IMG/VR virus record: IMGVR_UViG_3300036958_000855
Coordinates: 1-64,000 of that record
DNA length: 64,000 bases
Direction: 5' to 3' (one strand)
Source of the DNA: a virus
Lineage: Duplodnaviria > Caudoviricetes
The translations under genes and the position numbers were made by a program. Under the pieces are notes generated by a model. The model saw nothing but the letters and a program-made list of their open reading frames with translations, ran no database searches and was not told where the DNA came from. Positions 1 through 64,000 of the stretch are shown one piece after another (position 1 is the first letter of the stretch; each line of letters starts with the position of its first letter).

Positions 1-43
1 TGGTCCGCGTGCGGACCCCAGCATCGCTTCGGTCGTGCCACAT
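1..43 (-). CDS. 5' fragment of a gene truncated by the window edge (MWHDRSDAGVRTRT...)
   Basis: ATG at 43-41 overlaps the dnaB stop (TGATG) and is preceded by GAGGAGG. Confidence 0.45.
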   Translation of the reverse strand, partial: MWHDRSDAGVRTRT

Positions 44-1437
44 CAGAATGCCTCCTCGCTCGTTGGCTTCACGGGCGCCGCGGGCGCTTCGTACTCGTTG
101 AACGGCGCGATGCGCGCCCGCTCCCACTCCACGGGCAGCGGACCCACGGTCTTTCGCGATGAGCCCAAGCGGTTCTTCGCCACGTAGAACACCATCTGCG
201 TCCCATCGTCGCGCGCGTTGAGCGAGATAACGAGGTCCGCAACCCGCACCTTGTGCATGGAGTCGCTCGTGTCCCCAAGGTCGAGCTTCTTCTGCTTCTT
301 GCCTCCTTCACCGCGGGTCGCCTGGCTTGCCGTCCAGACCCACCTGCTCGTCTCCGAGGCAAACACGCGGAGGCTCTCGTACACGAGACGCCCGATGGTG
401 TACCCGTTGTCATCCTTGCGCAGGCCAGAACGCACCGTGAGCTTGTCAGCGTAGTCCACGACCAGCACGTCCATCGGGAATCCCCAATCGGCCTCCGCGT
501 CCTTCACCCAATCCCGCAAGTCCTCGACGGTAGTTGCGAGCGGGCTGAACTCCTTCACCACGATGCGCCCGAAGCCGGGCACTGCCTGCACGTCCGCAAG
601 TGCCTTGTGAAACTGTGGGTCGTCTGGCGCGTCCAGAATGTCGTCGATGCAGAAGCCGGTCAGGTTGGCCTTGCAACGTGCGAGCTGAATTGGCTCTGGC
701 AACTCCAGCGTCGCGATGCCGACGTGGAAGCCCATGCGTGCCGCGTTGCACGCCACCTGCATGAGGCCCATGCTCTTCCCGTCCCCTGGGCCACCGAGGA
801 ACATGCTCTCGGTGCCACGCATCACGCCACCCGCAAGAACATCGTCGAGTTCGAGGATGCCAGTCGGCAGCCGCTGCACTTGGCGTAGCCGCTCCAGTTG
901 GCCGAAGCTCTCTGGTCCCACGATGGTCCCGACCGACGAGTCGTTGGTCCCAATGCGCCGCGCCCGTTCCATCTGGTCGAAGGCGTCGCCGAGGTCGCCC
1001 CTCTTCTGGAACGCCTTCACAGCAGTCTCGACCGCCTCACGCTCCGCCCGGCGCCGCAAGAGCGGCGTCAGCTCTCCGAGCACCTCATCCTCGGCAAGCA
1101 ACCCGGCATCCTCCGCGGCGTCAAACACGTCTGCCACGTCCTGAATGTCGGCTTGCGTGACCTTGCCCTCGCCCATCCAACGGCGCAGCCGCTGGATGAC
1201 CACGAGCGCCGAGTCTGGTCCGTGCCCAAGGTCGCGCGCCACGGCAAGACACGCCTGCACGGCGAGCTTGCTCGCTGGCAAGTTGAAGCACTCCGGGTCG
1301 AGCGCAGAGCGCAACCGCCCGAGAAAGCGGGGTCGGCAGCACACCAGCGTCACGACTTGGCGCTCGAAGTCCGCATCGAGGTTGTAGGGGTCGCGGCGCT
1401 GGCGCGCTTGCCCAATGGGGACCACTACGCCAGTCAC
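43..1437 (-). CDS. dnaB: DnaB-like replicative helicase
   Basis: Walker A GGPGDGKS, Walker B VLVVDYAD, WTASQ and KNRLG motifs; probable GTG start at 1437 overlapping the upstream stop (GTGA). Confidence 0.9.
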   Translation of the reverse strand: MTGVVVPIGQARQRRDPYNLDADFERQVVTLVCCRPRFLGRLRSALDPECFNLPASKLAVQACLAVARDLGHGPDSALVVIQRLRRWMGEGKVTQADIQDVADVFDAAEDAGLLAEDEVLGELTPLLRRRAEREAVETAVKAFQKRGDLGDAFDQMERARRIGTNDSSVGTIVGPESFGQLERLRQVQRLPTGILELDDVLAGGVMRGTESMFLGGPGDGKSMGLMQVACNAARMGFHVGIATLELPEPIQLARCKANLTGFCIDDILDAPDDPQFHKALADVQAVPGFGRIVVKEFSPLATTVEDLRDWVKDAEADWGFPMDVLVVDYADKLTVRSGLRKDDNGYTIGRLVYESLRVFASETSRWVWTASQATRGEGGKKQKKLDLGDTSDSMHKVRVADLVISLNARDDGTQMVFYVAKNRLGSSRKTVGPLPVEWERARIAPFNEYEAPAAPVKPTSEEAF

Positions 1438-2801
1438 AGCCACACCCAATCCCCGGAAGCGACCTGCGACCGAAGGTCCGCGGTCATCTCGGTCGCTTCG
1501 CGCTTGGCATCTGCGACCAGTCTGTCGAGCAGATGCTGGGGGAGCGTCTCCGCCACTACGTCGCGGAGCTTCTGTTCGTCGTGCATGGTCACCTCGCGTT
1601 GTATTCGGGTTCGTAGCCTTGCAAGCCGGGCAAGCAATTCTCGCCCGCTTGGTGTGTACACAACCGTCCCGCCAGAGTAGTCGTTCTCCTCGCTGTGGAA
1701 CCACTCAGCCCGTTCTGCGATGCGCGTTGCCGAGAAGACCCACTTCACGGAAGGCGGTTTGCTCGGTTCGATGCGCTTCCAGACGTCGCACGAAAACGCG
1801 CACCAAGCCGCGGGCGCCACTTGGCGCTCGATGAAGACCTTGGCGATGGCAACGAGCGCAGCGTAGTGCTTCGAGCGCGTGATGTGACCGCGACCGAATG
1901 CCCAGGAGCGCTTACCGAAGCGTGACTCCACGGCTCCGAGGAACCAGCGCGAAAGCAGAAAGGCGTGCCGCTCCTCCGAATCGGACGGGTCGAGCAGAGG
2001 CGGGTCGGGGATGGAGCACGGCGCCACCGCGGCGACCGACCGAACAGTCGGCACGTCGGGATGCGGAATGCCGAGCGCTGCGAGGTGGGGAAGCTTGGAC
2101 CCCGAACCGTCTGCCGACTCCAATCGTGCCGAAGAACCAACCGCGTCACGGACGCGGTATTCTTCCTTACGAAGTAAGGAAGAATCTACTAGATCTATAG
2201 TACAGAGATCGAGGGGGGGTCTTGATTGTTTCCGATTCGCCAGGAATCTGGAATCCGCACATACGTCCTGGGCGTCCGCGGCGCCATTGACGACCGCAAC
2301 CACTTCCTCCTCCGTGGCGACTTCGAGGAGGCGTAGGCGCACCGGGCGCCGCGTCAGAAGCGGGCGCTTGCACGGGCGACCTGCCCCTACACGTGTGCCT
2401 CCCCACGAGGCTGCTCTGGCAGCCCATGCGGCGACGGCTTGCGGGACAACCACGATGCTGCCGCGCTGCTCGCCGTGTACACGACGCAGGTACGTCCACC
2501 GCAGCTCACTTCCGAGCCCACTCGCGACGGGCAGCTTGCGCCACCCAACCGCCTCGATGAGCCCGACGCGCCGCAGCTTGGCGAGCGAATCCTTCACCAC
2601 GGAAAGCGGGATGCGCTCGAAGCCGCGCACGTGCGTGAGCCCTGCGTCCGTCACGTGCGTCACGCCAGTCGCAGACCGCACCGAGCAGAGCGCCTGCCAA
2701 ACGATGAACGTGGCGCGCCCGAGCTTGGCGCGCAGTGCATCCGCTTCGACTGACGCTGGCTCATTCGTGCGAGTGCTTTGTGGGAACTCGCGCAGCGTCA
2801 T
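1434..2801 (-). CDS. Putative replication initiator (N-terminal winged-HTH, low-complexity linker, helical C-terminus)
   Basis: Directly upstream of and coupled to dnaB; HTH-like segment (LSVVKDSLAKLRRVGLIEAV); AT-rich palindromic tract inside the linker. Confidence 0.6.
   Translation of the reverse strand: MTLREFPQSTRTNEPASVEADALRAKLGRATFIVWQALCSVRSATGVTHVTDAGLTHVRGFERIPLSVVKDSLAKLRRVGLIEAVGWRKLPVASGLGSELRWTYLRRVHGEQRGSIVVVPQAVAAWAARAASWGGTRVGAGRPCKRPLLTRRPVRLRLLEVATEEEVVAVVNGAADAQDVCADSRFLANRKQSRPPLDLCTIDLVDSSLLRKEEYRVRDAVGSSARLESADGSGSKLPHLAALGIPHPDVPTVRSVAAVAPCSIPDPPLLDPSDSEERHAFLLSRWFLGAVESRFGKRSWAFGRGHITRSKHYAALVAIAKVFIERQVAPAAWCAFSCDVWKRIEPSKPPSVKWVFSATRIAERAEWFHSEENDYSGGTVVYTPSGRELLARLARLRTRIQREVTMHDEQKLRDVVAETLPQHLLDRLVADAKREATEMTADLRSQVASGDWVWL
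2159..2260. other. Candidate replication origin inside the initiator gene
   Basis: Perfect 12-bp inverted repeat ATTCTTCCTTAC-GAA-GTAAGGAAGAAT (2159-2185), then AT-rich short palindromes (TAGATCTA, CTATAG), in an otherwise very GC-rich genome. Confidence 0.45.
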
Positions 2802-2921
2802 GACCTCGCATCCTCAAGTAGCGCCCGTCGGGTCGGCTTGCCGGAAAGCGGGGGAGATTGACGATTCCACCACCGGCTCCCGGCGAGCGCTGCTTGAGGG
2901 TGCGAAGCGCGAGCAAAGATT

Positions 2922-2949
2922 ATTCTGGTCTTCGTGCACATCTTGTCAA
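2922..2949 (-). promoter_or_regulatory. Candidate sigma70-type promoter for initiator-dnaB
   Basis: TTGACA (2949-2944), 16 bp, CAGAAT (2927-2922) in the intergenic gap upstream of 2801. Confidence 0.35.
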
Positions 2950-3053
2950 CTCCCTTGTCGTTGCACCACGCAGCCGAGCGTGGACCTCTCGTGTTAGCCG
3001 AAGCGAGGCTGGGTTGCAAGCGTGAAGTGCCTTGCGCGTTGGCGCCCGCATTC

Positions 3054-4499
3054 TCACAGCACAAGCTGCTCGATGACCGTCTCGTAGCCTTCCTGAGCGT
3101 ATGCGCGCAGTCGGGCGCGCGAGTGGCGCTCTAACCAGCGACATCCTGAGTGCGTGCGCCGCTCCTCTCCGTCTTCTGCTTTCGCCTTGGTGCAACCGCA
3201 CCCGACGTCGTGGAAGTCCCAGCACTCGAAGTCCGTCTTGCCAGACTTCGCGTCGGGTCGCATCCCGCGCCCGAGCTTCTGGAGCGCGGCGATGACCGAC
3301 TTGCCTCCGCTTGCCACGACGACCGAGCGCAACTCTGGGATGTCGATGCCTTCCTGGAACACGACCGAGCACACGAGCACGTCGATGCGCCCCTGCACGA
3401 GGTCGCGCACGTACCGCATCCGGTGCTCAACGCTATGAGAGCCCCAAGTGAACGCGGGCTTGAGCCCTGCTGCCCAGAGACGCCGCTCAAGCTCGCGCCC
3501 GTGCCGTATCTCCTTGACGAACACAAGGCACGGGCGCTCCGCACGACGCACCGCTTCGACGACGAGCGCGTTGCGCCGGTTGCTGCGCACGATGTTCTCG
3601 CCATAGACGCCCTGCCAGGTCGGCTTGTCGGAGCGTGGATGATGCACCTCCACCATGTGGATGTGCGGTCGCGCTAGCACCCCAGCACCGATGAGGGTCT
3701 CCGCCTTGATGCGGTAGATGACCGGTCCGAGCGCGGCGATGGCGAACACGCTTCGCTGGTCGCCACGTGCCAACGGAGTCCCCGACATGCCAAGCCGGAA
3801 GTAAGCCGGGCACGCCATCGCGACATGCCAGAAGCTCCACGCTGGCAGCACGTGGCACTCGTCAACGATGAGCCCCTCGGAGCCAGCGAGCAGCGCGGTG
3901 GTGCGCGCGTCCTTCTGCTGTAACCGCTTTGCAAGAGTTTGGAACGTGGCGACGACGAACGTGCACCCGTCTGGCACGTTCCACGTCCCGTCCCCGATGC
4001 GCCCGGCTTGGCGCCCGGTGCGGCGCTCATACCGTTCTGCGGTTTGCTCCATGAGGCTCGCACGGTGCACGAGGAACAACCAGCGGCACGGGAGCGCTTG
4101 CGCAAGCCCGACCGCTATCTCAGTTTTCCCGGAGCCGGTCGGGCACCACAGGATGCCGCGTCCGCGTGACGCGGCACGCTCAACGCCTTCGAGCTGGTAG
4201 TCACGCAACCATCCAAGGTCTGCGTCTGGGTCACGCGGGCACGGGCAGCACCGGTTGTCTGCGAGTTCCACCGAGAAGCCTTCCTCTGGCGCAGCCCGCT
4301 GCACGAGGGAGAGGAAGCCGCTCGGGAACGTCTGGTTGAAGACGTTGAACATGCGAACCTTCCCGTCCGCCGAGTGCGTGCGCCCCTTGCGGTACTTCGC
4401 TGCGCTGTCGGTAAACGCAAGGTACTCCGTGAGCCATGCACGCTCGGCGTCCGTGGCGCGCACGAGCTTCGCGTAGTTGTCTCCGTGCTCAATCCACAT
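3054..4499 (-). CDS. Superfamily 2 DExH helicase (UvsW/SSL2-like)
   Basis: CPTGSGKT, IVDECH, GMSGTP, VFQEGIDIP and QKLGRGMR motifs. Confidence 0.9.
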   Translation of the reverse strand: MWIEHGDNYAKLVRATDAERAWLTEYLAFTDSAAKYRKGRTHSADGKVRMFNVFNQTFPSGFLSLVQRAAPEEGFSVELADNRCCPCPRDPDADLGWLRDYQLEGVERAASRGRGILWCPTGSGKTEIAVGLAQALPCRWLFLVHRASLMEQTAERYERRTGRQAGRIGDGTWNVPDGCTFVVATFQTLAKRLQQKDARTTALLAGSEGLIVDECHVLPAWSFWHVAMACPAYFRLGMSGTPLARGDQRSVFAIAALGPVIYRIKAETLIGAGVLARPHIHMVEVHHPRSDKPTWQGVYGENIVRSNRRNALVVEAVRRAERPCLVFVKEIRHGRELERRLWAAGLKPAFTWGSHSVEHRMRYVRDLVQGRIDVLVCSVVFQEGIDIPELRSVVVASGGKSVIAALQKLGRGMRPDAKSGKTDFECWDFHDVGCGCTKAKAEDGEERRTHSGCRWLERHSRARLRAYAQEGYETVIEQLVL

Positions 4500-4749
4500 C
4501 GCGCACCCTCACTCCGTAGCTCTTCGCAAGCGGGAGCAACGTCTGAAGCACTATCGTGTTGTCACCGCGGGCGCGGTAGTGCTCTACGAGTGCCTTGACG
4601 CTCACGTAAAGGAAGCGGTCGTCCCGCTGGTGGTCCAACCCGAGCTTCTCCACCATGCGGTGCACGGTCGAGAGCGCTTTGCCAAGCGCCAACGCCACTT
4701 CCGATGCTGGCGCATACCCCGCGGCTGCCATGTTGTCTTTGACGCTCAT
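4489..4749 (-). CDS. Small HTH DNA-binding protein (excisionase/MerR-like)
   Basis: ASEVALALGKALSTVHRMVE HTH followed by a beta-wing (FLYVSV). Confidence 0.6.
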   Translation of the reverse strand: MSVKDNMAAAGYAPASEVALALGKALSTVHRMVEKLGLDHQRDDRFLYVSVKALVEHYRARGDNTIVLQTLLPLAKSYGVRVRDVD

Positions 4750-4791
4750 CTGTCCTCCTTGCCTGTGACTTGCACGGACGACGCGCTATCT

Positions 4792-5421
4792 TCACGCTCC
4801 GTCGAGCAGACGAAGCAGCCCGTCCGCCATGTCCCCTCCCTTGCCGATTGCCTTGCGCAGCCCGCGCTTGGCGCGGGCGAGGTCTGCCTTCGTCGCGTAC
4901 CGCAACTCCAGCACGAACGGTCGGTCCTGCGCTTCCTCTGGCTCGTCCTGCGCCGTGACCGGATGCTCCATCACGTCGTCTGGCACCTGTCGCTGTGCGG
5001 AGTGAAGCAGATGGTCCAGCTCGTCCGTCGTGAAGCCGGTCAGCGAGAGGTCGTCCATCGACCATCCGTTCGCGTGGAGCGTGGCGACGGAAGCAGCGAC
5101 CGCGGCGAGGTTGAGCTGCCCGCGAAGGTTGTTCATCCCGATGCGCACAGCGACGGTCTTGCCGTCGTCGTGGCGCTCGACGCACGGTAGCGCGGTGTAC
5201 CCTACTTCTGCTGCGGCACGCTTGCGGTGCACGCCGTCCACGATGCGCCAGCGGGCACCAGCACGTTCGACGAGGATGGGTTGCAAGAACCCCACCTCCT
5301 GAATGGCCTGCACGAGCAGCGCGAACTTCTCCGCCGTCATGGCGTTTTCGTTGTCTGGCGCCTCGTCCAGGTCAGCGATGGGGATTGTGAGGATTGGAGG
5401 TGTGGCATGCGTTGCGGTCAT
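4792..5421 (-). CDS. ParB/Srx-like N-terminal domain protein
   Basis: PDNEN, GFLQPILV and WRIVDGVHRKRAA motifs; start taken at ATG 5421. Confidence 0.8.
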   Translation of the reverse strand: MTATHATPPILTIPIADLDEAPDNENAMTAEKFALLVQAIQEVGFLQPILVERAGARWRIVDGVHRKRAAAEVGYTALPCVERHDDGKTVAVRIGMNNLRGQLNLAAVAASVATLHANGWSMDDLSLTGFTTDELDHLLHSAQRQVPDDVMEHPVTAQDEPEEAQDRPFVLELRYATKADLARAKRGLRKAIGKGGDMADGLLRLLDGA

Positions 5422-5431
5422 GCCACGGATG

Positions 5432-5995
5432 CTACCACTCGCGTCGCTGGCGGAGCAAGCGCCACAGGCGCCCGCTCCTCCGTGCTGCCTCGCGGAAGGT
5501 CCAGATGGCGTCGTAGACGCGCAGGCGGTCCACGCCTTCAAGCGCAATCGCCTCGCGTGGTTCCAAGCCGTCGAGCACGACCCGGCGCGCGAGAGTGGCT
5601 TTCGGAGTCGTGGCAAGCAGCCGCTCGAACTCTTCCCGCACACTGGCGCGCCAGTGCGCGTCGGCGAGCGCCTCGTCCGCGTCCTCGTAGTTCACGCGAA
5701 GCGTGTCAATGGCGTCGAGCGAGGCGCGGTGCTGTGTGCGGAGGCGATGAGGGTCGTGCCCGCCTCCGCACACAGGGCTCGATTCTCGCCACAGGTAGCG
5801 CTTGAGCGCAAGGATGACCGCGCGCCATACGTACGCCTCCAGCGGCACCCGTACCGCGGGCTGGTACGTGCGCTGGGCGTGGAGCGCGGCGAGGTGAGCC
5901 TCCTGCCGGAGGTCATCTGGGTCTGCCCACCAGCACTGCCGGGCGTAGCGCGCCGCGGCAGCGTGGCAGATGCGCGTGATGGCATCCGTGCTCAT
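5432..5995 (-). CDS. Phage-encoded sigma70-family (ECF-like) sigma factor
   Basis: Region 2 pattern DDLRQEAHLAAL...Y...PLEAYVWRAV plus a C-terminal HTH-like region 4. Confidence 0.7.
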   Translation of the reverse strand: MSTDAITRICHAAAARYARQCWWADPDDLRQEAHLAALHAQRTYQPAVRVPLEAYVWRAVILALKRYLWRESSPVCGGGHDPHRLRTQHRASLDAIDTLRVNYEDADEALADAHWRASVREEFERLLATTPKATLARRVVLDGLEPREAIALEGVDRLRVYDAIWTFREAARRSGRLWRLLRQRREW

Positions 5996-6957
5996 CCCAG
6001 GTCTACCTCCAGGCGTCCCTGCCCGAGCGAGGTGCCGTTCCCGGCTTCGACCGTGAGCCGCGCCCGCGCAAGCTTCGCCTTCACTTCGTCGAGCCGCTCG
6101 TGCAGCGCGTCGAGCTTCTGGCCGAGCAGCGCCTCGTAGGATGCGACCTTCGCCTTCACGCGGTCGGCCTTCGTGAGCCTGCCCTCCAGCGCCCGGCTTC
6201 CGAGCTTGGGCGCATCGGCGTCTCCGCTTTGCGCCTTCGCCAGCTCCTCTTCGAGCGCTTCCGCTTCGGCGCGCGCTTCTTGGGCGATGGCATCGGTGAT
6301 GGCCTCGATGGCCTCATCCGTTCGCATGCAAGGCATCCCCAGCACAGCGTGGCTCGATGCCTTGCGGATGGCTGCGACCATGGCGCGCCACATGTCGAGG
6401 TGCGTCCGCGGCACGAAGTACACGCCTCCGGTGTCGCGGAGGCTCACAGCGTGCACGGTGCCCATCAGCTTCGTCAGCCACGGGCTCACGTCGGCTTGGA
6501 TGAGGTCCGTGAGGTGGCGCCGATAGGAGGCAGCCAGCTCGTCGGCGCGCTTGTGGTCCACAGGTTTGACCACGAGTTGCCCAGCGGCGTTGAGCCCGAG
6601 CCGCGCCTCCACGGCGTAGTCGAGGTCCTCGCCTTGTGCCTTCTCCGCCACGATGGCCCAGCCCTTCCCGCCGTCAAGCGAGCGCACGAGCATCCGGGGT
6701 CCGGCCTGGGTCTTCGCGGCGCGAGCGAGGGCGGTCTGAGGGGAGGGAGCACGTGGCAGCAGCTCGGGGTCGAGCCCGGCTTCCACCCAAGCCGCTTCAA
6801 GCGCGGCGAGGTTCAACCCGCCCGAGAGCCGCCACCAGACGGCGCTCCCTGCCGTCTCGACGCTCTCGACGGCAACGTAAGAAGAGCCGTACAGCTCCGG
6901 GTTCCCGGCGCGCAAAGCGCCGTGCAGTGCCGCGGTTTCCTGGGGTGTAATCGTCAT
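5992..6957 (-). CDS. DUF3150/DUF6744-like conserved mobile-element protein
   Basis: AVSLRDTGGVYFVP motif and C-terminal coiled coil; strong SD AAGGAG; family recognised from memory. Confidence 0.5.
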   Translation of the reverse strand: MTITPQETAALHGALRAGNPELYGSSYVAVESVETAGSAVWWRLSGGLNLAALEAAWVEAGLDPELLPRAPSPQTALARAAKTQAGPRMLVRSLDGGKGWAIVAEKAQGEDLDYAVEARLGLNAAGQLVVKPVDHKRADELAASYRRHLTDLIQADVSPWLTKLMGTVHAVSLRDTGGVYFVPRTHLDMWRAMVAAIRKASSHAVLGMPCMRTDEAIEAITDAIAQEARAEAEALEEELAKAQSGDADAPKLGSRALEGRLTKADRVKAKVASYEALLGQKLDALHERLDEVKAKLARARLTVEAGNGTSLGQGRLEVDLG

Positions 6958-6977
6958 GGTGCAATCTCCTTCGGTTG

Positions 6978-7046
6978 GGGCTCGCCGTGAGCCCTGCGGG
7001 CTTCGCCCCGCAGTCGAGCGCTCGACCTCGCAAGGGTCGAGCGCTC
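6978..7046 (-). promoter_or_regulatory. Three abutting hairpins in the leader directly upstream of the SD of 5992-6957
   Basis: Stems 6978-6994 (6 bp), 6994-7013 (7 bp) and 7016-7046 (12 bp); 7013-7026 is also a perfect 14-bp palindrome. Confidence 0.6.
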
Positions 7047-7060
7047 TCAGCGCGTCGTAG

Positions 7061-8392
7061 CTAGGCGGTCACAGGGCAGATGTGCCCGCGAGGCAGCACG
7101 GCGATGGCGCCGTCCGAGGCCACGCAGCGCCACTTGTTGCCCGCCACGGGCGCTTCCACGGTCAGCACGTCCATCTGTTCCGTCGTGAGCACTTCCGCGT
7201 AGGTGGCGCGCTTGTCCTCACGCACGCTCACGCGCGTCCCCACAGCGAGCGAGTTCGTCGCGGGCTTGGCGGTCTTGGGCGCGGGCTTGGCGGTCTTGGG
7301 CGCGGGCTTCCATCCGTAGGGCAGCGTCTTGAGCGCGCCCTCAGCAGCCACGAGCGCGGGAAGCGCCGTGCGCAGCGCCTCGATGGCGGTCACGATGCCG
7401 TCCTCAGTGCCCAGCGCTTCGAGCTTCCCCACGAGTTGCGTCATCCGCACGTAGGTGTTGTGCACGAGCGCCGCATTCTGGTGCGCCGGTCCCATCTCCT
7501 TCATCCGCGCGTCGTAAGCCTTCGCCGTGGCGACCCACTTCTCGTAGGCAGCGAGCGCCTTGGCTTCCTTGGTCGCGGGCGCCGGGGTCGGCTCGGGCTG
7601 GGGCTCGGGCTGGGGGGAGGCATCCGCCACGGGCTGGGGCTCTGGCGCGGGCTCGGGAGTCGGCTCTGGCACGAGCGCCAGGTCGGTGGGCTTCGCGGCA
7701 GCTTCGGCAGCGCGGGTCTTGCGCGAGCGCTTCTTCGCGGGCGCGTCCGCCTTGCCGATGAAGCCGAGTCGCTCCATCTCCTCGCGTGCCACGGGCTGCG
7801 CTTGCGTGCTTTCGCCGTTCGCGGCGAGGTCGGTGGAGGCGGAGGTGGTCTTGGTGGTCTTCTTGCTCATGGTCAATCTCCTGTCGGGTGCGCCATTGGG
7901 CACGGTTGCATTCGCGGCACTCGCCGTGAGCGCCGCTTCAATCGCCTCGTCGAAGCCGTTCTCAGAGGCGTAGGTCACGGTCTTGGCGTCCCGCAGCGTC
8001 GGGTCGCCCAAGGTCACTTCGTAGCGCGGTCTGCCGAGCCGCATGCGGAAGGTGGCGTGCGCGGCACGCCCAAAGAGTTCGCGGCAGCGCGCCTCGGCCT
8101 GGCGCTTGGTCGTCTTGCGCACGTCCACGCCGAAGTGCTCGCGGGCTCCCTTGTCGCCTTCTGCCCAGACGTAGTTAGTCGCGTCCCAGCGCACTTCGCC
8201 AGCGCCATTGATGCACACGAGCCTCGGCGCCTCATCGCCAGGGTCCGCGGCGAGCACGTAGCTGTTGCAGCGGGCACTCCAGTAGATGTCCTCCGTGGTC
8301 CGCGTGTCGTAGAGGGCCACGTCCACGCGCCTTCCGTAAGGCGTGTCCTTGTAGCCGTACACGCGGCAGCCGGTCGGGCTTTCGGGCATCAT
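7061..8392 (-). CDS. Hypothetical protein with an internal in-frame start at 7870; the downstream part is basic, Pro/Glu-rich, then helical, then SH3-like
   Basis: One open frame from ATG 8392/8389, with a second SD (AGGAGATTGACC-ATG) at 7882-7868; PEPT and KPAPKTA repeats. Confidence 0.65.
   Translation of the reverse strand: MMPESPTGCRVYGYKDTPYGRRVDVALYDTRTTEDIYWSARCNSYVLAADPGDEAPRLVCINGAGEVRWDATNYVWAEGDKGAREHFGVDVRKTTKRQAEARCRELFGRAAHATFRMRLGRPRYEVTLGDPTLRDAKTVTYASENGFDEAIEAALTASAANATVPNGAPDRRLTMSKKTTKTTSASTDLAANGESTQAQPVAREEMERLGFIGKADAPAKKRSRKTRAAEAAAKPTDLALVPEPTPEPAPEPQPVADASPQPEPQPEPTPAPATKEAKALAAYEKWVATAKAYDARMKEMGPAHQNAALVHNTYVRMTQLVGKLEALGTEDGIVTAIEALRTALPALVAAEGALKTLPYGWKPAPKTAKPAPKTAKPATNSLAVGTRVSVREDKRATYAEVLTTEQMDVLTVEAPVAGNKWRCVASDGAIAVLPRGHICPVTA
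7259..7309. repeat. 21-bp tandem repeat, about 2.4 copies (KPAPKTA)
   Basis: CGCGGGCTTGGCGGTCTTGGG twice plus a partial copy. Confidence 0.9.
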
Positions 8393-8418
8393 CGTCGTCT
8401 GCTCTTTTCGGTGCGGAT

Positions 8419-8759
8419 TCATGGGGACCAGAGGTGCTGCATGTCTCGGGCCACCGCGACACGACGGAAGCACTTGCGCCAACGCGCTGGATTCGCGGCC
8501 TCACTATAATGGCGCAAGGCGCGCAAGGCATGCAAGCGTTGCAAGGTATGCAATAACTTGCGGAGTGGGGGGTTGCACTTGAAAACAAGGCACTTCGCGT
8601 GATTCTGGCCGAGCACTCCGCACCGCGGCGCACACTCTGCGATACGACGCCAGAGCGCACACTAGAAGGAGGGAGCTTTCCGCCGAGAAGTCGTGCGCGC
8701 ATTCGCAAGGCTAGCGGGCGTAGGAGGGCCGAGACTTGCAGCACCTCTGGTCCCCATGA
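8419..8759. promoter_or_regulatory. Divergent control region bounded by 31-bp inverted repeats
   Basis: CCGAGAC(A/T)TGCAGCACCTCTGGTCCCCATGA at 8449-8419 (minus) and 8729-8759 (plus), one mismatch; TATAAT at 8505-8510; GCAA every 9 bp at 8514-8553. Confidence 0.85.
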
Positions 8760-8782
8760 CCACGACCCAGAAGAGGCAGACG

Positions 8783-8953
8783 ATGAACATGAGCGAGACG
8801 ATTGCCACCGCTACCGCCCTCCTCGACGCAGTGCGCGCGCAGAAGCCGACGACGCCCGGCGCCCGCAAGGAGATGCAGTGCGCGCTCGAAGCGGCTTACG
8901 AACTCCTCGCCGCGCTCGAAGCGGCGCAGGCCGACATGGCAAGGAGCAAGTGA
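8783..8953 (+). CDS. Small helical hypothetical protein (MNMSETIATATALLDAV...)
   Basis: First gene of the rightward operon; stop overlaps the next ATG. Confidence 0.6.
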   Translation: MNMSETIATATALLDAVRAQKPTTPGARKEMQCALEAAYELLAALEAAQADMARSK

Positions 8954-9396
8954 TGGCACGCACCCGCAACCAAGGCTCGAAGTGGATACGCCCCGAGAAG
9001 CGCCTCGCGCTCTATGCGCGGGACGGCTTCTGCTGCGCCTACTGCGGCGCTGGCGTGGAAGACGGCGCTGTGCTCACGCTCGACCACCTCGTGGCGTGCG
9101 AGCTTGGCGGAACGAACGAGGCCGACAACCTCGTGACCGCGTGCCTGAGCTGCAACTCGGCCAAGCAAGACCTCACGACCCGTGCCTGGTTCGCCACGCT
9201 GCGCGACCGTGGCGTGGACACGACGAAGCTCGGCGCCCGCATCCGGCGCCTCACTGCCAAGCCGCTCGACCTCGCCAAGGGGCGCGCGCTGCTTGCGGCA
9301 CGCAAGGACTCCAGCGCCGGGACGGACGACCCCGCGCTCGACCACGTGACTCTGGCGGACGGCACCGCCACCAACGACAAGGAGATTGACGCATGA
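8953..9396 (+). CDS. HNH endonuclease (McrA-type, CxxC...DH...N...CxxCN)
   Basis: RDGFCCAYCG, TLDHLVAC, GGTNEADNLVTACLSCN. Confidence 0.9.
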   Translation: MARTRNQGSKWIRPEKRLALYARDGFCCAYCGAGVEDGAVLTLDHLVACELGGTNEADNLVTACLSCNSAKQDLTTRAWFATLRDRGVDTTKLGARIRRLTAKPLDLAKGRALLAARKDSSAGTDDPALDHVTLADGTATNDKEIDA

Positions 9397-9621
9397 AGAC
9401 AACACTCGGAACCCTCGTGGGCAATGTGATTGATGCCCTCGGCCTCATCAACGCACGCGCCCAGCGAGTGCGGCTCCCTCGTGGCACGCTCCGCGACGCG
9501 CAAGGCTGCGGCGCTCGTGCGCGACGCCGGATACGCCTCCTACGACGACTTCCTCGCCGAAGTGGCAGAGCGGACGACCGCACGCTTCGCCAACTCCCTC
9601 GCTATCGACGTGGACTGCTGA
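9393..9621 (+). pseudogene. Apparently frameshifted small gene (starts in the 9393 frame, continues in the 9430-9621 frame)
   Basis: SD+ATG at 9393; GC3-rich codons move to the +1 frame near 9460-9480; that frame stops in TGATG overlap with the next gene. Confidence 0.45.
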
Positions 9622-9788
9622 TGAACCGAATCAAGAAGTGCGACTGCTGCGGGACTGCCTACTGCGCCATCCAGTGGGCATTCCTGCGCTACCTCGGCAC
9701 GACCACGCTCCCCTGGGGGGAAGTGCTGGAGTACCGAGATTGCTCGTGCGGCACGACCCTGACCATTCAGCTTCGGCAAGGAGATTGA
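9621..9788 (+). CDS. Small Cys-rich zinc-binding protein (55 aa)
   Basis: CDCCG ... RDCSCG; coupled start at 9621. Confidence 0.6.
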   Translation: MNRIKKCDCCGTAYCAIQWAFLRYLGTTTLPWGEVLEYRDCSCGTTLTIQLRQGD

Positions 9789-9790
9789 CA

Positions 9791-10984
9791 ATGACGACCA
9801 TCGCATCCCGGCTGCGCATCCTTCACGCGGCAATGTTCACCCCGGCAAACCGACACGGGCGCCTTGGGCTCACCGTGCTCTTTGAGGGCGACCCCGGCAC
9901 CGCCAAGAGCGACGCCATCGAGGAGTACGTGCACGAGACGCTCGGCATGCACTGCGAGGTGCTGAGCCCGAGCGAGCGCGGCGAGGCTGCCTTCGGCGCC
10001 ACTCCCTACCCCGTGCAGGCGAAGAAGGGTGGACCCACCCGCATCAGCTACCCGACCCCGGACTGGCTCGACGCTTACGACGCCGACATCGGAGGCGCTG
10101 TGTTTGTGGACGAGGCCAACACGGTCAACCCCGTGCTCCAAGCGCCCATGATGGGCCTCATCGGCGCCCGGCGCATCGGCGGAGCCCTGCTGCCCGACAA
10201 CGTGCGCGTGATTGGCGCCTGCAACCCCGTGGACATCGCGACCAACGGCCATGACTTCGAGCCCGCGCTCGCCAACCGCTGGTGCTTCCTGCGCTGGGAC
10301 GCGCCGAGCCCGGAGGAGCGGCGCGCCTACAACGCGCGGGTCGTGCAAGGCGCCAAGCTGCGCGAGCCCGTGGACACCAAGGCGGAGGAGGCTCGTGTGC
10401 GGGCTGCATGGCCTGCCGCATACGCCAGGGCCATCAGCCTGGAGAACGCCTTCTTCGCCGCGTGCCCGACGTGGAAGAACAAGATGCCTGGGCGTGACGA
10501 CCCTCGCATCCACCGCGCTTGGCCGAGTGACCGCTCCTGGGCGAACGCGACGCGCGCCCATGCCGCAAGCATGATTCACGGGCTCAGCGAGGAAGAACGC
10601 GACGAGTTCATCGCGGGCTTCGTGGGCGAAGCGGCTTGCCAAGCCTTCACGACGTGGATGGAGAAGGCCGACCTCCCCAACGCCGAGGACGTGCTCGACG
10701 GCAGGACGCCTTTCGTGCCAGACCACCGCATGGACAGGAATGGCGCCGTGCTGACTGCCTGCGCTGCCATCGTGAGCCCGAAGGAATGCCCGAACCGTGT
10801 GGCGCGGGCGAAGCGGCTCTGGGAATTGATGCTGAGCGTGAGCACGCACTCGATGGACGTGGTGATACCCGCGGCGCTCGACCTCGCATCTGCGCGCCTC
10901 ATCCCCGCGGAGGCCGACACGCTACTTGCGAGGCTCGACCCTATCCTCGAAGCGGCTGGCATTGGCGGGAAGGGGAGGGCGTGA
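9791..10984 (+). CDS. MoxR/dynein-related AAA+ ATPase
   Basis: Walker A GDPGTAKS, Walker B VFVDEAN, IGACNP sensor, EPALANRW arginine finger; SD-supported start at 9791. Confidence 0.9.
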   Translation: MTTIASRLRILHAAMFTPANRHGRLGLTVLFEGDPGTAKSDAIEEYVHETLGMHCEVLSPSERGEAAFGATPYPVQAKKGGPTRISYPTPDWLDAYDADIGGAVFVDEANTVNPVLQAPMMGLIGARRIGGALLPDNVRVIGACNPVDIATNGHDFEPALANRWCFLRWDAPSPEERRAYNARVVQGAKLREPVDTKAEEARVRAAWPAAYARAISLENAFFAACPTWKNKMPGRDDPRIHRAWPSDRSWANATRAHAASMIHGLSEEERDEFIAGFVGEAACQAFTTWMEKADLPNAEDVLDGRTPFVPDHRMDRNGAVLTACAAIVSPKECPNRVARAKRLWELMLSVSTHSMDVVIPAALDLASARLIPAEADTLLARLDPILEAAGIGGKGRA

Positions 10985-12246
10985 TGGCTCCGCGGCTGAC
11001 CCCGGACGAGGCGATGAGCGCTGGGCGCGCCGCTGCGCGCAAGAGCGCTCCCTACTTTGCGCCCCTCATCCTCCTGCTCGTGATGCGCGCCGTGCCCGGC
11101 TTGGCATCTGGCGACTGCCTGGGCATGGCAGTGACCGTGACGGGCTTCTTGCTCTACGACCCGGATGCCATCGTGCGCTGGACCACCAAGCAGCTCGCTG
11201 GCGTGCTCATCCACGAAGTGCTCCACATCTGGCTGCGCCACTTCGCCCGCATGACTGGGCTCGACCCCGACGCCTGGAACCGCGCTTGTGACCGAGCCAT
11301 CAACCCCATCGTGCTCAAGCTCGGGCTGGACCTTCCCGGCGATTATCTGATGCCTCGCGACATCGGCATGCCAGACGGCTTGAGCGCCATCGACTACTAC
11401 GAAGCCGAGCAGAAGCGCGGCAAAGGGAAGGGGCAGCCGCAGCCCGGCAACGGCAAGCCGCAAGCCGGGCAAGGGCAGCCCAAACCGGGCGAGGGTCGCT
11501 GGGGCAAGTGCGGAAGCGGCGCCGGGAACCCGGTGCCGGGCGAGCCGACGAAGGACGACCCGCAGGCGCGCGCGAGCGGCTCCGTGGAGCGCGCCACGAA
11601 GCAGGCAGCCGAAGCGCTCAACGACTACGCGGCGAAGCACGCGGGCAGGGTGCCCGGCGAACTCGCGCGCCACGCACCTGCCGTGCTCGCCCCTCCCAAG
11701 GTGCCCTGGCAACGCAAGCTCGCGACCATCGTGCGACGCGCCGTGCAGTGGCGCCCAGGGGCGCACGTGGCGCGCTACGACGGCATGAATCGACGCCAGG
11801 GCGGCATCGGCTACGGGCTCGGGCGCCCAATCCTCGCCAGACTGCGAGAGCCCGTGTGCAACGTGGCGGTCGTGCTCGACACTTCCGGCTCGATGGGCTC
11901 TGCGGAGCTTGGCCTCGCGATGCGCGAGACACGCGGAGTGCTCAAGGCGCTGCATGCCGATGTGACCTTCGTGGCGTGCGACACCAGAGTGCACTCGATG
12001 GAGCGCATCCACCGAGTCGAGGAAGCCGCAAAGCTCCTCAAGGGAGGGGGAGGCACGAGCTTCGCGCCCGCCTTCGAGGCGCTCGCCAAGGCGCAACCGA
12101 AGCCGGAAGTGGTCATCTTCCTCACGGATGGCTACGGCGACGCGCCCGAGACACAGCCCGCTGGCATGACGACCATCTGGGTGCTCGTGGGGAGCTGCAC
12201 GCGCAAGCCCTGCTCCTGGGGCGACTCCATCGAAGTGAAGGATTGA
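10984..12246 (+). CDS. DUF2201-type HExxH metallopeptidase-like domain fused to a vWA domain
   Basis: GVLIHEVLH...H motif, Gly/Pro linker, MIDAS VVLDTSGSM, GGGGTSF, IFLTDGYG. Confidence 0.85.
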   Translation: MAPRLTPDEAMSAGRAAARKSAPYFAPLILLLVMRAVPGLASGDCLGMAVTVTGFLLYDPDAIVRWTTKQLAGVLIHEVLHIWLRHFARMTGLDPDAWNRACDRAINPIVLKLGLDLPGDYLMPRDIGMPDGLSAIDYYEAEQKRGKGKGQPQPGNGKPQAGQGQPKPGEGRWGKCGSGAGNPVPGEPTKDDPQARASGSVERATKQAAEALNDYAAKHAGRVPGELARHAPAVLAPPKVPWQRKLATIVRRAVQWRPGAHVARYDGMNRRQGGIGYGLGRPILARLREPVCNVAVVLDTSGSMGSAELGLAMRETRGVLKALHADVTFVACDTRVHSMERIHRVEEAAKLLKGGGGTSFAPAFEALAKAQPKPEVVIFLTDGYGDAPETQPAGMTTIWVLVGSCTRKPCSWGDSIEVKD

Positions 12247-12306
12247 CCCGGCGCCAATCGCGCAAGCGTGCTTGCCATCTTTGCCGCAACGTGGCACAAG
12301 CACGGC

Positions 12307-12807
12307 ATGGGCAAGCCAGAACCAGCATCAGTACGCTTCTGGCGCAAGGTCGAACGCAGCGCGGATGGGTGCTGGCGTTGGCTTGGCGCGATTCGCCCGA
12401 ATGGGTATGGAGTATTCGCTCCGACGCGCGCACAGCTTGTTTCGGCGCATCGCTACTCGTACGAGCTGCACTTCGGCTCAATTCCAATTGGAGCGGACGT
12501 TTGCCACTCATGCGACGTGCGCGCCTGTGTCAATCCAGCGCATCTGTTCGTCGGGTCTCGCGCCGACAACATGAGGGACGCTGTTCGGAAGCGACGAACG
12601 TGCGTGGGCGAGCAGCGTCCGAATCACAAACTCACAGACTCGGCGGTTCGCGAGATTCGCCGCGCGTATGCAGCGGGTGGAGAATCGCTGCTGCGATTGG
12701 CAAGGCGTTATGCTGTGGACCACACCGTCATCTGGCAGGTGGTTCGCGGAAAGGCGTGGAAGCATGTCCGCAACGAAGAGCGCGTTGGGGCGTCGGTCCA
12801 GAGCTAA
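12307..12807 (+). CDS. Free-standing HNH homing endonuclease with C-terminal HTH
   Basis: CWRWLG, GYG, AHRYSY, VCHSCDVRACVNPAHL...DN; more A/T-ending codons than its neighbours. Confidence 0.88.
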   Translation: MGKPEPASVRFWRKVERSADGCWRWLGAIRPNGYGVFAPTRAQLVSAHRYSYELHFGSIPIGADVCHSCDVRACVNPAHLFVGSRADNMRDAVRKRRTCVGEQRPNHKLTDSAVREIRRAYAAGGESLLRLARRYAVDHTVIWQVVRGKAWKHVRNEERVGASVQS

Positions 12808-13210
12808 GGGTGCTGCCTTTGAGCGACTCGTGGCGAAGAAAGTGCGCGATGTGTATCCAGAAGCGCGTCGTGGCATCGGCCAAGCAAGGTCAGCGAAGGA
12901 GGTATGTGATGTGGATGGCACCCCATGGTGGTTTGAGCTGAAGCACAAGAAGGGCGTCTCCGTGCTCGCGGCACTCCGCCAAGCGCAGCGTGACACGGAC
13001 AAGCGCCCAGTCGTGGTGGTGTGGCGCGAGAGTGGCGAACGCACCATCTACGCGAGCCTTGACGTGAACACGTTCGTCCGCAACTTCACGAAGGTCGAGG
13101 TCGCGCTTGGGCGCGAGCCCAAGGCGCTCGGCGGTCTGGACGAACTGCTCGTGCACTTGGCGTTGGATGACTTCCTGCGCCTTCTCAAAGGAGGCTGGGT
13201 GTGGCGATGA
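12764..13210 (+). CDS. Holliday junction resolvase (Hjc-like PD-(D/E)xK nuclease)
   Basis: SRAKGAAFERLVAKK...CDVDG...WFELKHKK. Confidence 0.8.
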   Translation: MSATKSALGRRSRAKGAAFERLVAKKVRDVYPEARRGIGQARSAKEVCDVDGTPWWFELKHKKGVSVLAALRQAQRDTDKRPVVVVWRESGERTIYASLDVNTFVRNFTKVEVALGREPKALGGLDELLVHLALDDFLRLLKGGWVWR

Positions 13211-13428
13211 TGGCAAGCGCTGCCTTGCGCGTCATCGTTGGTACGTGCCAACTCGGCGCCTTCTCGTGGCGTGCTGCCGTGCTCATGCCCTCGTCTGCGT
13301 ACGAAGCTATCGCGCATTCTCCAGAGGCTGCCGTGCGTGGAGCCCTGGAGACGTACGTTGCCCAAGCGTGTCCAGAAGCATCTCACTCCGCGCTCGTAGC
13401 GCACCTCCGGCGACTTCTGACAAACTGA
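13207..13428 (+). CDS. Hypothetical protein
   Basis: ATGA overlap with the resolvase stop; last gene before the convergent terminators. Confidence 0.5.
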   Translation: MMASAALRVIVGTCQLGAFSWRAAVLMPSSAYEAIAHSPEAAVRGALETYVAQACPEASHSALVAHLRRLLTN

Positions 13429-13563
13429 CGGGGCTGCGAGGTGGGTCGCAGCCCCGAGACAAAGAACACGCCCTCGGCGGTCACGCCCTCCGTCACCCTG
13501 CACCGGCAACAGAGGCGCCTTGGGCGTGTTCAGCTTGTGCCAGAGTCCTGCCTAGCAGGACTC
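13429..13563. terminator. Structured convergent terminator region
   Basis: 11-bp stem 13429-13456 after the plus-strand operon; 9-bp stem 13543-13563 with the late-operon stop codon as loop; GAACACGCCC/GGGCGTGTTC arms between them; no clear U-tract. Confidence 0.55.
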
Positions 13564-13857
13564 AGCGGCTTCACACGATGCAGCCGACGCAAGGCATGAC
13601 GTGCGGAAGTCGATGCCGTTCGCTTGGGCGTTGGCGCACACGTCCTCGCACGAGGCTCCGCGCGCCGTCGGCTTGCCGATGTCGCACCCGAGACGACGCA
13701 TGTTCTCGCACGCTGCCGGGCAGCCGGGCAGCGCTACGCCTCCGTCGTTGGTCGGGGCTGGTGGTGGGTTTGGTGGTGGTGGCGGAGGGCAGCCTTGCAC
13801 GGCGACGGCCAGTATGAGCGCCGTCGCGAACAGCGATACGCGAGCGTAGAGCTTCAT
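13552..13857 (-). CDS. Pro/Cys-rich lipoprotein (o-spanin-like candidate)
   Basis: Signal peptide with lipobox VQG-C, poly-Pro linker, multiple Cys; last gene of the lysis-like cassette. Confidence 0.6.
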   Translation of the reverse strand: MKLYARVSLFATALILAVAVQGCPPPPPPNPPPAPTNDGGVALPGCPAACENMRRLGCDIGKPTARGASCEDVCANAQANGIDFRTSCLASAASCEAAESC

Positions 13858-14642
13858 GCGGCAACCTCCAGCAGCGGCGCCGACTGGATGACGTACACGT
13901 CGTCCACCCAGGCGCTCTCGAACAGCTCTGGCGCGAGCACGCCAAGCCCGTCGTCGTATCCCCAATCGTCCCACCAGTTGTCGAACACGATGCATCCGTC
14001 CGAACGCACTTCCAGCACGGTCAACATGTGCCCGCCGAGAAGCCGCGTTCCGTCGATGGCGTGAATGGGCGCGTCGGAGCTGACTTTCGTGAACGGCTCG
14101 TCCACCTGAATGCCGAATATCATGCCGAGCCCGCGGCGTAGCGCGTCCTTAGCAGCGGACACGCGGCTGCCGAATGCGCGGTAGTAGCCGAAGTCCCGCT
14201 GGTCGTACGCGAGACGCAGCAGGTTGGCCTTCAGCTCATGGTTGACCTTGGCGTCGTCGTATGGGCACTGGTCCGCCCGAAGCATGCCAACGTTGCGCAC
14301 CGCCTTCATCGCGAGGCGCGGGTACATCCCCGTGTCGTCGAGCGGAGGAGCGGATGCCGGGTCGAGCCCGGCGTTTTCCTGCTTGCGCCCAGCCCAGTAG
14401 GTGAACATCGCGCTCGGCATGGGCGCCGCGTCGTTGCCGCGGGCGAGCTGGCAGATGTGCGAAGCGCGGGTGATGGCCTGCGCCACGCACGACCCAGCGT
14501 GTCCCTGAAGCAAACGCCCGCGACGGAAGCGCAGCACGGAGGCCTCCGATTGGATAGTCGTGCGCAGCTTCTGCCCGAACAACACCGAGGTCGAGTAGTC
14601 GCGCTCGTCTCGCTTGTCCTTCTTCCATCCGAGCGAGGTCAT
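13854..14642 (-). CDS. Papain-like (C1A) cysteine peptidase, no signal peptide
   Basis: GWKKDKRDERD N-terminus, QGHAGSCVAQA (Q/C), GGHML (H), FDNWWDDWG (N). Confidence 0.85.
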   Translation of the reverse strand: MTSLGWKKDKRDERDYSTSVLFGQKLRTTIQSEASVLRFRRGRLLQGHAGSCVAQAITRASHICQLARGNDAAPMPSAMFTYWAGRKQENAGLDPASAPPLDDTGMYPRLAMKAVRNVGMLRADQCPYDDAKVNHELKANLLRLAYDQRDFGYYRAFGSRVSAAKDALRRGLGMIFGIQVDEPFTKVSSDAPIHAIDGTRLLGGHMLTVLEVRSDGCIVFDNWWDDWGYDDGLGVLAPELFESAWVDDVYVIQSAPLLEVAA

Positions 14643-14643
14643 G

Positions 14644-14922
14644 TTACTGCCCTCCCGCCGAAGATGCAGGTGGTGGCGCTTGCGGCGCGGGTGCGGATGC
14701 CGCTGCGCGCTGTGCCGCTGTCTTGCGCCCGTACTCGGCCAGCTCCTTGTTCGTCATGCGAACCTCATAGACCTTCCCGTCCGGTCCGAGGTAGCGCAAT
14801 ACGGTGCACGCCTGCTGCGCCGCTTCCGCGGTCACATCTACGACCCCGCACACCGCGGCGCCGTGCCCGCACGCGGCGAGCGTGATTGCGAGCAAGATGC
14901 CCGCGAAGATTCGCTTGTTCAT
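14644..14922 (-). CDS. Small lipoprotein
   Basis: MNKRIFAGILLAITLAA-C lipobox. Confidence 0.7.
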   Translation of the reverse strand: MNKRIFAGILLAITLAACGHGAAVCGVVDVTAEAAQQACTVLRYLGPDGKVYEVRMTNKELAEYGRKTAAQRAAASAPAPQAPPPASSAGGQ

Positions 14923-15284
14923 GGGTTCTTGGCCTCCTCCGAAGGCTTCACCTCCGGCTTGGGTTTCGCGAACAGCTCACGCCCACCACGCAGGTACTCG
15001 ATGAGCCCGTCATGCATGAGCACGGCGAGCAGGGCGCCGATGAGGTTCTCCGCGAGCGCCTTCTGCCACGGCGCCCCAGCAGCGAATGCCTGGAGCCCGG
15101 CGCCCGCAAAGCCGAGCACGACGACCAGCAGCGTGCGCAGCTTGGATGGGATGCGCGCCACGAGCGGGATGGGCATGTCCGCCTTGAAGAGGCGCATCAC
15201 GAAGAAGATGACGATGGTTGCTGCGCCTGCCCAACGGTGGTCGAGCAAGAGCGTAACGAGTGTGCTGACGGCTTCGGAATCCAT
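14919..15284 (-). CDS. Holin-like membrane protein
   Basis: Two to three hydrophobic segments and a charged C-terminal tail, after the tail-fibre genes. Confidence 0.6.
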   Translation of the reverse strand: MDSEAVSTLVTLLLDHRWAGAATIVIFFVMRLFKADMPIPLVARIPSKLRTLLVVVLGFAGAGLQAFAAGAPWQKALAENLIGALLAVLMHDGLIEYLRGGRELFAKPKPEVKPSEEAKNP

Positions 15285-15297
15285 GGTGCCTCCTGGT

Positions 15298-15690
15298 CTA
15301 CTTGAGGAACAGCTCGGCGAGAAGCATGCCGAACCCGCCTCCGCCAAGCAGCAGGCTTGTGGCGGTCGTGATACCCCAGAACAGCCACTTGCGGCGCTCC
15401 TCGTCGCGTCGCTTCAACTCCGCCTTGAGGTCTAAAAGCTCGTGACGCCCGGTCGTTTCGTCGTGCTCCTTGAGGGCGCCAACGGACGTGCGCATCGTCG
15501 CCATCTCCGCATCTACCTGCTTGTGGCGCAATCGGCACGACCCCTCGAAGCCCTCCACCTTTCCGCCAAGGCGCAAGACCTCGCCCTTCATGTCGGACAG
15601 CTCCTCCATGACGCGCTTCTCGAAGGCGCGCTGCTCTTGCGACATCACGTGGAGAGCCGACATGATTCTGGCTTCTGCATCTGGTACCAC
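15298..15690 (-). CDS. Coiled-coil protein with C-terminal TM segment (XhlA/holin-accessory-like)
   Basis: Heptad-rich body, then RRKWLFWGITTATSLLLGGGGFGMLLAELF. Confidence 0.55.
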   Translation of the reverse strand: MVPDAEARIMSALHVMSQEQRAFEKRVMEELSDMKGEVLRLGGKVEGFEGSCRLRHKQVDAEMATMRTSVGALKEHDETTGRHELLDLKAELKRRDEERRKWLFWGITTATSLLLGGGGFGMLLAELFLK

Positions 15691-15699
15691 AGGAACCTC

Positions 15700-17463
15700 C
15701 TATGCCAACTGCAACGCATTGACCGCCAAGAACGAGTCCCCATCCCCGATGTAGGTAGTCGCGGAGCCGGTACACCGGACTTCCGCGCGCACCTGGACGT
15801 TGGTGTGGTGCGTTGCGCTGTATGGGAGGCTGTACTCTCCCATCAGCGCGAACGGGCCAGGAGCGTAGATGTCGGTGACTCCGATGCGCTCCCAAGGCCA
15901 GTAGGCCAGCGTACCTGGCACCTCGCGCCACGTCGGGTCTTCGGTCGTGTACACGGTGCACCGGGCGTAGACGGCGCCAGAGCCGAGCGTCGGGTTGCGG
16001 AGCCCAGACTTCAGGTGCACAGCGAGCTTCGTGTAGTTGGGCAACGCTGGGAATGTGACCCCCAACGTCGTGGCGCCGCTGTCCTTCGTGATGGCGTGCC
16101 AATTCGAGTCGCCAGCGATGTTATCGAACGAGTCCGCGTCGTCGAACACGATGGTCTTGTGCCCGCGCACCATCGCTGCAGCGTTGTCGTCCCACGATGA
16201 CCAGTTCGAGGACGTGTTTTGCTTGTACCAGTGTTGCTCTCCGTAGAGTGCGTGCCGCGTAATCTGGATGGCTTGTTGCGTGTTGTCGTCCGCTTGCCAG
16301 GTCGGAGAACCGTAGGTGTACTCGGCGTTGATGGTGATGACTTCCATGTAGTGCGTGCGGTAGTGACGCACAATGCGATGGTTGGTTGCGCCGCTCTTCA
16401 GAAGCGTCTTCTTGATGAGAACGTAAGAGTCTGCGCCAGAGTCGTATTCCGCGTAGATGCGCGGCGACGCGATAGACGCGCAAGCCAGCGATATGCCGTC
16501 GTCCGCGACGATGTTGCTGCTGAACGTGTTCACGTCTGCCCAGGCGTTGACGGCATCAAGCACGCCACGGGCGTTGACGGCATCAAGCAACGCCACGAGT
16601 TGGTCGCGCACGGAGCCGGTCGGCAGCGACGATGGGGAACCCGTGTAGGCGTAGGAGCCAATCTTGGCGCTGCCAGACCCGAGCAGAATGTGGCACAAGG
16701 CAAGGTCCGCAACAATCTTGTCGAGCTGGTCCTCTGCCGTCGTCGCCGGGTTCGTGGTTCCGTTGTACCAGTTCGGGCCTCCCGCGTAGCTCACGCTCGT
16801 CGCGGCGACGAGCCCACCGCCCGTGCTGATGGAGTTCAGAATGTCGTAGATGTCCTGCACGACTTCGCGCATCGTGCCGCGAGCGCCGTAGTACGCGGCG
16901 CCGCTCTGGCGGAACTGCCACTGGCGCCGTGTCGTGTCGATGTCGCTGTCATTGATGGCCGTCTCGCCGTAGTTCAGCAACACGTCTGCGAGCAGCACAT
17001 AGTCGGGGTCGAGCGCCGGGCGCGTAGCCGTGCCAATGGGCGCCTCCGCGCCCTGCACGACACGGAGCACGAAGCTCTCGGCACGCTCGAAGTACACCGT
17101 CTCGCTGTTGCCGTCCGTGCGCGGGTCCGACAGCGTGCGGTCGAACCCAAGCTGGATGGACAGCCACTTCTCGTTGCCTATGTTGAGAACCGCGGTACTG
17201 ATGTCGTTGTAGTCCACGGCGCAGTCGAGGTTTTGCGTCGTGGCGAACGCGATGCGCTGGCCGTCCCCGTCGTACGCCACGCCTCCTTCCACATCTACCG
17301 TGAGGTTTGGCACCGTGTTCTCGGTGACAGTCAGCCCGTTGTAGATGCCGTCGAAGTCGGCGTCCGCCCATTGGGCGTGGTCTGCGTCTTCACAGTAGGT
17401 GAAGCCCTTGTCGAGTTCGGCCTCCGTGACACGCTGGCGGAAGTAGTAGTCGAGACGGTTCAT
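15700..17463 (-). CDS. Tail fibre / receptor-binding protein
   Basis: N-terminus MNRLDYYFRQRVTEAELD...TVDVEGGVAYDGDGQRI typical of fibre anchors; compositionally distinct C-terminus; follows the baseplate genes. Confidence 0.7.
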   Translation of the reverse strand: MNRLDYYFRQRVTEAELDKGFTYCEDADHAQWADADFDGIYNGLTVTENTVPNLTVDVEGGVAYDGDGQRIAFATTQNLDCAVDYNDISTAVLNIGNEKWLSIQLGFDRTLSDPRTDGNSETVYFERAESFVLRVVQGAEAPIGTATRPALDPDYVLLADVLLNYGETAINDSDIDTTRRQWQFRQSGAAYYGARGTMREVVQDIYDILNSISTGGGLVAATSVSYAGGPNWYNGTTNPATTAEDQLDKIVADLALCHILLGSGSAKIGSYAYTGSPSSLPTGSVRDQLVALLDAVNARGVLDAVNAWADVNTFSSNIVADDGISLACASIASPRIYAEYDSGADSYVLIKKTLLKSGATNHRIVRHYRTHYMEVITINAEYTYGSPTWQADDNTQQAIQITRHALYGEQHWYKQNTSSNWSSWDDNAAAMVRGHKTIVFDDADSFDNIAGDSNWHAITKDSGATTLGVTFPALPNYTKLAVHLKSGLRNPTLGSGAVYARCTVYTTEDPTWREVPGTLAYWPWERIGVTDIYAPGPFALMGEYSLPYSATHHTNVQVRAEVRCTGSATTYIGDGDSFLAVNALQLA

Positions 17464-17473
17464 TGCGTTCTCC

Positions 17474-18832
17474 TCAATGCAGCTCCCAGGTGTCGCCGAG
17501 GTCGCTGAGCCCAAGCTCCACGTGCTCGATGACTTCTGGCGTTGTCGGCTCCAAGAGTCGCACGAAGTGGGTATGCGCGGGCTTCATGAAGTTCACGATG
17601 TCGGTCATGCGTGCCCGCTGCTCGTCCGTGAGCGTGACCGGACAGTCCACGTCGAAGGCGTAGCGCGCCCAGCGCCCGTCTGGCCCGAGCACCCAGTCGT
17701 CCCCGAGGTAGGATTCCCCCAGGTACATCGCATCGACCGTGAACGGAACGAAGTCGATGTCGATGCCCATGAAGAAGCGAACCACGTTGGCGATGCCAGG
17801 CGCGGTCCCCGTCTGCCCGTAGATGGCGAGCAGCACGCGCACCAACCTGCGCTTGTCCACCTCGGTCAGGTCGAAGGGGAACGGGTTGCCGAGGTCCGCG
17901 AGCATGGCGTCGAGGAACTCCTCTGGCGCCGTGTCCGGGTCCAGGATGTCGCTGTAGCTGTCGAGGTCGTACAGAAGCACGTTCACGACCTCTTGCAAGC
18001 ACGAGAGGAACCGAAGCATGTCGCCCGTGCCGAAGCGGTCCTCTGCTCGGTTGATGGCTGGCATCATGGAATACAAGTCGAAGTCGCGCCCGGCAGGCGC
18101 CGCGGGCGTCACTGCCGTGAACAGCGCTGCGTTCGTTGGCGCCTCGACCGCGTTGCCATCCGTGTCCTCCACATCCGTCACAACCAGCATGTAGACCATG
18201 CCGAAGGTCAGCTCGGACGCGAACGTGAGGTCCACCGTGGTCGAGTTGACACTTGCCACGGACGCCACGGCTGGCTCGTACGCGGGCGCGCCTTGCGCAA
18301 GCACGAGGTAGTTGAGCGGGTTCAGCGCGTCGTTCGTGGCGCTGGCGTCTGCCTGCTGCACATCGTCGTCCCATGCGACGCGCACTACCCGCGGGGTGCG
18401 CGCGCTCACGGCAACGATGGATGGAGCCAGCACGTCTTCCAATGTGAACGTGTAGGTCGTGTCGAGCGACGCGCCGAGGTCGCTCGTGGCGGTGACCACG
18501 CGCACCGTGACCGTGAGCCCGGCGAACGCGGCGACCTTGACGATGTTGAAGGCGAAGCCACTCAGGTGCACCGACACGGAGCCCGTGAAGCCAGACTGGA
18601 ACCCGCCAGCGCCACCATCGTACGCGAGCGCCCCATCCACCCACACCTGCGTGTAGGAAAGCGAGAGGTCCGCGCCAACGAGGTCGAGCGCGTGGAAGGC
18701 GATGCTCGTGTCGATGGCAACGTCGGCCTCGTTCGGCTCCGGGTCGAGGTTCACGAGCCGGATGCGGTCGCCTCCGCCATCTGCCACGAGGGCGTCGAAG
18801 TAGACAGCCGGGATGAACAGCTCGAAGCTCAT
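17474..18832 (-). CDS. Baseplate wedge/tail protein (P2 gpI-like C-terminus) with Ig-like domains
   Basis: LDPDTAPEEFLDAMLADLG...IYGQTGTAPGI...FMKPAHT. Confidence 0.75.
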   Translation of the reverse strand: MSFELFIPAVYFDALVADGGGDRIRLVNLDPEPNEADVAIDTSIAFHALDLVGADLSLSYTQVWVDGALAYDGGAGGFQSGFTGSVSVHLSGFAFNIVKVAAFAGLTVTVRVVTATSDLGASLDTTYTFTLEDVLAPSIVAVSARTPRVVRVAWDDDVQQADASATNDALNPLNYLVLAQGAPAYEPAVASVASVNSTTVDLTFASELTFGMVYMLVVTDVEDTDGNAVEAPTNAALFTAVTPAAPAGRDFDLYSMMPAINRAEDRFGTGDMLRFLSCLQEVVNVLLYDLDSYSDILDPDTAPEEFLDAMLADLGNPFPFDLTEVDKRRLVRVLLAIYGQTGTAPGIANVVRFFMGIDIDFVPFTVDAMYLGESYLGDDWVLGPDGRWARYAFDVDCPVTLTDEQRARMTDIVNFMKPAHTHFVRLLEPTTPEVIEHVELGLSDLGDTWELH

Positions 18833-19227
18833 GCGGCCTCCACCTTGAGCGTGAAGCGCAGCTCCTGGTCGCCCGTGAGCTGCGACACGTCGATGGCGCC
18901 AGCCACCATGTCACGTGTTCTTCCGGGCGCCAGCACGCGGCGCCCGTGCTCCGTGGCGCCAACGCCCCAAACGAACGCCCAGCGGGCGCCCGCTGGCACG
19001 CTCGGCGGTGGGCGCAAGCGCGCCTGGAACGTGACACACCGCAGACCAGACACGTCCGCCGTCTGGTAGAGCCGAATCTCGTCGCCTACGTTCAGTTCGT
19101 AGGCGTGCCCTGGCTCGTCGAACCCAAGGCACACCACCCAGTCCCCGTCAGGCGGTTCCCACCCGGTAGGCTGGATGCGCCCAGCCCATACTCCTGGCAT
19201 CAGACCGAGAGGCGGTGCGTCGCTCAT
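18829..19227 (-). CDS. Hypothetical virion protein
   Basis: Coupled ORF in the baseplate operon, beta-rich. Confidence 0.55.
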   Translation of the reverse strand: MSDAPPLGLMPGVWAGRIQPTGWEPPDGDWVVCLGFDEPGHAYELNVGDEIRLYQTADVSGLRCVTFQARLRPPPSVPAGARWAFVWGVGATEHGRRVLAPGRTRDMVAGAIDVSQLTGDQELRFTLKVEAA

Positions 19228-19922
19228 AGCTGCCTCAACACCTCAATGGTATCGAAGAACCCGCGCCGCGACACGTCCTTCGATGCGAACGCGAACCCGG
19301 CGCGCCCGCTCGTGTAGGGTGGCGACCCCGTGTTGATGCCAAGCGCGTCGTCCACGAAGGAGTCCATCCCGGCGACCGCAGCCCAAACCGGGCTCAAGCA
19401 CGAGTTGGCGGTGAGGTCGTTCTGGTACACGTTGAGCACCACGTCACCGCTGACGTTGACCACCATGTCGAGGCGCAAGTGCGTCCACGCGCCCTCTGCC
19501 ACGCTCGCGGTCGAGCGGCGCAAGATGCCCAGCGTCCCCGTGGCGCCGTCCGGGATGCCTCCGCTGAGCTGCCCCTTGCGCAACGCGATTCGGCTCGGGT
19601 TGGCGTCCTGCAAGCCGAGCATGTAGCAGTTGCCACTCACGTCGGTGCCGCCGAGGCCGATGAACAGGAACGGGGTGAAGTTGGTGCGCCCGGCGCTGAC
19701 GCCGCGCTGCACGCAGCCGCGCACGCTTCCCCCCTTCGCCATCGGCGCGAAGTTGGTCTGGTTGGTGAAGAAGCCGACCGCTCCCGCAAGAACATCGAGC
19801 GAGTTGAAGCCGAAGATGAAGGTGCCACCTCCGTTCGGCGCCGTGATGCCTCCGGTGATGCCGCGGCTGACGGAGCCGCTGCTCAGTCCGCCACCTAGTT
19901 CTGTCCAATCAGCCTGGGCCAT
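19224..19922 (-). CDS. Hypothetical virion protein (beta-sandwich-like)
   Basis: Coupled ORF with SD in the baseplate operon. Confidence 0.6.
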   Translation of the reverse strand: MAQADWTELGGGLSSGSVSRGITGGITAPNGGGTFIFGFNSLDVLAGAVGFFTNQTNFAPMAKGGSVRGCVQRGVSAGRTNFTPFLFIGLGGTDVSGNCYMLGLQDANPSRIALRKGQLSGGIPDGATGTLGILRRSTASVAEGAWTHLRLDMVVNVSGDVVLNVYQNDLTANSCLSPVWAAVAGMDSFVDDALGINTGSPPYTSGRAGFAFASKDVSRRGFFDTIEVLRQL

Positions 19923-19934
19923 GGGTTGCTCCTC

Positions 19935-20765
19935 CTAGACGTTCACCGTCCATATCCAGTGGACGGCTGGGTCGCCGTGCACGTAGTTGATTCCGATGCC
20001 GTAGTCCGTGATGTTCTCGACTGGCGTGCCCGCGGGGTTGAGGCTTGACGTGAACGTGTCCGCGTCGATGTAGGTGGCATAGTAGCGGTTTGACTCTGCT
20101 AATGGCGCTGGCAGCACGCCTCCCGCGACGAAGTAGTGTGGCTCGTGCACGGAGCCGCCGAACATGTTGTGCGGTCCCGCCGTCGTGATGTAGTTGAGCG
20201 TGGTGTCCACGCTGAACGCATGCTGAGGGCGGTATTGCAAGAAGCCCTCGTAAGTCGCATAGATGACCGACCCGCCTCCGCTCATGTACGCATACTGCGC
20301 GCTCTGAACGGCGATTAGCTCGGTGACGTATGCGTTGTCCCATCCTTCCAGCGCGTCGAAGGTCTCCACCGCACGCGTCGTGAACCAGTAGCGTGCTTCC
20401 GCAAGGTCGCCTGGGTCAAACGTGGTCTTCCACACTCCCCACTCGCAGTCGTCAATCGGGTCCGCACCCCCGTTGTAGAGGGCAGTCTCGGCCAAAGACA
20501 GCTCCGTGAGCCATGGCACGTTGTCCCAATACATCTCGAACCCTTCGCGTGGGAGCAGTTGGTACTCGGCGCCGTCCAGGTCCGTGCTCGCGAAGGCGCC
20601 GAGGTACGTGGCGTCCCACCCCTCGTCTGCGGAAAACCGCTCCCAAGGAAGGTCGCTGTACGTGGCGATGCGCGCCGCGGTGCACACCACGCTCGCGTCC
20701 CAATCTAGCGGAATCCCCGGCGTCGCCGAAGCGGTCTCGAAGCTCAGGTTGCTTGGGGCTGGCAT
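19935..20765 (-). CDS. Hypothetical virion protein (aromatic/acidic)
   Basis: Coupled to the gpJ stop; SNLSFE N-terminus. Confidence 0.6.
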   Translation of the reverse strand: MPAPSNLSFETASATPGIPLDWDASVVCTAARIATYSDLPWERFSADEGWDATYLGAFASTDLDGAEYQLLPREGFEMYWDNVPWLTELSLAETALYNGGADPIDDCEWGVWKTTFDPGDLAEARYWFTTRAVETFDALEGWDNAYVTELIAVQSAQYAYMSGGGSVIYATYEGFLQYRPQHAFSVDTTLNYITTAGPHNMFGGSVHEPHYFVAGGVLPAPLAESNRYYATYIDADTFTSSLNPAGTPVENITDYGIGINYVHGDPAVHWIWTVNV

Positions 20766-22267
20766 CAGAGCGTCTCCCCGGTATCACCGTCAATGAGCGT
20801 GACCGTGCCGAGCACGGGGAACTCGTGGTAGTCGAGTGCCACGTCTAGGTGCTCGCCATTCAGCAAGAAGCCCGTCGATGTCGCGTCCACCTTTCGCACG
20901 CCAGACACGTCCCGCACCACGTTGTGCACATCCGACCAAGCGATGCCGTCGAGCGGGTTGCCGTCCGCGTCCTTGAGGTTGCCGCCGAAGTCCACGTTGG
21001 TGTTGGGCGTGCCGTCTTCGTTCGAGATGGCGAAGAACGCGGCAAGCGCGTCCCCGATGTCCGCCTTCACGGTCGCCGGAACCGCGCCCTGGCGCAGGTA
21101 GACGACGGCTTGCACGTCCACGGTCAGGTACACGGGGTCGTAGACCATCGGCTGGAACGTGAGCGTGCATGGGTACGTGACTGTCACGGCGACGAGTACC
21201 GCTGCCTTGAGCGCGCTGCTTGGCGCGCCTCCGCCAGTCGGCACGATGTAGAGGATGCCGGTGTTCTCCTCCACGGCGTCGGACTCGTTCGACGTGAGCA
21301 TGAGCGCCCGCGCCACGCCGTCCACGCGCAAGGCGACAGTCTCGAAGTCCGCCTTGCTCACGCATCGCGTGAGCGCCCGAAGGCTTGCTGGTGCGTAGAG
21401 CCGTATCTGCTGGTTCGTCTCGCGGTCAGTCCCGCCACTTGCGGGCGCCGGGTTCGTCACGCGCACGATGACCGGGGTGGCACCAGCGGTGAACACGCCA
21501 GATACGCGGTTGATGGCGCTCGCGGCGACATTCCCCTTCGTGCCTCCCCCAACCTTGTAGTCAAGAGTCACGGTTCCGGTTGGCACGGCGCCGTTGATGC
21601 CATTGCCGAAGCGCACCGTGGCGCGGTCGTTCTGGTCCACCGCAACCGTGAAGTGCCGCTGCGCCGAGGTCGAGGAGAGGAAGTTGTCCACCTCCGTGTA
21701 CGAACCGTTCCCCGCAACGATGACGAGCGACCCGTCCAGGAACGGGGTAGTCCCGAGCGTGAACTCCTGGTTTGCGAGCCCGGTAGACACGAACGTCTCG
21801 GTGACGTTGCGCGAGTGCTCCACGGTTCCGGTCACGCTCGTGCTGCCTGCGGGGATGGTTCTTGCGCTCAGAAGCTGGAACTCGATGGGCTCGGCAATCT
21901 CGGACGTGGCGCAGATGGTCCCCTCCGGGATGCTCACGGCGTCGCCCATGGCAGACGCGATGCTGAACAAGACGTCGGCGGTCGCCGCGTTGGCGCCGGA
22001 TGGCTCGTACCCGATGAGCTTGCATAGCCCGAGCAAGCTCTTGCGCTGCGTTGCAGTGATGATGCGGCTCTCACGTGCGTTCGCGTCCATGTAGTAGCAG
22101 AGCACGTCGCCAACGAAGCAGAACAACTCCACGAGGATGTCGCCGAAGTTGGCAATGGCGTAGTCCGTCCACTCTGGGAACACGGACTTGAGCAGGGCGA
22201 ACAGGCGCTCCCGCAAGGCGTCGAAGTCCTTGTCGGTATAGTCGAGGTTGGGCGGTAGCAGTGCCAT
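20765..22267 (-). CDS. Baseplate J/gp47-like wedge protein
   Basis: LDYTDKDFDAL...PEWTD, ATVRFGNGINGAVP, ASGGTDRET, RCVSKADFETVA. Confidence 0.9.
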   Translation of the reverse strand: MALLPPNLDYTDKDFDALRERLFALLKSVFPEWTDYAIANFGDILVELFCFVGDVLCYYMDANARESRIITATQRKSLLGLCKLIGYEPSGANAATADVLFSIASAMGDAVSIPEGTICATSEIAEPIEFQLLSARTIPAGSTSVTGTVEHSRNVTETFVSTGLANQEFTLGTTPFLDGSLVIVAGNGSYTEVDNFLSSTSAQRHFTVAVDQNDRATVRFGNGINGAVPTGTVTLDYKVGGGTKGNVAASAINRVSGVFTAGATPVIVRVTNPAPASGGTDRETNQQIRLYAPASLRALTRCVSKADFETVALRVDGVARALMLTSNESDAVEENTGILYIVPTGGGAPSSALKAAVLVAVTVTYPCTLTFQPMVYDPVYLTVDVQAVVYLRQGAVPATVKADIGDALAAFFAISNEDGTPNTNVDFGGNLKDADGNPLDGIAWSDVHNVVRDVSGVRKVDATSTGFLLNGEHLDVALDYHEFPVLGTVTLIDGDTGETL

Positions 22268-22276
22268 TGGGTTCTC

Positions 22277-22828
22277 CTAGCTCTCCGGGATGACGTCTTC
22301 GATTGGAGGGGCTGTGCCAGATTCCGACACTACGACCCGCTGCGTGATGTCCTCGACCACGACCTCGCCGGTCACCACGAAGTCGTAGCGCACCGACACG
22401 ACCAACACGTCTTCCCCACCGACTCCCGCGTGCGGCGAGCGCTCTCGCGTGATGATGACGGACTTCACCCGCACCCGCGGTTCCCATCGCGCGAGCGCGT
22501 CCGCCACGTAGACGCGCGCGAGCTGCGCCGTCACGGGGTCGTTGGCGCGGTGCCGCAGCAGGGTGAGCAGACTCCCGAACTCCGGGCGCCACGGAAGTTC
22601 CCCTTGCGTGGTCTGGCTCGACCCGACCGTGCCAAGCACCTGGCCTACGCACGCACGCACGAGCGCCACGCCCTCCGCGGTAGCGAAGTCACCCTTCTGG
22701 TCGCGCACGAATGGACGAACAAGCCCGAACCCGAGGAACGACTTCCCGGCAAGCGCATACGGGCGCGTCGTGCCAGCAGATACCCCGCTGACCGATGGCG
22801 TGACGCTATATCCCCAAGTCGTTCCCAT
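22277..22828 (-). CDS. GPW/gp25 baseplate wedge protein
   Basis: GELPWRPEFGSLL...ALARWEPRVRV. Confidence 0.9.
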   Translation of the reverse strand: MGTTWGYSVTPSVSGVSAGTTRPYALAGKSFLGFGLVRPFVRDQKGDFATAEGVALVRACVGQVLGTVGSSQTTQGELPWRPEFGSLLTLLRHRANDPVTAQLARVYVADALARWEPRVRVKSVIITRERSPHAGVGGEDVLVVSVRYDFVVTGEVVVEDITQRVVVSESGTAPPIEDVIPES

Positions 22829-22832
22829 GGCC

Positions 22833-23639
22833 TCAGTCCTCCATCACGAGGGTGCCAGCTTCGTTGCCCTCTGCGTCGATGGCGAAAACCTTGAATGTTG
22901 GCGAGCTGGGCCACCCGCCCGTGCGCAGGATGCTGTACTGCCACCCATCATCGAGCGCGGTGCGGTACGAGGTCGCGGCGTAGTAGGCGGTCCACGAGTC
23001 CCCATCGTGCGCGACCTCGGCGACCCCGGTTCGCGGGAAGTAGATTGCGACGAGGATGCGCCGGAACCCTTCTGGAGCGCCAGGACCTGGCTCATCCGTC
23101 ACCCGAAACGTGACTGGCTGCGTGCGCGAGATGGTCTGGTTTGGCGCCGGGCTGGCATTCTTCACCACAGGTCCGTAGACGCCTGGGGTGTCGCCGGTCG
23201 TAGTTGCCGACTGCTCGGCGGTGTTCGTGTCGGTGTTGCCAGATGCGTCCCGCGCCCGCACGCGGAAGAAGTAGGTGCGCAGCGGCAACAGCCCGTCGAT
23301 GTCGAACGAGCACGGGATGGGAATCTCCATGGCCTCCCAACCGGGAGGGAGCACGTCGGCAGCGTGCACGACGCGGTGTACCTCGAACGCGGCGCCGGGC
23401 TCGTAGCTCACGTGCACCTCGTACCAGATGGCATCTATCGCGGTCACTTCGTCGATTGCCGCATCCCAGGTGAGCCGCGCCGTCCTGCTCGTGAGCGCCG
23501 TGGCGCTCGTGATTCCGCCAAAAGTTGGTGGGTCCGTGTCTTGTGTAGCGAATACTATCTGCGTTCGCGTGACCTTGTTTCCAGCGGTGCGCCTTCCTGG
23601 CTCCGCGCTTGGAACGAGCTGTATGCGGTCAACAGTCAT
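22833..23639 (-). CDS. Fibronectin type III domain virion protein
   Basis: DPPTFGG...ARLTWDAA...Y...GLLPLRTYFFRVRARDASGN; ATGA overlap at 23636-23639. Confidence 0.75.
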   Translation of the reverse strand: MTVDRIQLVPSAEPGRRTAGNKVTRTQIVFATQDTDPPTFGGITSATALTSRTARLTWDAAIDEVTAIDAIWYEVHVSYEPGAAFEVHRVVHAADVLPPGWEAMEIPIPCSFDIDGLLPLRTYFFRVRARDASGNTDTNTAEQSATTTGDTPGVYGPVVKNASPAPNQTISRTQPVTFRVTDEPGPGAPEGFRRILVAIYFPRTGVAEVAHDGDSWTAYYAATSYRTALDDGWQYSILRTGGWPSSPTFKVFAIDAEGNEAGTLVMED

Positions 23640-24601
23640 ATCAGCACCGCACTTGGCGCGGGCCACCAGAACGCACCGAACTTCACGCTTTGGTATGGCG
23701 GACCAGACAGCGGCTCTACCGTGTTTTGCGCAAGGCCGTCTGGCGCGAAGTAGATGTCGATTAGGCGCCCGCGGAACGCTTGCTTTCCCGCAGTTGAAGC
23801 CCATACGTACGCCGGAAAGTCCGGAGATGGCTGTGCTGCATCCCAATCGTCGAGAGTGAATGTCGCGAAGATGCTTGAGTTGTAGTAGTATGGCGGCATC
23901 GGGTGCGCCATGGTTGTCGTACCATCTTGGTGGTACAAGTAGAGGGTACTAGCCGTTGCCGAGATTGTTTGCACTATTGCGGAACTGTTTTTCAGGTACA
24001 AGGCACACGGCATGTCCCCGGAACGCGGGTTCGACAACTCCAGTAGCCCGTACGATTGCACCGGCCAGATATGACCAGACCCGTCCGTGAATAGTGCGTA
24101 CCAACACCCAGACTCCGCGATTCCCAGCGTTATCTTGTATGGTCGCGCATAGCCGTCGTAGCGCCCGCACACGTCCACGTTTCCAGTATCTATGGTTTTC
24201 CCGCTGAACGTCGGGGGAGTGGTTTGCGCTCCTCCGACTGGCGCGTTGTCAGTTACGACAAAGCGTCCTCCCCCATACGTTCCAGATATGATCACGGTTA
24301 CCCAGATGTTCGCGAACGCGGTTTCAGCAGGACCACGTAGACAGTACCAGTTACCTACCGAGAACGACGTTGTGTCCACACTGCCCCACCGATCAATGCC
24401 GTCCATTCCTCCGCCCTTCACACCCTTGGGGCCACCACTCCCCTCCAGTGTCCACTCTGTGGCAAGCGGCGCGTAGGTGCCAACCAGCGCGTCCTTGGTC
24501 GCCATCAGAAAGCCCACCTTGTTGCGAAAGTGGTCACCCGTGGTAGAACAGTATGCGTCGTTGCCGGTGGAAAAGTCCCATGTTCGTTCGAATGTAGTCA
24601 T
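23636..24601 (-). CDS. Hypothetical tail-associated protein with atypical codon usage
   Basis: Open 321-aa frame with many A/T-ending codons, unlike its neighbours. Confidence 0.65.
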   Translation of the reverse strand: MTTFERTWDFSTGNDAYCSTTGDHFRNKVGFLMATKDALVGTYAPLATEWTLEGSGGPKGVKGGGMDGIDRWGSVDTTSFSVGNWYCLRGPAETAFANIWVTVIISGTYGGGRFVVTDNAPVGGAQTTPPTFSGKTIDTGNVDVCGRYDGYARPYKITLGIAESGCWYALFTDGSGHIWPVQSYGLLELSNPRSGDMPCALYLKNSSAIVQTISATASTLYLYHQDGTTTMAHPMPPYYYNSSIFATFTLDDWDAAQPSPDFPAYVWASTAGKQAFRGRLIDIYFAPDGLAQNTVEPLSGPPYQSVKFGAFWWPAPSAVLI

Positions 24602-24608
24602 CGCTTAC

Positions 24609-25355
24609 CTACGGAATTGCCACATACAACGCCCGCAAGGCGCTGATGAGAGCGTCGATGGGAGCGAGTGCAGCTTCCGCACTCTCCCCAAGGTCGTCGA
24701 GTGTTGGGACTTCCGGGAGCCCGGCGAGCCCTGCAAGCAGGTTGAGCAGGCCAATGAGGCGGTTCAGCGGCGCTGCGCCGTTGCCCATGGCCTGGAATTG
24801 AAGGTCGAGGGATGCTTGGGCGCAGTCCACCGCGACCTGGAGATCGAGCGACCCGAGCGCCGTGGCGCGCGCGCCAGACAGGTCGATGCGCGCCTGGGCG
24901 TCGATGATGGCTTGGAGCTGCGCCCGGAAGCCAATGACGAAGAGGAGCAGCACGGACACGATGCCCTTGAGCAAGATGGGTATGCTGAGCTGCGGAATCA
25001 TCAGCTTGAACTTGTCGAGCTTGGGCAGCATCGCGTCTATCTTCGCGGCAATCTTGGGCGGGTTGAGGGACAGAACCGCGTCGAAGATTGCCTTGAAGGT
25101 GAGCAACAGGTCGATGAGGTCGAACAGCGGAACGAGTGGCATGAGCGCCGCGTTCACCTCTCCCAGGAACTTGCCCGTCAGGTCGCCGGGGTTCGGCACC
25201 TTGAGCCCGGCAAGCGCGCTGAGGTTCACGCCTCCGGGGAACGTGATATTGAGCCCGCTCAGGTCGAGCCCGCCCAGGTCGATGTTCAGGCGCACGTCGA
25301 GCCCGGTGTTGATGTCCAGCTCGATGCAGGCGTCAGACGGGCTCGGTAGAGGCAT
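24609..25355 (-). CDS. Hydrophobic helical protein downstream of the spike gene
   Basis: Leu/Ile/Ala-rich with TM-like stretches (ILLKGIVSVLLLFVIGF). Confidence 0.6.
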   Translation of the reverse strand: MPLPSPSDACIELDINTGLDVRLNIDLGGLDLSGLNITFPGGVNLSALAGLKVPNPGDLTGKFLGEVNAALMPLVPLFDLIDLLLTFKAIFDAVLSLNPPKIAAKIDAMLPKLDKFKLMIPQLSIPILLKGIVSVLLLFVIGFRAQLQAIIDAQARIDLSGARATALGSLDLQVAVDCAQASLDLQFQAMGNGAAPLNRLIGLLNLLAGLAGLPEVPTLDDLGESAEAALAPIDALISALRALYVAIP

Positions 25356-25360
25356 GGCGA

Positions 25361-25951
25361 TTACTGAATCGGTTGCCCGTTGGGCATGACCGTCCTCCCG
25401 TTGATGTTGACCTGAAGCCCTTTGAGCGAGATGACCCCATCGCACTCCAGCGAGAGAATGCTCGTCGCCTTGAGGCGCACGCCATAGCGCACGCCGTCGA
25501 ACAGAAGCTCGTCGTCAGTCTTCTTGTCGCGGATGACGAGCCGTTCCTTCCCGGCGCGCTCGTCCACGATGACGAGGAATCTGGCACCCTCCCAGCACCG
25601 CACGAGGTGCGCATCCGCAGCAGGCACCTCTTCTGCTTCCTCCTCCCCTCCGTGGTAGCCACCAACCGGTCCAGGGGTCTCAGACCCGGCTGCTGGCGCT
25701 CCCCACCACCCACCAACGTAGAACGGGCGCTCCACGTCCCCGGCTTGAAAGAGCACGCCAACGTCAGCCCCAACTGGCGGAGGGCAATAGGCACCAACAT
25801 GCGAGGCGCCACCACCCGCGGCAAGCGGAAACGCCCATGCACTCGCGGGCTCGCACACTCCGGGGATGCGCACCCGAATCCGCCCAAGCCTCTCCGGGTC
25901 GTCGTTGTGCGTGACGGTGCCCGTGTAGAGCGCGCAATACTTCCTCCCCAT
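25361..25951 (-). CDS. gp5/gpV/VgrG-like spike (OB fold plus short beta-helix)
   Basis: NDDPERLGRIRVRIP...AWA...PPPVGADVGVLFQAGDVERPFYVG. Confidence 0.9.
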   Translation of the reverse strand: MGRKYCALYTGTVTHNDDPERLGRIRVRIPGVCEPASAWAFPLAAGGGASHVGAYCPPPVGADVGVLFQAGDVERPFYVGGWWGAPAAGSETPGPVGGYHGGEEEAEEVPAADAHLVRCWEGARFLVIVDERAGKERLVIRDKKTDDELLFDGVRYGVRLKATSILSLECDGVISLKGLQVNINGRTVMPNGQPIQ

Positions 25952-26070
25952 GCCGTCATGCTCTGTACTCAAAACGCCCCGTTTCTCCGTGCGAACGCGC
26001 GACGGACATGCTATGACAGTGCACCAAACGCAGGTGAACCACATCGTCCACGGAAGACGCTGGAAGCACG

Positions 26071-26238
26071 TTACTTAGCATCTTGCTTCTCCGGTGGTGG
26101 TGACGGGTCCGTTTTGGCCGTCTCGATGGAGTAGTTCGTCGGGCATTCGTGCGAGTAGCACACCCCATTCACCTCGATGGCACCGCATGTTGGGCACGCC
26201 TTCACCACGTTCGTCTCTGGCATCTGGCCTCCGCACAT
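26071..26238 (-). CDS. 55-aa Cys-rich microprotein absent from the ORF track (MCGGQMPETNVVKACPTCGAIEVNGVCYSHECPT...)
   Basis: ATG overlaps the gpD stop (TGATG); CxxC...CxxxxC; TAA at 26073-26071. Confidence 0.55.
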   Translation of the reverse strand: MCGGQMPETNVVKACPTCGAIEVNGVCYSHECPTNYSIETAKTDPSPPPEKQDAK

Positions 26239-27788
26239 CATGTTGCCCCTCTCCCACGACCGTCGCTGTAGGTCGTGCGTTCTTCGCCGGTTCGCGGGTC
26301 CACTGTGACGGTGGGTTGCAGCGCTGGGGGAGCCGCTCCGGGCGCTGGGTTTGGCGTTGCGCTCTCTGGCGCCGTGCGCGGGTTCGGCGTCGCGGCGCTC
26401 GCGGGCTGCGTGCGTGCCGCGCCAGTCGTGCCCGGCTTGTTCGTGCCGTCGCTCTTGGTTTTGAGCTTGAGCTTGTAGCCTCCGCCGTCAATGGTGTGGA
26501 CTGCCTCCGTCACGAAGTACTTGCCGCTCAAACGCCCTCCGAGCCCGCGCACCTCCACGATGCTCTTCGCCGCGATGTCTGGGTCGCCAACCATGTCGAT
26601 GTTGAGCTGCACGGTCGCCTGTTGGCTGCGCCGGTACACCCCATCTGCTTCCCGTCGAGCCCCTGCCGCGGTCGGTTCGGACGTCGGCCTCGTTTCTGTC
26701 CCCGCGGCTGCTGCCGGTGGGGTTGGCGCCCCAACAGCACCAGATGGCGCTGTCCCGGTGGTTGCCTCGCCGGTCACCGGATTGACGGTGACGGTTGGGA
26801 CCGCGTTGGCGGTGGCGGTCGTGGTCCGCGGCGTAGTCGAGTCACTCGCGGTGTACGTGATGTCTTGCTTCGCCACGGGGTCGCGCCCGCGCACGGTCAC
26901 GGCGCTCGGCGTAGCCGACACGTCGTTCTCGACATCGAACGCCATGATGTCCCCGACGTCTGGCGGGAGATAATACTGGAGCACGCGCATCGGCTGCTGG
27001 TCGAGCTTGCGCGCGTGCCAATGCAGCCCGTCCACGTCCACGTAGAACTCGAAGCCTTCCTGGTCCGCAAGCTTCTTCATGAACTGCGCGTCAGATTGGC
27101 TTGCCTGCGTGATGACGGGATACACGATGTCGGTGTCGTCTACGTGTTGCCGTGCCGTCTCGTACCCGTTTTCCTGGGCAAGTTGGCGCACCACGGCGCT
27201 GCGCGTCATGTTCTCGAATGCGCGGGAGCGCCCCTTCTTGTTGAGGAGCACTCCCTTGTCCTGCGCCTCGATGGAGAGCTTCAGGGCTCCCTTGACCTTC
27301 TGCACCACGACCTCGTGGGGTTGGCACATCCGCTCGGCATATCCCCAGCTCACGATGAGCACGGTGCCCTTCTCGAACACGCGGTCGTCGAATAGCGCGA
27401 GGTCGCGGTTATCGAAGGTCATCTTGCACAAGTCGGTCTTCTTCTCGCTGTCTTCGTAGGAGAACGTCAGAAGTCGTGTCGTCAGGTCGAGCGGTTCTGG
27501 TTCCGGCGCCGCTTCTGCCGTTGCTGGCGCAGGCGCACTTGCCGCGGCAGCTCGTGCGGCTTCCAAACGCTCCGCTGCTGCGTGCACTTCTGCCTCCGCT
27601 GCGTGCACTTCTGCGATGACGTTGGGGTCGTGCGTAGCGGCAGCGGCTTCGGCGAGGTCGTTCATGCGCGCACGCGCCGCATTGAAGTCGTGCTCTGCGC
27701 GCGCCACGCCAACGTTCCCACTCGGCGCCGGGCTCTTGCCGACGTACTGAATGAGCACTCGCGGCTCGGAACGCGCGATAGCTGGCAT
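26238..27788 (-). CDS. Phage late control gpD-like baseplate hub
   Basis: SYEDSE..TDLCKMTFDN, SWGY, TQASQSDAQFMKKLADQEGFEFYV, GDPDIAAK...GKYFVTEAVHTI. Confidence 0.88.
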   Translation of the reverse strand: MPAIARSEPRVLIQYVGKSPAPSGNVGVARAEHDFNAARARMNDLAEAAAATHDPNVIAEVHAAEAEVHAAAERLEAARAAAASAPAPATAEAAPEPEPLDLTTRLLTFSYEDSEKKTDLCKMTFDNRDLALFDDRVFEKGTVLIVSWGYAERMCQPHEVVVQKVKGALKLSIEAQDKGVLLNKKGRSRAFENMTRSAVVRQLAQENGYETARQHVDDTDIVYPVITQASQSDAQFMKKLADQEGFEFYVDVDGLHWHARKLDQQPMRVLQYYLPPDVGDIMAFDVENDVSATPSAVTVRGRDPVAKQDITYTASDSTTPRTTTATANAVPTVTVNPVTGEATTGTAPSGAVGAPTPPAAAAGTETRPTSEPTAAGARREADGVYRRSQQATVQLNIDMVGDPDIAAKSIVEVRGLGGRLSGKYFVTEAVHTIDGGGYKLKLKTKSDGTNKPGTTGAARTQPASAATPNPRTAPESATPNPAPGAAPPALQPTVTVDPRTGEERTTYSDGRGRGAT

Positions 27789-28132
27789 CAGACGACCTCC
27801 TCCTGCCTACGCGATTCCGCGAACACCCGTTCGAGCACCGTGCGCACGGATGGGATGATGAGCGTGGAGCCCTCCGCAAGCGCTAAGGTCGGGTCGAACA
27901 CGGGGTCTGGCTGGAAGTCAGCTATGACCCACCAGAGCCCGGCTGCTCGCGGGAGCGGCTGGAAGTAGCGGTAGGCCAGATGCCAGAGCGTGTCGCCTTG
28001 GGCGACCGTGTGGATGAGGTTGTCCGGCAAGGAGCGGTAGCGGAACGGCTCGCGCTCGCTCAGGAATGCCCTGCCGTCCGAGTCGTCTTGCCCGGTGCAG
28101 AAGGTGTGTCTGGAGTAGAGCCGTGGTGCCAT
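27788..28132 (-). CDS. LysM-like tail protein (gpX-like)
   Basis: HTVAQGDTLWHLAYRYF...WWVIADFQ...LIIPS. Confidence 0.85.
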   Translation of the reverse strand: MAPRLYSRHTFCTGQDDSDGRAFLSEREPFRYRSLPDNLIHTVAQGDTLWHLAYRYFQPLPRAAGLWWVIADFQPDPVFDPTLALAEGSTLIIPSVRTVLERVFAESRRQEEVV

Positions 28133-28647
28133 CAGAACGCCAACCCCGTTCGTTCGGAGCCCATGTTGAGCACGTCTTCGCACGTGAGCAGCGTGTCGCG
28201 AATCTCCGTCAGCGTGCACGATGCCGTGAAAACCGTGGGAGCAGCGTCCGTGTTCATCAGCGTGTACCCGAACTTCAACTTGTCGAGCGTGCAGGTCAGC
28301 GAGATGAGCCCAGGCCAGACGAAGAGAAGCCGTGGCGCCCCAGCCGACCGCAGGTTGCTCGCCATGCGCCGCGGGAAGCACGCAGCCATCAGGAACTTTC
28401 GCGCTTCCGAGTTGCGCGCGTGCTGCGCCTTGCCCGCGCTGATGCTGTCGAAGTAGAGGTTCACGTCGAGAACCTGCGACTCGGTGTGCACGAATTGGCG
28501 CACGGGGTGGCTCAAACCGGGCACCACCTCGTCTGCGTACTTGGCGCCGAGGCTTTCCGTCAGTTCAGTCGGGTTGAACTGCGCCTCCAGCACGCCTTGG
28601 GTGTGCAGATTCACGATGGACATGAGGGGAGGTCGTTCGTATTGCAT
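28132..28647 (-). CDS. CIS-tube-like tube initiator protein
   Basis: AQFNPTELT...QF...LDVNLYFD...PRLLFVWPG...F. Confidence 0.8.
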   Translation of the reverse strand: MQYERPPLMSIVNLHTQGVLEAQFNPTELTESLGAKYADEVVPGLSHPVRQFVHTESQVLDVNLYFDSISAGKAQHARNSEARKFLMAACFPRRMASNLRSAGAPRLLFVWPGLISLTCTLDKLKFGYTLMNTDAAPTVFTASCTLTEIRDTLLTCEDVLNMGSERTGLAF

Positions 28648-28650
28648 CGC

Positions 28651-31572
28651 CTACCCCGTGGACGTCGGGCTTGGCCCGAAGCTCCGGTTGGAGGTTGAGG
28701 TCGAGTGGCGGTCTACCACCTCCGCGAGCGTCGCCCCGTCCACCTCAAGCCGAATGTTCGAGGTGACGTTGACCGGCTGCGGGTTCACCACGACCGGCGC
28801 TGGCGCCGCGGGCGCCGCGGGGAACATGCCCATCGCTGGCGACGGCGCTCCCATGCCCGGAATGGTTGGGGCAGCCGGTGGCGCGCCACCGGGCGCTGCT
28901 GGGGCGAGCGCGGGTTGCATCGGCTCTGCTGGCAAAGCCGTCGGGCGCGCGGGTGTAGGCGCCGCTGCGGGCGCGGGTCGCCCACTCGGCTGCGGAGGCA
29001 ACCCCAACGCCCCACCGAGGTCGCGCATCATGTCCACCTTGGCGCCCTCCACGGCTGCCTTGATGCCGAGGTCCTTCCCGAACGCCTTGCCGAGCGAGTC
29101 GATGATGCTGGCGATGGAGCTGACCATGGCGGTCACGGCGCCTACGATGGCCTGCACCACGCCGAACACCACCATGGCGAGCCCTTGCCACATCGTCGGC
29201 CAGTCGCCCGTGAACAAGCCGCGCAGGAACGTCCAAACGCCCATCACGACAGACACGATGCCGCTGAAGATGCTCACGATGCCGCTCACGACGGAGCCAG
29301 CAACGCCGACGAGGATGCTCACAGCGTAAACGATGGCTGCGATGACGTAGGCAAAGATGGCGCCAACGGCGCCAATGACGGCGCCGAGGGTCTGCCACCC
29401 GGAGCGGTTCTTCTCTCCTGCAACGTCCGCGGACCCGAAGGCGCCGAGGAGCTGGCCGAACGAGTCGATGAGAAGCCCGAACGCACCCCCAAGCACGCCA
29501 ATCACCGGACCCATCGCCTTGAAGCCGCTGACGAGCCCGGTCCAGACGTCCACAACTATCTGAACGCCCTGCACGATGAGCCCGAAGACCGTGGCGAGCC
29601 CCTGCCCAACCGTGCGCCCGACTTGCTCGAACTGCTCATACGCCGAGGCGTTGTCCTCCGCACTCGACTTCGAGAACCCGAGCGCGGCGCCTAGCGCCTG
29701 CAAGCTCGTGACGAGGGACTGGAATGCTGGTGCGAGCGCGTCCATCCCCGTGGAGAACCCGGCGCTGATGCCAGACACGAACGCCTTGAGGCGCTCCCAG
29801 TACAACCAGATGGTAGTGATGGCGTTCTTCACCCCGTCCCCGAGTCCCAAGTAGGCGGTCGCCGCGTCGCCCGTCAGCTTGCCGTTGCCTTCCATGAGCC
29901 CCTGGAATGCCGTCAAGGCGCCAGATGCCTGTCCGAACACGGACTGGAACCACGTGCCGAACCCTCCAAGGTTCTTCTGAATAGCCGTGTAGAAGCCGTA
30001 CGCCACCCCGGCTGCCGCAACAAACGCGGCGCCGACGTACTGCATCACGGCGACAACCGCCGCTGCCGCGATGAGGATGACCTCCCATCCAACCGCGGCG
30101 AACGCTGCCGCAAGCGCGGCGACCGCCGCGACCGTCGTGAGGATGGTGCCCGCCACGACGAGCAAGATGGAGCCGATGGCAGTCCCGCCAACGAGGAGCT
30201 TGCGCAGCGGCGCTGGTAGGTTGTTGAACGCCACCACCAGCTTGTTGATGATCTGGAGCATGTACCCAAGAATCGGCGCCAGCACGTCGCCAATCTTCAC
30301 GAGGGCAATCTGAAGGTTCGACTTGAGCACGGTCGCTGCGAACTCCCCCGTCTGCGCCAGCGTCTTGAAGGCGCTGTCCGTGGCGCCCGCGGAGCCGCGC
30401 ACCTGCTTGATGAAGTCGAGGAACTTGGCACCTCCACCAGCAGCCATGACGTTGACGGCATTGAGCGCCTCCGTGCTCGACCCGAACAGAAGTTCCATGC
30501 TGTCCGCGGCAAGCTTCGGGTTGTTGATGATGTCCATCATGAAGCGCTCGAAGCCCTTGCTCCGAAGCGCGGCGCTGTTGAACTCGATGCCGAGGCGCTT
30601 TGCTTCGGCGGCAGCCTTGCTCGTTGGCTTGATAATCTGGTCGAAGACCGCCTTCATCCCTGTGATGGCTTCATCGGTCTTGATACCACTTGCCGTGAGC
30701 GCAGCGATGGTTGCTGTGAGGTCCGCGATGCTCACCTTGAGGACCGCTGCCGTAGGGGCAACGCGCCCGATGCCTTCCGAGAGCTTGCCAACTCCCATGT
30801 CGCTGCCGCCGAGGCGCACGGCAGCGAAGAACATGTCGCTCACCTCCGTTGCCCTCGTGAGCGACATGCCGTAGGCGTTGAGCGTTCCCATGAGCCCGTT
30901 CATCGCCACGTCCACCGACACTAACCCGCCGATGGCGAGCTTGTTCGACGCCTCCAGCACAGCGACCGCATCCGCGGCTTTCTCGGCGCCGCTACCGATG
31001 GCGGTGTAGAGCGCCGCAGCTTGCGTTTCGAGGTCGCCACCGAACTGCTGCGACATGCTCATCACGATGTCGCGCAAGCGAGTCACGGGGAACTCCGTCT
31101 GGTTCGCGATGGTGGATATCTTCGCGATGGCCGTCTCGAACTTGTTCGACGCATCCGTGGCGCGCCCAAGAAAGCTCAGCCCAGCCATGCCAACGTCGTG
31201 CATCTTCTGGCCTGCTTGCCCAATGCGGTCCCATGCTTGGTCTAGGCTCTGGGTGAGCTGCGCCTCTTTGCCGCTCAAGCGAGTCACGGGGAACTCCGTC
31301 TGGTTCGCGATGGTGGATATCTTCGCGATGGCCGTCTCGAACTTGTTCGACGCATCCGTGGCGCGCTCAAGAAAGCTCAGCCCAGCCATGCCAACGTCGT
31401 GCATCTTCTGGCCTGCTTGCCCAATGCGGTCCCATGCTTGGTCTAGGCTCTGGGTGAGCTGCGCCCCTTTGCCGCTCAAGCCCTGCATGGCGTTCCCGAC
31501 CTGGGAGAAGACCGCGCTTGCGGCATCCTTGGCGGTGATGAGGAAGCCCAAACCCAAGTTATTCAAAGCCAT
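28651..31572 (-). CDS. Tape measure protein (TP901-like core)
   Basis: 973 aa Ala/Gly-rich helical protein with central TM-like segments, after the tail chaperones. Confidence 0.92.
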   Translation of the reverse strand: MALNNLGLGFLITAKDAASAVFSQVGNAMQGLSGKGAQLTQSLDQAWDRIGQAGQKMHDVGMAGLSFLERATDASNKFETAIAKISTIANQTEFPVTRLSGKEAQLTQSLDQAWDRIGQAGQKMHDVGMAGLSFLGRATDASNKFETAIAKISTIANQTEFPVTRLRDIVMSMSQQFGGDLETQAAALYTAIGSGAEKAADAVAVLEASNKLAIGGLVSVDVAMNGLMGTLNAYGMSLTRATEVSDMFFAAVRLGGSDMGVGKLSEGIGRVAPTAAVLKVSIADLTATIAALTASGIKTDEAITGMKAVFDQIIKPTSKAAAEAKRLGIEFNSAALRSKGFERFMMDIINNPKLAADSMELLFGSSTEALNAVNVMAAGGGAKFLDFIKQVRGSAGATDSAFKTLAQTGEFAATVLKSNLQIALVKIGDVLAPILGYMLQIINKLVVAFNNLPAPLRKLLVGGTAIGSILLVVAGTILTTVAAVAALAAAFAAVGWEVILIAAAAVVAVMQYVGAAFVAAAGVAYGFYTAIQKNLGGFGTWFQSVFGQASGALTAFQGLMEGNGKLTGDAATAYLGLGDGVKNAITTIWLYWERLKAFVSGISAGFSTGMDALAPAFQSLVTSLQALGAALGFSKSSAEDNASAYEQFEQVGRTVGQGLATVFGLIVQGVQIVVDVWTGLVSGFKAMGPVIGVLGGAFGLLIDSFGQLLGAFGSADVAGEKNRSGWQTLGAVIGAVGAIFAYVIAAIVYAVSILVGVAGSVVSGIVSIFSGIVSVVMGVWTFLRGLFTGDWPTMWQGLAMVVFGVVQAIVGAVTAMVSSIASIIDSLGKAFGKDLGIKAAVEGAKVDMMRDLGGALGLPPQPSGRPAPAAAPTPARPTALPAEPMQPALAPAAPGGAPPAAPTIPGMGAPSPAMGMFPAAPAAPAPVVVNPQPVNVTSNIRLEVDGATLAEVVDRHSTSTSNRSFGPSPTSTG
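31075..31476. repeat. 201-bp in-frame tandem duplication in the tape measure gene (67 aa)
   Basis: 31075-31275 versus 31276-31476; I find two substitutions; CAAGC microhomology at the junctions. Confidence 0.95.
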
Positions 31573-31740
31573 GGCGCTTGCTCCAATGTTGTTTCCGTGC
31601 CACGGCTTTGCTTATGAGCGAACAACCGGCGTGACGAGCGTGATGGCCGGGCTCATCGCGAGAGGGCAAGCATGGGTGCACGTTGGTGGTCCGCGCACGC
31701 TGTCGCGTCCGAAAGGCAGACGTGCACGAGTATGATGGGT

Positions 31741-32040
31741 TCAGCGCCATCGCGACCTCCTACCAGAGCGCGTGTTGGCGCGCCGGATGGCAGCGGCCTC
31801 CTGCTTCCGGTACTCCTCGACTTGCTCGTACCACCATTCCATACGGCTCCAGTCTAGCTCAAAAGCCTCGGTCAGCGTAAGGTTCGAGCCGCTTCCGCCG
31901 TGAGAACGGTACGTAGCCGCGAAGAGCTTGTTCCACAAGTCGTCCCCGTTCACGGGGAACAATAGCGCGGCTTGCTCGGCGTTCAGGTCGCCGATGTCAG
32001 CGGCTTCTTCCGAGGCGCCCAGAATGGGCGGTCGAAAGGG
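31741..32040 (-). CDS. Tail chaperone C-terminal extension (gpGT/DUF6760-like) reached by -1 frameshift
   Basis: The -1 frame opens just after a TGA, one codon before the slippery heptamer C-CCT-TTC (32040-32034), and stays open to 31741. Confidence 0.7.
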   Translation of the reverse strand, partial: PFRPPILGASEEAADIGDLNAEQAALLFPVNGDDLWNKLFAATYRSHGGSGSNLTLTEAFELDWSRMEWWYEQVEEYRKQEAAAIRRANTRSGRRSRWR

Positions 32041-32750
32041 AGGTCAACGTCCAGGATGGCGCCGCAGTGCGGGCACTCAACCTCGATGGTCGTGTTCACG
32101 CCACCGTCGCTCTCGTCCATCGTCGCGATGAACTCGGTCGCGTCGCCCATGTCGAGGTCGTCGAGCCACCGCAGCTTGTCGTTCGCATGCACGCCGTCGA
32201 TGTCGATGATGCGCGCTGCGAGCGAGATGGTGGCGATGCGCGACGCCCCAGCTTGCCTGCTCTGCGCCATCCGCTTGGACGCTTGGCGCTCATCATCGCC
32301 GTTGAGCAATCGGTACGTCACGCGGCGCCCGGCAAGCTCGCTCTCGAACACGTTGCCTTCCGCGACGATGCGCTTGCTGTCTTCTGGCAACGACTTGACT
32401 GGCAAGTCGTCGAGCAGGTTCACGCTCCACTCGAAGCGCTGTCGGCACATCTGCTGCGTGCACTGCAAGCCGAAGTCGTACTGCGCGCCGTAGGTGGCGA
32501 TGCGGATGTGCATGAGCGCCACGAAGCGGTCGCACACCAGCACCTTCCCCCAGTTCCCCTTGCCTTGCTCGAACGACGGGTAGATGCCGTGGTCCGCGGT
32601 GCTCATCCAACACGCGGCGAGCACTTGGTCGAGCGCTCCGCCAGAGCGGAGGAACGATGGGCTTGTGAAGAGGTTGGCCTCCTTGGTCTTGAGGCCGCGA
32701 ACTTCTCCGGCGAGGCCGGATGGACAGACGACAGAGCGAATCTCGGACAT
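31983..32750 (-). CDS. Tail assembly chaperone (T4 gp26/baseplate-hub chaperone-like, Zn ribbon)
   Basis: Located between tube and tape measure; LQCTQQMC, VTYRLLNGDDE, VECPHCG. Confidence 0.75.
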   Translation of the reverse strand: MSEIRSVVCPSGLAGEVRGLKTKEANLFTSPSFLRSGGALDQVLAACWMSTADHGIYPSFEQGKGNWGKVLVCDRFVALMHIRIATYGAQYDFGLQCTQQMCRQRFEWSVNLLDDLPVKSLPEDSKRIVAEGNVFESELAGRRVTYRLLNGDDERQASKRMAQSRQAGASRIATISLAARIIDIDGVHANDKLRWLDDLDMGDATEFIATMDESDGGVNTTIEVECPHCGAILDVDLPFDRPFWAPRKKPLTSAT

Positions 32751-32806
32751 GGGCGTGACTCCCTTCGCGTTCCTGCGCAGGCGCGGTGCGGCGCGCCCGC
32801 CACTTG

Positions 32807-33268
32807 CTACGACACGATGTCGAAGTAGTCGTACTGGAGCGTGATGGACTCGATGACCGTCTCGTCGGCCTCGTTGTCCCAATCCCCAGCGACGAACTTC
32901 GACGGCCAAGCGCCCGTGAGGCGCCATCGGCGAAGCGTGGTCCCATCACGCTCCTGTTGCACGATGTCGAGGTTCTTGCGGAACGAGGGGTCCGCCTTGC
33001 CTGCGTTGGCAGCGGCGTTCGCCACGTCCTTGTACCAGCGGAACATGTCGAGGTCGCTCGTGGCGCCGCGCTCCAACGTCAGTTCGGAGAACGTGATGCG
33101 TCCGGGCGACTTGTTGGCGATGAGCGTGCCACCCTCGCTGTACTCGACAACCGCGACCTCGCTCGACAACTCGCTGCACTTCTGGAAGTGCGATGACGCG
33201 AAGCCATCGACCTCGACGACGAACTTGTACTTGTGGTGGAACTTCCTGGGCGTGCCTACGACTGGCAT
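32807..33268 (-). CDS. Tail tube protein (T4 gp19 / eCIS Afp1-5 family)
   Basis: YKFVVEVDG...FQKCSELS...YSEGG...[14 protein letters not shown]...[11 protein letters not shown]...IESITLQYD. Confidence 0.93.
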
Positions 33269-33279
33269 GGCGTGCCTCC

Positions 33280-35505
33280 TTACGCAGCAGTATCAAACGC
33301 GCGCGTGTCCTGCGAGAAGCGCAAGACGATGAACTCGGCAGGCTTCTGCGTAGCCAGCCCGATGCGCCCGACGAGCTTGTTGGCGAACACGACGGCGGGA
33401 GTGTTGAGCCCCTCGCCGAAGTCCACGAGGAACGCCTTCGCGGGGTCTTGCGACCGGAAGGCACGATGCTTCATCTGCACTGTGAGGAAGCCCTCCACAG
33501 TGCGCGCCACGGACGCACGCAGCAGCTCGTCGTTGTTCGAGTGGCGCGCGTACTGGAGGCCGTCCTTGATGGACTGCTCGATGAAGATGACGCCCCTGCG
33601 CTCACTCACGCTGGGGAAGTTCCCGTTGGCCTTGAGCGTGCGAGAGCCGTCGATGTAGCACGGCGACCCCTTGATGCGCGTGATGGGGTTGATGCGCTTC
33701 GGGTACACGAGGTCGCGCTTCGCCTCGTCGAGCACCTCGTCCGTCTCGAACCCAAGGCACCCGAACACAACGCCGCGCTCCGTGCCCGCGGGCGCATCAT
33801 AGACGCCACCACCGCGCGCCGCATCGGTGCGTGCGCAAACGCCAGCGACGTAGCCGCTAGGCGCAACGGTGATGGTAGTGCCAGACCCGAACACCGCGGT
33901 GCTCGGGTTCGCCACCTTGATGCGAGGCCAGTAGATGGCGCCGAACTCGCTCAGTCCGAGCAGCGCTGCCGTCGTTTCCACGTATGTCACGATGTCGGTC
34001 GCGCTCATCGCGGCAGGCGGGTCGAGGATTGGGAACACCGAACGGTTTCGCGTCACCTCGCAATACGCAACCATCGCGTTGTGCACCGCGCTCGTGGCGC
34101 GACCGGGGATGATGAGGAGCGCGAGGTCGAGCGCAAGGTCGAGCGTGCGCATCCCAACGCGCCCGTTGACGCCGACGCCTCCAGTGAAGTCCGCATCGAC
34201 GAGCCCGACGAGGCCATCGTCACCTCCGGTCAGAGGCCCAAACGTGCCGACGGCTGGGCCATACCCGGAGAGCAGGTCCGTGAGCGTGATGTAGTTGGAG
34301 CCCGTGCTCTCATCGTTCACGACCGTCTCGTAGTAGTCGTCGGATGCAGAGTCGGTCGAGAGGTTGGGCCACGTCTCCAGAATGACGCCAGCGCGCACGA
34401 TGAGCAGGTTGAAGCACGCTGCTTCCCCGTTCGTCGCCGCAGCAATCTGGATGGAGAGGGCGTTGGCGTAGGTGCCGTCGTACTTGGCATCCACGTCGAT
34501 GACGTTGACCACGCCTCCAGCGGAGCCGCTGTGCGTGGCGTTGTCGAAGCCGAACTCGTCGTCGGCGGTGCTGCTCGCCTGCACCTGCACGCTGGAGCTT
34601 GCTCCGGTCGTGCTGCTCGTGATGCGCAAGTAGCCACCAACCACGCTCACAGCGCACCCAGCGACAGCGGCCTCGATGACCGTTTCCGCTTCCGCAGCGC
34701 TCACCTGCGTGATGTCTGCGACGTTGCCTGTGCCCTGCACTTCTGCGGTGTTGAAGGCGAGCGCCGTGTTCGCCGTGCCTCCAGTCACCTCGATGTACGA
34801 GCCGGTGCCCTTCGTGTCACTCGTGATGGTCACCTTGGTTCCGCCACTCGTCACCGTGGCGCGGGCGCCAGCGACATTGGCGTTGATGACCGCGGCGACT
34901 TCCTCTGCGGTCGCGTTGGCGATGTCCACGAACTCGCTCGTCAGAAACGCAATGGTCTGCACTGCGCCGCGGTCCACCTTGAGGATGAGGGTCTGGCCGT
35001 TGCTCAGCGCGTAGGTTTCAGCAGGCGTGTTCTCGCGCGCCGCAGCCGTGGCGTTGAACGTGGCGGTTGCCGGGAGCCCGCCGTCGATGGCGACCACAAG
35101 AGTGTCGCCGTGAGCAAGCGCCCAGGGCGCCGCAACCGACGCAGCAGCGTAGCCAGCAGACGCGGCGACCGCGTCGCTCTGCAACGTGAGGCTAGCTGCC
35201 GCGCTCGTTTTGGTCGTTGGGTCGCTGGCGTCGGTGCAATGCACGACGCGCGCGACATACGCCTTCTGGCCTTGCTGGTTGGTCCACCAGCCATCGAGCG
35301 CTTGCGCGACTTCTCCCGACGTCACGTAGCCACCGAAGATGGCTTTGAACTGCTCGGGCGAGGTCACCTCGACATACTCGCCAATCGGTCCCTTCTCGGT
35401 CACACCGACCACCCCAAGCACGGAGGTGGGCGCGGACGGAATCTGCCGAATCTGCGGCTCTTCCTCTTCGATGACGATCTTCGACGACAGGAGCAACGAC
35501 GACAT
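33280..35505 (-). CDS. Contractile tail sheath protein with inserted domains
   Basis: [11 protein letters not shown]-terminus; [42 protein letters not shown]. Confidence 0.95.
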
Positions 35506-35519
35506 GGCTCACCTCGTAG

Positions 35520-35795
35520 TCAGTCTTGTACCACGAACAAGATGCCTCGCGCGACTGCCCGTCGTAACACGGGGCTCTTCCCGATGACATCTGGCAGGTT
35601 GCGCTTCGTTTCGCCCGGCAGCCACGTGAGCGCCCCAGGCAGTTCCCGCTCGACAAGGCGACGGTGTTCGTTCCCGTCCTTGTCGTAATCCAGCAGCACA
35701 GCGCTGAAGTGGGAGCCCGCGCACTCCGGGTGACCGCCGTAGTTTGCGCCGCGCTCCAGGTTCAGCACGAAGTGTTCCTTTGCTCTCACGTTCAT
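35520..35795 (-). CDS. Small hypothetical neck/tail protein
   Basis: SD-ATG at 35795, directly before the sheath. Confidence 0.55.
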   Translation of the reverse strand: MNVRAKEHFVLNLERGANYGGHPECAGSHFSAVLLDYDKDGNEHRRLVERELPGALTWLPGETKRNLPDVIGKSPVLRRAVARGILFVVQD

Positions 35796-35820
35796 CTTGG
35801 CCTCCGAGGTGTGCGGTTCC

Positions 35821-36906
35821 TCAGTCGTTCCAGTAGTCCTCCGAGCGGTACTGGTATGGGCCGTCGCCGGGTTGCCCGGAAACAGCACCAGTCCCAAGTG
35901 TTACACCATCCGGCTCTTGCACGGAAACAGCACCAGTCCCAAGTGTTACACCATCCGGCTCTTGCACGGAACCCGGCAAGACAACATCCTCCAGCTCCCA
36001 AGTAGGCTCGGCGCCTGCGGATTCGCCAGCGGCGCCCGGCAAGCCGTCCGCGTCGTCCAAGTCCACGCCATAGACGCGAAACGTGGCGACTGCCTGCCGC
36101 ACGTTGCTCTCGTTCTCGACGCTGCTCACGGCAAACTCTCTTACGAAGTCGATGCGATAGCCGACGTCGCCTTGCGCCGCGTCGTCCTTGTCCCGAAGCA
36201 CGCGCAGGTCCACCTGCCGGAAGATGCACTGCGAGCACTCCTTCACGAGCGCAAGAAGCTCGACCGTGGCGTTGCTGAGCGCCACGATGTCGAACTCCAA
36301 GTCGGTCGTGAGGCACGTACGCAACGTGCGCCACGACCCGTCTGGCATCCGCACCTGCTTGCGCGGGTTGAGGCTGTAAAGGCGGTTTTCCTCCAAGCGC
36401 GGACCCACGAGCACGACCGCAGGCAACGCCGCAAGCTCCGTGATGTTGCACAAGTCCTGTGGGGAGCCGTCGTAGTCCGTGTGCGTCGTGAGCACGACGT
36501 TCTCCATCACCTCGCGCTTGAGAAGCTGAATGAGCGTGCGCGCCACGTTCTGTAGCGGGTTGTCCCCAGTGAGGTCCGGGCGCTTGAACTCGAAGGCGTT
36601 TGCCTTGGTCACCGTTTCGCCTGGGATGAGCACCCCATCTGCGTCGATGTTCTGCACCGTGACGCCAACAAGCTCCGGGTCGTGCGTCGGCGCCAACGCT
36701 ACGAGCCGCGTTGGCGTCAGCACCCAGATGCGCAACGCTGGCACGACGCCGAACAGCACGCGCACCGGGTCTGGTGGCTTCGCTGCGCGCCCGCTCTCTG
36801 GCGGGTCTGCGTACTGCTGAAAGGCGGTGCCGACCACGGTGACAAGCCTACGTCCCGACGTGCGCGCAGTGGTTGGGGTCACGGAGGTGATGGTCGGTAC
36901 AGCCAC
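35821..36906 (-). CDS. IPT/TIG-domain protein with tail terminator-like (Pvc16/DUF4255-like) domain
   Basis: PTITSVTPTT...G..LVTVVGTAF (IPT); LPAVVLVGPRLEEN; position before the sheath. Confidence 0.6.
   Translation of the reverse strand: MAVPTITSVTPTTARTSGRRLVTVVGTAFQQYADPPESGRAAKPPDPVRVLFGVVPALRIWVLTPTRLVALAPTHDPELVGVTVQNIDADGVLIPGETVTKANAFEFKRPDLTGDNPLQNVARTLIQLLKREVMENVVLTTHTDYDGSPQDLCNITELAALPAVVLVGPRLEENRLYSLNPRKQVRMPDGSWRTLRTCLTTDLEFDIVALSNATVELLALVKECSQCIFRQVDLRVLRDKDDAAQGDVGYRIDFVREFAVSSVENESNVRQAVATFRVYGVDLDDADGLPGAAGESAGAEPTWELEDVVLPGSVQEPDGVTLGTGAVSVQEPDGVTLGTGAVSGQPGDGPYQYRSEDYWND
35877..35971. repeat. Perfect 45-bp in-frame tandem duplication (VQEPDGVTLGTGAVS twice)
   Basis: 35881-35925 equals 35926-35970; CGGAA at the junctions. 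Confidence 0.95.
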
Positions 36907-36944
36907 GGGTCTAGCGTATCACATGCTGGACGGCGCAACCATCC

Positions 36945-37499
36945 CTACGAACCCAAGCTCCCGCCGAGGAGCTTGGCGAGATGTTCCTGAAAACGCTGCT
37001 GGGACTTCGGCGCCTCCGCGGCGAACGCTGGCTGCACGAACGGGCGCGCCGGGATGCGGATGACGATGATGCGTGTGCCCGGTCCTGCCTTGGGAGGCGA
37101 CCCCTTGAACAACACGCCGAAGAGGAAGCGGCGCATCTTGTCGGTCATGTTGAGCACGATGGTGCGACCCTGCTCGTGCGTGACAGCGAGGTTGTACTTG
37201 CCAGCACTGCGCGGAATGCCGATGAACGCCTCATCGCCCTTCTGCACCACGGTTACGGCGCCGAGAAGACCTCCGGTTGCGTTGAGCGGCTTCGAGCCTC
37301 CCTTCGCTCCCTTGCGCGTCTTGCGCGTGAGTGGGCTCAACGGCGGTGGCGGACCCCTCTGGATGTTGCGCTTGATGGCGCCTTCCAGCACGAGCGCTTC
37401 TAGGCGCACTGCTTGTTCGATAGCCTTCTCGATGTCGCCGGGTGCCGCGTTCAGAATCTTCGCGGCGAGCTTCCAGTCGCCGACGAGCTTGATGTTCAT
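36945..37499 (-). CDS. Tail completion / virion morphogenesis protein (HK97 gp10/Mu gpG-like)
   Basis: KPLNATGGLLGAV...HEQG...IPARPFVQPA. Confidence 0.75.
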   Translation of the reverse strand: MNIKLVGDWKLAAKILNAAPGDIEKAIEQAVRLEALVLEGAIKRNIQRGPPPPLSPLTRKTRKGAKGGSKPLNATGGLLGAVTVVQKGDEAFIGIPRSAGKYNLAVTHEQGRTIVLNMTDKMRRFLFGVLFKGSPPKAGPGTRIIVIRIPARPFVQPAFAAEAPKSQQRFQEHLAKLLGGSLGS

Positions 37500-38020
37500 C
37501 CCGCCACCCATGCACGCGCTGCCTGGTCGCGGGTCTGGAATGTCATGAGCAGCAGGTTGCGTGCGCGCCCCAAGCCGAATGAGGTTGGCATCACCTGAGT
37601 GCAGAACATCGGTTCTCGCACTTGCTGCACGAGCGCGCCGCACGTGTCGTAGATGGCGACAAGCCGGTCGCCAACGCGAAGTAGCGCCTCGCCCGTTGCC
37701 GTGTCCACCATCCCGGCAAGCTCCAAGTCTGCGAAGTGCAGCACGAGCGTGAGCATCGCTTGCGGGCTGTTGCCGGGGAAGAACTGCACGAGCTGGTCGT
37801 AGGTCACGACCTCGACTTGGCACTGCACGCGCACGGTCTTCTCCACGCGCTCCTCTGCGCCTGGGCCTTGCCCGGTCAACGGAGGCACCTTCACCAGCTC
37901 GCGGAAGTCGTCGTCGTAGCCGCTCGTAAGTGCGCCCGCGCCATCCGGGTCACCCGCAGTCGCAAGCGTGTCGAGCTGGGCAATCTCTGCCACGAACGGG
38001 TTTAGGAGCTTTCCCCTCAT
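37496..38020 (-). CDS. Head closure / stopper-like protein
   Basis: Position after the adaptor; beta-rich. Confidence 0.55.
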   Translation of the reverse strand: MRGKLLNPFVAEIAQLDTLATAGDPDGAGALTSGYDDDFRELVKVPPLTGQGPGAEERVEKTVRVQCQVEVVTYDQLVQFFPGNSPQAMLTLVLHFADLELAGMVDTATGEALLRVGDRLVAIYDTCGALVQQVREPMFCTQVMPTSFGLGRARNLLLMTFQTRDQAARAWVAG

Positions 38021-39141
38021 GCTGCACCCAGCATCGGTGGGCGTACGAACATCGCCAACAGCGTGTCCACGTCGGCGTCGCCCGTGAACGCGCCTTTCAG
38101 GTGGTTAGGCTCCAGCGTGTAGCTCTGGTCGCGCGTCTTCTCGCTCGTCAGACGGTGGCGTTTGATGGTGTCGTCGCGTGCCTCCCCGCACGCACTCCCC
38201 GCAAGCGTCGGAAGCTCTCGCATGACCAGAAGTTGGCAAGCGCGCCGGATGAGGTCCGGCGTCTGGCCGAATGGCGTGCCATCCGCGTCCGTATAGCCGA
38301 ACACGCCGATGAGTCCGACGTTCCGTTGCCCGCGAGGGAACACGAGCTGGCTGAACTCGAACGGGCGTCGTCGCACTTCGACCTCGCCGGGGTGGTACAG
38401 CTCGATGCGCGGGTTGTTGCGGTCGTCTGGCTGGAACAGACCAGATAGGTGCCGATTGTAGGCGCGGTAGAGCGTGCTTTCGATGGAGTATGTCTCGGGG
38501 TGCAGGTACGTGAGGCTCATCTGCAACGACTCGATTGCGATGAGTGGCATGTTGAGCAGCAACGCGGAGTTGCCGTGACCATCGAGCTTGAGCGCTAGGT
38601 AGCGCGGCTCGAAGAACCTCCCCGTGATGCGTTCGATGTATCGGGATGCCCGCTGGATTGCGAGCAAGATGCGCTCGTCGGACGCGCTCTCCTTCGTCAC
38701 ACCCTCAAGGCGCATGTCGGCAAGCGCGCAGTAGAACGGGCCAGCGAACGTGCCAGGAAGCGATACAACCTCGAACTGCTGGCTCACCTCAACGACCGGA
38801 GAGTCGGCGAAGAGCTTCCACGACCACCGCACCTCGTGCAGGCCGATAGGCTCCGTGGCAGAGCACGCCCAGCTCGCCGCGTATCGCCCAACCCCAAGCC
38901 TGTCGGCGCCCGCTGTGTCCACCGTCTGCTTCTGCCCAGGAGTCGTCGGGTACACTTGCACGGGCGCGAGCTGCTTTGCCTCGGTCGAGAGGTCGAATAT
39001 CTGGAACTTCAGCTCGTGCAAGTCAAAGAGCGTGCCTCCCCCAGGGTCCGTGGCGCTTGCCCGCCCGGTGTTATCCTGCGCGTAGAACACGAGCACCGGG
39101 TTGGTCGCTCCGATGGTCTGGCCTCGTCCAATGGGCTTCAT
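38017..39141 (-). CDS. Head-tail adaptor (gp6/gp15-like) with N-terminal Ig-like domain
   Basis: YCALADMR...AIQRASRYIERITGRFF...YGYT...PDLIRRACQLLV. Confidence 0.75.
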   Translation of the reverse strand: MKPIGRGQTIGATNPVLVFYAQDNTGRASATDPGGGTLFDLHELKFQIFDLSTEAKQLAPVQVYPTTPGQKQTVDTAGADRLGVGRYAASWACSATEPIGLHEVRWSWKLFADSPVVEVSQQFEVVSLPGTFAGPFYCALADMRLEGVTKESASDERILLAIQRASRYIERITGRFFEPRYLALKLDGHGNSALLLNMPLIAIESLQMSLTYLHPETYSIESTLYRAYNRHLSGLFQPDDRNNPRIELYHPGEVEVRRRPFEFSQLVFPRGQRNVGLIGVFGYTDADGTPFGQTPDLIRRACQLLVMRELPTLAGSACGEARDDTIKRHRLTSEKTRDQSYTLEPNHLKGAFTGDADVDTLLAMFVRPPMLGAA

Positions 39142-39158
39142 GCGCCAAGTTTCCCACG

Positions 39159-39716
39159 TCAAGCGGGTTTGAAGCAACGTGCAACGACACGCCCAGCTAC
39201 GGTTGGGCCATCGGCGCCTCCAGCGAACCCAGGTCCATCGACGGCGCCTTCTACAACCCCAAGTTGGTCGCGTACCTCTCCGCGTGCTTCGGCGCCAGAC
39301 GCAACCTCGCCAACCAACGATGGTGCGCCGATGCTGCCACCCAGCTTCCGCACGAAGTCGAGGTCAGTTTGGGTGCTCACAATGACCACGACATCGTGGT
39401 CGTCGCCCTGTACCTCTCCGCCGTCATCAACGTGGTACTCCGCGATGAGCACCGTGCCAGCAGGCGCGCCGGGCACCACGGCAAGGTCGAGGTTGCGGTC
39501 GTACGTGCCGCGCTCACTTTCAGTCAACGTTGCGTACTTCTGCGTCCAGCCCGAGGTCTTGAACGAGTTGTCACCCCAGTCGAGGTACGAGCCCGCGGTG
39601 CTCCCGCGACGAATCGCCACGGTAGGCACGAGCCCCGAGATGCCACCCACCCCTTCCCTGTCGATGGTCAGGGTGAGTGGCACTCGGGTCCGTGCTTCAA
39701 CGAGGAGAACGCTCAT
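39159..39716 (-). CDS. Hypothetical virion-associated protein
   Basis: Coupled ORF in the head-neck operon. Confidence 0.55.
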   Translation of the reverse strand: MSVLLVEARTRVPLTLTIDREGVGGISGLVPTVAIRRGSTAGSYLDWGDNSFKTSGWTQKYATLTESERGTYDRNLDLAVVPGAPAGTVLIAEYHVDDGGEVQGDDHDVVVIVSTQTDLDFVRKLGGSIGAPSLVGEVASGAEARGEVRDQLGVVEGAVDGPGFAGGADGPTVAGRVVARCFKPA

Positions 39717-39898
39717 GGCGCAACGAGCCTATCATACAGCCAAACGATGGACGCAGCACTCAAGAGAACGCCTGCGCACGTGAGGGAGACGTTGCGCACC
39801 CGCTCAACCCACGTATCCGGGCGCAGGCGCACGACGGACTGGTGCAAGCGCGTCACCTCATCTGAGAGCGTGAGCATCGCCTGCGCCACGGATGCCAT
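39713..39898 (-). CDS. Small membrane protein
   Basis: 61 aa with C-terminal TM segment (VSLTCAGVLLSAASIVWLY). Confidence 0.45.
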   Translation of the reverse strand: MASVAQAMLTLSDEVTRLHQSVVRLRPDTWVERVRNVSLTCAGVLLSAASIVWLYDRLVAP

Positions 39899-39936
39899 GA
39901 GGCAGCCAGGACCTCCGCACGGGTGTGGTGAGCCGC

Positions 39937-41175
39937 TCAATGCGGCACCGCCACGAAGCGCACGGGGAAGGACGAACCTCCAGTCGGCATGAACTGCGCC
40001 CAAGGCGCTGGCGTTGCGCTCAGGTTGTAGCGCCCCTCCACAGCTCCCTTGGCGTTGTCCCCGGTGCTCCCAGATGCTGCCGGGATGAGGAACTTTCCGC
40101 CAGGAAGAAGCCCGGCGAGCGTCCAAGCCGCGCCTCCCCACTGTCCAGCGCGCGGGTTGATGAGGAACCCGATGTTCTGGCCGTCACTTGCGGACGTGGC
40201 GATGTGCATCCGGTAGAGCACTCCGTAGTTCCCAGCATTCGTCATCGCCGTCCCGTCTGTCACGTCCACGCCAACCGCGAACGCATCCGTCGCGGTGCCA
40301 CCAGCGACAGGGAATTGCTGCACGCCAGCAGCCGTGTCGATGATGACGCCACTCGCCGTGTCATACACCTTGTCGGCGTAGGGGAACGTCCCGCGCTTGT
40401 GCGTGTCGCGGGCGAGCACGGCGAGCGTCGGGCATACCGTGAGCGGCGCGTCGTTCGTGGCGAGAATGCAGATGGTGACCTGGTGCGTCTGGCCGAAGCT
40501 GTAGTCCCAGATGCCATGCAGCAGGTTGCCGGTGTTCACGTCCGTCACGTCGAACGTCGTGTCGAGCCGCACCGTGGCGCCCGCGGCAACGTTCACGGGT
40601 GTTGCCGCAGCAGCGTTGAGCCAGCGCTCGAAGGCGAGCTTGCCTGCGTAGAGGAACGATGTGGTCGGGCCAGCCGTGCCGCGTCGTTGCACCGTGAGCG
40701 TGCCCGCGCTTGCCGACGTGTTCTTGAGCAACACGGTGAAGCGCGACTTCGCAGAGCGCCCGTTCACGTGATACGCGAACACGCGGTTGTAGTCGGAACC
40801 GCTTGTCGCGGGCAACGTGCCGTCCTCGTAGAGCTTGCCGCGGTCAGTCGGCGTCTCTGGCGAGTCGCTGAAGATGAGCTTTCCACCTGCCCATGTCTCC
40901 GTCATTGTGACTTCCGGGCACGTGAGGGGATTGAGCCCGGACAAGCTGATGACCGCGGCTTGCGACGCAGCGGTGAGGTCCGTGTCGAGCTGCGCGGGCG
41001 TCGGGCACTGCGCCACGCCAGCACGTGTTTCGGAAGCCGTTGGAGCTGCGGGCGCTGAAGCCTCTGGCGTCGCAACGTCGGGCAACGTCGGCGCGGGAGC
41101 CGCGTTCACGCACGGCGCGGGCGAGCGGGTGCACGCAGCGAGCAACACGAACATCAACAGAGCAAGCTTCTTCAT
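39937..41175 (-). CDS. Large lipoprotein with beta-rich extracytoplasmic domain
   Basis: MKKLALLMFVLLAA-C lipobox; Pro/Ala linker; LIFSDSPE...G.LY.D...RVFAYHVN. Confidence 0.75.
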   Translation of the reverse strand: MKKLALLMFVLLAACTRSPAPCVNAAPAPTLPDVATPEASAPAAPTASETRAGVAQCPTPAQLDTDLTAASQAAVISLSGLNPLTCPEVTMTETWAGGKLIFSDSPETPTDRGKLYEDGTLPATSGSDYNRVFAYHVNGRSAKSRFTVLLKNTSASAGTLTVQRRGTAGPTTSFLYAGKLAFERWLNAAAATPVNVAAGATVRLDTTFDVTDVNTGNLLHGIWDYSFGQTHQVTICILATNDAPLTVCPTLAVLARDTHKRGTFPYADKVYDTASGVIIDTAAGVQQFPVAGGTATDAFAVGVDVTDGTAMTNAGNYGVLYRMHIATSASDGQNIGFLINPRAGQWGGAAWTLAGLLPGGKFLIPAASGSTGDNAKGAVEGRYNLSATPAPWAQFMPTGGSSFPVRFVAVPH

Positions 41176-41178
41176 GAG

Positions 41179-41796
41179 TCACATCTCCCAGCACAGCAGT
41201 TCGCCTCGTACCGTTGTCGAGGACGTTTGGTTCGGAATCATCGTCGCGCGGATGTACGCTTTCTCTGCGTACGGAACCGCCACGAGACGCCGGTCGAAGA
41301 TGAGTAGTCCTGGTGGCGTTGCGATGCCCATCAGGTTCACCAAGTCCCAATGCTCATCCACGATGTTCACGCCATACGTGGAGCGCCCCATGAGCTTGAG
41401 CTTCACTTCGTCGTCGGAGCTAGCTCCCCACCCATAGACGTACCCAGACTTGCCAGCGGGCACGTAGTGGTGGCAGAGGAAGGCGTCGAACGTACCGACA
41501 CCGATGCCAGTCACCTCCGTGGCGCCACCGCCCGTGCCGTCGTAGAGCACGATGGCGCCAGCGGCTGCCGCGCCCTCGATGACGTGGAACTTCTCGATGA
41601 AGCGTATGTCGCTCGCGACCGTGTTGACTTTGCTCGTGCCGTTGAGCGTCACGTCCTCGGTCTTCGCCACGTACGCGCTCGTGAGGTAGTGGATGCGCAC
41701 CTTCTTGGCGCCCGTGCCAGCGGGCGCGTCCTGCGCAGAGCTGGACGCAACGGAGCGTTGCGCTTGCCCGCTTTGCTCCACATAGGTGCGCGCCAC
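41179..41796 (-). CDS. Hypothetical structural protein
   Basis: Open frame with GTG start in the head operon, beta-rich. Confidence 0.6.
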   Translation of the reverse strand: MARTYVEQSGQAQRSVASSSAQDAPAGTGAKKVRIHYLTSAYVAKTEDVTLNGTSKVNTVASDIRFIEKFHVIEGAAAAGAIVLYDGTGGGATEVTGIGVGTFDAFLCHHYVPAGKSGYVYGWGASSDDEVKLKLMGRSTYGVNIVDEHWDLVNLMGIATPPGLLIFDRRLVAVPYAEKAYIRATMIPNQTSSTTVRGELLCWEM

Positions 41797-41810
41797 GGCT
41801 CACCCCTTTC

Positions 41811-42149
41811 TCACGTGAACTTGGGTCGTACCGTAAGCCTCGCAGGGGTTGCCACAAGCTCGCCTCCAGGCACGGTCAAGCGTGGCTCCAAAACGAGTTC
41901 ATCTGGGTCTGGCACATCGCTGGGTGCGAAGACGTGCGTGAGCCTACATGCCGTTGCGGTCTGGTCCGACACCACGCACGCCCAGGTTGCGATTGAGCCG
42001 TCCCCGCGCTGCACCTCGAAGTGCGCCGCGGTCACGGCTGTCAAGTCGAAGTCAGGGTCATCCGTGGTCATGTCGTAGCGGACCACGTATGGCGCAGTGG
42101 CTCCAGCGTGAATCGAGCTGCGGTTGGAAGAGGAAGTGCACGTTGCCAC
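41811..42149 (-). CDS. BppU N-terminal-like Ig domain protein
   Basis: FDLTAVTAAHFEVQR...RLTHVFAPSDV...LEPRLT. Confidence 0.5.
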   Translation of the reverse strand: MATCTSSSNRSSIHAGATAPYVVRYDMTTDDPDFDLTAVTAAHFEVQRGDGSIATWACVVSDQTATACRLTHVFAPSDVPDPDELVLEPRLTVPGGELVATPARLTVRPKFT

Positions 42150-42198
42150 AGCCAGAGCTTACACCACTCTTGCGTGGCAGGGCCAGCGAGGGGGAGAG

Positions 42199-42654
42199 CT
42201 ATCGGCGACGTCCACGCTTGGGCGCACCGGGCACCGCGACTGGCGCTGGTGTCGCCGCAACTTCCGCGGCGAGGTCTTCGGATTCGAGGTCTGCTTCGTT
42301 GCCGGGCAGGTCCGCTGTCGTCACGACGTCTTCACGTGCGGCACGCCTCGCCGCATCCCGCGCTTGCGCCACGGACGGGTGATGGATGCGAAGCGGAGCG
42401 GTCGCAGATGCCTTCTCCACCTGCTTCCGTTCCGCGTCTTCAAGAGCCTGCGCTTCCTCCCGCGTGCACACGTCGAACGCCAGCGGAGCGTTGCCGTCGT
42501 ACTGCGAGTTCCGAATCGTGGCGAGGTATGCTGCGTCCGCGTCGGACACCTCATACCAACCCGCGGTTTCGCGGAACACGGTGCCGTGAAGCACGTAGGT
42601 GCGTAGCTTGAACCCTTTCTTGGGGTTGTACGGCTTGATGCGGACGACCTTCAT
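42199..42654 (-). CDS. Hypothetical protein following the capsid genes
   Basis: SD AAGGAG; coherent GC3-rich codon use. Confidence 0.6.
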   Translation of the reverse strand: MKVVRIKPYNPKKGFKLRTYVLHGTVFRETAGWYEVSDADAAYLATIRNSQYDGNAPLAFDVCTREEAQALEDAERKQVEKASATAPLRIHHPSVAQARDAARRAAREDVVTTADLPGNEADLESEDLAAEVAATPAPVAVPGAPKRGRRR

Positions 42655-42691
42655 GTGACTCCTTTCCCAGCGCGTGACTGCTGGTGGCGCG

Positions 42692-42988
42692 CTACGCCTT
42701 CGTGGTCTTCAGCGTGTAGGCGCCCGGTAGTGCTGCGCGAAGCGCGGCTTGGTCCGCCTTGAGAGCGTTGACGAACGTGCGCAAGAGCGCCATCTCGGCA
42801 GCGCTGGGCGGGTCGGTGAACGCGGCGATGTCGGCGCCAACCGTGGCTGCCGTAGGCACGCCTACCTGCACGCCAGCGAGGTCGTCGGCGATGTCACGAA
42901 GCGCATCTGCCAACGTTGGCTGGCCTTGGTTCCCTCCGGGCGCGAGGTTCGCGCCACCGGAGCCGAAGCGGATGGTGATGGCTGCCAT
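42692..42988 (-). CDS. Hypothetical capsid-associated (head fibre-like) protein
   Basis: SD AAGGAGG; Ala-rich with coiled coil. Confidence 0.55.
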   Translation of the reverse strand: MAAITIRFGSGGANLAPGGNQGQPTLADALRDIADDLAGVQVGVPTAATVGADIAAFTDPPSAAEMALLRTFVNALKADQAALRAALPGAYTLKTTKA

Positions 42989-42998
42989 GCTCGCCTCC

Positions 42999-43340
42999 TT
43001 ACCTGCTCACCACGAGCACGTTGAAGGTGATGGCGCTCAGGTCCGCGGCAGAGGTGACCTCGATGAGAGGCCCGTCTGCTCCGCCGTCGTTGTTGGCGAA
43101 GTAGACCTTGAGCTTGTCGTTGGTCTTGTCGTAGCACGGGACGTAGCCTCCGCAGTCCTGCGGAATGACGGCCAGAATCTCGCGCGCCGACTTGACCTTC
43201 GTGCGAAAGGTCGTCTGGAACGCCGCGGTTCCCCCAGTGGGGTAGGCGCCATCCCCAGCGAACGACACGAGGTCGAGAAAGACAGGGGGCTCTGCACCGG
43301 GCGCCGCGATGCTGCCCAAACTGAGGGTTCCGATTGCCAT
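42999..43340 (-). CDS. Putative head decoration protein
   Basis: Directly after the major capsid gene; GDGAYPTGG...YDKTNDKLKVY...EV..AADLS. Confidence 0.6.
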   Translation of the reverse strand: MAIGTLSLGSIAAPGAEPPVFLDLVSFAGDGAYPTGGTAAFQTTFRTKVKSAREILAVIPQDCGGYVPCYDKTNDKLKVYFANNDGGADGPLIEVTSAADLSAITFNVLVVSR

Positions 43341-43392
43341 GGTTCAATCCTCCGGGCGCGCGTACGCGCCATGTCAGAGCCGCGCTTCCGCG

Positions 43393-44340
43393 CTAGCTGA
43401 CCTTCACGTTGATGCACTTCGCGACCGCGTTCTCCTCCGCGTACTTCGTGTCGAATCGCAGGGTCACGACGATGATGAGCACGCCGTCCGACACGAGCTT
43501 GTCCGTCTCGATTCGGATGTTGCGCCAGATGCCGACGTTGATGTTCTTGGGGTCGGTGAGGAGGATGTCGGTGCAGTTGGACCCGACGCCGAGGTTCTCG
43601 GGGAACATCGGCACGTCCACGACCGGGATGCCGGTGTATGACACCTCGCCCTGCTCCTGGAGCCACGCATCGCCACCAGGAGTGCCGCGGTCGGCAAGCG
43701 CGTCGCGGTAGTTGATCTCCGAGTTGACGCTCGTGAGGAACCGCAGCGCTGCCTTGTCACGCAAGAACTCGTTCGGCACGACCTTCATGAGGTCGCGGAA
43801 CAGCGACTTGTTGGTGGTCTGGAGCGCGGCATCCACGACATGCGACGAGGCCTGCGCGAGAATGCCGTCGAACTTCGCGAGGAACGGGTCGCCGCTGGTG
43901 GTGTCGCCGTTGATGACGACCTCCTCCATGTCACGGCTGACCGCCTCCGCCATCATCGACATGATGGTCTGGCGCAGTTCCTCACGCTCGATGGAGTCTT
44001 CGAGCACCTCGTTGTCCAAGCGCACCTCGCCCTTGAAGAGCTGCGCATCCAGCTCGACCTTCCCAAGGTCCGGCTTGGCGCGGTCACCCGCGGGCAGCGC
44101 CGTCGCCTCCACCCCGGCGCGCAAGATGCGCCCGCCGAAGCGAATCTTCTCGATGAGCTGCTTGGGCGCGCGCATCGGAACGACGGTGCTCATGCCGAGC
44201 ACCTTCGACGCCTTGATGAGAATCCTCATGAACTTGGCTGCCTGCGCTGGCTGGAGCAGTCCGCCCGAAGTCGTCAGGTCGGACAGCGCGAGGTCGGCCT
44301 TCTCCAAGAGGGACCTGTTGTCTGTGAGTCCAGTGGTCAT
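43393..44340 (-). CDS. Major capsid protein (HK97 fold, PBSX XkdG-like)
   Basis: GGLLQPAQAAKF..., EVRLDNEVLEDSIE, DMEEVVINGDT, LLTDPKNINVGIWRNIRIE; SD GAAGGAG before ATG 44340. Confidence 0.9.
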   Translation of the reverse strand: MTTGLTDNRSLLEKADLALSDLTTSGGLLQPAQAAKFMRILIKASKVLGMSTVVPMRAPKQLIEKIRFGGRILRAGVEATALPAGDRAKPDLGKVELDAQLFKGEVRLDNEVLEDSIEREELRQTIMSMMAEAVSRDMEEVVINGDTTSGDPFLAKFDGILAQASSHVVDAALQTTNKSLFRDLMKVVPNEFLRDKAALRFLTSVNSEINYRDALADRGTPGGDAWLQEQGEVSYTGIPVVDVPMFPENLGVGSNCTDILLTDPKNINVGIWRNIRIETDKLVSDGVLIIVVTLRFDTKYAEENAVAKCINVKVS

Positions 44341-44351
44341 CGTGCTCTCCT

Positions 44352-45356
44352 TCAACGTTCCTCGGGCTCGAAGAATGCGTCTTTGCCGAGTTCTGCTCGA
44401 CGGAACGGGCGGTTCATGTCCAGAGGCCAGGATACCCGCTCGCTTTCAGGGTTGACAGACTTTTCGACCGGAATGCCGTTGCTCCGGTCGCGCTTGGCGC
44501 GGATGGCAGCGGCCTCCTCTGCCTGCTTCTTCAGCTCGGACTGGAGGTCGGTGACTTGCTTGGTGAGCTTGGCGACCTCCGCCTGCATGTCTGGCGTGAC
44601 CGGCGGAGGCGGAGCGGGCGCCGGTCGTGCCTTCTCAGCGGCGAGGTCGGCTGCGGCTTGCGCGCTGTCGAGTTCGGCAAGCAGCGACGACAAGATGCTC
44701 AGCGCGTTCTTGAACCTCGCAAGGCGCTCCTTCGCCATGCGGGCTCCAAGCTTCTGCACCACGGTGCCCATCTGCTTCTCGAACTCCGCGCGTCGCACGA
44801 CGCGCTGCGCGGCGAGCAGCTCCAAGCGCTTCCCGAGCCCCATGGTGACCGGAGGCGCGGGTGCAACAGCCGATGCTGGAGCGGGCGCGGTGGCGGGTGC
44901 GGCGCCGGGCGCGGGCGCCGCGGCAGCCGGTTGCTCCGACGCCTCCTCGACTTCCGCACCCCCAAGCGCGGTCACTGCATCCTCGAAGCCACCCGCCACG
45001 GTCGCAAGCAGCTCGACGAGCGCCGTTGCGTCTTGTTCACCCGGCTCCTCGACGACCTTCGCCTTCTTCACCATGGCAAGCGCGTCCTCGACCATCTTGA
45101 GTGCGCTCTCAACCACGCCCTGCAGCGCGCCTTGCGCGTCCTTGGTCAGCGCGATGTCCGCCTTGGGAGTGGGCTCTGGCGTGCCTCCCGCTGTGTATGT
45201 ACCGTCCGATTGCTGCGTAACTTCTGCACCAGGAGGCATTGGCTCGCTCCTTTTCACGACGAGAAACTTTCGTCGGTTCGCTGCACGGTCCACGAGAGAC
45301 ACCTCTTCGACGAGCATGTCAACGAGGCGGGTCACCTTGTCATTCTCTGGAGGCAT
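44352..45356 (-). CDS. Capsid scaffolding protein with N-terminal EVSLVDRAAN segment
   Basis: Low-complexity Ala/Pro/Glu body with coiled coils, directly upstream of the capsid gene. Confidence 0.7.
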   Translation of the reverse strand: MPPENDKVTRLVDMLVEEVSLVDRAANRRKFLVVKRSEPMPPGAEVTQQSDGTYTAGGTPEPTPKADIALTKDAQGALQGVVESALKMVEDALAMVKKAKVVEEPGEQDATALVELLATVAGGFEDAVTALGGAEVEEASEQPAAAAPAPGAAPATAPAPASAVAPAPPVTMGLGKRLELLAAQRVVRRAEFEKQMGTVVQKLGARMAKERLARFKNALSILSSLLAELDSAQAAADLAAEKARPAPAPPPPVTPDMQAEVAKLTKQVTDLQSELKKQAEEAAAIRAKRDRSNGIPVEKSVNPESERVSWPLDMNRPFRRAELGKDAFFEPEER

Positions 45357-45403
45357 CGTGCTCCCCCAAGTTTGCGTTGGTATGCGGCATCATGTCAACA
45401 CGC

Positions 45404-47227
45404 TCACGTCGGTTGCGCTTGCGGCTCCGGCTTGCGGATGGCGGAGCCACCGATGCTAAACCCGGTCAGCGCCCCATCCTTTACCATCTTCCATAACTCG
45501 TCGTCGAGTACGCGCACGCCCATCAGCCAAGTGCCTGCCTTGAGCGGCACGCCCTCAACTTCCATGTCGCACGGGGTCACGTACGACTCCAGAATCTTCA
45601 CCTTGTCGTTGACGCCCGCTTTGTGCATGAGCCCCATGGTGCGGAACTTCTCCATGAAGGTGTGCGCCGCGCCACGAATCTCTTCCACGCTGTAGATGTC
45701 GTTTTGCGCATCCACCGCTTCCGGTTCGAGGATGATGCCGAGCACGTAGCGCTCATCCGCCTTGATGATGCGCGATACGCCAGCATCCTTCTGCACCGGC
45801 TTCTTCTTGCCTCCGCCGCACCCCTTTTCCTCGTCGATGCGCTTCTGCGCCTCTTCGAGCAACTGGCGCGCCTTGTCCTGCAACTTCTTCTTGTCGTCGG
45901 CGCTCAAGCCGGGCGCGTTGCTTTGCGGGATGCGCGCGATGGCGTTTCGTGCGTGCGGCACGTCGAGGGCGCCGTCTGCATCCCGCACGGGGAAGTACCG
46001 CAACGACCGCGGTTTCGTTTTCCCGTCTTCGTCCTTGTCTCCGCCAGCGGCGATGTAGAGGAACGCCGAGTCCGGCAAGTCGTTGATGTACGCGGTAGTC
46101 CACACCGCCTTCTCGATGCCGTCGATGGTGTGGTCCGCAAGCTTCGCGGCGCACGCGACGCACACCATGGTGCGCTGGCTGTCCGCCTTGCTCGTCGCCA
46201 CGTGCGTCGCCGGTTCCCCGCACGCGCATTCGACCCCGTGCATCGGCACGTCGGTATCGAGCCACCGGGCACCGGGCACCGCAACAGACGCGACGAAGAT
46301 GCGCGACGGGTCGTCAAAGCCGTCAAGCTGGAACACGCGCCCGAGCTTGCCGAGCGCGGCTCGGGCGTCTGGCGTGTCCTCGTGCTCCAGAAGCCACTTC
46401 GTTGTCGGTTGTTCCCGGAGCAGTGCATCCACAACAGGCGACACGTCGCTTGTCGGCGACGAAAGCAGCATGAACGCCTTGGCGTCGTGCGCGTGCTCCT
46501 TGAGCACCGTCGCCCAATCGTCAGACAGCATCGGCTGCACGATTGCGTGAGTCGCTGCGATGGCAGACATGGCGCGCGCCACGTCGTGCCTCTTGTTCAG
46601 GTCCGCATCGGTCGGTTCGTACAAGAACAAGCGCTCGACGCACAAGCGTATCGCCCCGTCCACAAGCTTCACGAGCCGGTCGTGGAACATGCCGCTCTTG
46701 ACCAACTCGTTGCGTGTCACGACGGCCTGCGCCGCTGGTTGCGCCCAGAAGCGCAAGCGCACAGGAACGACACGCTCCAGCGACTTCGGCATCGCACTCA
46801 TGCCCTCGGGTGGCATGATGCCCGCCTTGACCGCCTGTTTCGTCAATACGTACGGCACGAGCGACTTCGCCATGGAGCTGACCCAACCATCGCCGCGTCG
46901 CTTCACAACGAGCACGCCGTTGGGACCGCCGCTCCCGCTGAGGAAGTATTCGTGGAAGTCCGCCGTCTGGGTGCCGTACTCAACGTTCGGTCCGGCATCT
47001 CCCTTCGACACGGGCTCGCACGGTGTCGCGTGCGTGCCCATCCCGAGCGCGTCACGTAGCGCCAACGGCAAGCGAGACGGCGCACGCATGAGGTCCATCT
47101 GCCACTCCACATCCTGGAGTCGCAGCTTCGCAACGGCGCCGTCGATGCACAACACCGACTGCTCCGTGCGCGCCTCAACCTGAGCGGTGGGCGCGCTCAC
47201 CGACTTGGCAACCTTGCGCCGCGCCAT
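45404..47227 (-). CDS. Multidomain prohead protease (unknown N-terminus, Zn finger, LPDSAF domain, XkdF-like serine protease)
   Basis: RYVLGIILEPEAVDAQND...LMH...ESY...GTWLMG...GALTGFSIGG; CAC...CVAC; INDLPDSAF...HARNAIAR. Confidence 0.8.
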   Translation of the reverse strand: MARRKVAKSVSAPTAQVEARTEQSVLCIDGAVAKLRLQDVEWQMDLMRAPSRLPLALRDALGMGTHATPCEPVSKGDAGPNVEYGTQTADFHEYFLSGSGGPNGVLVVKRRGDGWVSSMAKSLVPYVLTKQAVKAGIMPPEGMSAMPKSLERVVPVRLRFWAQPAAQAVVTRNELVKSGMFHDRLVKLVDGAIRLCVERLFLYEPTDADLNKRHDVARAMSAIAATHAIVQPMLSDDWATVLKEHAHDAKAFMLLSSPTSDVSPVVDALLREQPTTKWLLEHEDTPDARAALGKLGRVFQLDGFDDPSRIFVASVAVPGARWLDTDVPMHGVECACGEPATHVATSKADSQRTMVCVACAAKLADHTIDGIEKAVWTTAYINDLPDSAFLYIAAGGDKDEDGKTKPRSLRYFPVRDADGALDVPHARNAIARIPQSNAPGLSADDKKKLQDKARQLLEEAQKRIDEEKGCGGGKKKPVQKDAGVSRIIKADERYVLGIILEPEAVDAQNDIYSVEEIRGAAHTFMEKFRTMGLMHKAGVNDKVKILESYVTPCDMEVEGVPLKAGTWLMGVRVLDDELWKMVKDGALTGFSIGGSAIRKPEPQAQPT

Positions 47228-47230
47228 GGT

Positions 47231-48244
47231 TCACCACCGATCGTCTTGCGGTTCCGGCTTCGGCTGGTTCCGTTCGTCATCGTAGAGGTCGTCACGTGCC
47301 ATGTCGTGAGGCCAGAGGAACGACCCCTTGCCGAGCATCCGCTTCGCGAACGCGGTCTGCCTGGTCGCCTGCGTTGCGTTGTGCTGCGAGACGAGCGCGG
47401 CGACCGTGTTGCCGAGCGTCTGCGCCGTGTTCGCCGCGAACGCGCTGTCGCCAGATTCCGCATCAGATGGTTGCTGCTCGTTGGTCTTCTGCTCCTGCCC
47501 AGTCGTGAGGTCCATACGCGCGCCTCCGAGCGAGCTTCCGACGAACGCCTCTTCGATGTCAGCGGAAACCGGCGTTGCCTCGGTCTGCTCGAAGCTGCTC
47601 TGCTTCGCCACGTCCACGACGCGCGCGATGCACGCAAGCCGCTTCATCGCCTGCTCGGGCTTGTCCTTGGCAACCTCTGCAACCTGCTCGGTGAGCCACT
47701 TGACGAGCAGCTCCGGTGTGAAGGCGACCTTCACCATCTTCTCGGCTGGCGCTGCGGGCGCTGCGGCGCCCATCTGAGTCGATACGTTGGTCAACATGTC
47801 CGTGGCTCCCTTCAGCTCCGTGAGCGCCTCGGCCACCTTCTGTTGCCCCAGCAAGTCGCTCACCTTCCACATTCTGTCTTGCACGGCGCGGGTCGTCGTG
47901 ACCATCGCCGTGTAGGTGTCCAGCTCGAACTTCACGATGCGCTTCGCAGCCGGGTCACGCGCTGCGACCGGAACCGCGGGTGTGCCCGTCCCTTCCGCGG
48001 CGACCGCTGGCGCCGGGGTCGCGCCGCACAACTGCACCAGCGCGGACGCAACCGCCCTGCACACGTCGGCTCCGCCTTCTGGAAGCGCTCCATCTGGCCC
48101 AACCTTGTCAGCCAACGCTGTGATGGCCGTCGCCGCGTCGCGCAACGTCGTCGCAACCTGTGGCGCTCCTTCTGGAGGTGCCTTGTGCAGCGGTTGGAGT
48201 GCTTCGGAGATGCTGTTCAACAGATGTGCGACGGTCGGAGGCAT
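47231..48244 (-). CDS. Hypothetical helical protein (second scaffold-like)
   Basis: SD GAAGGAG before ATG 48244; Ala-rich. Confidence 0.6.
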   Translation of the reverse strand: MPPTVAHLLNSISEALQPLHKAPPEGAPQVATTLRDAATAITALADKVGPDGALPEGGADVCRAVASALVQLCGATPAPAVAAEGTGTPAVPVAARDPAAKRIVKFELDTYTAMVTTTRAVQDRMWKVSDLLGQQKVAEALTELKGATDMLTNVSTQMGAAAPAAPAEKMVKVAFTPELLVKWLTEQVAEVAKDKPEQAMKRLACIARVVDVAKQSSFEQTEATPVSADIEEAFVGSSLGGARMDLTTGQEQKTNEQQPSDAESGDSAFAANTAQTLGNTVAALVSQHNATQATRQTAFAKRMLGKGSFLWPHDMARDDLYDDERNQPKPEPQDDRW

Positions 48245-48257
48245 GGTCACGGCTCCT

Positions 48258-48569
48258 TCACGATGGTGTCCAGATGAGGCGAGCGTCGGGCTTCCAGTCC
48301 TGCCCGTCCAGTTCGGCGCGCAGGAAACGATACAAGTTGTCGCAGATGCGCACAACCGACCACTTCAGGTCTCCGCGGCACACCTTTACGATGCGGATGC
48401 AGATGTCGAAACGACGTCGCGTTTCCGCGCCCGTGAGGTACGACACGACGCGCCCGTTCTTCGCAGCCGCAAGGTCGTCGTCGAACGAGCGAGCGATGGC
48501 ACGATGCACAGCGGTGGTCACGCGCCCAAGCTGGTCGCGCTCTACGAGGTCGAGAAGCTCACCTGCCAT
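48258..48569 (-). CDS. Hypothetical protein
   Basis: Open 103-aa frame in the head operon. Confidence 0.5.
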   Translation of the reverse strand: MAGELLDLVERDQLGRVTTAVHRAIARSFDDDLAAAKNGRVVSYLTGAETRRRFDICIRIVKVCRGDLKWSVVRICDNLYRFLRAELDGQDWKPDARLIWTPS

Positions 48570-48608
48570 ACGGCCGAGCGTACCGCGAACTGGCGGGTCA
48601 AGCCAAGC

Positions 48609-48797
48609 CTAGTCCTCTGGATAGGTGATTCCGAGTTCTGCGTAGAGCGCCCGGTAGGCTGCCAGCAGCTCGGTCGGGTCGTCTTGCAGCATGTAAAGCG
48701 TCTCGCCGGTTTCCGGCGATAGCTCCCCGGTTTCTTCTAGTTCTGCGCGTGCCACAGCGAGCGCGCCATCGAGGTCGTTTCGTCCGAGCGGTTCCAT
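48609..48797 (-). CDS. Small acidic protein coupled to MuF (candidate immunity/inhibitor)
   Basis: ATG overlaps the MuF stop (TGATG); 62 aa, Asp/Glu-rich. Confidence 0.55.
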   Translation of the reverse strand: MEPLGRNDLDGALAVARAELEETGELSPETGETLYMLQDDPTELLAAYRALYAELGITYPED

Positions 48798-51700
48798 CAG
48801 CACCCTGCCTTGCGCTTCGTGCCCGCGATTCTCACCACCGTGGCCTCTTCTTGGGCTTCGGCTTTGTCTCTCATCAGATTCGGGTCCGCCAGTATCTTGT
48901 CCCGCAGCTTCCTGCGCTCCTCAACCGACAAGCTAGGAGCAAGCTCCTCCAACAAACGCATGATGTGCTCAGGAGGTCCGTTGATTGGGACCGGAGGCTT
49001 CCCGCCACGCAAGCGCGCTCCAGCCCGCTCCAACAGCTCCGGCACCTCTTCTGGCTTTATCTTCGGGTTCGCAAGGCGCAGCGCCTCATGCGCGTGCGTG
49101 AGCAACGCCCGTTGGTAGTCCCGATAGGTGGAAGCCGCAGCTATGTCCCACTGCCCCTTGTAGTGGGAAGGTTGGCGCAGCGCAGATTGGTTCACCGTGT
49201 CTCCGCCATCTGGTGGCACGCCAAACAACGCTCGCGCCGACCGTCGAGCGAGCATCTCCGTCATGGCCTCTTCGACGCCAACCCCAGCGTCCACGTATGC
49301 ATGGCGCATGATTGGCGATGCACCGTGTGCCTCCTCGTGCAAGAGCAGCACCAGCCCGAACAGCTCATCTGGACTGAGCGACCCCAACGCAGCCTTCGGG
49401 TTCTTCACATCTTCTGGGCGTAGCTTCGCGAGAGCGTGCATGGCGAGTCGCATGTACTTCGGTTTGACACGCACGACGTCGTCCCAACCATGCGTTGCGG
49501 CTGCGCCGGGTCCGGTATCCCCAGCGCGTAGCTTGTCTGCGCCGTATTGCGGTGCGATGGGCGTACTACCAGGGATGCGCGCAATCACGCCATCTGCCGA
49601 CGTTAGGCCAACCATGGCGAGCGCGTGCCGCGCTGCTTGCCGCAAGGCGCGCTCCTCTTCCTTCGTGCGCGGCTTGTCACCCTTCTCAGGAGCGCCATCT
49701 CGTGCGAGCACCGCGAAGCCCTCGATGCCTTCTGGCACCGCACCAGCTTGGCGCGCTGCTGGCTCTGCCGTCGTGATGGGGATGCGCGGCATCCCGAGCG
49801 CCTTGGCTGCCGCAACGTACGCGGCGCCACGCACGATGTAGAGCTTCCCGTCTTGCTTGACGGCAACAATGTCCGGGTGCTCCCCGCGTGCGAGCTTGCG
49901 CATCGCTGCGCGCACCTCTTCGTTCGTGGCGGGAACGTCTGACGTGGACGTCGCAATCAGCTCGTCCACGCCAACGCGAGCCCGGTCCTCAATCGGCTTC
50001 TTGAGCGCCGTCGCTATGCCGTCGTCGGTGATGCGCGCCATCGCATCCACGACCGGACCTTCCCTGTTCGCTTGGATACCCTTGAGCCCGAGTGCGCGAG
50101 CACGTTGTGGTGGTGTCTTGGCGCGCGCGAGGTCGGGAAGCTTCGCCATCGCGCGAAGCGCCCCTTCACCAAGCTCCGCGTCCTCTGGCGCAGGGCGCGG
50201 TTGCATGAACAGTTCTTCGCGAACGCGAGACGGCTGTGCGTCAAGGTCTACAACGTGCCCGCGCAACGCACTCATCCCCATGGCGCGCATCGCAGCCACG
50301 TCCGTCACCGCGTCGCCGAACACGTAATACTTGCCCTTGTACTTCACGATGCGCGGGAACTCGCCGGGGTCCGCCACGCCACGAGGTGACGCCGCGAGCC
50401 CGTGCCATCGACGAACCGCGAGTTCGAGCTGTGCCCGCGTCTGCGTTCGTTCCGTCACGACCACCGCGTCCCAAGGAACATCCGCGAGCACCGGCGACGC
50501 CCAGTGCTCTGGTTGCAGTTCACTTCCACGGAACGCACCGTCTACCTGCAACCCAAGCCGCAACACATCGGCGCGCCCGTCTGGCGTGCGGGCGCCTTGC
50601 AGCACGCGCATCGTGTCGTCCTGTCCCTTGGACGTGTGCGGTGGGAGCTTGCGCGCTTCGTCTTCCGCGACCACCCGGTGTTCCAACGGAGGCGGTGGCG
50701 GTGGTGCTTCTTCTGGCGTTGGCTTTGCTGGCTTCGGCTTCCCCGGTTTGGGAGGCGCGGGCGCACGGCGCAGTGGCTGGATGCTCGTCATGTCTGGCAC
50801 GACCGTCGTTCGGCAGTTGGCGTGAAACGGCGGAATCATCACACCAGCCTTGGCGAGGTCGGCGTCGCTCATCGCCTGCTTGAACTTGCCGGGGTCGTCA
50901 ACGCGACCCATGCCAGACTGTTCCTCGCGCGCGACCGTCGTGCGCGACCCGTCCCGATTCTTCACGTACAAGTATTGGCCCTCGTCATCCTTGCCGTCCC
51001 GCAGCCACGGCTGGATGTAGCGCACGTCCTCGGGGTCATCCGCGGCGTCAACCTCGTCGAACGTTTCGAGAGCGCGCGCGATGCTGAACGTGCGGTTGTG
51101 CATGAACCTGCACTGGCGCGTGGTCACCTCGTCGAGCACGGCAAGGATGGTGTACCGCGTGAGCCCCGCTTGCTGGTATGACGACATGGCGCCGTAAGAG
51201 CGTGCGCGCGCCACGAACACCCCGGCAGCCATCGTCCAGTACGCATCGGAGCGGTTCACCCCCTGCGCCGTCAACTCCGTCTTGAGCCGCTGCCCTATCT
51301 CGTGACGCCCGTGCCCAGCGTCCAACCCCTCTGCCACAATCTGACGCGCACGCTGCGAGAACGCCTCCTCGCGCTTGCCGTACTCGTTGCGGATGAAGTT
51401 CCCTTGCGACTTCGCGGCACGCTCTGCGATGCGCGCGTCTCGCGCGTTCTGGTCGTACGACACCGCGTACCCGAAGTCGCGGCTCACCTTCTGCTTCACA
51501 CCATCAATGGTGCGGTTCGCAGACGCGCGCAGCGTCTCCTCTACCCGCGGGATTACCTTGTCTGGCACCTGTTTGAGCGCCGCACGCGATGCGCGCACGA
51601 TGCGCTCGCGTTCCAAGCTGCTCAGAGCGCGCCAATCCACATCGAGCGACGCGATGGCGCGCTTGATGGCATCGGTTTCGGTTTCCCGCGTCGCTCCCTT

Positions 51701-51865
51701 GAGCGCGTCTGCTAGGCGTTTGCTGATGACGAGGAAGTCCGCGTCATCCATGGGGTCGAGCGCCTTGGTCGCATGGATGCGCCAGACATGCGCGAGCACC
51801 GCCTCGACGGCCTGCACCCCATCCGCGATGAGGTTTCCAGTTGGCTCAATGCGTAGTGTCGTCAT
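48797..51865 (-). CDS. MuF/SPP1 gp7-like minor head protein with long C-terminal extension ending in a zincin metallopeptidase-like domain
   Basis: LAVLDEVTTRQCRFMHNRTF and PPFHANCRT (MuF); Pro-rich linker; LLHEEAH...VEEAMTE. Confidence 0.85.
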   Translation of the reverse strand: MTTLRIEPTGNLIADGVQAVEAVLAHVWRIHATKALDPMDDADFLVISKRLADALKGATRETETDAIKRAIASLDVDWRALSSLERERIVRASRAALKQVPDKVIPRVEETLRASANRTIDGVKQKVSRDFGYAVSYDQNARDARIAERAAKSQGNFIRNEYGKREEAFSQRARQIVAEGLDAGHGRHEIGQRLKTELTAQGVNRSDAYWTMAAGVFVARARSYGAMSSYQQAGLTRYTILAVLDEVTTRQCRFMHNRTFSIARALETFDEVDAADDPEDVRYIQPWLRDGKDDEGQYLYVKNRDGSRTTVAREEQSGMGRVDDPGKFKQAMSDADLAKAGVMIPPFHANCRTTVVPDMTSIQPLRRAPAPPKPGKPKPAKPTPEEAPPPPPPLEHRVVAEDEARKLPPHTSKGQDDTMRVLQGARTPDGRADVLRLGLQVDGAFRGSELQPEHWASPVLADVPWDAVVVTERTQTRAQLELAVRRWHGLAASPRGVADPGEFPRIVKYKGKYYVFGDAVTDVAAMRAMGMSALRGHVVDLDAQPSRVREELFMQPRPAPEDAELGEGALRAMAKLPDLARAKTPPQRARALGLKGIQANREGPVVDAMARITDDGIATALKKPIEDRARVGVDELIATSTSDVPATNEEVRAAMRKLARGEHPDIVAVKQDGKLYIVRGAAYVAAAKALGMPRIPITTAEPAARQAGAVPEGIEGFAVLARDGAPEKGDKPRTKEEERALRQAARHALAMVGLTSADGVIARIPGSTPIAPQYGADKLRAGDTGPGAAATHGWDDVVRVKPKYMRLAMHALAKLRPEDVKNPKAALGSLSPDELFGLVLLLHEEAHGASPIMRHAYVDAGVGVEEAMTEMLARRSARALFGVPPDGGDTVNQSALRQPSHYKGQWDIAAASTYRDYQRALLTHAHEALRLANPKIKPEEVPELLERAGARLRGGKPPVPINGPPEHIMRLLEELAPSLSVEERRKLRDKILADPNLMRDKAEAQEEATVVRIAGTKRKAGC

Positions 51866-53813
51866 GCGAGGTCTGGTTTGGCGCCCGTTCCATCTCCTCG
51901 ATGCGACGCTTGCGGAAGTCCTCCGCGGCTTGCGCCGCTTCTTCTTCTATGAGTGCCCGACGCAGCGCCAGCATCGCCTTCGCTTGTTCCCCGAGCCCGC
52001 GCAAGCCGGGTGGCAAGCGCAGCAGCGCAGCACGCTGCGCTGGCTGCAACGTGCCGTTGAGCCCCTTTGTTGGCGCCGCTGTTGGCGGCGTTTGCGCGCC
52101 GGGCGCGGGCTGTGGCGCCAAGCCCAAGTCTTGGAACGGCGCGCGCTCCTGGCCGATGCCTGGCGCCTCGCCGGTGAACGGCGGTGGCGGTTCTTCCACG
52201 ACGCCAACGCCAGCCATGGTGAGCTGCACGGGCTGCTTGACCCATGCGGCGTCGATGCGCCGCAGCTCGCGGTTGAACACCAGCTCCGCAAGCTGCCTGC
52301 CCTCCTCTGGCGTGAGGATGTTCGCGTTCGCAAGGTCTTTGATGATGCCCGCCAGCAGTTGCGGGTCACGTACGGTTGGGCTGTTGCTCTGGAACTTCCA
52401 GAACCGAACGCCCATGTCGGTGAACACCTTGCGGTTGATGATGAAGTCGAACTCCTCGCGCTCCGGCTGGAACACCTGCTGTTCCGCGAAGTCGATAGCG
52501 GCGTCTGCTGTGGCGCGGTTGAAGTCCCGCACGTCACCACGCAAGAGCCGGGGCAGCCGGAACGACTGGCCCACCTTGTCCATGTTCCGCTCATCGTACC
52601 CCGTGAACAGCGCGTCCTTCTGTTGCGCGTCGGTGAGGGGCTGCAACGTGAGCTGCATCTTGCCAGAGTGCTCCAGCGTCCCGCTCGACCCTCCCTCGGC
52701 TTCGAGGATGAGAATCTTGTGGAAGTTCGCCTTGCCCTTCAGCTCGTGCTGCACGAACGACTCAAGGCGCTGCACCGTCTCCTCGGTCACGCGCCCTCCA
52801 GACACGAGCAGCGCCAGCGGTGGCACGCTCTTGTTGTCGAAGTAAAGGTAGTTCACCTCCTCGGCCTGGCGCGACCCAAGCACGGCGAGCAAGTTTCCTA
52901 TCCACCGCGGCACGCCGTAGGCGGTACGTGACGAGTGGAGCTTGAAGTGCAGCACCTCGGTCGCCGGTCCGTCGGTCGGGTTCGCCTTGCGCATCTCCTC
53001 CACGCTCGGCCAGACGCGCCCGTTGAGCTTGCTCACAACACGCGGGTCGCCGAACTCCTTGAAGAACATGGTCCGCGACTCGAACACTTGCACGAAGCGA
53101 CGGAATAGGCGGTCCTTCGTCGTCACGTCGTACGCGATGTCGCTCACCTTAGCCTTGGCTTGCACGCTCGTGTAGGTCTTGTCGAGCGGCAGGAGCCGGA
53201 TGGTGAACGCTGGCATGTAGACGAACTCGGCAATCTCCCCGGCCCCGTCGCGCAACACCTCCATGTACCCGTTGCCCATCAGCTCCAAGTCTTGCCGCAC
53301 GCGACGCCGCAGCGTCACGAAGCTCGTGTCCTCGACGCAGAACTCGAAGAAGTGCTCCAAGCGCGTCTTCTCAGCACGCATCTGTTGCACCAACTCTGCC
53401 TTCCGCTGCGCCACCTCCTCTGACGTTGGCATGAGCTGACGGCCAACCACATCTGCCGGTGCGCCCGGCTTCTCTCGTTCACGCAGGCGCTCCAGGTAGA
53501 CCGCTTGCGCAATCCGCTGGTCCGCGTCCGCGGTGTCCAAGTCGATGACCGGAACGAACTGGTGGCCGAAGGCATCGATGTTCGTCACGTAGGCATCGAT
53601 GTTCTGGCGCAACGAGTTCGAGTGCTCCATGAGCAGCGCAAGCGTGGAAAGGCTGTATGGAGGTTCGATGGCTCCCGCCTGCGAGAACGCACGTTCCGCC
53701 TCGTCCACGCCCTGCATGGTGTTGCTCGTCTGGACGCCCTTGTCGGCGCCGATGAGCACCGCCTTCAGAACGTTCGCGTGACGGCCGACATTCTCGTCGA
53801 GGTCGTTTGCCAC
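51846..53813 (-). CDS. Portal protein (PBSX XkdE-like)
   Basis: IEPPY...DLELMGNGYMEVLRD...LHFK...YGVPRW...YFDNKSVP. Confidence 0.92.
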   Translation of the reverse strand: MANDLDENVGRHANVLKAVLIGADKGVQTSNTMQGVDEAERAFSQAGAIEPPYSLSTLALLMEHSNSLRQNIDAYVTNIDAFGHQFVPVIDLDTADADQRIAQAVYLERLREREKPGAPADVVGRQLMPTSEEVAQRKAELVQQMRAEKTRLEHFFEFCVEDTSFVTLRRRVRQDLELMGNGYMEVLRDGAGEIAEFVYMPAFTIRLLPLDKTYTSVQAKAKVSDIAYDVTTKDRLFRRFVQVFESRTMFFKEFGDPRVVSKLNGRVWPSVEEMRKANPTDGPATEVLHFKLHSSRTAYGVPRWIGNLLAVLGSRQAEEVNYLYFDNKSVPPLALLVSGGRVTEETVQRLESFVQHELKGKANFHKILILEAEGGSSGTLEHSGKMQLTLQPLTDAQQKDALFTGYDERNMDKVGQSFRLPRLLRGDVRDFNRATADAAIDFAEQQVFQPEREEFDFIINRKVFTDMGVRFWKFQSNSPTVRDPQLLAGIIKDLANANILTPEEGRQLAELVFNRELRRIDAAWVKQPVQLTMAGVGVVEEPPPPFTGEAPGIGQERAPFQDLGLAPQPAPGAQTPPTAAPTKGLNGTLQPAQRAALLRLPPGLRGLGEQAKAMLALRRALIEEEAAQAAEDFRKRRIEEMERAPNQTSHDDTTH

Positions 53814-53821
53814 GTGTCACC

Positions 53822-54121
53822 TCAATCTGTACGGGAGTCGAACCCACCGAGGTGGGCAACCGGAGTGCCGTTGGTGTAGGCGGTCGTCTTGATGCGCAGC
53901 CGCGTCACGGCGAGCGGAACAGCCACGATGCTCGGCGCCGAGATGGCAGAGCCGATGTCTGTCCACTCGTCGTGAGCGCCGACAACCCCCTGCACCTGCA
54001 ACGTGGCGGTGAACGTTCCGTGGATGTGCAGCGTCTTCTCGTGGAAGCGCTCCACCACCTCCGGGCGCCCCTCACCGTTCAGAAGCTCCTTGACCTCCAT
54101 CTGAATGACTTCGTGGCGCAT
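53822..54121 (-). CDS. Small beta-rich hypothetical protein
   Basis: SD GAAGGAG before ATG 54121. Confidence 0.6.
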   Translation of the reverse strand: MRHEVIQMEVKELLNGEGRPEVVERFHEKTLHIHGTFTATLQVQGVVGAHDEWTDIGSAISAPSIVAVPLAVTRLRIKTTAYTNGTPVAHLGGFDSRTD

Positions 54122-54125
54122 GGCG

Positions 54126-54335
54126 CTACTCCTTCGCGTGGATGTAGGCGACGAACGTGTCGCCTGGGCTGCACGCCACCGACCGGACGGCATGACCCCA
54201 GCCGACGAGCCGTTCCGTCACGACGCGGAGTGCGTGGTCCGTGTTGCGCGCGTCTACCGTGAAGCCCTCCCGCTGTACCGGCTTCGCTTGCGGCGTCGCC
54301 GCAACCTCGAACAGCTTCACCTTGTACGTCTTCAT
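54126..54335 (-). CDS. Hypothetical protein
   Basis: SD and coherent codon use. Confidence 0.55.
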   Translation of the reverse strand: MKTYKVKLFEVAATPQAKPVQREGFTVDARNTDHALRVVTERLVGWGHAVRSVACSPGDTFVAYIHAKE

Positions 54336-54344
54336 GCCCTCATC

Positions 54345-54665
54345 CTACCCGCGCGCCGCGCCGTTGCCAAGCGCATAGTCTCGCGTCCCTTGCGTATCCC
54401 GCGCGCCTACGAGACGCACAAGCGCCTCACGCTCCGTGTCGCTTGCGACGGCGCGACCGATGGCAGCATACGCCGCTGGCGCGCGCACCCCGCACACGTC
54501 AAGCCAACGCGCCGCATCCGCAACCCACGACGGATACCAGTAGCGTCCACGCTCACCGCGTCGCGTCGGCGGGTCGTAGACCAAGTGCACACCGGCATCG
54601 CGTAGGCGCATCGCGCGCTCAGCGCATTGCGTCCAGACGTAGTTGTTGGGAATCGTAGGAGCCAT
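54345..54665 (-). CDS. Hypothetical protein (PxW family)
   Basis: YWYPSWV motif shared with neighbours. Confidence 0.5.
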   Translation of the reverse strand: MAPTIPNNYVWTQCAERAMRLRDAGVHLVYDPPTRRGERGRYWYPSWVADAARWLDVCGVRAPAAYAAIGRAVASDTEREALVRLVGARDTQGTRDYALGNGAARG

Positions 54666-55036
54666 CGCGCACGCGCAATCGGTAAACGGCGACTTGTGGA
54701 GGCATCAACGCCGAAGCGCCCCTTCACCCAGCACGCCACCATGTAAAGCAAGGCGCCGTCAAGCGGGTCTGCCGCGAGCCCGGCAAGCTCGTTGATGACC
54801 CCGACGAACCGCTTGTCGTTGATGAACGCGCCCCATACCTCGTCCCAGTTCGGCACGCGGTGCTGCGCCATGGCGCACAAGGAGTCCCACTCTTCGAGTT
54901 GCGCCACGTACAATGACCATGCTGGCATCGCGAGCATGGTGCCGGGCTTGGCCTCACGCTGCTCATCTTCCACCACGACCCCGCGTGCACGCGCAAGCCT
55001 CGCGTGCACGAACGTCCCCAGCAAGTGCGTGCTCAT
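54407..55036 (-). CDS. Hypothetical protein; 3' part overlaps the next gene and looks non-coding
   Basis: ATGA overlap at 55033-55036; coding-like only down to about 54700. Confidence 0.4.
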   Translation of the reverse strand: MSTHLLGTFVHARLARARGVVVEDEQREAKPGTMLAMPAWSLYVAQLEEWDSLCAMAQHRVPNWDEVWGAFINDKRFVGVINELAGLAADPLDGALLYMVACWVKGRFGVDASTSRRLPIARARWLLRFPTTTSGRNALSARCAYAMPVCTWSTTRRRDAVSVDATGIRRGLRMRRVGLTCAGCARQRRMLPSVAPSQATRSVRRLCVS

Positions 55037-55212
55037 CGGTTGCGGCTCCACGCGCCGGGCAGGAACCCGGCGTTGCTCATCCAGTCATCGAGCGCCTCGA
55101 CGAGTTCTGCGAGGCGACGCACATCATCCTCGTCTGGCATGTCCCCGTCGCACGGGTTCAGGAGCTTGTGCGCCAGACGCCGCTGCTCCGCCAGGTTCGC
55201 GTCAGGGTCCAT
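55033..55212 (-). CDS. Conserved small phage protein (MDPDANL...LDDWMSNAGFLP..W)
   Basis: Pattern recalled from small actinophage proteins. Confidence 0.65.
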   Translation of the reverse strand: MDPDANLAEQRRLAHKLLNPCDGDMPDEDDVRRLAELVEALDDWMSNAGFLPGAWSRNR

Positions 55213-55372
55213 CGTGTGCCTCCTTTGGTATCGCAAGCACGACGAGTTCGCCATCGCGTACGATGCCCTTTGCCGTGGCGCGACGTGCGGTCAACCAGTC
55301 GCGCAATTCCCCAAGCGTCCGCGGCTTGCTGTGCTCCAGCAAGTGCTCCACCAGTTCATCCGAGTGCCTCAT
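55202..55372 (-). CDS. Hypothetical protein
   Basis: ATGA overlap with the upstream stop; SD GGAGG. Confidence 0.5.
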   Translation of the reverse strand: MRHSDELVEHLLEHSKPRTLGELRDWLTARRATAKGIVRDGELVVLAIPKEAHDGP

Positions 55373-55674
55373 CTTGCCTCCTTCTTCTCGTGAGCCAAAA
55401 CCCATTCCGCCATCGCTGCTTTCCCACCAAGCGTCCGCACCGTGCGCAACGCGGGGAGCAGCCGTGCGGGGTCCGCACGCACGACGTTGATTGCCCGCTG
55501 CACGGAGATCTCCGCCCATCGTGCGGGCACAAGCTCACACACCCACCATACCCACGTTGGCACGAACCATCCATCTAGTACGTGAGGCTGTCCGGGAGGC
55601 CCGAGGCCGTTACGAAGAGTTGGCTCGTTCTGAAGTTCCTTCGCGAGCACGTCGTTGATGACCTTGTACCCCAT
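55369..55674 (-). CDS. Hypothetical protein (PxW family)
   Basis: WFVPTWV...ADP...RTLGG. Confidence 0.55.
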   Translation of the reverse strand: MGYKVINDVLAKELQNEPTLRNGLGPPGQPHVLDGWFVPTWVWWVCELVPARWAEISVQRAINVVRADPARLLPALRTVRTLGGKAAMAEWVLAHEKKEAR

Positions 55675-55691
55675 GCACTCCCGCTCCCACG

Positions 55692-55925
55692 TCACCGCCG
55701 TCGCCCGTGCAGCTTGCGTGCGATGTGCTGCGCGGCTTGTTGCCGGTCCCGTAGCGCAGCCAGCTCGATTGGGCCAACTTCCACGCAAAACGGAACGGGC
55801 GCTGCGGGCACGCGCTGGAACGTGCCGCACTGCGGGCAGCGGATGATATCGGACGGCTTCGTCCGAGGGCCAACCAACCCGCACTTGCAACACAGCACGT
55901 TCTTGCTCTCGTCGAACTCTGCCAT
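55692..55925 (-). CDS. Zinc-finger protein
   Basis: CCKCG...CPQCG. Confidence 0.55.
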   Translation of the reverse strand: MAEFDESKNVLCCKCGLVGPRTKPSDIIRCPQCGTFQRVPAAPVPFCVEVGPIELAALRDRQQAAQHIARKLHGRRR

Positions 55926-56143
55926 CACGCCCAGCCCTTCTGCTCCGCAAGCCACCGCTTGATGACCAACGTGCCGCGGGTGTTCTCCGCGAACACCTCG
56001 GACTCGTCTGCAATCTGCGACTTCGGCACCCAGTGCTCCTCGCCAGCGATGACGCACAAGAGCGCCTTGTCCGTTTCGCGCTCCACCGTCACGTCGTCGT
56101 GGCAGATGAAGCGCTCCTCCGTGTTGTGGTCGTAGAACTCCAT
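55925..56143 (-). CDS. Conserved small phage protein (ETDKA...WVPKSQI)
   Basis: RETDKALLC...HWVPKSQI...WLAEQKG; SD AGGAGG. Confidence 0.7.
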   Translation of the reverse strand: MEFYDHNTEERFICHDDVTVERETDKALLCVIAGEEHWVPKSQIADESEVFAENTRGTLVIKRWLAEQKGWA

Positions 56144-56151
56144 GGCTCCTC

Positions 56152-56385
56152 CTACGTGTGAATGTACCCATCCAGCTCGACGCCGTGGAACATCCCGCAC
56201 GCAACGAAGTAGTAGCATCCCATCGTGTAGTCCCACTGCAACTCCGGGTAGCCGCGGGCGCACTGCAAGCACGCGCCTCCGCGATTGTCGCAGTCGTGGT
56301 GCATGGGCTGCGGGTGTGCGGTAGCCCATGCGCGCATCGCGTGGTGCACCGCCTCTGGCACCTCAAGGGGTCTCGGCGTCGGCAT
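56152..56385 (-). CDS. Cys/His-rich hypothetical protein
   Basis: HHDCD...CLQC...C; overlaps the upstream ORF end. Confidence 0.45.
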   Translation of the reverse strand: MPTPRPLEVPEAVHHAMRAWATAHPQPMHHDCDNRGGACLQCARGYPELQWDYTMGCYYFVACGMFHGVELDGYIHT

Positions 56386-56644
56386 CGCACACCTCCTCGA
56401 TGGTCACGCGCAGCAGTTGCGCCGGTCGCCCTCTCGACTGAAGCTGCTCCGTCACACGTCGCGCCTCATCCGCGTCCGCGAACAGAACCGCCTCCGTGGC
56501 GCGCCTCTGCTTCAGGTAGTCCGCGAGCACGCTCAGATTGAGCCCGCCCAAGTAGGCTACAACCGGAGGCGCCGGGCACATCGGCAAGCCCTCCGAATCA
56601 ACCCCGTGGCACGTCCCACAAGCCGGGCACGGTGGCTCACGCAT
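56363..56644 (-). CDS. Hypothetical protein with N-terminal CxxCxxC
   Basis: MREPPCPACGTCHG. Confidence 0.5.
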   Translation of the reverse strand: MREPPCPACGTCHGVDSEGLPMCPAPPVVAYLGGLNLSVLADYLKQRRATEAVLFADADEARRVTEQLQSRGRPAQLLRVTIEEVCDADAETP

Positions 56645-56969
56645 GGTCCACCCCAAGCTCCGTCAGCACGGCGACGCGAAGCGACGCCTTTCGCTCCACG
56701 CGCACGACGCGCGAGTGCATGCTCATCCCCGCATCCATGAGGTTCGCGACGCACACGTTGAGCGTCTTGGGGATGTAGCCGATGTGCGTGCGCCGCACGC
56801 CGTCGTCGTCCAGCGCGAACACCTTGATGGCGTACTTGTCGAACTCGTTGTCTGGCTCCCGCTCCAAGTCCAGAAGCTCGCCGGTCTGGAGCACATCGGC
56901 GCGCTCTTGCGCGTGCGCCGGACGGTACGTTACCCCAGCAACCTCAAACGCCAGAAGTTTCACCAGCAT
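56637..56969 (-). CDS. Stand-alone HIRAN domain protein
   Basis: VAGVTYR...LEREPDNEFDKYAIKV...HIGYIP. Confidence 0.88.
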   Translation of the reverse strand: MLVKLLAFEVAGVTYRPAHAQERADVLQTGELLDLEREPDNEFDKYAIKVFALDDDGVRRTHIGYIPKTLNVCVANLMDAGMSMHSRVVRVERKASLRVAVLTELGVDHA

Positions 56970-57261
56970 CGTTCTCCTCCTTCGTTCCCATGCGGCGCAG
57001 CAGCGTGCGCACGTCACCACCCATCCGATGCGCGGCGCAGATGACGCTCGCCGTCTCATCCGGGCGCTCGCTCAGCGCGCACAGCTCCAACGCGACCGTA
57101 ACCGTAACTACCCCGACCCCATGCATGCCATCGTGGTCAAACCAGAGGCAGTGCCACAAGCGGTGCGCCCAAGCTGGGACAAGCAGGTATGGACGCAGGT
57201 GTGCAACCGCGTCGTTGCTGCGTCCATCCGGCAAGTCGTGCAAGCGCGCCAGCTCGCTCAT
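56944..57261 (-). CDS. Hypothetical protein (PxW family)
   Basis: ATGA overlap at 57258-57261; LLVPAWA...RMGG. Confidence 0.5.
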   Translation of the reverse strand: MSELARLHDLPDGRSNDAVAHLRPYLLVPAWAHRLWHCLWFDHDGMHGVGVVTVTVALELCALSERPDETASVICAAHRMGGDVRTLLRRMGTKEENDAGETSGV

Positions 57262-57560
57262 TCGTCCTCTCCATTGAACCCTATCGAGTTGCATCCTGGG
57301 CATCGCCCTGCCTTGCCAATCGCAAGCGCGAATCTCTGACCGCAGAACGAGCAGCAGAACAATTCCGATTCCGGTTCCGGCAACGGCACCCCGGCGCGGA
57401 AGGCAGCGGCGCAGCGGGGGTGCATGCACCCGCGGGAAGTCCCGATGCACGGGTCGTCGTGCGCCCCACCACGAATCGGCTTCCCGCACCGCGCGCAGGT
57501 GCAGCTCGACCCCGCACCGTCCAAGCGCACAGACGCGAGCCGCGACCTTCTGCTTTTCAT
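57258..57560 (-). CDS. Multi-zinc-ribbon protein
   Basis: CTCARC, CMHPRC, CCSFC, CPGC. Confidence 0.55.
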   Translation of the reverse strand: MKSRRSRLASVRLDGAGSSCTCARCGKPIRGGAHDDPCIGTSRGCMHPRCAAAFRAGVPLPEPESELFCCSFCGQRFALAIGKAGRCPGCNSIGFNGEDE

Positions 57561-58000
57561 GCAACCCTCACCCCGTACTCGTTCACGTAGAAGCTCTCCC
57601 CGTGCACGACGCCTTTTCCCTCGTAGGCTCGCAACGCCTCGCACAAGTCGAGCGTGCTCTTGCCCCTATCTGGTCCAGCCCACCAGATGACATGCTGCGC
57701 CCCGTCCCGTCGCTCGTTCGGCACGAGCCCCGCTGGCTCAAGCTCGATGAGGAGCATGGGGTCAACGCGAGTCATCCGCATGTAGCACCTGTGCCACGGA
57801 CTCCACTGGAACCGCATTCGCAAGGCGCGCACGCGCTGGCCCAACGTCTCAGTCCTCACGGCGCCGAGCGCGTGTTCGTGGCGCGCCACGATGAGGCCCA
57901 CCACCCGCTCACTCACCAGCGTCGCGCCGCACATCGTGCAGCACCCATCCTCATCCCCATCTGCAATGCCACACTTAGGGCAATACACTTCGTCACTCAT
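57557..58000 (-). CDS. Zinc-ribbon hypothetical protein
   Basis: YCPKCG...CTMCG. Confidence 0.55.
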   Translation of the reverse strand: MSDEVYCPKCGIADGDEDGCCTMCGATLVSERVVGLIVARHEHALGAVRTETLGQRVRALRMRFQWSPWHRCYMRMTRVDPMLLIELEPAGLVPNERRDGAQHVIWWAGPDRGKSTLDLCEALRAYEGKGVVHGESFYVNEYGVRVA

Positions 58001-58400
58001 CGTCAACCTCCTCCCCCCACCGTATCCCCTTTCCCGCACAGCCAGGGCACAAGCCGAAAGCGTCCCAGCCCACACCGCCACAAGCCGGGCACAAGTGCGT
58101 CGGCCTCAGTTGCGCACTGCGCGCACCGCGGGCGCGCAAGCGTGCGGTGACCTCGATGCGGAACTCGTTCACGCAGCGGTGCATGATGCTGCCGCAGCGG
58201 AAGCCGGTGCCCGTGAGCAGGTTCAGCACCCGCTGCTCGGCACGCTCCGTTGGCACCGCCTCCAAGTAGGTGCGCAGCCGCTCCACGCACTCCTCGGGCC
58301 TCTTCGCCCACAAGCCGACGAGCCCGGCGCGCACCTTCTGCCAACGGTCATCCGCCACGAGGTGAACGATGCGTTTGGTTCGGAAGGTGCGTCGAGCCAT
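57993..58400 (-). CDS. Hypothetical protein with DnaJ-type CxxCxGxG zinc finger
   Basis: CPACGGVG...CPGCAGKG. Confidence 0.6.
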   Translation of the reverse strand: MARRTFRTKRIVHLVADDRWQKVRAGLVGLWAKRPEECVERLRTYLEAVPTERAEQRVLNLLTGTGFRCGSIMHRCVNEFRIEVTARLRARGARSAQLRPTHLCPACGGVGWDAFGLCPGCAGKGIRWGEEVDDE

Positions 58401-58429
58401 CACCCCAGCCTTGCGCGCCGGGCGCCGGA

Positions 58430-59920
58430 TTATCCGACTACCCGCGCACCGACACTCCCCGCGCCCGCGGCGCCACCGCGCTCCAGCTTGCGCGCGCCCT
58501 CGCGCGCAAACCACGAGGCCATCAGCCGGTCGCCCGTGTGCTCTTGCGGGTCGTAGTAGAGCATCTCCCCGACCCAAGCCGCGACCTCCGGGTCCATCTT
58601 CCCGCCAACGTTGGGGATGATCCAGCGCCCGCCAGCCATCTCCGCAGCAAGGCTCTCCACGCCAAACTCGGGGTTTGCCTTGTTGCGCCCGGTCGTGAAG
58701 GGAACGATGACCGCCTTGCTCCCAAGCGCAGGGGCGAACTGGAGGAGGAAGTCCTGCGCCGCGACGTTCTCAATGATGAACACACCACCGAAGCGCTGGT
58801 CGAGGTCCACCAGCTTCGCCACGATCTCGGGTCCGCTCCAGCGCCCGCTCTCGATATGGAGCACCTGGCGGGTGCCGTCCGGGTGCAGGAGGAGCGTGAA
58901 GAAGCACGTCAAGTCGCTGTGCGCGTGCCGCTGCACGGCGAGGTCAACGCCCGTGTAGAGCGCGTACCCGCCCTCAGGGAGCTGCACTACGCGGTCCACG
59001 CACTTGTAGCCGCGCCCGCGCTCCAGGCCACGCTCCACCCACTCGCGCTTGAACCGTGCCGCAGCATCGTCGCGCGCCAAGCACAGGAGCTGGCGGTTGG
59101 CCTCCAGGGGTCCGAGCGTCGTCATCGCCTTCGCGATGCGCTCCTTGGGCCAGACCGCAGGCCACGAAAGCTCCCCAGCATCGCTCACGACCGGGAAGCG
59201 GTACGAGGTGAAGCCGGGCATTGCGGCAAGGCGGTGCATGGCGTCGTCCGGGTGCCAGGCGTTGCCGACGCACGTGACGGAGCTGTTCTCGGTGAGGCGC
59301 GGGAGTAGGGTGCTCTGGACCCAGCGCCACGTGTCCTCGCGGGGTCCGGGTGTGCGCGTGTTCTCGTAGTCGAGGATGTCGTCAAGCACGAGGTCGTCGA
59401 TGCGCGCCCCTGTGATGTTGCCGTGGATGCCGCACGCCTGGATGCTCGGGTCTTTCCCGATGACCGTGCGCTCGACCGTGATTGCCATGGCGGTCCACGG
59501 GAGGCTGATGTCGCGCGCCTTGCGCAGGTCCGGGAAGACCTGGTGCAGCTCATCGCTGCGCTCGATGTACTGCGCGCACGTGCGCACAACCTTCTTCGCC
59601 TGCTCGCCCGTGTTGCTCACGACCACGATGCGCCGGTTGGGGTCGCGCCCAAGGCGCCAGAGGGGACGGCCAACGGAGAGCTGCGCGGTCTTGCCCGCCT
59701 CCACGTGCGCCCAGATGACAACGCGGTCGTGGTTGTCGAGGATGTCGTGCCACTTGTCGTGCATGGGCGCCTGCACGATGTCCTTCCCCGTTCGCTCGTC
59801 GCGCAGCACCAGAGGGCAGAAGGTGCGGGCGTCGCGCCGCGCAACCTCCCGCCGTATGGCACGGGCGCGGGCGAGTGCGCTGCTCGCGTGCGCTGCCTGC
59901 TCAATGACCGGCGCTGGCAT
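58430..59920 (-). CDS. terL: Terminase large subunit
   Basis: HVEAGKT Walker A, GARIDDLVLDD Walker B, GNAWHPDD, RNase H-like TGVDLA...SD, HTGDRLMA. Confidence 0.93.
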   Translation of the reverse strand: MPAPVIEQAAHASSALARARAIRREVARRDARTFCPLVLRDERTGKDIVQAPMHDKWHDILDNHDRVVIWAHVEAGKTAQLSVGRPLWRLGRDPNRRIVVVSNTGEQAKKVVRTCAQYIERSDELHQVFPDLRKARDISLPWTAMAITVERTVIGKDPSIQACGIHGNITGARIDDLVLDDILDYENTRTPGPREDTWRWVQSTLLPRLTENSSVTCVGNAWHPDDAMHRLAAMPGFTSYRFPVVSDAGELSWPAVWPKERIAKAMTTLGPLEANRQLLCLARDDAAARFKREWVERGLERGRGYKCVDRVVQLPEGGYALYTGVDLAVQRHAHSDLTCFFTLLLHPDGTRQVLHIESGRWSGPEIVAKLVDLDQRFGGVFIIENVAAQDFLLQFAPALGSKAVIVPFTTGRNKANPEFGVESLAAEMAGGRWIIPNVGGKMDPEVAAWVGEMLYYDPQEHTGDRLMASWFAREGARKLERGGAAGAGSVGARVVG

Positions 59921-60278
59921 ACTCGGCCTCGTCGAAAAGCTGCACGTACCACTCGCGCTCCTGCGCGAGGTACTTCTGGTTGCCTCCGGCGCTCAGAGCA
60001 CAGCCGTGAACGCCCTCGCACACGTCCTGCACGTAGTTCATGCCATGCGCGCGCACGTCGGCGAAGTCGAGCCGGGCGGTGCGCACGACGCGCGTAGCGC
60101 CATTGTGACCGTGGATGGCAACCACGGCGTCCATGCTGTCGTAGACGGCGACGCTCGTGTGCGCGGTGAGCCACGCAAGGACCACCTTGCCGTTGTCAAG
60201 GACCACGCCACGGGCGACCGTCCCCGTCCCACTAACCCCTGTCTCGTCCACGTCGCGGCGAAGTTCAAACACGTCCAT
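59901..60278 (-). CDS. Conserved phage hypothetical protein (DETGVSGTG...HGHNGAT)
   Basis: FELRRDVDETGVSGTGTVARG...W...HGH.G.T pattern. Confidence 0.7.
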   Translation of the reverse strand: MDVFELRRDVDETGVSGTGTVARGVVLDNGKVVLAWLTAHTSVAVYDSMDAVVAIHGHNGATRVVRTARLDFADVRAHGMNYVQDVCEGVHGCALSAGGNQKYLAQEREWYVQLFDEAEYASAGH

Positions 60279-60927
60279 CTGTCCCTCCTTCCGGCGCGAG
60301 GCGCGCGAACCAGCGCAAGTCCTCAAGCGACCCATTCCAGCGGTTCAAGTCACAGGGGGTGGGGATGCCGGGCACGGCGCCGGACCAGGAGTATTGCCAC
60401 ACAAGCCACTCGCCCCAGCCCGCGGGGAGCATGGGCGCGGGCTTGCCACGGGTGTCGGCGACCCACAGGGCGAAGCGGTCGAGCCCCTCGGGCAGGCCAC
60501 CTATGGCGCCGCTCCACCAGCCAGCCATGGTGTAGAGGAGCGGGGCCAAGCCGGTGCGCTCCCAAGCACGCTCGCAGAAGGTGTTCACGCGCCGGGCACG
60601 CTCGGCCTTCGTGAGCCCCTCTCCCCCTGACTCGATATCGCACACGGGCGGGAGGATACCAGGGGGGAGGGGCAAGGGCTCCAGCCCAAGCAGAGCGTCG
60701 CACAAGCGGTCGGCCTGCGCCACTGGGTCCAAGGCGAGGCGGAAGAAGTGGTAGGCGCCACGGAGCATCCCCGCGGCACGGGCGCCAGACCAGTTCTCCG
60801 CAAAGCGCCTGTCCGGCTTCACACCATCCCCTGTGCGCAGCCAAGCGAAGCTCACGTGCTCCGCGACCGCACGCCAGCGTATCTGCCCGTTGTGGTGGCT
60901 CACATCTACGCCAAGAACGTCAGCCAT
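60265..60927 (-). CDS. GH25 muramidase endolysin (catalytic domain only)
   Basis: GVDVSHHNG, RGAYHFF, CDIES, LLYT, LWVA, VWQYS, CDLN. Confidence 0.92.
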   Translation of the reverse strand: MADVLGVDVSHHNGQIRWRAVAEHVSFAWLRTGDGVKPDRRFAENWSGARAAGMLRGAYHFFRLALDPVAQADRLCDALLGLEPLPLPPGILPPVCDIESGGEGLTKAERARRVNTFCERAWERTGLAPLLYTMAGWWSGAIGGLPEGLDRFALWVADTRGKPAPMLPAGWGEWLVWQYSWSGAVPGIPTPCDLNRWNGSLEDLRWFARLAPEGGTDGRV

Positions 60928-61026
60928 GCTCTGCCTCCCACGGGTGCGGGTGCATCATCCCGTGCTCCGCCGCTCTCCGGGTCGCGTCTTCCGCCCGCTC
61001 GCGGTTCTTGGGGCTCTCGGGTGGGT

Positions 61027-61089
61027 TCTCGGAAAGCGCTGACCCCAGGAATAATGGCTCTCGGAAAGCGCTGACCCCAGGAATAATGG
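61027..61089. repeat. 31-bp direct repeat twice (period 32)
   Basis: TCTCGGAAAGCGCTGACCCCAGGAATAATGG at 61027-61057 and 61059-61089. Confidence 0.95.
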
Positions 61090-61224
61090 GTGGGGTGGAG
61101 GGCTCCAGGGACACCGAGGCGAAAAGGGCGGAGACCCCTCCCCCTCCGGGGAGGGCGCCGAGGTGGGGGGAGCCCAGGGGGGAGTGGTGTTGGCGTGTCG
61201 AGGTGGTGGTGGTGCGGGTGTGGC

Positions 61225-61332
61225 TCACTGCTCCCCCCTCCCCATCTTGGCGAGGGTGCGGTCGACGAGGACGCCGCTGACCCAGCCGACGACGAAGGCG
61301 GAGCAGACGAGGATGAAGGAGGCGAGGCTCAT
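61225..61332 (-). CDS. 35-aa single-TM peptide absent from the ORF track (MSLASFILVCSAFVVGWVSGVLVDRTLAKMGRGEQ)
   Basis: ATGA overlap with the RHH stop; nearly all codons end in G/C. Confidence 0.6.
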   Translation of the reverse strand: MSLASFILVCSAFVVGWVSGVLVDRTLAKMGRGEQ

Positions 61333-61697
61333 GGTGCTGCTGGAAGCCCCTCATCAAGTAAGCGCGCCACGGCGCCCGAGCGGGTGAGGCTGTGCTCGGT
61401 GGCGTAGGCGTCGAGGCGTTGGAGGAGGGCTGGCGGGACAACCGCGGTCACGCGCTCGTGTTCGACGTCGGCACGCGGGCGCCCGGCGCCGTTGCGCCTC
61501 CCGCCCCTCGCCGACACTGTGTCTGGTTGCGTTGGTGTCGTGTCGCGTGGTCGCGGTGCTGCTTGGCGCTTGGGGGAGGGGGGAGGGGTCCTATCAACGC
61601 TGTCGGGGTCGTCGAGGTGGCAGCCCCTGGGGCAGCGCACCCCGTAGACCTTGTCCTTGAGGACCGGGCTGCCGCACCGCTTGCACCGCTCTGCCAT
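61329..61697 (-). CDS. Zn-finger / AT-hook-like / ribbon-helix-helix (CopG-like) regulator
   Basis: CKRC...CPRGC; GGRRNGAGRP; VTAVVPPALLQRLDAYATEHSLTRSGAVARLL; SD AGGAGA. Confidence 0.75.
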   Translation of the reverse strand: MAERCKRCGSPVLKDKVYGVRCPRGCHLDDPDSVDRTPPPSPKRQAAPRPRDTTPTQPDTVSARGGRRNGAGRPRADVEHERVTAVVPPALLQRLDAYATEHSLTRSGAVARLLDEGLPAAP

Positions 61698-61728
61698 CTT
61701 TGATTCTCCTATGAGCGCTCCGGGCGCC

Positions 61729-61762
61729 GTTTGATTCCGGTATACATATACCGGAATCAAAC
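61729..61762. promoter_or_regulatory. 34-bp AT-rich palindrome upstream of the RHH gene (candidate operator/terminator)
   Basis: GTTTGATTCCGGTATA-CA-TATACCGGAATCAAAC, perfect 16-bp arms. Confidence 0.75.
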
Positions 61763-61768
61763 CTCGTG

Positions 61769-62536
61769 TCAACGGCGGTCGGCTGCGGTGCGGTCGAAGT
61801 GGTAGTCGCCGTCCTGCTCCGGGCGCCCTCCCTTGTGAACGACGAGCCCCAGCTCCTTGGCGCGCTCCAGGGCGTGCTTCGCCAGCTCCACCTCGCGCTC
61901 AGCATCTTCGAGCGAGACGTTCGCAAGCTCGACTCCGACGATGCTTGTCGGCAGGCCACCGCGGAGGCGCTGCATCGTGAGCACGGTATCCGCGGCGCCG
62001 ATGAGGGCGCGGGCGCTCAGCGAGAACCTGCCCATCACCTTCAACGCGTCGAGCACGTCCAGGTTGAGTGGCACCTCGACAATGGCGCCCGTCGCCGGGT
62101 CGCGCTGCGCCACGGCGCCACGTTCCAGAGCCGTGTTGACTCGCTCGGCCAGCTTGCCGATGCCGTTGACCAGCTTCGCGAAGGTGACGAGGCCTCCGAG
62201 CACGTCGTTCCGAGCGACCCGGAGGATGTTCTCCTCGACTTGGTTCGCCTCCGCCTCAAGCTCCCGTTGGCGCTGCGCCGTGTCGGCCAGAGCGGCTCTT
62301 CGCTGAATCTCCAAGTCGTGCTTCGCCCTCGCTGCGCGCTGTTCCTCCTCGGCTAGGACAGCCTGAATCGGAGGCGCCCAAGGCCAGACCTTCCACGGTG
62401 GGCCTCGGTAGGCTCTCCTGGCGAAGCGCCAGTCGATGCCGGTTGCGCGAGCGGCGCCTTGGTGGTCGCCTGGGTGGGTGCGGAAGTAGTTTTTGAGCTG
62501 TTCGTACAGCTCTGGTGTGAGGGGTCGTGCAGCCAT
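61769..62536 (-). CDS. Candidate terminase small subunit
   Basis: N-terminal HTH (GAARATGIDWRFARR), long helices, upstream of terL. Confidence 0.5.
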   Translation of the reverse strand: MAARPLTPELYEQLKNYFRTHPGDHQGAARATGIDWRFARRAYRGPPWKVWPWAPPIQAVLAEEEQRAARAKHDLEIQRRAALADTAQRQRELEAEANQVEENILRVARNDVLGGLVTFAKLVNGIGKLAERVNTALERGAVAQRDPATGAIVEVPLNLDVLDALKVMGRFSLSARALIGAADTVLTMQRLRGGLPTSIVGVELANVSLEDAEREVELAKHALERAKELGLVVHKGGRPEQDGDYHFDRTAADRR

Positions 62537-62766
62537 ACCCTGATGGTGCCCGGTTGGGCACGATGCGTCAAGGTGCAGCCGTTCACCGACGCGATGCTAC
62601 CGGATTGGGAGTGGTTGGGTTGTTGGTTGGTGGGAGTCGGCGTAGGCTTGCGTCATGGAGGCACGCAAGCGCGAGGTGTGCGTGGAGGGGGTGGTTGTGG
62701 CAGCGCAGGTGATGAGGCGCTACGGGCTGAGTGGTGAGCAGGTGCGGGAGGTGTTCGTGGCGTTGT

Positions 62767-63411
62767 TCACTGGGGAGAGTTGTGGGCGGTGCGAGCGTTG
62801 CGTTCGGCTCTGTGATGAAGCGCGCGGTTGGCGAGCTGCTGGTGGGAGAGGTGTGCAAGGTGCATGAAGAAGGCGTAGCGTCTGGGAGCGCCGGACCATT
62901 CGCATCTGCCGTTGGCGTAGGAGGCGATGGTGCCGATGGTGGTTTGGCAGCGGTTGTGGGATGCGGTGATGATGCGGGTGGCGACCCATGCGGCGGTGCG
63001 GGTTGCCTCCTGGTTCGTGCCGACCATTCGTTCCCACTCGTCTCCTTTCACGTATCCGGTTCGTTGGAGTTGCCAGGGGGTGCGGGCACGGTGGACGATT
63101 GTTCCGTTCCGTAGCTTCGTGGCGTCACATTCGAACACGCGGCACCGCCCCTCGTGGACGTTCTGTGCGAAGGCGCTCTCCCAGAAGCCCTTCGTGACGA
63201 GGAGCAAGGCGAGCTGCTTCCGGTCGCCGGTCCACCTGGGTTTGCAGTCGTCGGTGTCGTACGGCACGTCGCAGGTTGCGCGCGCAGTGGCGTCCTCGAT
63301 TGCGCTGGCGATGGTTCCCATGCGCGCCTCCCGCTCCTCCCACGACTCCGTGTCGTGCGCCGCGGGCGGTAGGCTCATCAGAACCGCCAAGATGTAGGAT
63401 GAGGTGTTCAT
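62767..63411 (-). CDS. Lysozyme-fold / SLT-like lytic transglycosylase candidate
   Basis: FWES (catalytic Glu), PWQLQ and ASYANG resemble SLT motifs I-III. Confidence 0.5.
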   Translation of the reverse strand: MNTSSYILAVLMSLPPAAHDTESWEEREARMGTIASAIEDATARATCDVPYDTDDCKPRWTGDRKQLALLLVTKGFWESAFAQNVHEGRCRVFECDATKLRNGTIVHRARTPWQLQRTGYVKGDEWERMVGTNQEATRTAAWVATRIITASHNRCQTTIGTIASYANGRCEWSGAPRRYAFFMHLAHLSHQQLANRALHHRAERNARTAHNSPQ

Positions 63412-63794
63412 GGGCTGGGATTGTCGTCGGGCTTGGCATCCCCGGTCAACCCCTTCATGGCGTAGAAGTCGTGCACGCGCCTCCACAGCTTCACGGCTTC
63501 GACGAGCGCGCTCGCCTCCTTGCACGCAATCAGCGGGTAGGAGCGCTCCAGGATGTGCACCCACTTGTCCGCGGCTTGGAGCACGAGCACGACAGCGGGG
63601 ACAGTCTCCGGGTCGAGCACGACCATCGCCGTCGGCTCCTCCCCCGTCATGTCCCACTCGACGTCGAGCACGCGGAACGCCGTCGTGTCCCCGTCTTCGC
63701 TTGTACTCAGTACAACCCGCTCCCCTACCCGCGGGAGGCGGGAGAAGTTGCGCCTCGTTATCTCCAGATGGCCCGTCGTGAACGTGACTTGCAT
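63408..63794 (-). CDS. Hypothetical protein
   Basis: LPRVGERV beta-barrel-like N-terminus; ATGA overlap with the next gene. Confidence 0.55.
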   Translation of the reverse strand: MQVTFTTGHLEITRRNFSRLPRVGERVVLSTSEDGDTTAFRVLDVEWDMTGEEPTAMVVLDPETVPAVVLVLQAADKWVHILERSYPLIACKEASALVEAVKLWRRVHDFYAMKGLTGDAKPDDNPSP

Positions 63795-63805
63795 GTTTTC
63801 ACCCC

Positions 63806-63988
63806 TTATCCACTCGTTTTCACAATGAAAGAGCGCGCAGTCCCCTCGTAAGATGCGAGAGCCCCGTGCCCGGCAAGCCTGGCGAGCCCGCAGGCCGCTG
63901 TGAAGTGCTCCTCCGCCACGAAGTACACCGCTACCTGCACGAGAGGCGCTGCCCTGTCGCCCAACGCACGGTGAAGCCTGTCGCTCAC
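63806..63988 (-). CDS. Hypothetical protein
   Basis: 60-aa ORF co-oriented with its neighbours. Confidence 0.35.
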   Translation of the reverse strand: MSDRLHRALGDRAAPLVQVAVYFVAEEHFTAACGLARLAGHGALASYEGTARSFIVKTSG

Positions 63989-64000
63989 CGACCCTGGGCG

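Follow-up and report, generated by a model that had tools for sequence, protein, structure and literature searches.

We consider it reasonably likely that five adjacent genes of the uncultured soil-type caudovirus IMGVR_UViG_3300036958_000855 make up the part of its lysis system that deals with membrane and envelope, in which a papain-family cysteine peptidase (gpD) would be an accessory envelope-cutting enzyme provided with a lipoprotein partner (gpE). Phage lysis is usually described as the work of a holin, a peptidoglycan hydrolase and a spanin. The block studied here lies in the window, i.e., the stretch of 64,000 nucleotides (positions 1 to 64,000 of the record) that was analyzed. The virus record as a whole is 83.6 kb long and estimated to be 78% complete, so that it may lack additional lysis genes.

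A packed five-gene block behind the tail-fibre gene

The five genes (gpA to gpE) are located on the minus strand, between a tail-fibre gene and a terminator-like hairpin. A preliminary description had seen five packed minus-strand ORFs straight after the tail fibre, and the ORFs, the GC content by codon position and the Shine-Dalgarno sites all confirm it. Every one of the five has the right frame (GC3 of 0.75-0.85 against GC2 of 0.40-0.63), a Shine-Dalgarno-like site (GGAGG/GGGAGG) before its start and very little space around it, with overlaps or gaps of 1-4 nt (ATGA at the gpB/gpC and gpD/gpE junctions, a single nucleotide between gpC and gpD). They are real genes, and the plus-strand ORFs that cross the cassette look like shadow frames. 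The last structural gene before the cassette is an ORF for a tail-fibre-like protein of 604 aa (15700..17514, minus strand), which shares 32% identity over 168 aa (E = 6e-11) with the ORF in front of the same cassette in a related contig (L009), and upstream of it there are baseplate and tail Pfam families. At the other end, a GC-rich hairpin of 11 bp followed by TCAGTTTGTC (13429..13456, minus strand) is a possible, tentatively called, end of the late operon; it was not among the calls of a consensus terminator scan, and the consensus promoter and terminator scans of the window gave nothing informative.

The first gene product, gpA (15298..15690, minus strand; 130 aa, with a GTG start behind AGGAGG), is a tail-anchored membrane protein. 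Its N-terminal part is charged and helical, and its single transmembrane segment, which is C-terminal (about residues 103-129), is flanked by positive charges on its N side; this is the protein noticed earlier as a coiled-coil and transmembrane protein. The following one, gpB (14919..15284, minus strand; 121 aa, the ATG at 15284 being the better start), has two to three hydrophobic segments and a K/E-rich C-terminal tail. Small size, transmembrane segments, a charged C terminus and a place in a lysis block are the marks of a holin and are all found in gpB, the only small multispanning protein found in the 83.6-kb record and its only holin candidate. The holin-like protein of the preliminary description was recovered, with a weak match to phrog_126 (holin/antiholin, E = 0.034) and none to the Pfam holin families. 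Next, gpC (14644..14922, minus strand; 92 aa) is a small lipoprotein with a signal peptide, a LAAC lipobox, three Cys and an Ala/Pro-rich tail. It has a weak match to PF08139 (E = 0.044, below the family cut-off), and the nearest named Atlas cluster is RzoQ, an o-spanin (0.89, below the trust level). An o-spanin is a small, Pro-rich lipoprotein of the outer membrane with Cys for disulfide links; gpC and gpE, both small lipoproteins with Pro and Cys, might be candidates, although gpE has a folded domain of 55 residues that sets it apart from typical o-spanins. No candidate for an i-spanin, with an N-terminal transmembrane segment and a periplasmic coiled coil, could be found in the cassette, as the preliminary description had noted. 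We ruled out gpA for this role because its only transmembrane segment is C-terminal, the reverse topology, and therefore no complete spanin is recognizable in the block. The presence of two lipoproteins suggests a diderm host; Myxococcota are a weak lead for its identity.

A xylellain-type peptidase coupled to a lipoprotein

The sequence of gpD (13854..14642, minus strand; 262 aa) had by itself no match in Pfam, NCBIfam or PHROGs (PF00112 was not reached even at E = 10), and a single-sequence search of the PDB retrieved only 3OIS, at E = 1, so a profile of its homologues was needed for identification. The profile of 75 homologues matched xylellain (PDB 3OIS) with an E value of 1.4e-48 over residues 4-260, and a total of 189 PDB sequences at E <= 0.01, mostly papain-family chains. 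Within the family, 31 of the 75 members reach PF00112 and 45 match phrog_16701 ("peptidase"); the wider family amounts to 1261 representatives. The AF2 model (pLDDT 95.5) has the papain fold, with a helical L domain and a beta-barrel R domain; Foldseek placed 3OIS first (1e-13), followed by cathepsins B, K and L, Der p 1 and papain, with probability 1.00. By profile and predicted fold, gpD is a member of peptidase family C1A (the papain family).

In the alignment of the 75 homologues C52, H205 and W224 are invariant, and Q46 and N222 are conserved in at least 90%. These residues correspond to Q19, C25, H159, N175 and W177 of papain (Q46, C52, H205, N222 and W224 of gpD, respectively) and their spacing is nearly the same (Q-C 6 vs 6, H-N 17 vs 16, N-W 2 vs 2), i.e., the catalytic Cys-His dyad, the oxyanion-hole Gln and the orienting Asn are all in place. 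The N terminus is hydrophilic, with no transmembrane segment, signal peptide or separate prodomain, and neither an inhibitor nor a prodomain was identified for gpD. The C1A protease with intact Q/C/H/N residues and no signal peptide that had been read from the letters alone is thus borne out by profile, model and alignment. The BFVD folds similar to the model include those of phage proteins labeled "Peptidoglycan binding-like" and "N acetylmuramidase". A search for fused forms of this type of peptidase between 528 and 2000 aa found none, which counts as weak evidence, and a single-protein viral scan for relatives had no match.

Xylellain, from Xylella fastidiosa, and gpD both consist of one domain, have lengths of about 260-290 aa, lack a signal peptide and share the Gln/Cys/His/Asn set. 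However, the two are only about 20% identical, and the gene for gpD belongs to the late operon of a phage, where it is paired with one for a lipoprotein. Short bacterial peptidases of the xylellain type have been acquired by Caudoviricetes via horizontal transfer (PMC10380794).

The coupled gene, gpE (13552..13857, minus strand; 101 aa), starts within the stop codon of gpD (ATGA). Its product has a hydrophobic leader that runs to a lipobox (VQGC), a Pro-rich linker and a helical domain of 55 residues with eight Cys. The lipobox Cys is invariant across nine homologues, mostly with canonical lipoboxes, and pairs of Cys are gained and lost jointly between subgroups of the family; both features indicate that gpE is extracytoplasmic. 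The length of the linker is highly variable in the family (about 5-55 residues). No known fold could be assigned to the domain by comparison with the PDB, since Foldseek had no match and the best VIA-align hits (Z of 3.1) were designed helical proteins. The two lipoproteins that had been described on either side of the protease are both confirmed, gpC and gpE each having a signal peptide that ends in a lipobox (LAAC and VQGC, respectively).

Conservation of the block in related contigs

A survey of synteny, which the preliminary description had proposed as a check, showed the peptidase linked to a holin-like protein and lipoproteins in every assessable related contig. A gpE-like lipoprotein is encoded downstream of the peptidase in 12 of 12 assessable contigs, counting the window's own (the others are L002-L008 and L021-L024), and its start overlaps or abuts the peptidase stop wherever it could be read, even though the peptidases in these contigs share only 33-44% identity. 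Immediately before the peptidase gene, homologues of gpC are encoded in L004 (1.1e-15), L009 (9.7e-5) and L024 (50% identity, 2e-17), and in L022 and L023 a gpC-like lipoprotein is nested, as read by eye, in frame in the holin-like ORF. L024 also has a homologue of gpB (30% identity, E = 1e-8). At the position of gpA, L009 and L002 have analogous proteins with no detectable sequence similarity, and L021-L024 have N-anchored coiled-coil proteins. In L021 and L022, a glucosaminidase (PF01832) comes directly after the peptidase-lipoprotein pair. Other candidate hydrolases were picked by eye, namely SLT-like proteins of L021/L023 and L024 and, at 7067-7630 of L002, an NlpC/CHAP-like ORF, but neither Pfam and BLASTP nor searches of PDB sequences and of the phage collection supported them. 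To judge from these sequences, the block is conserved as a module and occupies the lysis position. Relatives by large terminase (G001-G003) were fragments with neither peptidase nor GH25, scans of genome contigs with the peptidase alignment and the large terminase yielded no prophage relative, and the cultured-phage collection had no match to the window or to gpD in DNA and tblastn searches.

Peptidoglycan hydrolases and the same peptidase in cultured phages

The preliminary description had stated that there was no peptidoglycan hydrolase. This holds inside the cassette (13552-15690) but not for the record. A gene two positions upstream of the large terminase (60265..60927, minus strand) codes for a GH25 muramidase of 220 aa with no signal peptide, which would therefore need a holin. 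It matches PF01183 with an E value of 1.1e-27 (97.9 bits, the cut-off being 27), shares about 27-35% identity with phage genes, several of them annotated as GH25/PlyB-like endolysins, and its DVS and DIE catalytic motifs are readable; it is likely a peptidoglycan-cutting endolysin. There is also a weak CHAP match at genome positions 68211-69587. With an ordinary GH25 lysozyme elsewhere in the phage, gpD is probably a helper rather than a replacement of the hydrolase. The structural and late region (31.7-63.7 kb) includes as well, alongside the portal and capsid genes, an XkdF-type S78 protease. A virion maturation protease was the case that, according to the preliminary description, would speak against a role in lysis; gpD was ruled out as head-maturation protease given that XkdF-type enzyme.

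Homologous or equivalent peptidases appear within the lysis modules of three cultured phages. In the Alicyclobacillus phage MMB025, a protein labeled "endolysin" by automatic annotation combines Peptidase_C1, an Rv2525c glycosidase-like domain and PG_binding_1, and its C1 domain is homologous to the gpD family (hhalign probability of 99.5%). In phage THSA-485A, the peptidase comes immediately after a GH25-PG_binding endolysin. In the Gordonia phage Lilbeanie, it is gp40, which has the lysin A genes on one side and, next to it on the other, the holin. A glycosidase accompanies the peptidase or is fused to it in all three. These are phages of Gram-positive or mycolate hosts, unlike the presumed diderm host of the phage described here.

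Proposed lysis mechanism

The cassette would be the last part of the late (tail) operon to be transcribed. Once infection has run its course, gpB would act as the holin and open the inner membrane, and the GH25 muramidase (60.3 kb) and gpD, both lacking a signal peptide, would then pass from the cytoplasm to the periplasm. Since the GH25 gene is 45 kb away from the cassette, we infer their joint release. Once there, gpD would most likely be an accessory lytic enzyme that cuts wall peptides (stem peptides or cross-links), in the manner of the CHAP or NlpC/P60 modules of two-activity endolysins. Co-translated with gpD, gpE would be exported as a lipoprotein with disulfide bonds and a Pro-rich tether. 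In the periplasm it would be the peptidase's dedicated partner, with a part in docking, targeting or control. The second small lipoprotein, gpC, is possibly o-spanin-like, and gpA may be a membrane-anchored accessory or timing protein. Of the noncanonical lysis system first envisaged, the conserved module in lysis position stands; the protease standing in for a missing hydrolase finds no support, given the intact-looking GH25 gene of the record, the glucosaminidases of L021 and L022 and the glycosidases of the cultured phages. Several points count against the proposed mechanism, among them the weak holin match of gpB and the Gram-positive or mycolate hosts of the phages with fused or adjacent peptidases. 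Classical C1A enzymes are protein-cutting endopeptidases that act on L-peptide bonds, and Gram-negative-type peptidoglycan, where bonds involve D-amino acids or gamma linkages, would be an unusual substrate for them; we know of no C1A enzyme with demonstrated peptidoglycan cleavage. Besides, the reducing cytoplasm would keep gpD active before its release.

The same preference of C1A enzymes for proteins, established for the family, would suit a different target. In this alternative, which we regard as rather unlikely, gpD, held at the outer membrane by gpE, would act after the GH25 enzyme has cut the wall and cleave the proteins (of Lpp-, OmpA/Pal- or SLH-type) that attach this membrane to the wall, thereby replacing or assisting a spanin. 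The cassette has indeed no recognizable complete spanin, either two-component or unimolecular, a lipoprotein whose linker varies widely in length (about 5-55 residues) invariably goes with the peptidase, and a muralytic glycosidase is present separately, so that a second peptidoglycan enzyme would not be strictly needed. However, the sister cassettes L021-L024 do have i-spanin-like, N-anchored coiled-coil proteins, the proximity of gpC to the RzoQ o-spanin cluster (0.89) is a lead toward an ordinary spanin, albeit only a lead, and phages of monoderm hosts carry homologous peptidases fused to peptidoglycan-binding domains.

We give little credit to gpD as the sole endolysin, in place of a peptidoglycan hydrolase. 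The stretch from 13552 to 15690 is devoid of one, and the 36-kb fragment of L002 shows no GH25. Yet the GH25 gene at 60265-60927 is far above the Pfam cut-off and retains its catalytic motifs, the weak CHAP match adds to it, a glucosaminidase adjoins the pair in L021 and L022, and the peptidase has a glycosidase partner in 3 of 3 cultured examples. It is also improbable that the protease and the lipoproteins form a receptor-destroying or exclusion module, altering or removing the protein receptor of the phage and thus blocking superinfection or the sticking of progeny to debris. The location directly after the tail-fibre gene would fit such a module, and there is a precedent in the Llp and Cor lipoproteins, which are encoded beside receptor-binding genes in T5 and the phi80/N15 group. 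Against it, gpD has no export signal and would require membrane permeabilization to reach the envelope, the same block includes a holin-like gene, joined in relatives by peptidoglycan hydrolases, and lysins and a holin, rather than receptor-binding genes, are next to the peptidase of Lilbeanie, THSA-485A and MMB025. Finally, a cytoplasmic role, with gpD degrading host or phage proteins (takeover, antidefense or processing) and unrelated neighbors, agrees with the missing signal peptide and with the reducing conditions that favor cysteine peptidases, but is made very improbable by the exported, disulfide-rich lipoprotein that strictly accompanies the peptidase (12 of 12 contigs), the late-operon position, the S78 XkdF-type enzyme that already takes the job of head protease and the fusions to wall-binding domains elsewhere.

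Comparison with known lysis systems

An accessory envelope-cutting gpD would have its closest counterparts in the modular endolysins with two activities, such as mycobacteriophage LysA and CHAP-containing lysins. The homologous C1 domain of MMB025 precedes the glycosidase-like and PG_binding_1 domains in one polypeptide, and THSA-485A and the phage studied here are alike in having a GH25 enzyme and a free C1 peptidase. Unlike in the modular endolysins, gpD is free-standing, has no wall-binding domain, is encoded 45 kb away from the glycosidase and is paired with a lipoprotein. The cassette also recalls lambda S, R and Rz/Rz1, being a packed late block with a multispanning protein with a charged tail, an enzyme without signal peptide and Pro-containing lipoprotein(s), and the lambda logic of holin-dependent release fits it. 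It differs in that the enzyme is a papain-type peptidase instead of a muramidase, transglycosylase or amidase and in that there are two lipoproteins; in contrast to Rz/Rz1, there is no N-anchored i-spanin, and the lipoprotein genes are neither embedded in nor overlapping an i-spanin gene. Were the outer membrane-wall links the target, there would be a likeness, in concept only, to mycobacteriophage LysB, a second lytic enzyme that follows the peptidoglycan enzyme and acts on the link between wall and outer layer. However, LysB is a serine esterase that acts on mycolyl-arabinogalactan and has no sequence or fold relation to gpD.

Our literature searches retrieved no direct report of a C1A or papain-type endolysin or of a protease in a lysis cassette, nor of what the xylellain-type peptidases of phages cut or why they are coupled to a lipoprotein. 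The block described here (holin-like protein, lipoprotein, papain-type peptidase, lipoprotein) is distinct and conserved; it recurs in uncultured phages, and three cultured phages with unrelated hosts also have its type of peptidase in their lysis modules. Should these enzymes cut peptidoglycan, they would be a new catalytic family for endolysins, useful in enzybiotic engineering. Should they instead cut a protein tether of the envelope, they would represent a new way for lysis to deal with the outer membrane, a proteolytic equivalent of spanins and LysB that may be widespread in the phages of soil and gut diderms.

Genome setting and layout of the cassette

The source record, from IMG/VR, is linear and 83,651 bp long, with a CheckV completeness of 78%. 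The window has a GC content of ca. 65% and contains no tRNA genes. Pfam scans of the predicted proteins identified a contractile-tailed phage, with a portal, HK97-type capsid, XkdF-type S78 prohead protease and sheath, as well as baseplate J, gp25, a gpV/gpD-type hub, CIS tube and tape measure proteins, and the replication genes sit outside the window, further along the record. The cultured phages searched included no DNA relative and no close protein relative. Within the structural module, a 412-aa protein (39937-41175, minus strand) carries a lipoprotein signal (LLAAC lipobox) followed by an Ala/Pro-rich linker; an exported lipoprotein among virion genes was unexpected.

Five minus-strand ORFs follow a tail-fibre-like gene (604 aa): gpA (15298-15690), gpB (14919-15284), gpC (14644-14922), gpD (13854-14642) and gpE (13552-13857). 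A crude GC3-based gene caller favoured plus-strand ORFs overlapping them; codon-position GC decides for the minus-strand frames, whose GC3 is 0.75-0.85 with lower GC2, the opposite frames having a high GC2 as shadow frames do. A GGAGG-like site precedes every start in the cassette, the best start of the holin-like gpB being the ATG at 15284 (121 aa). ATGA overlaps join gpB to gpC and gpD to gpE, and a single base separates gpC from gpD. By hydropathy and motif checks, gpA has a single C-terminal transmembrane (TM) segment preceded by a KRRDEERRK flank, gpB carries a charged tail in addition to its two to three TM segments, gpC has a LAAC lipobox, and in gpE a leader ending in Cys23 precedes a Pro-rich stretch and another eight Cys; the hydropathy check found no hydrophobic segment in gpD. 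Frames, starts, packing, hydropathy and lipoboxes thus agree with the five-ORF cassette of the preliminary description. The cassette is separated from the converging plus-strand genes by an 11-bp GC hairpin (13429-13456). Two of these genes, running toward the cassette end, code for an HTH-tailed HNH endonuclease (12268-12807, PF13392, 9e-11) and a RusA-like resolvase (12668-13210, phrog_244, 1e-14); the two listed ORFs overlap by 140 nt, which makes a later ATG the probable start of the resolvase.

A xylellain-type peptidase

Searched alone, gpD (262 aa) matched no Pfam, NCBIfam or PHROG model. An exhaustive homologue search gave 1261 cluster representatives (E <= 1e-3), 75 of which were used to build a family alignment and profile. 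C52, H205 and W224 are invariant in this alignment, Q46 and N222 show a conservation of 90% or more, and 31 of the 75 members reach PF00112 and 45 match phrog_16701 (“peptidase”). The family profile aligned with xylellain (3OIS) over the full length (1.4e-48), followed by cathepsins, Der p 1 and papain. Xylellain was also the closest by fold, ranking first in a structure search with the AF2 model (pLDDT 95.5, pTM 0.93), ahead of many C1A structures. The alignment with xylellain begins at gpD residue 4, and therefore there is no separate cathepsin-type prodomain. Profile, conserved residues and predicted fold bear out a papain-family enzyme with Q/C/H/N residues, and gpD is a “short” C1A peptidase of the xylellain type. 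This family and its presence in phages have already been published; Caudoviricetes gained the short peptidase via horizontal transfer, and its functions have barely been studied (PMC10380794). Our full-text literature searches found no paper on a role in lysis, or on a lipoprotein partner, of the xylellain-type phage peptidases.

Conservation of the cassette

Pattern scans recovered one viral contig (L002) and seven metagenome contigs (L003-L009) with peptidases 37-44% identical to gpD, and three sister-clade viral contigs (L021-L023, the group of database homologues P0005-8) at ca. 34%. A further viral contig (L024, GC 72%) codes for a peptidase 33% identical to the first sequence of the query alignment (A9). 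Counting the window, a gpE-type lipoprotein gene directly follows the peptidase in all 12 contigs that reach beyond the peptidase stop (L009, which ends within the peptidase gene, is outside this count), and wherever its start was read it overlaps or abuts that stop. Upstream, gpC homologues immediately precede the peptidase in L004, L009 and L024, a different, helical lipoprotein takes this place in L005 and L006, and L024 has a gpB homologue. The linkage to lipoproteins proposed earlier therefore holds in every assessable contig, the holin-like and first-lipoprotein genes recur too, and the conserved core is a holin-like protein, a lipoprotein, the peptidase and a lipoprotein. In L002, a D12-class adenine DNA methyltransferase (5048-5986, plus strand; PF02086, E 1.5e-10) lies between the first lipoprotein and the peptidase, i.e., the cassette tolerates gene insertion without loss of the peptidase-gpE coupling. 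In L022 (3834-4532) and L023 (3947-4555), both on the plus strand, reading by eye placed a gpC-like lipoprotein with its own hydrophobic leader and lipobox after a Pro-rich stretch at the 3' end of the holin-like ORF, in the same frame; either the ORF is a fusion of holin and lipoprotein, or the lipoprotein gene is nested and starts internally.

The first gene of the block codes everywhere for a membrane-anchored coiled-coil protein, and L009 also has a homologous tail-fibre gene before the block. This protein is C-terminally anchored in the window, L009 and L002 but N-terminally anchored, i-spanin-like, in L021-L024. In the sister clade it has 140 aa, with an N-terminal TM segment and a C-terminal coiled coil (L021 2975-3397, L022 3050-3472, L023 3165-3590, plus strand), and that of L021 weakly matches the Lpp leucine zipper (E 0.031).

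In the gpE family the lipobox Cys is invariant, the Pro-rich linker has ca. 5-55 residues, and a 55-residue domain holds 6-8 Cys. In the gpE alignment (A10), C50 and C70 (window protein numbering) are jointly present in one subgroup and jointly replaced (Tyr/Lys and Trp) in another, as expected for a disulfide; in a third, one Cys is shifted to a C-terminal GVxC. The pattern would fit swapped disulfide pairs. The domain is predicted as four short helices (residues 45-101, pLDDT 88-95), with no informative match in the PDB. Atlas look-alikes, Myxococcota lipoproteins for gpE (0.88) and an RzoQ o-spanin cluster for gpC (0.89), fall below the trust level and are leads only.

Peptidoglycan hydrolases

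The preliminary description had noted no peptidoglycan hydrolase, which stands for the cassette but not for the genome. A GH25 muramidase (60265-60927, minus strand; PF01183, E 1.1e-27, 97.9 bits against a cut-off of 27) is encoded two genes upstream of the large terminase (58430-59920, minus strand), a lambda-like position. It has the GVDVS and DIE motifs and no signal peptide; the phage genes it resembles include several with a GH25/PlyB-like endolysin annotation. The muramidase gene heads the late region and the holin-like gene lies 45 kb away, at the opposite end of the late operon, which splits the lysis functions between both ends of the structural block. No other small multi-TM protein was found in the record (78% complete), so gpB would be the obvious holin for the GH25 enzyme, which lacks a signal, too. 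A sub-threshold CHAP match (E 5.8e-4, 20.7 bits, cut-off 26) falls in the C-terminal part of a 458-aa ORF outside the window (genome 68211-69587, L013 4211-5587, minus strand); if real, this would add another enzyme that acts on the wall, remote from the two lysis loci. Among the relatives, the gene immediately after the gpE-type gene in L021 and L022 encodes a PF01832 glucosaminidase, and several further hydrolase calls, read from motifs by eye, are unconfirmed.

The same type of peptidase is found in cultured phages. The family member P0088 matched 22 phage records (tblastn), three with readable lysis contexts, and profile comparison showed the proteins of all three to be homologous to the gpD family (hhalign probabilities of 99.5, 99.0 and 98.3%). 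In Alicyclobacillus phage MMB025, a 753-aa annotated endolysin combines Peptidase_C1, an Rv2525c glycosidase-like domain and PG_binding_1; in Thermoanaerobacterium phage THSA-485A, a GH25-PG_binding_1 endolysin is immediately followed by a C1 peptidase; and in Gordonia phage Lilbeanie, gp40, a “cysteine protease,” has the two lysin A genes on one side and the holin on the other. With the window phage, these contexts show that the pairing of glycosidase and C1 peptidase recurs, as fused, adjacent or (in the window phage) distant genes. BFVD fold matches indicated that phage proteins named “Peptidoglycan binding-like,” “Copper amine oxidase” and “N acetylmuramidase” contain the gpD fold.

Role of the cassette

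The fusion of this peptidase type to glycosidase and wall-binding domains argues for a gpD target in or on the wall. CHAP and NlpC/P60 modules belong to the same clan as C1 peptidases, and by analogy with them the favoured substrate would be peptide stems or cross-links. A gpD that docks on gpE and cuts protein tethers from the outer membrane to the wall would account for the obligatory lipoprotein and for the absence of a complete spanin; we regard this reading as the main alternative, though a rather improbable one. Roles as sole endolysin, receptor-destroying enzyme or cytoplasmic protease are less likely. The idea of a peptidase in place of a peptidoglycan hydrolase is not supported, a GH25 muramidase being encoded elsewhere in the genome. 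The most economical reading, to which we give somewhat better than even chances, is a lysis module in which gpD would be a second lytic enzyme and not a muramidase substitute.
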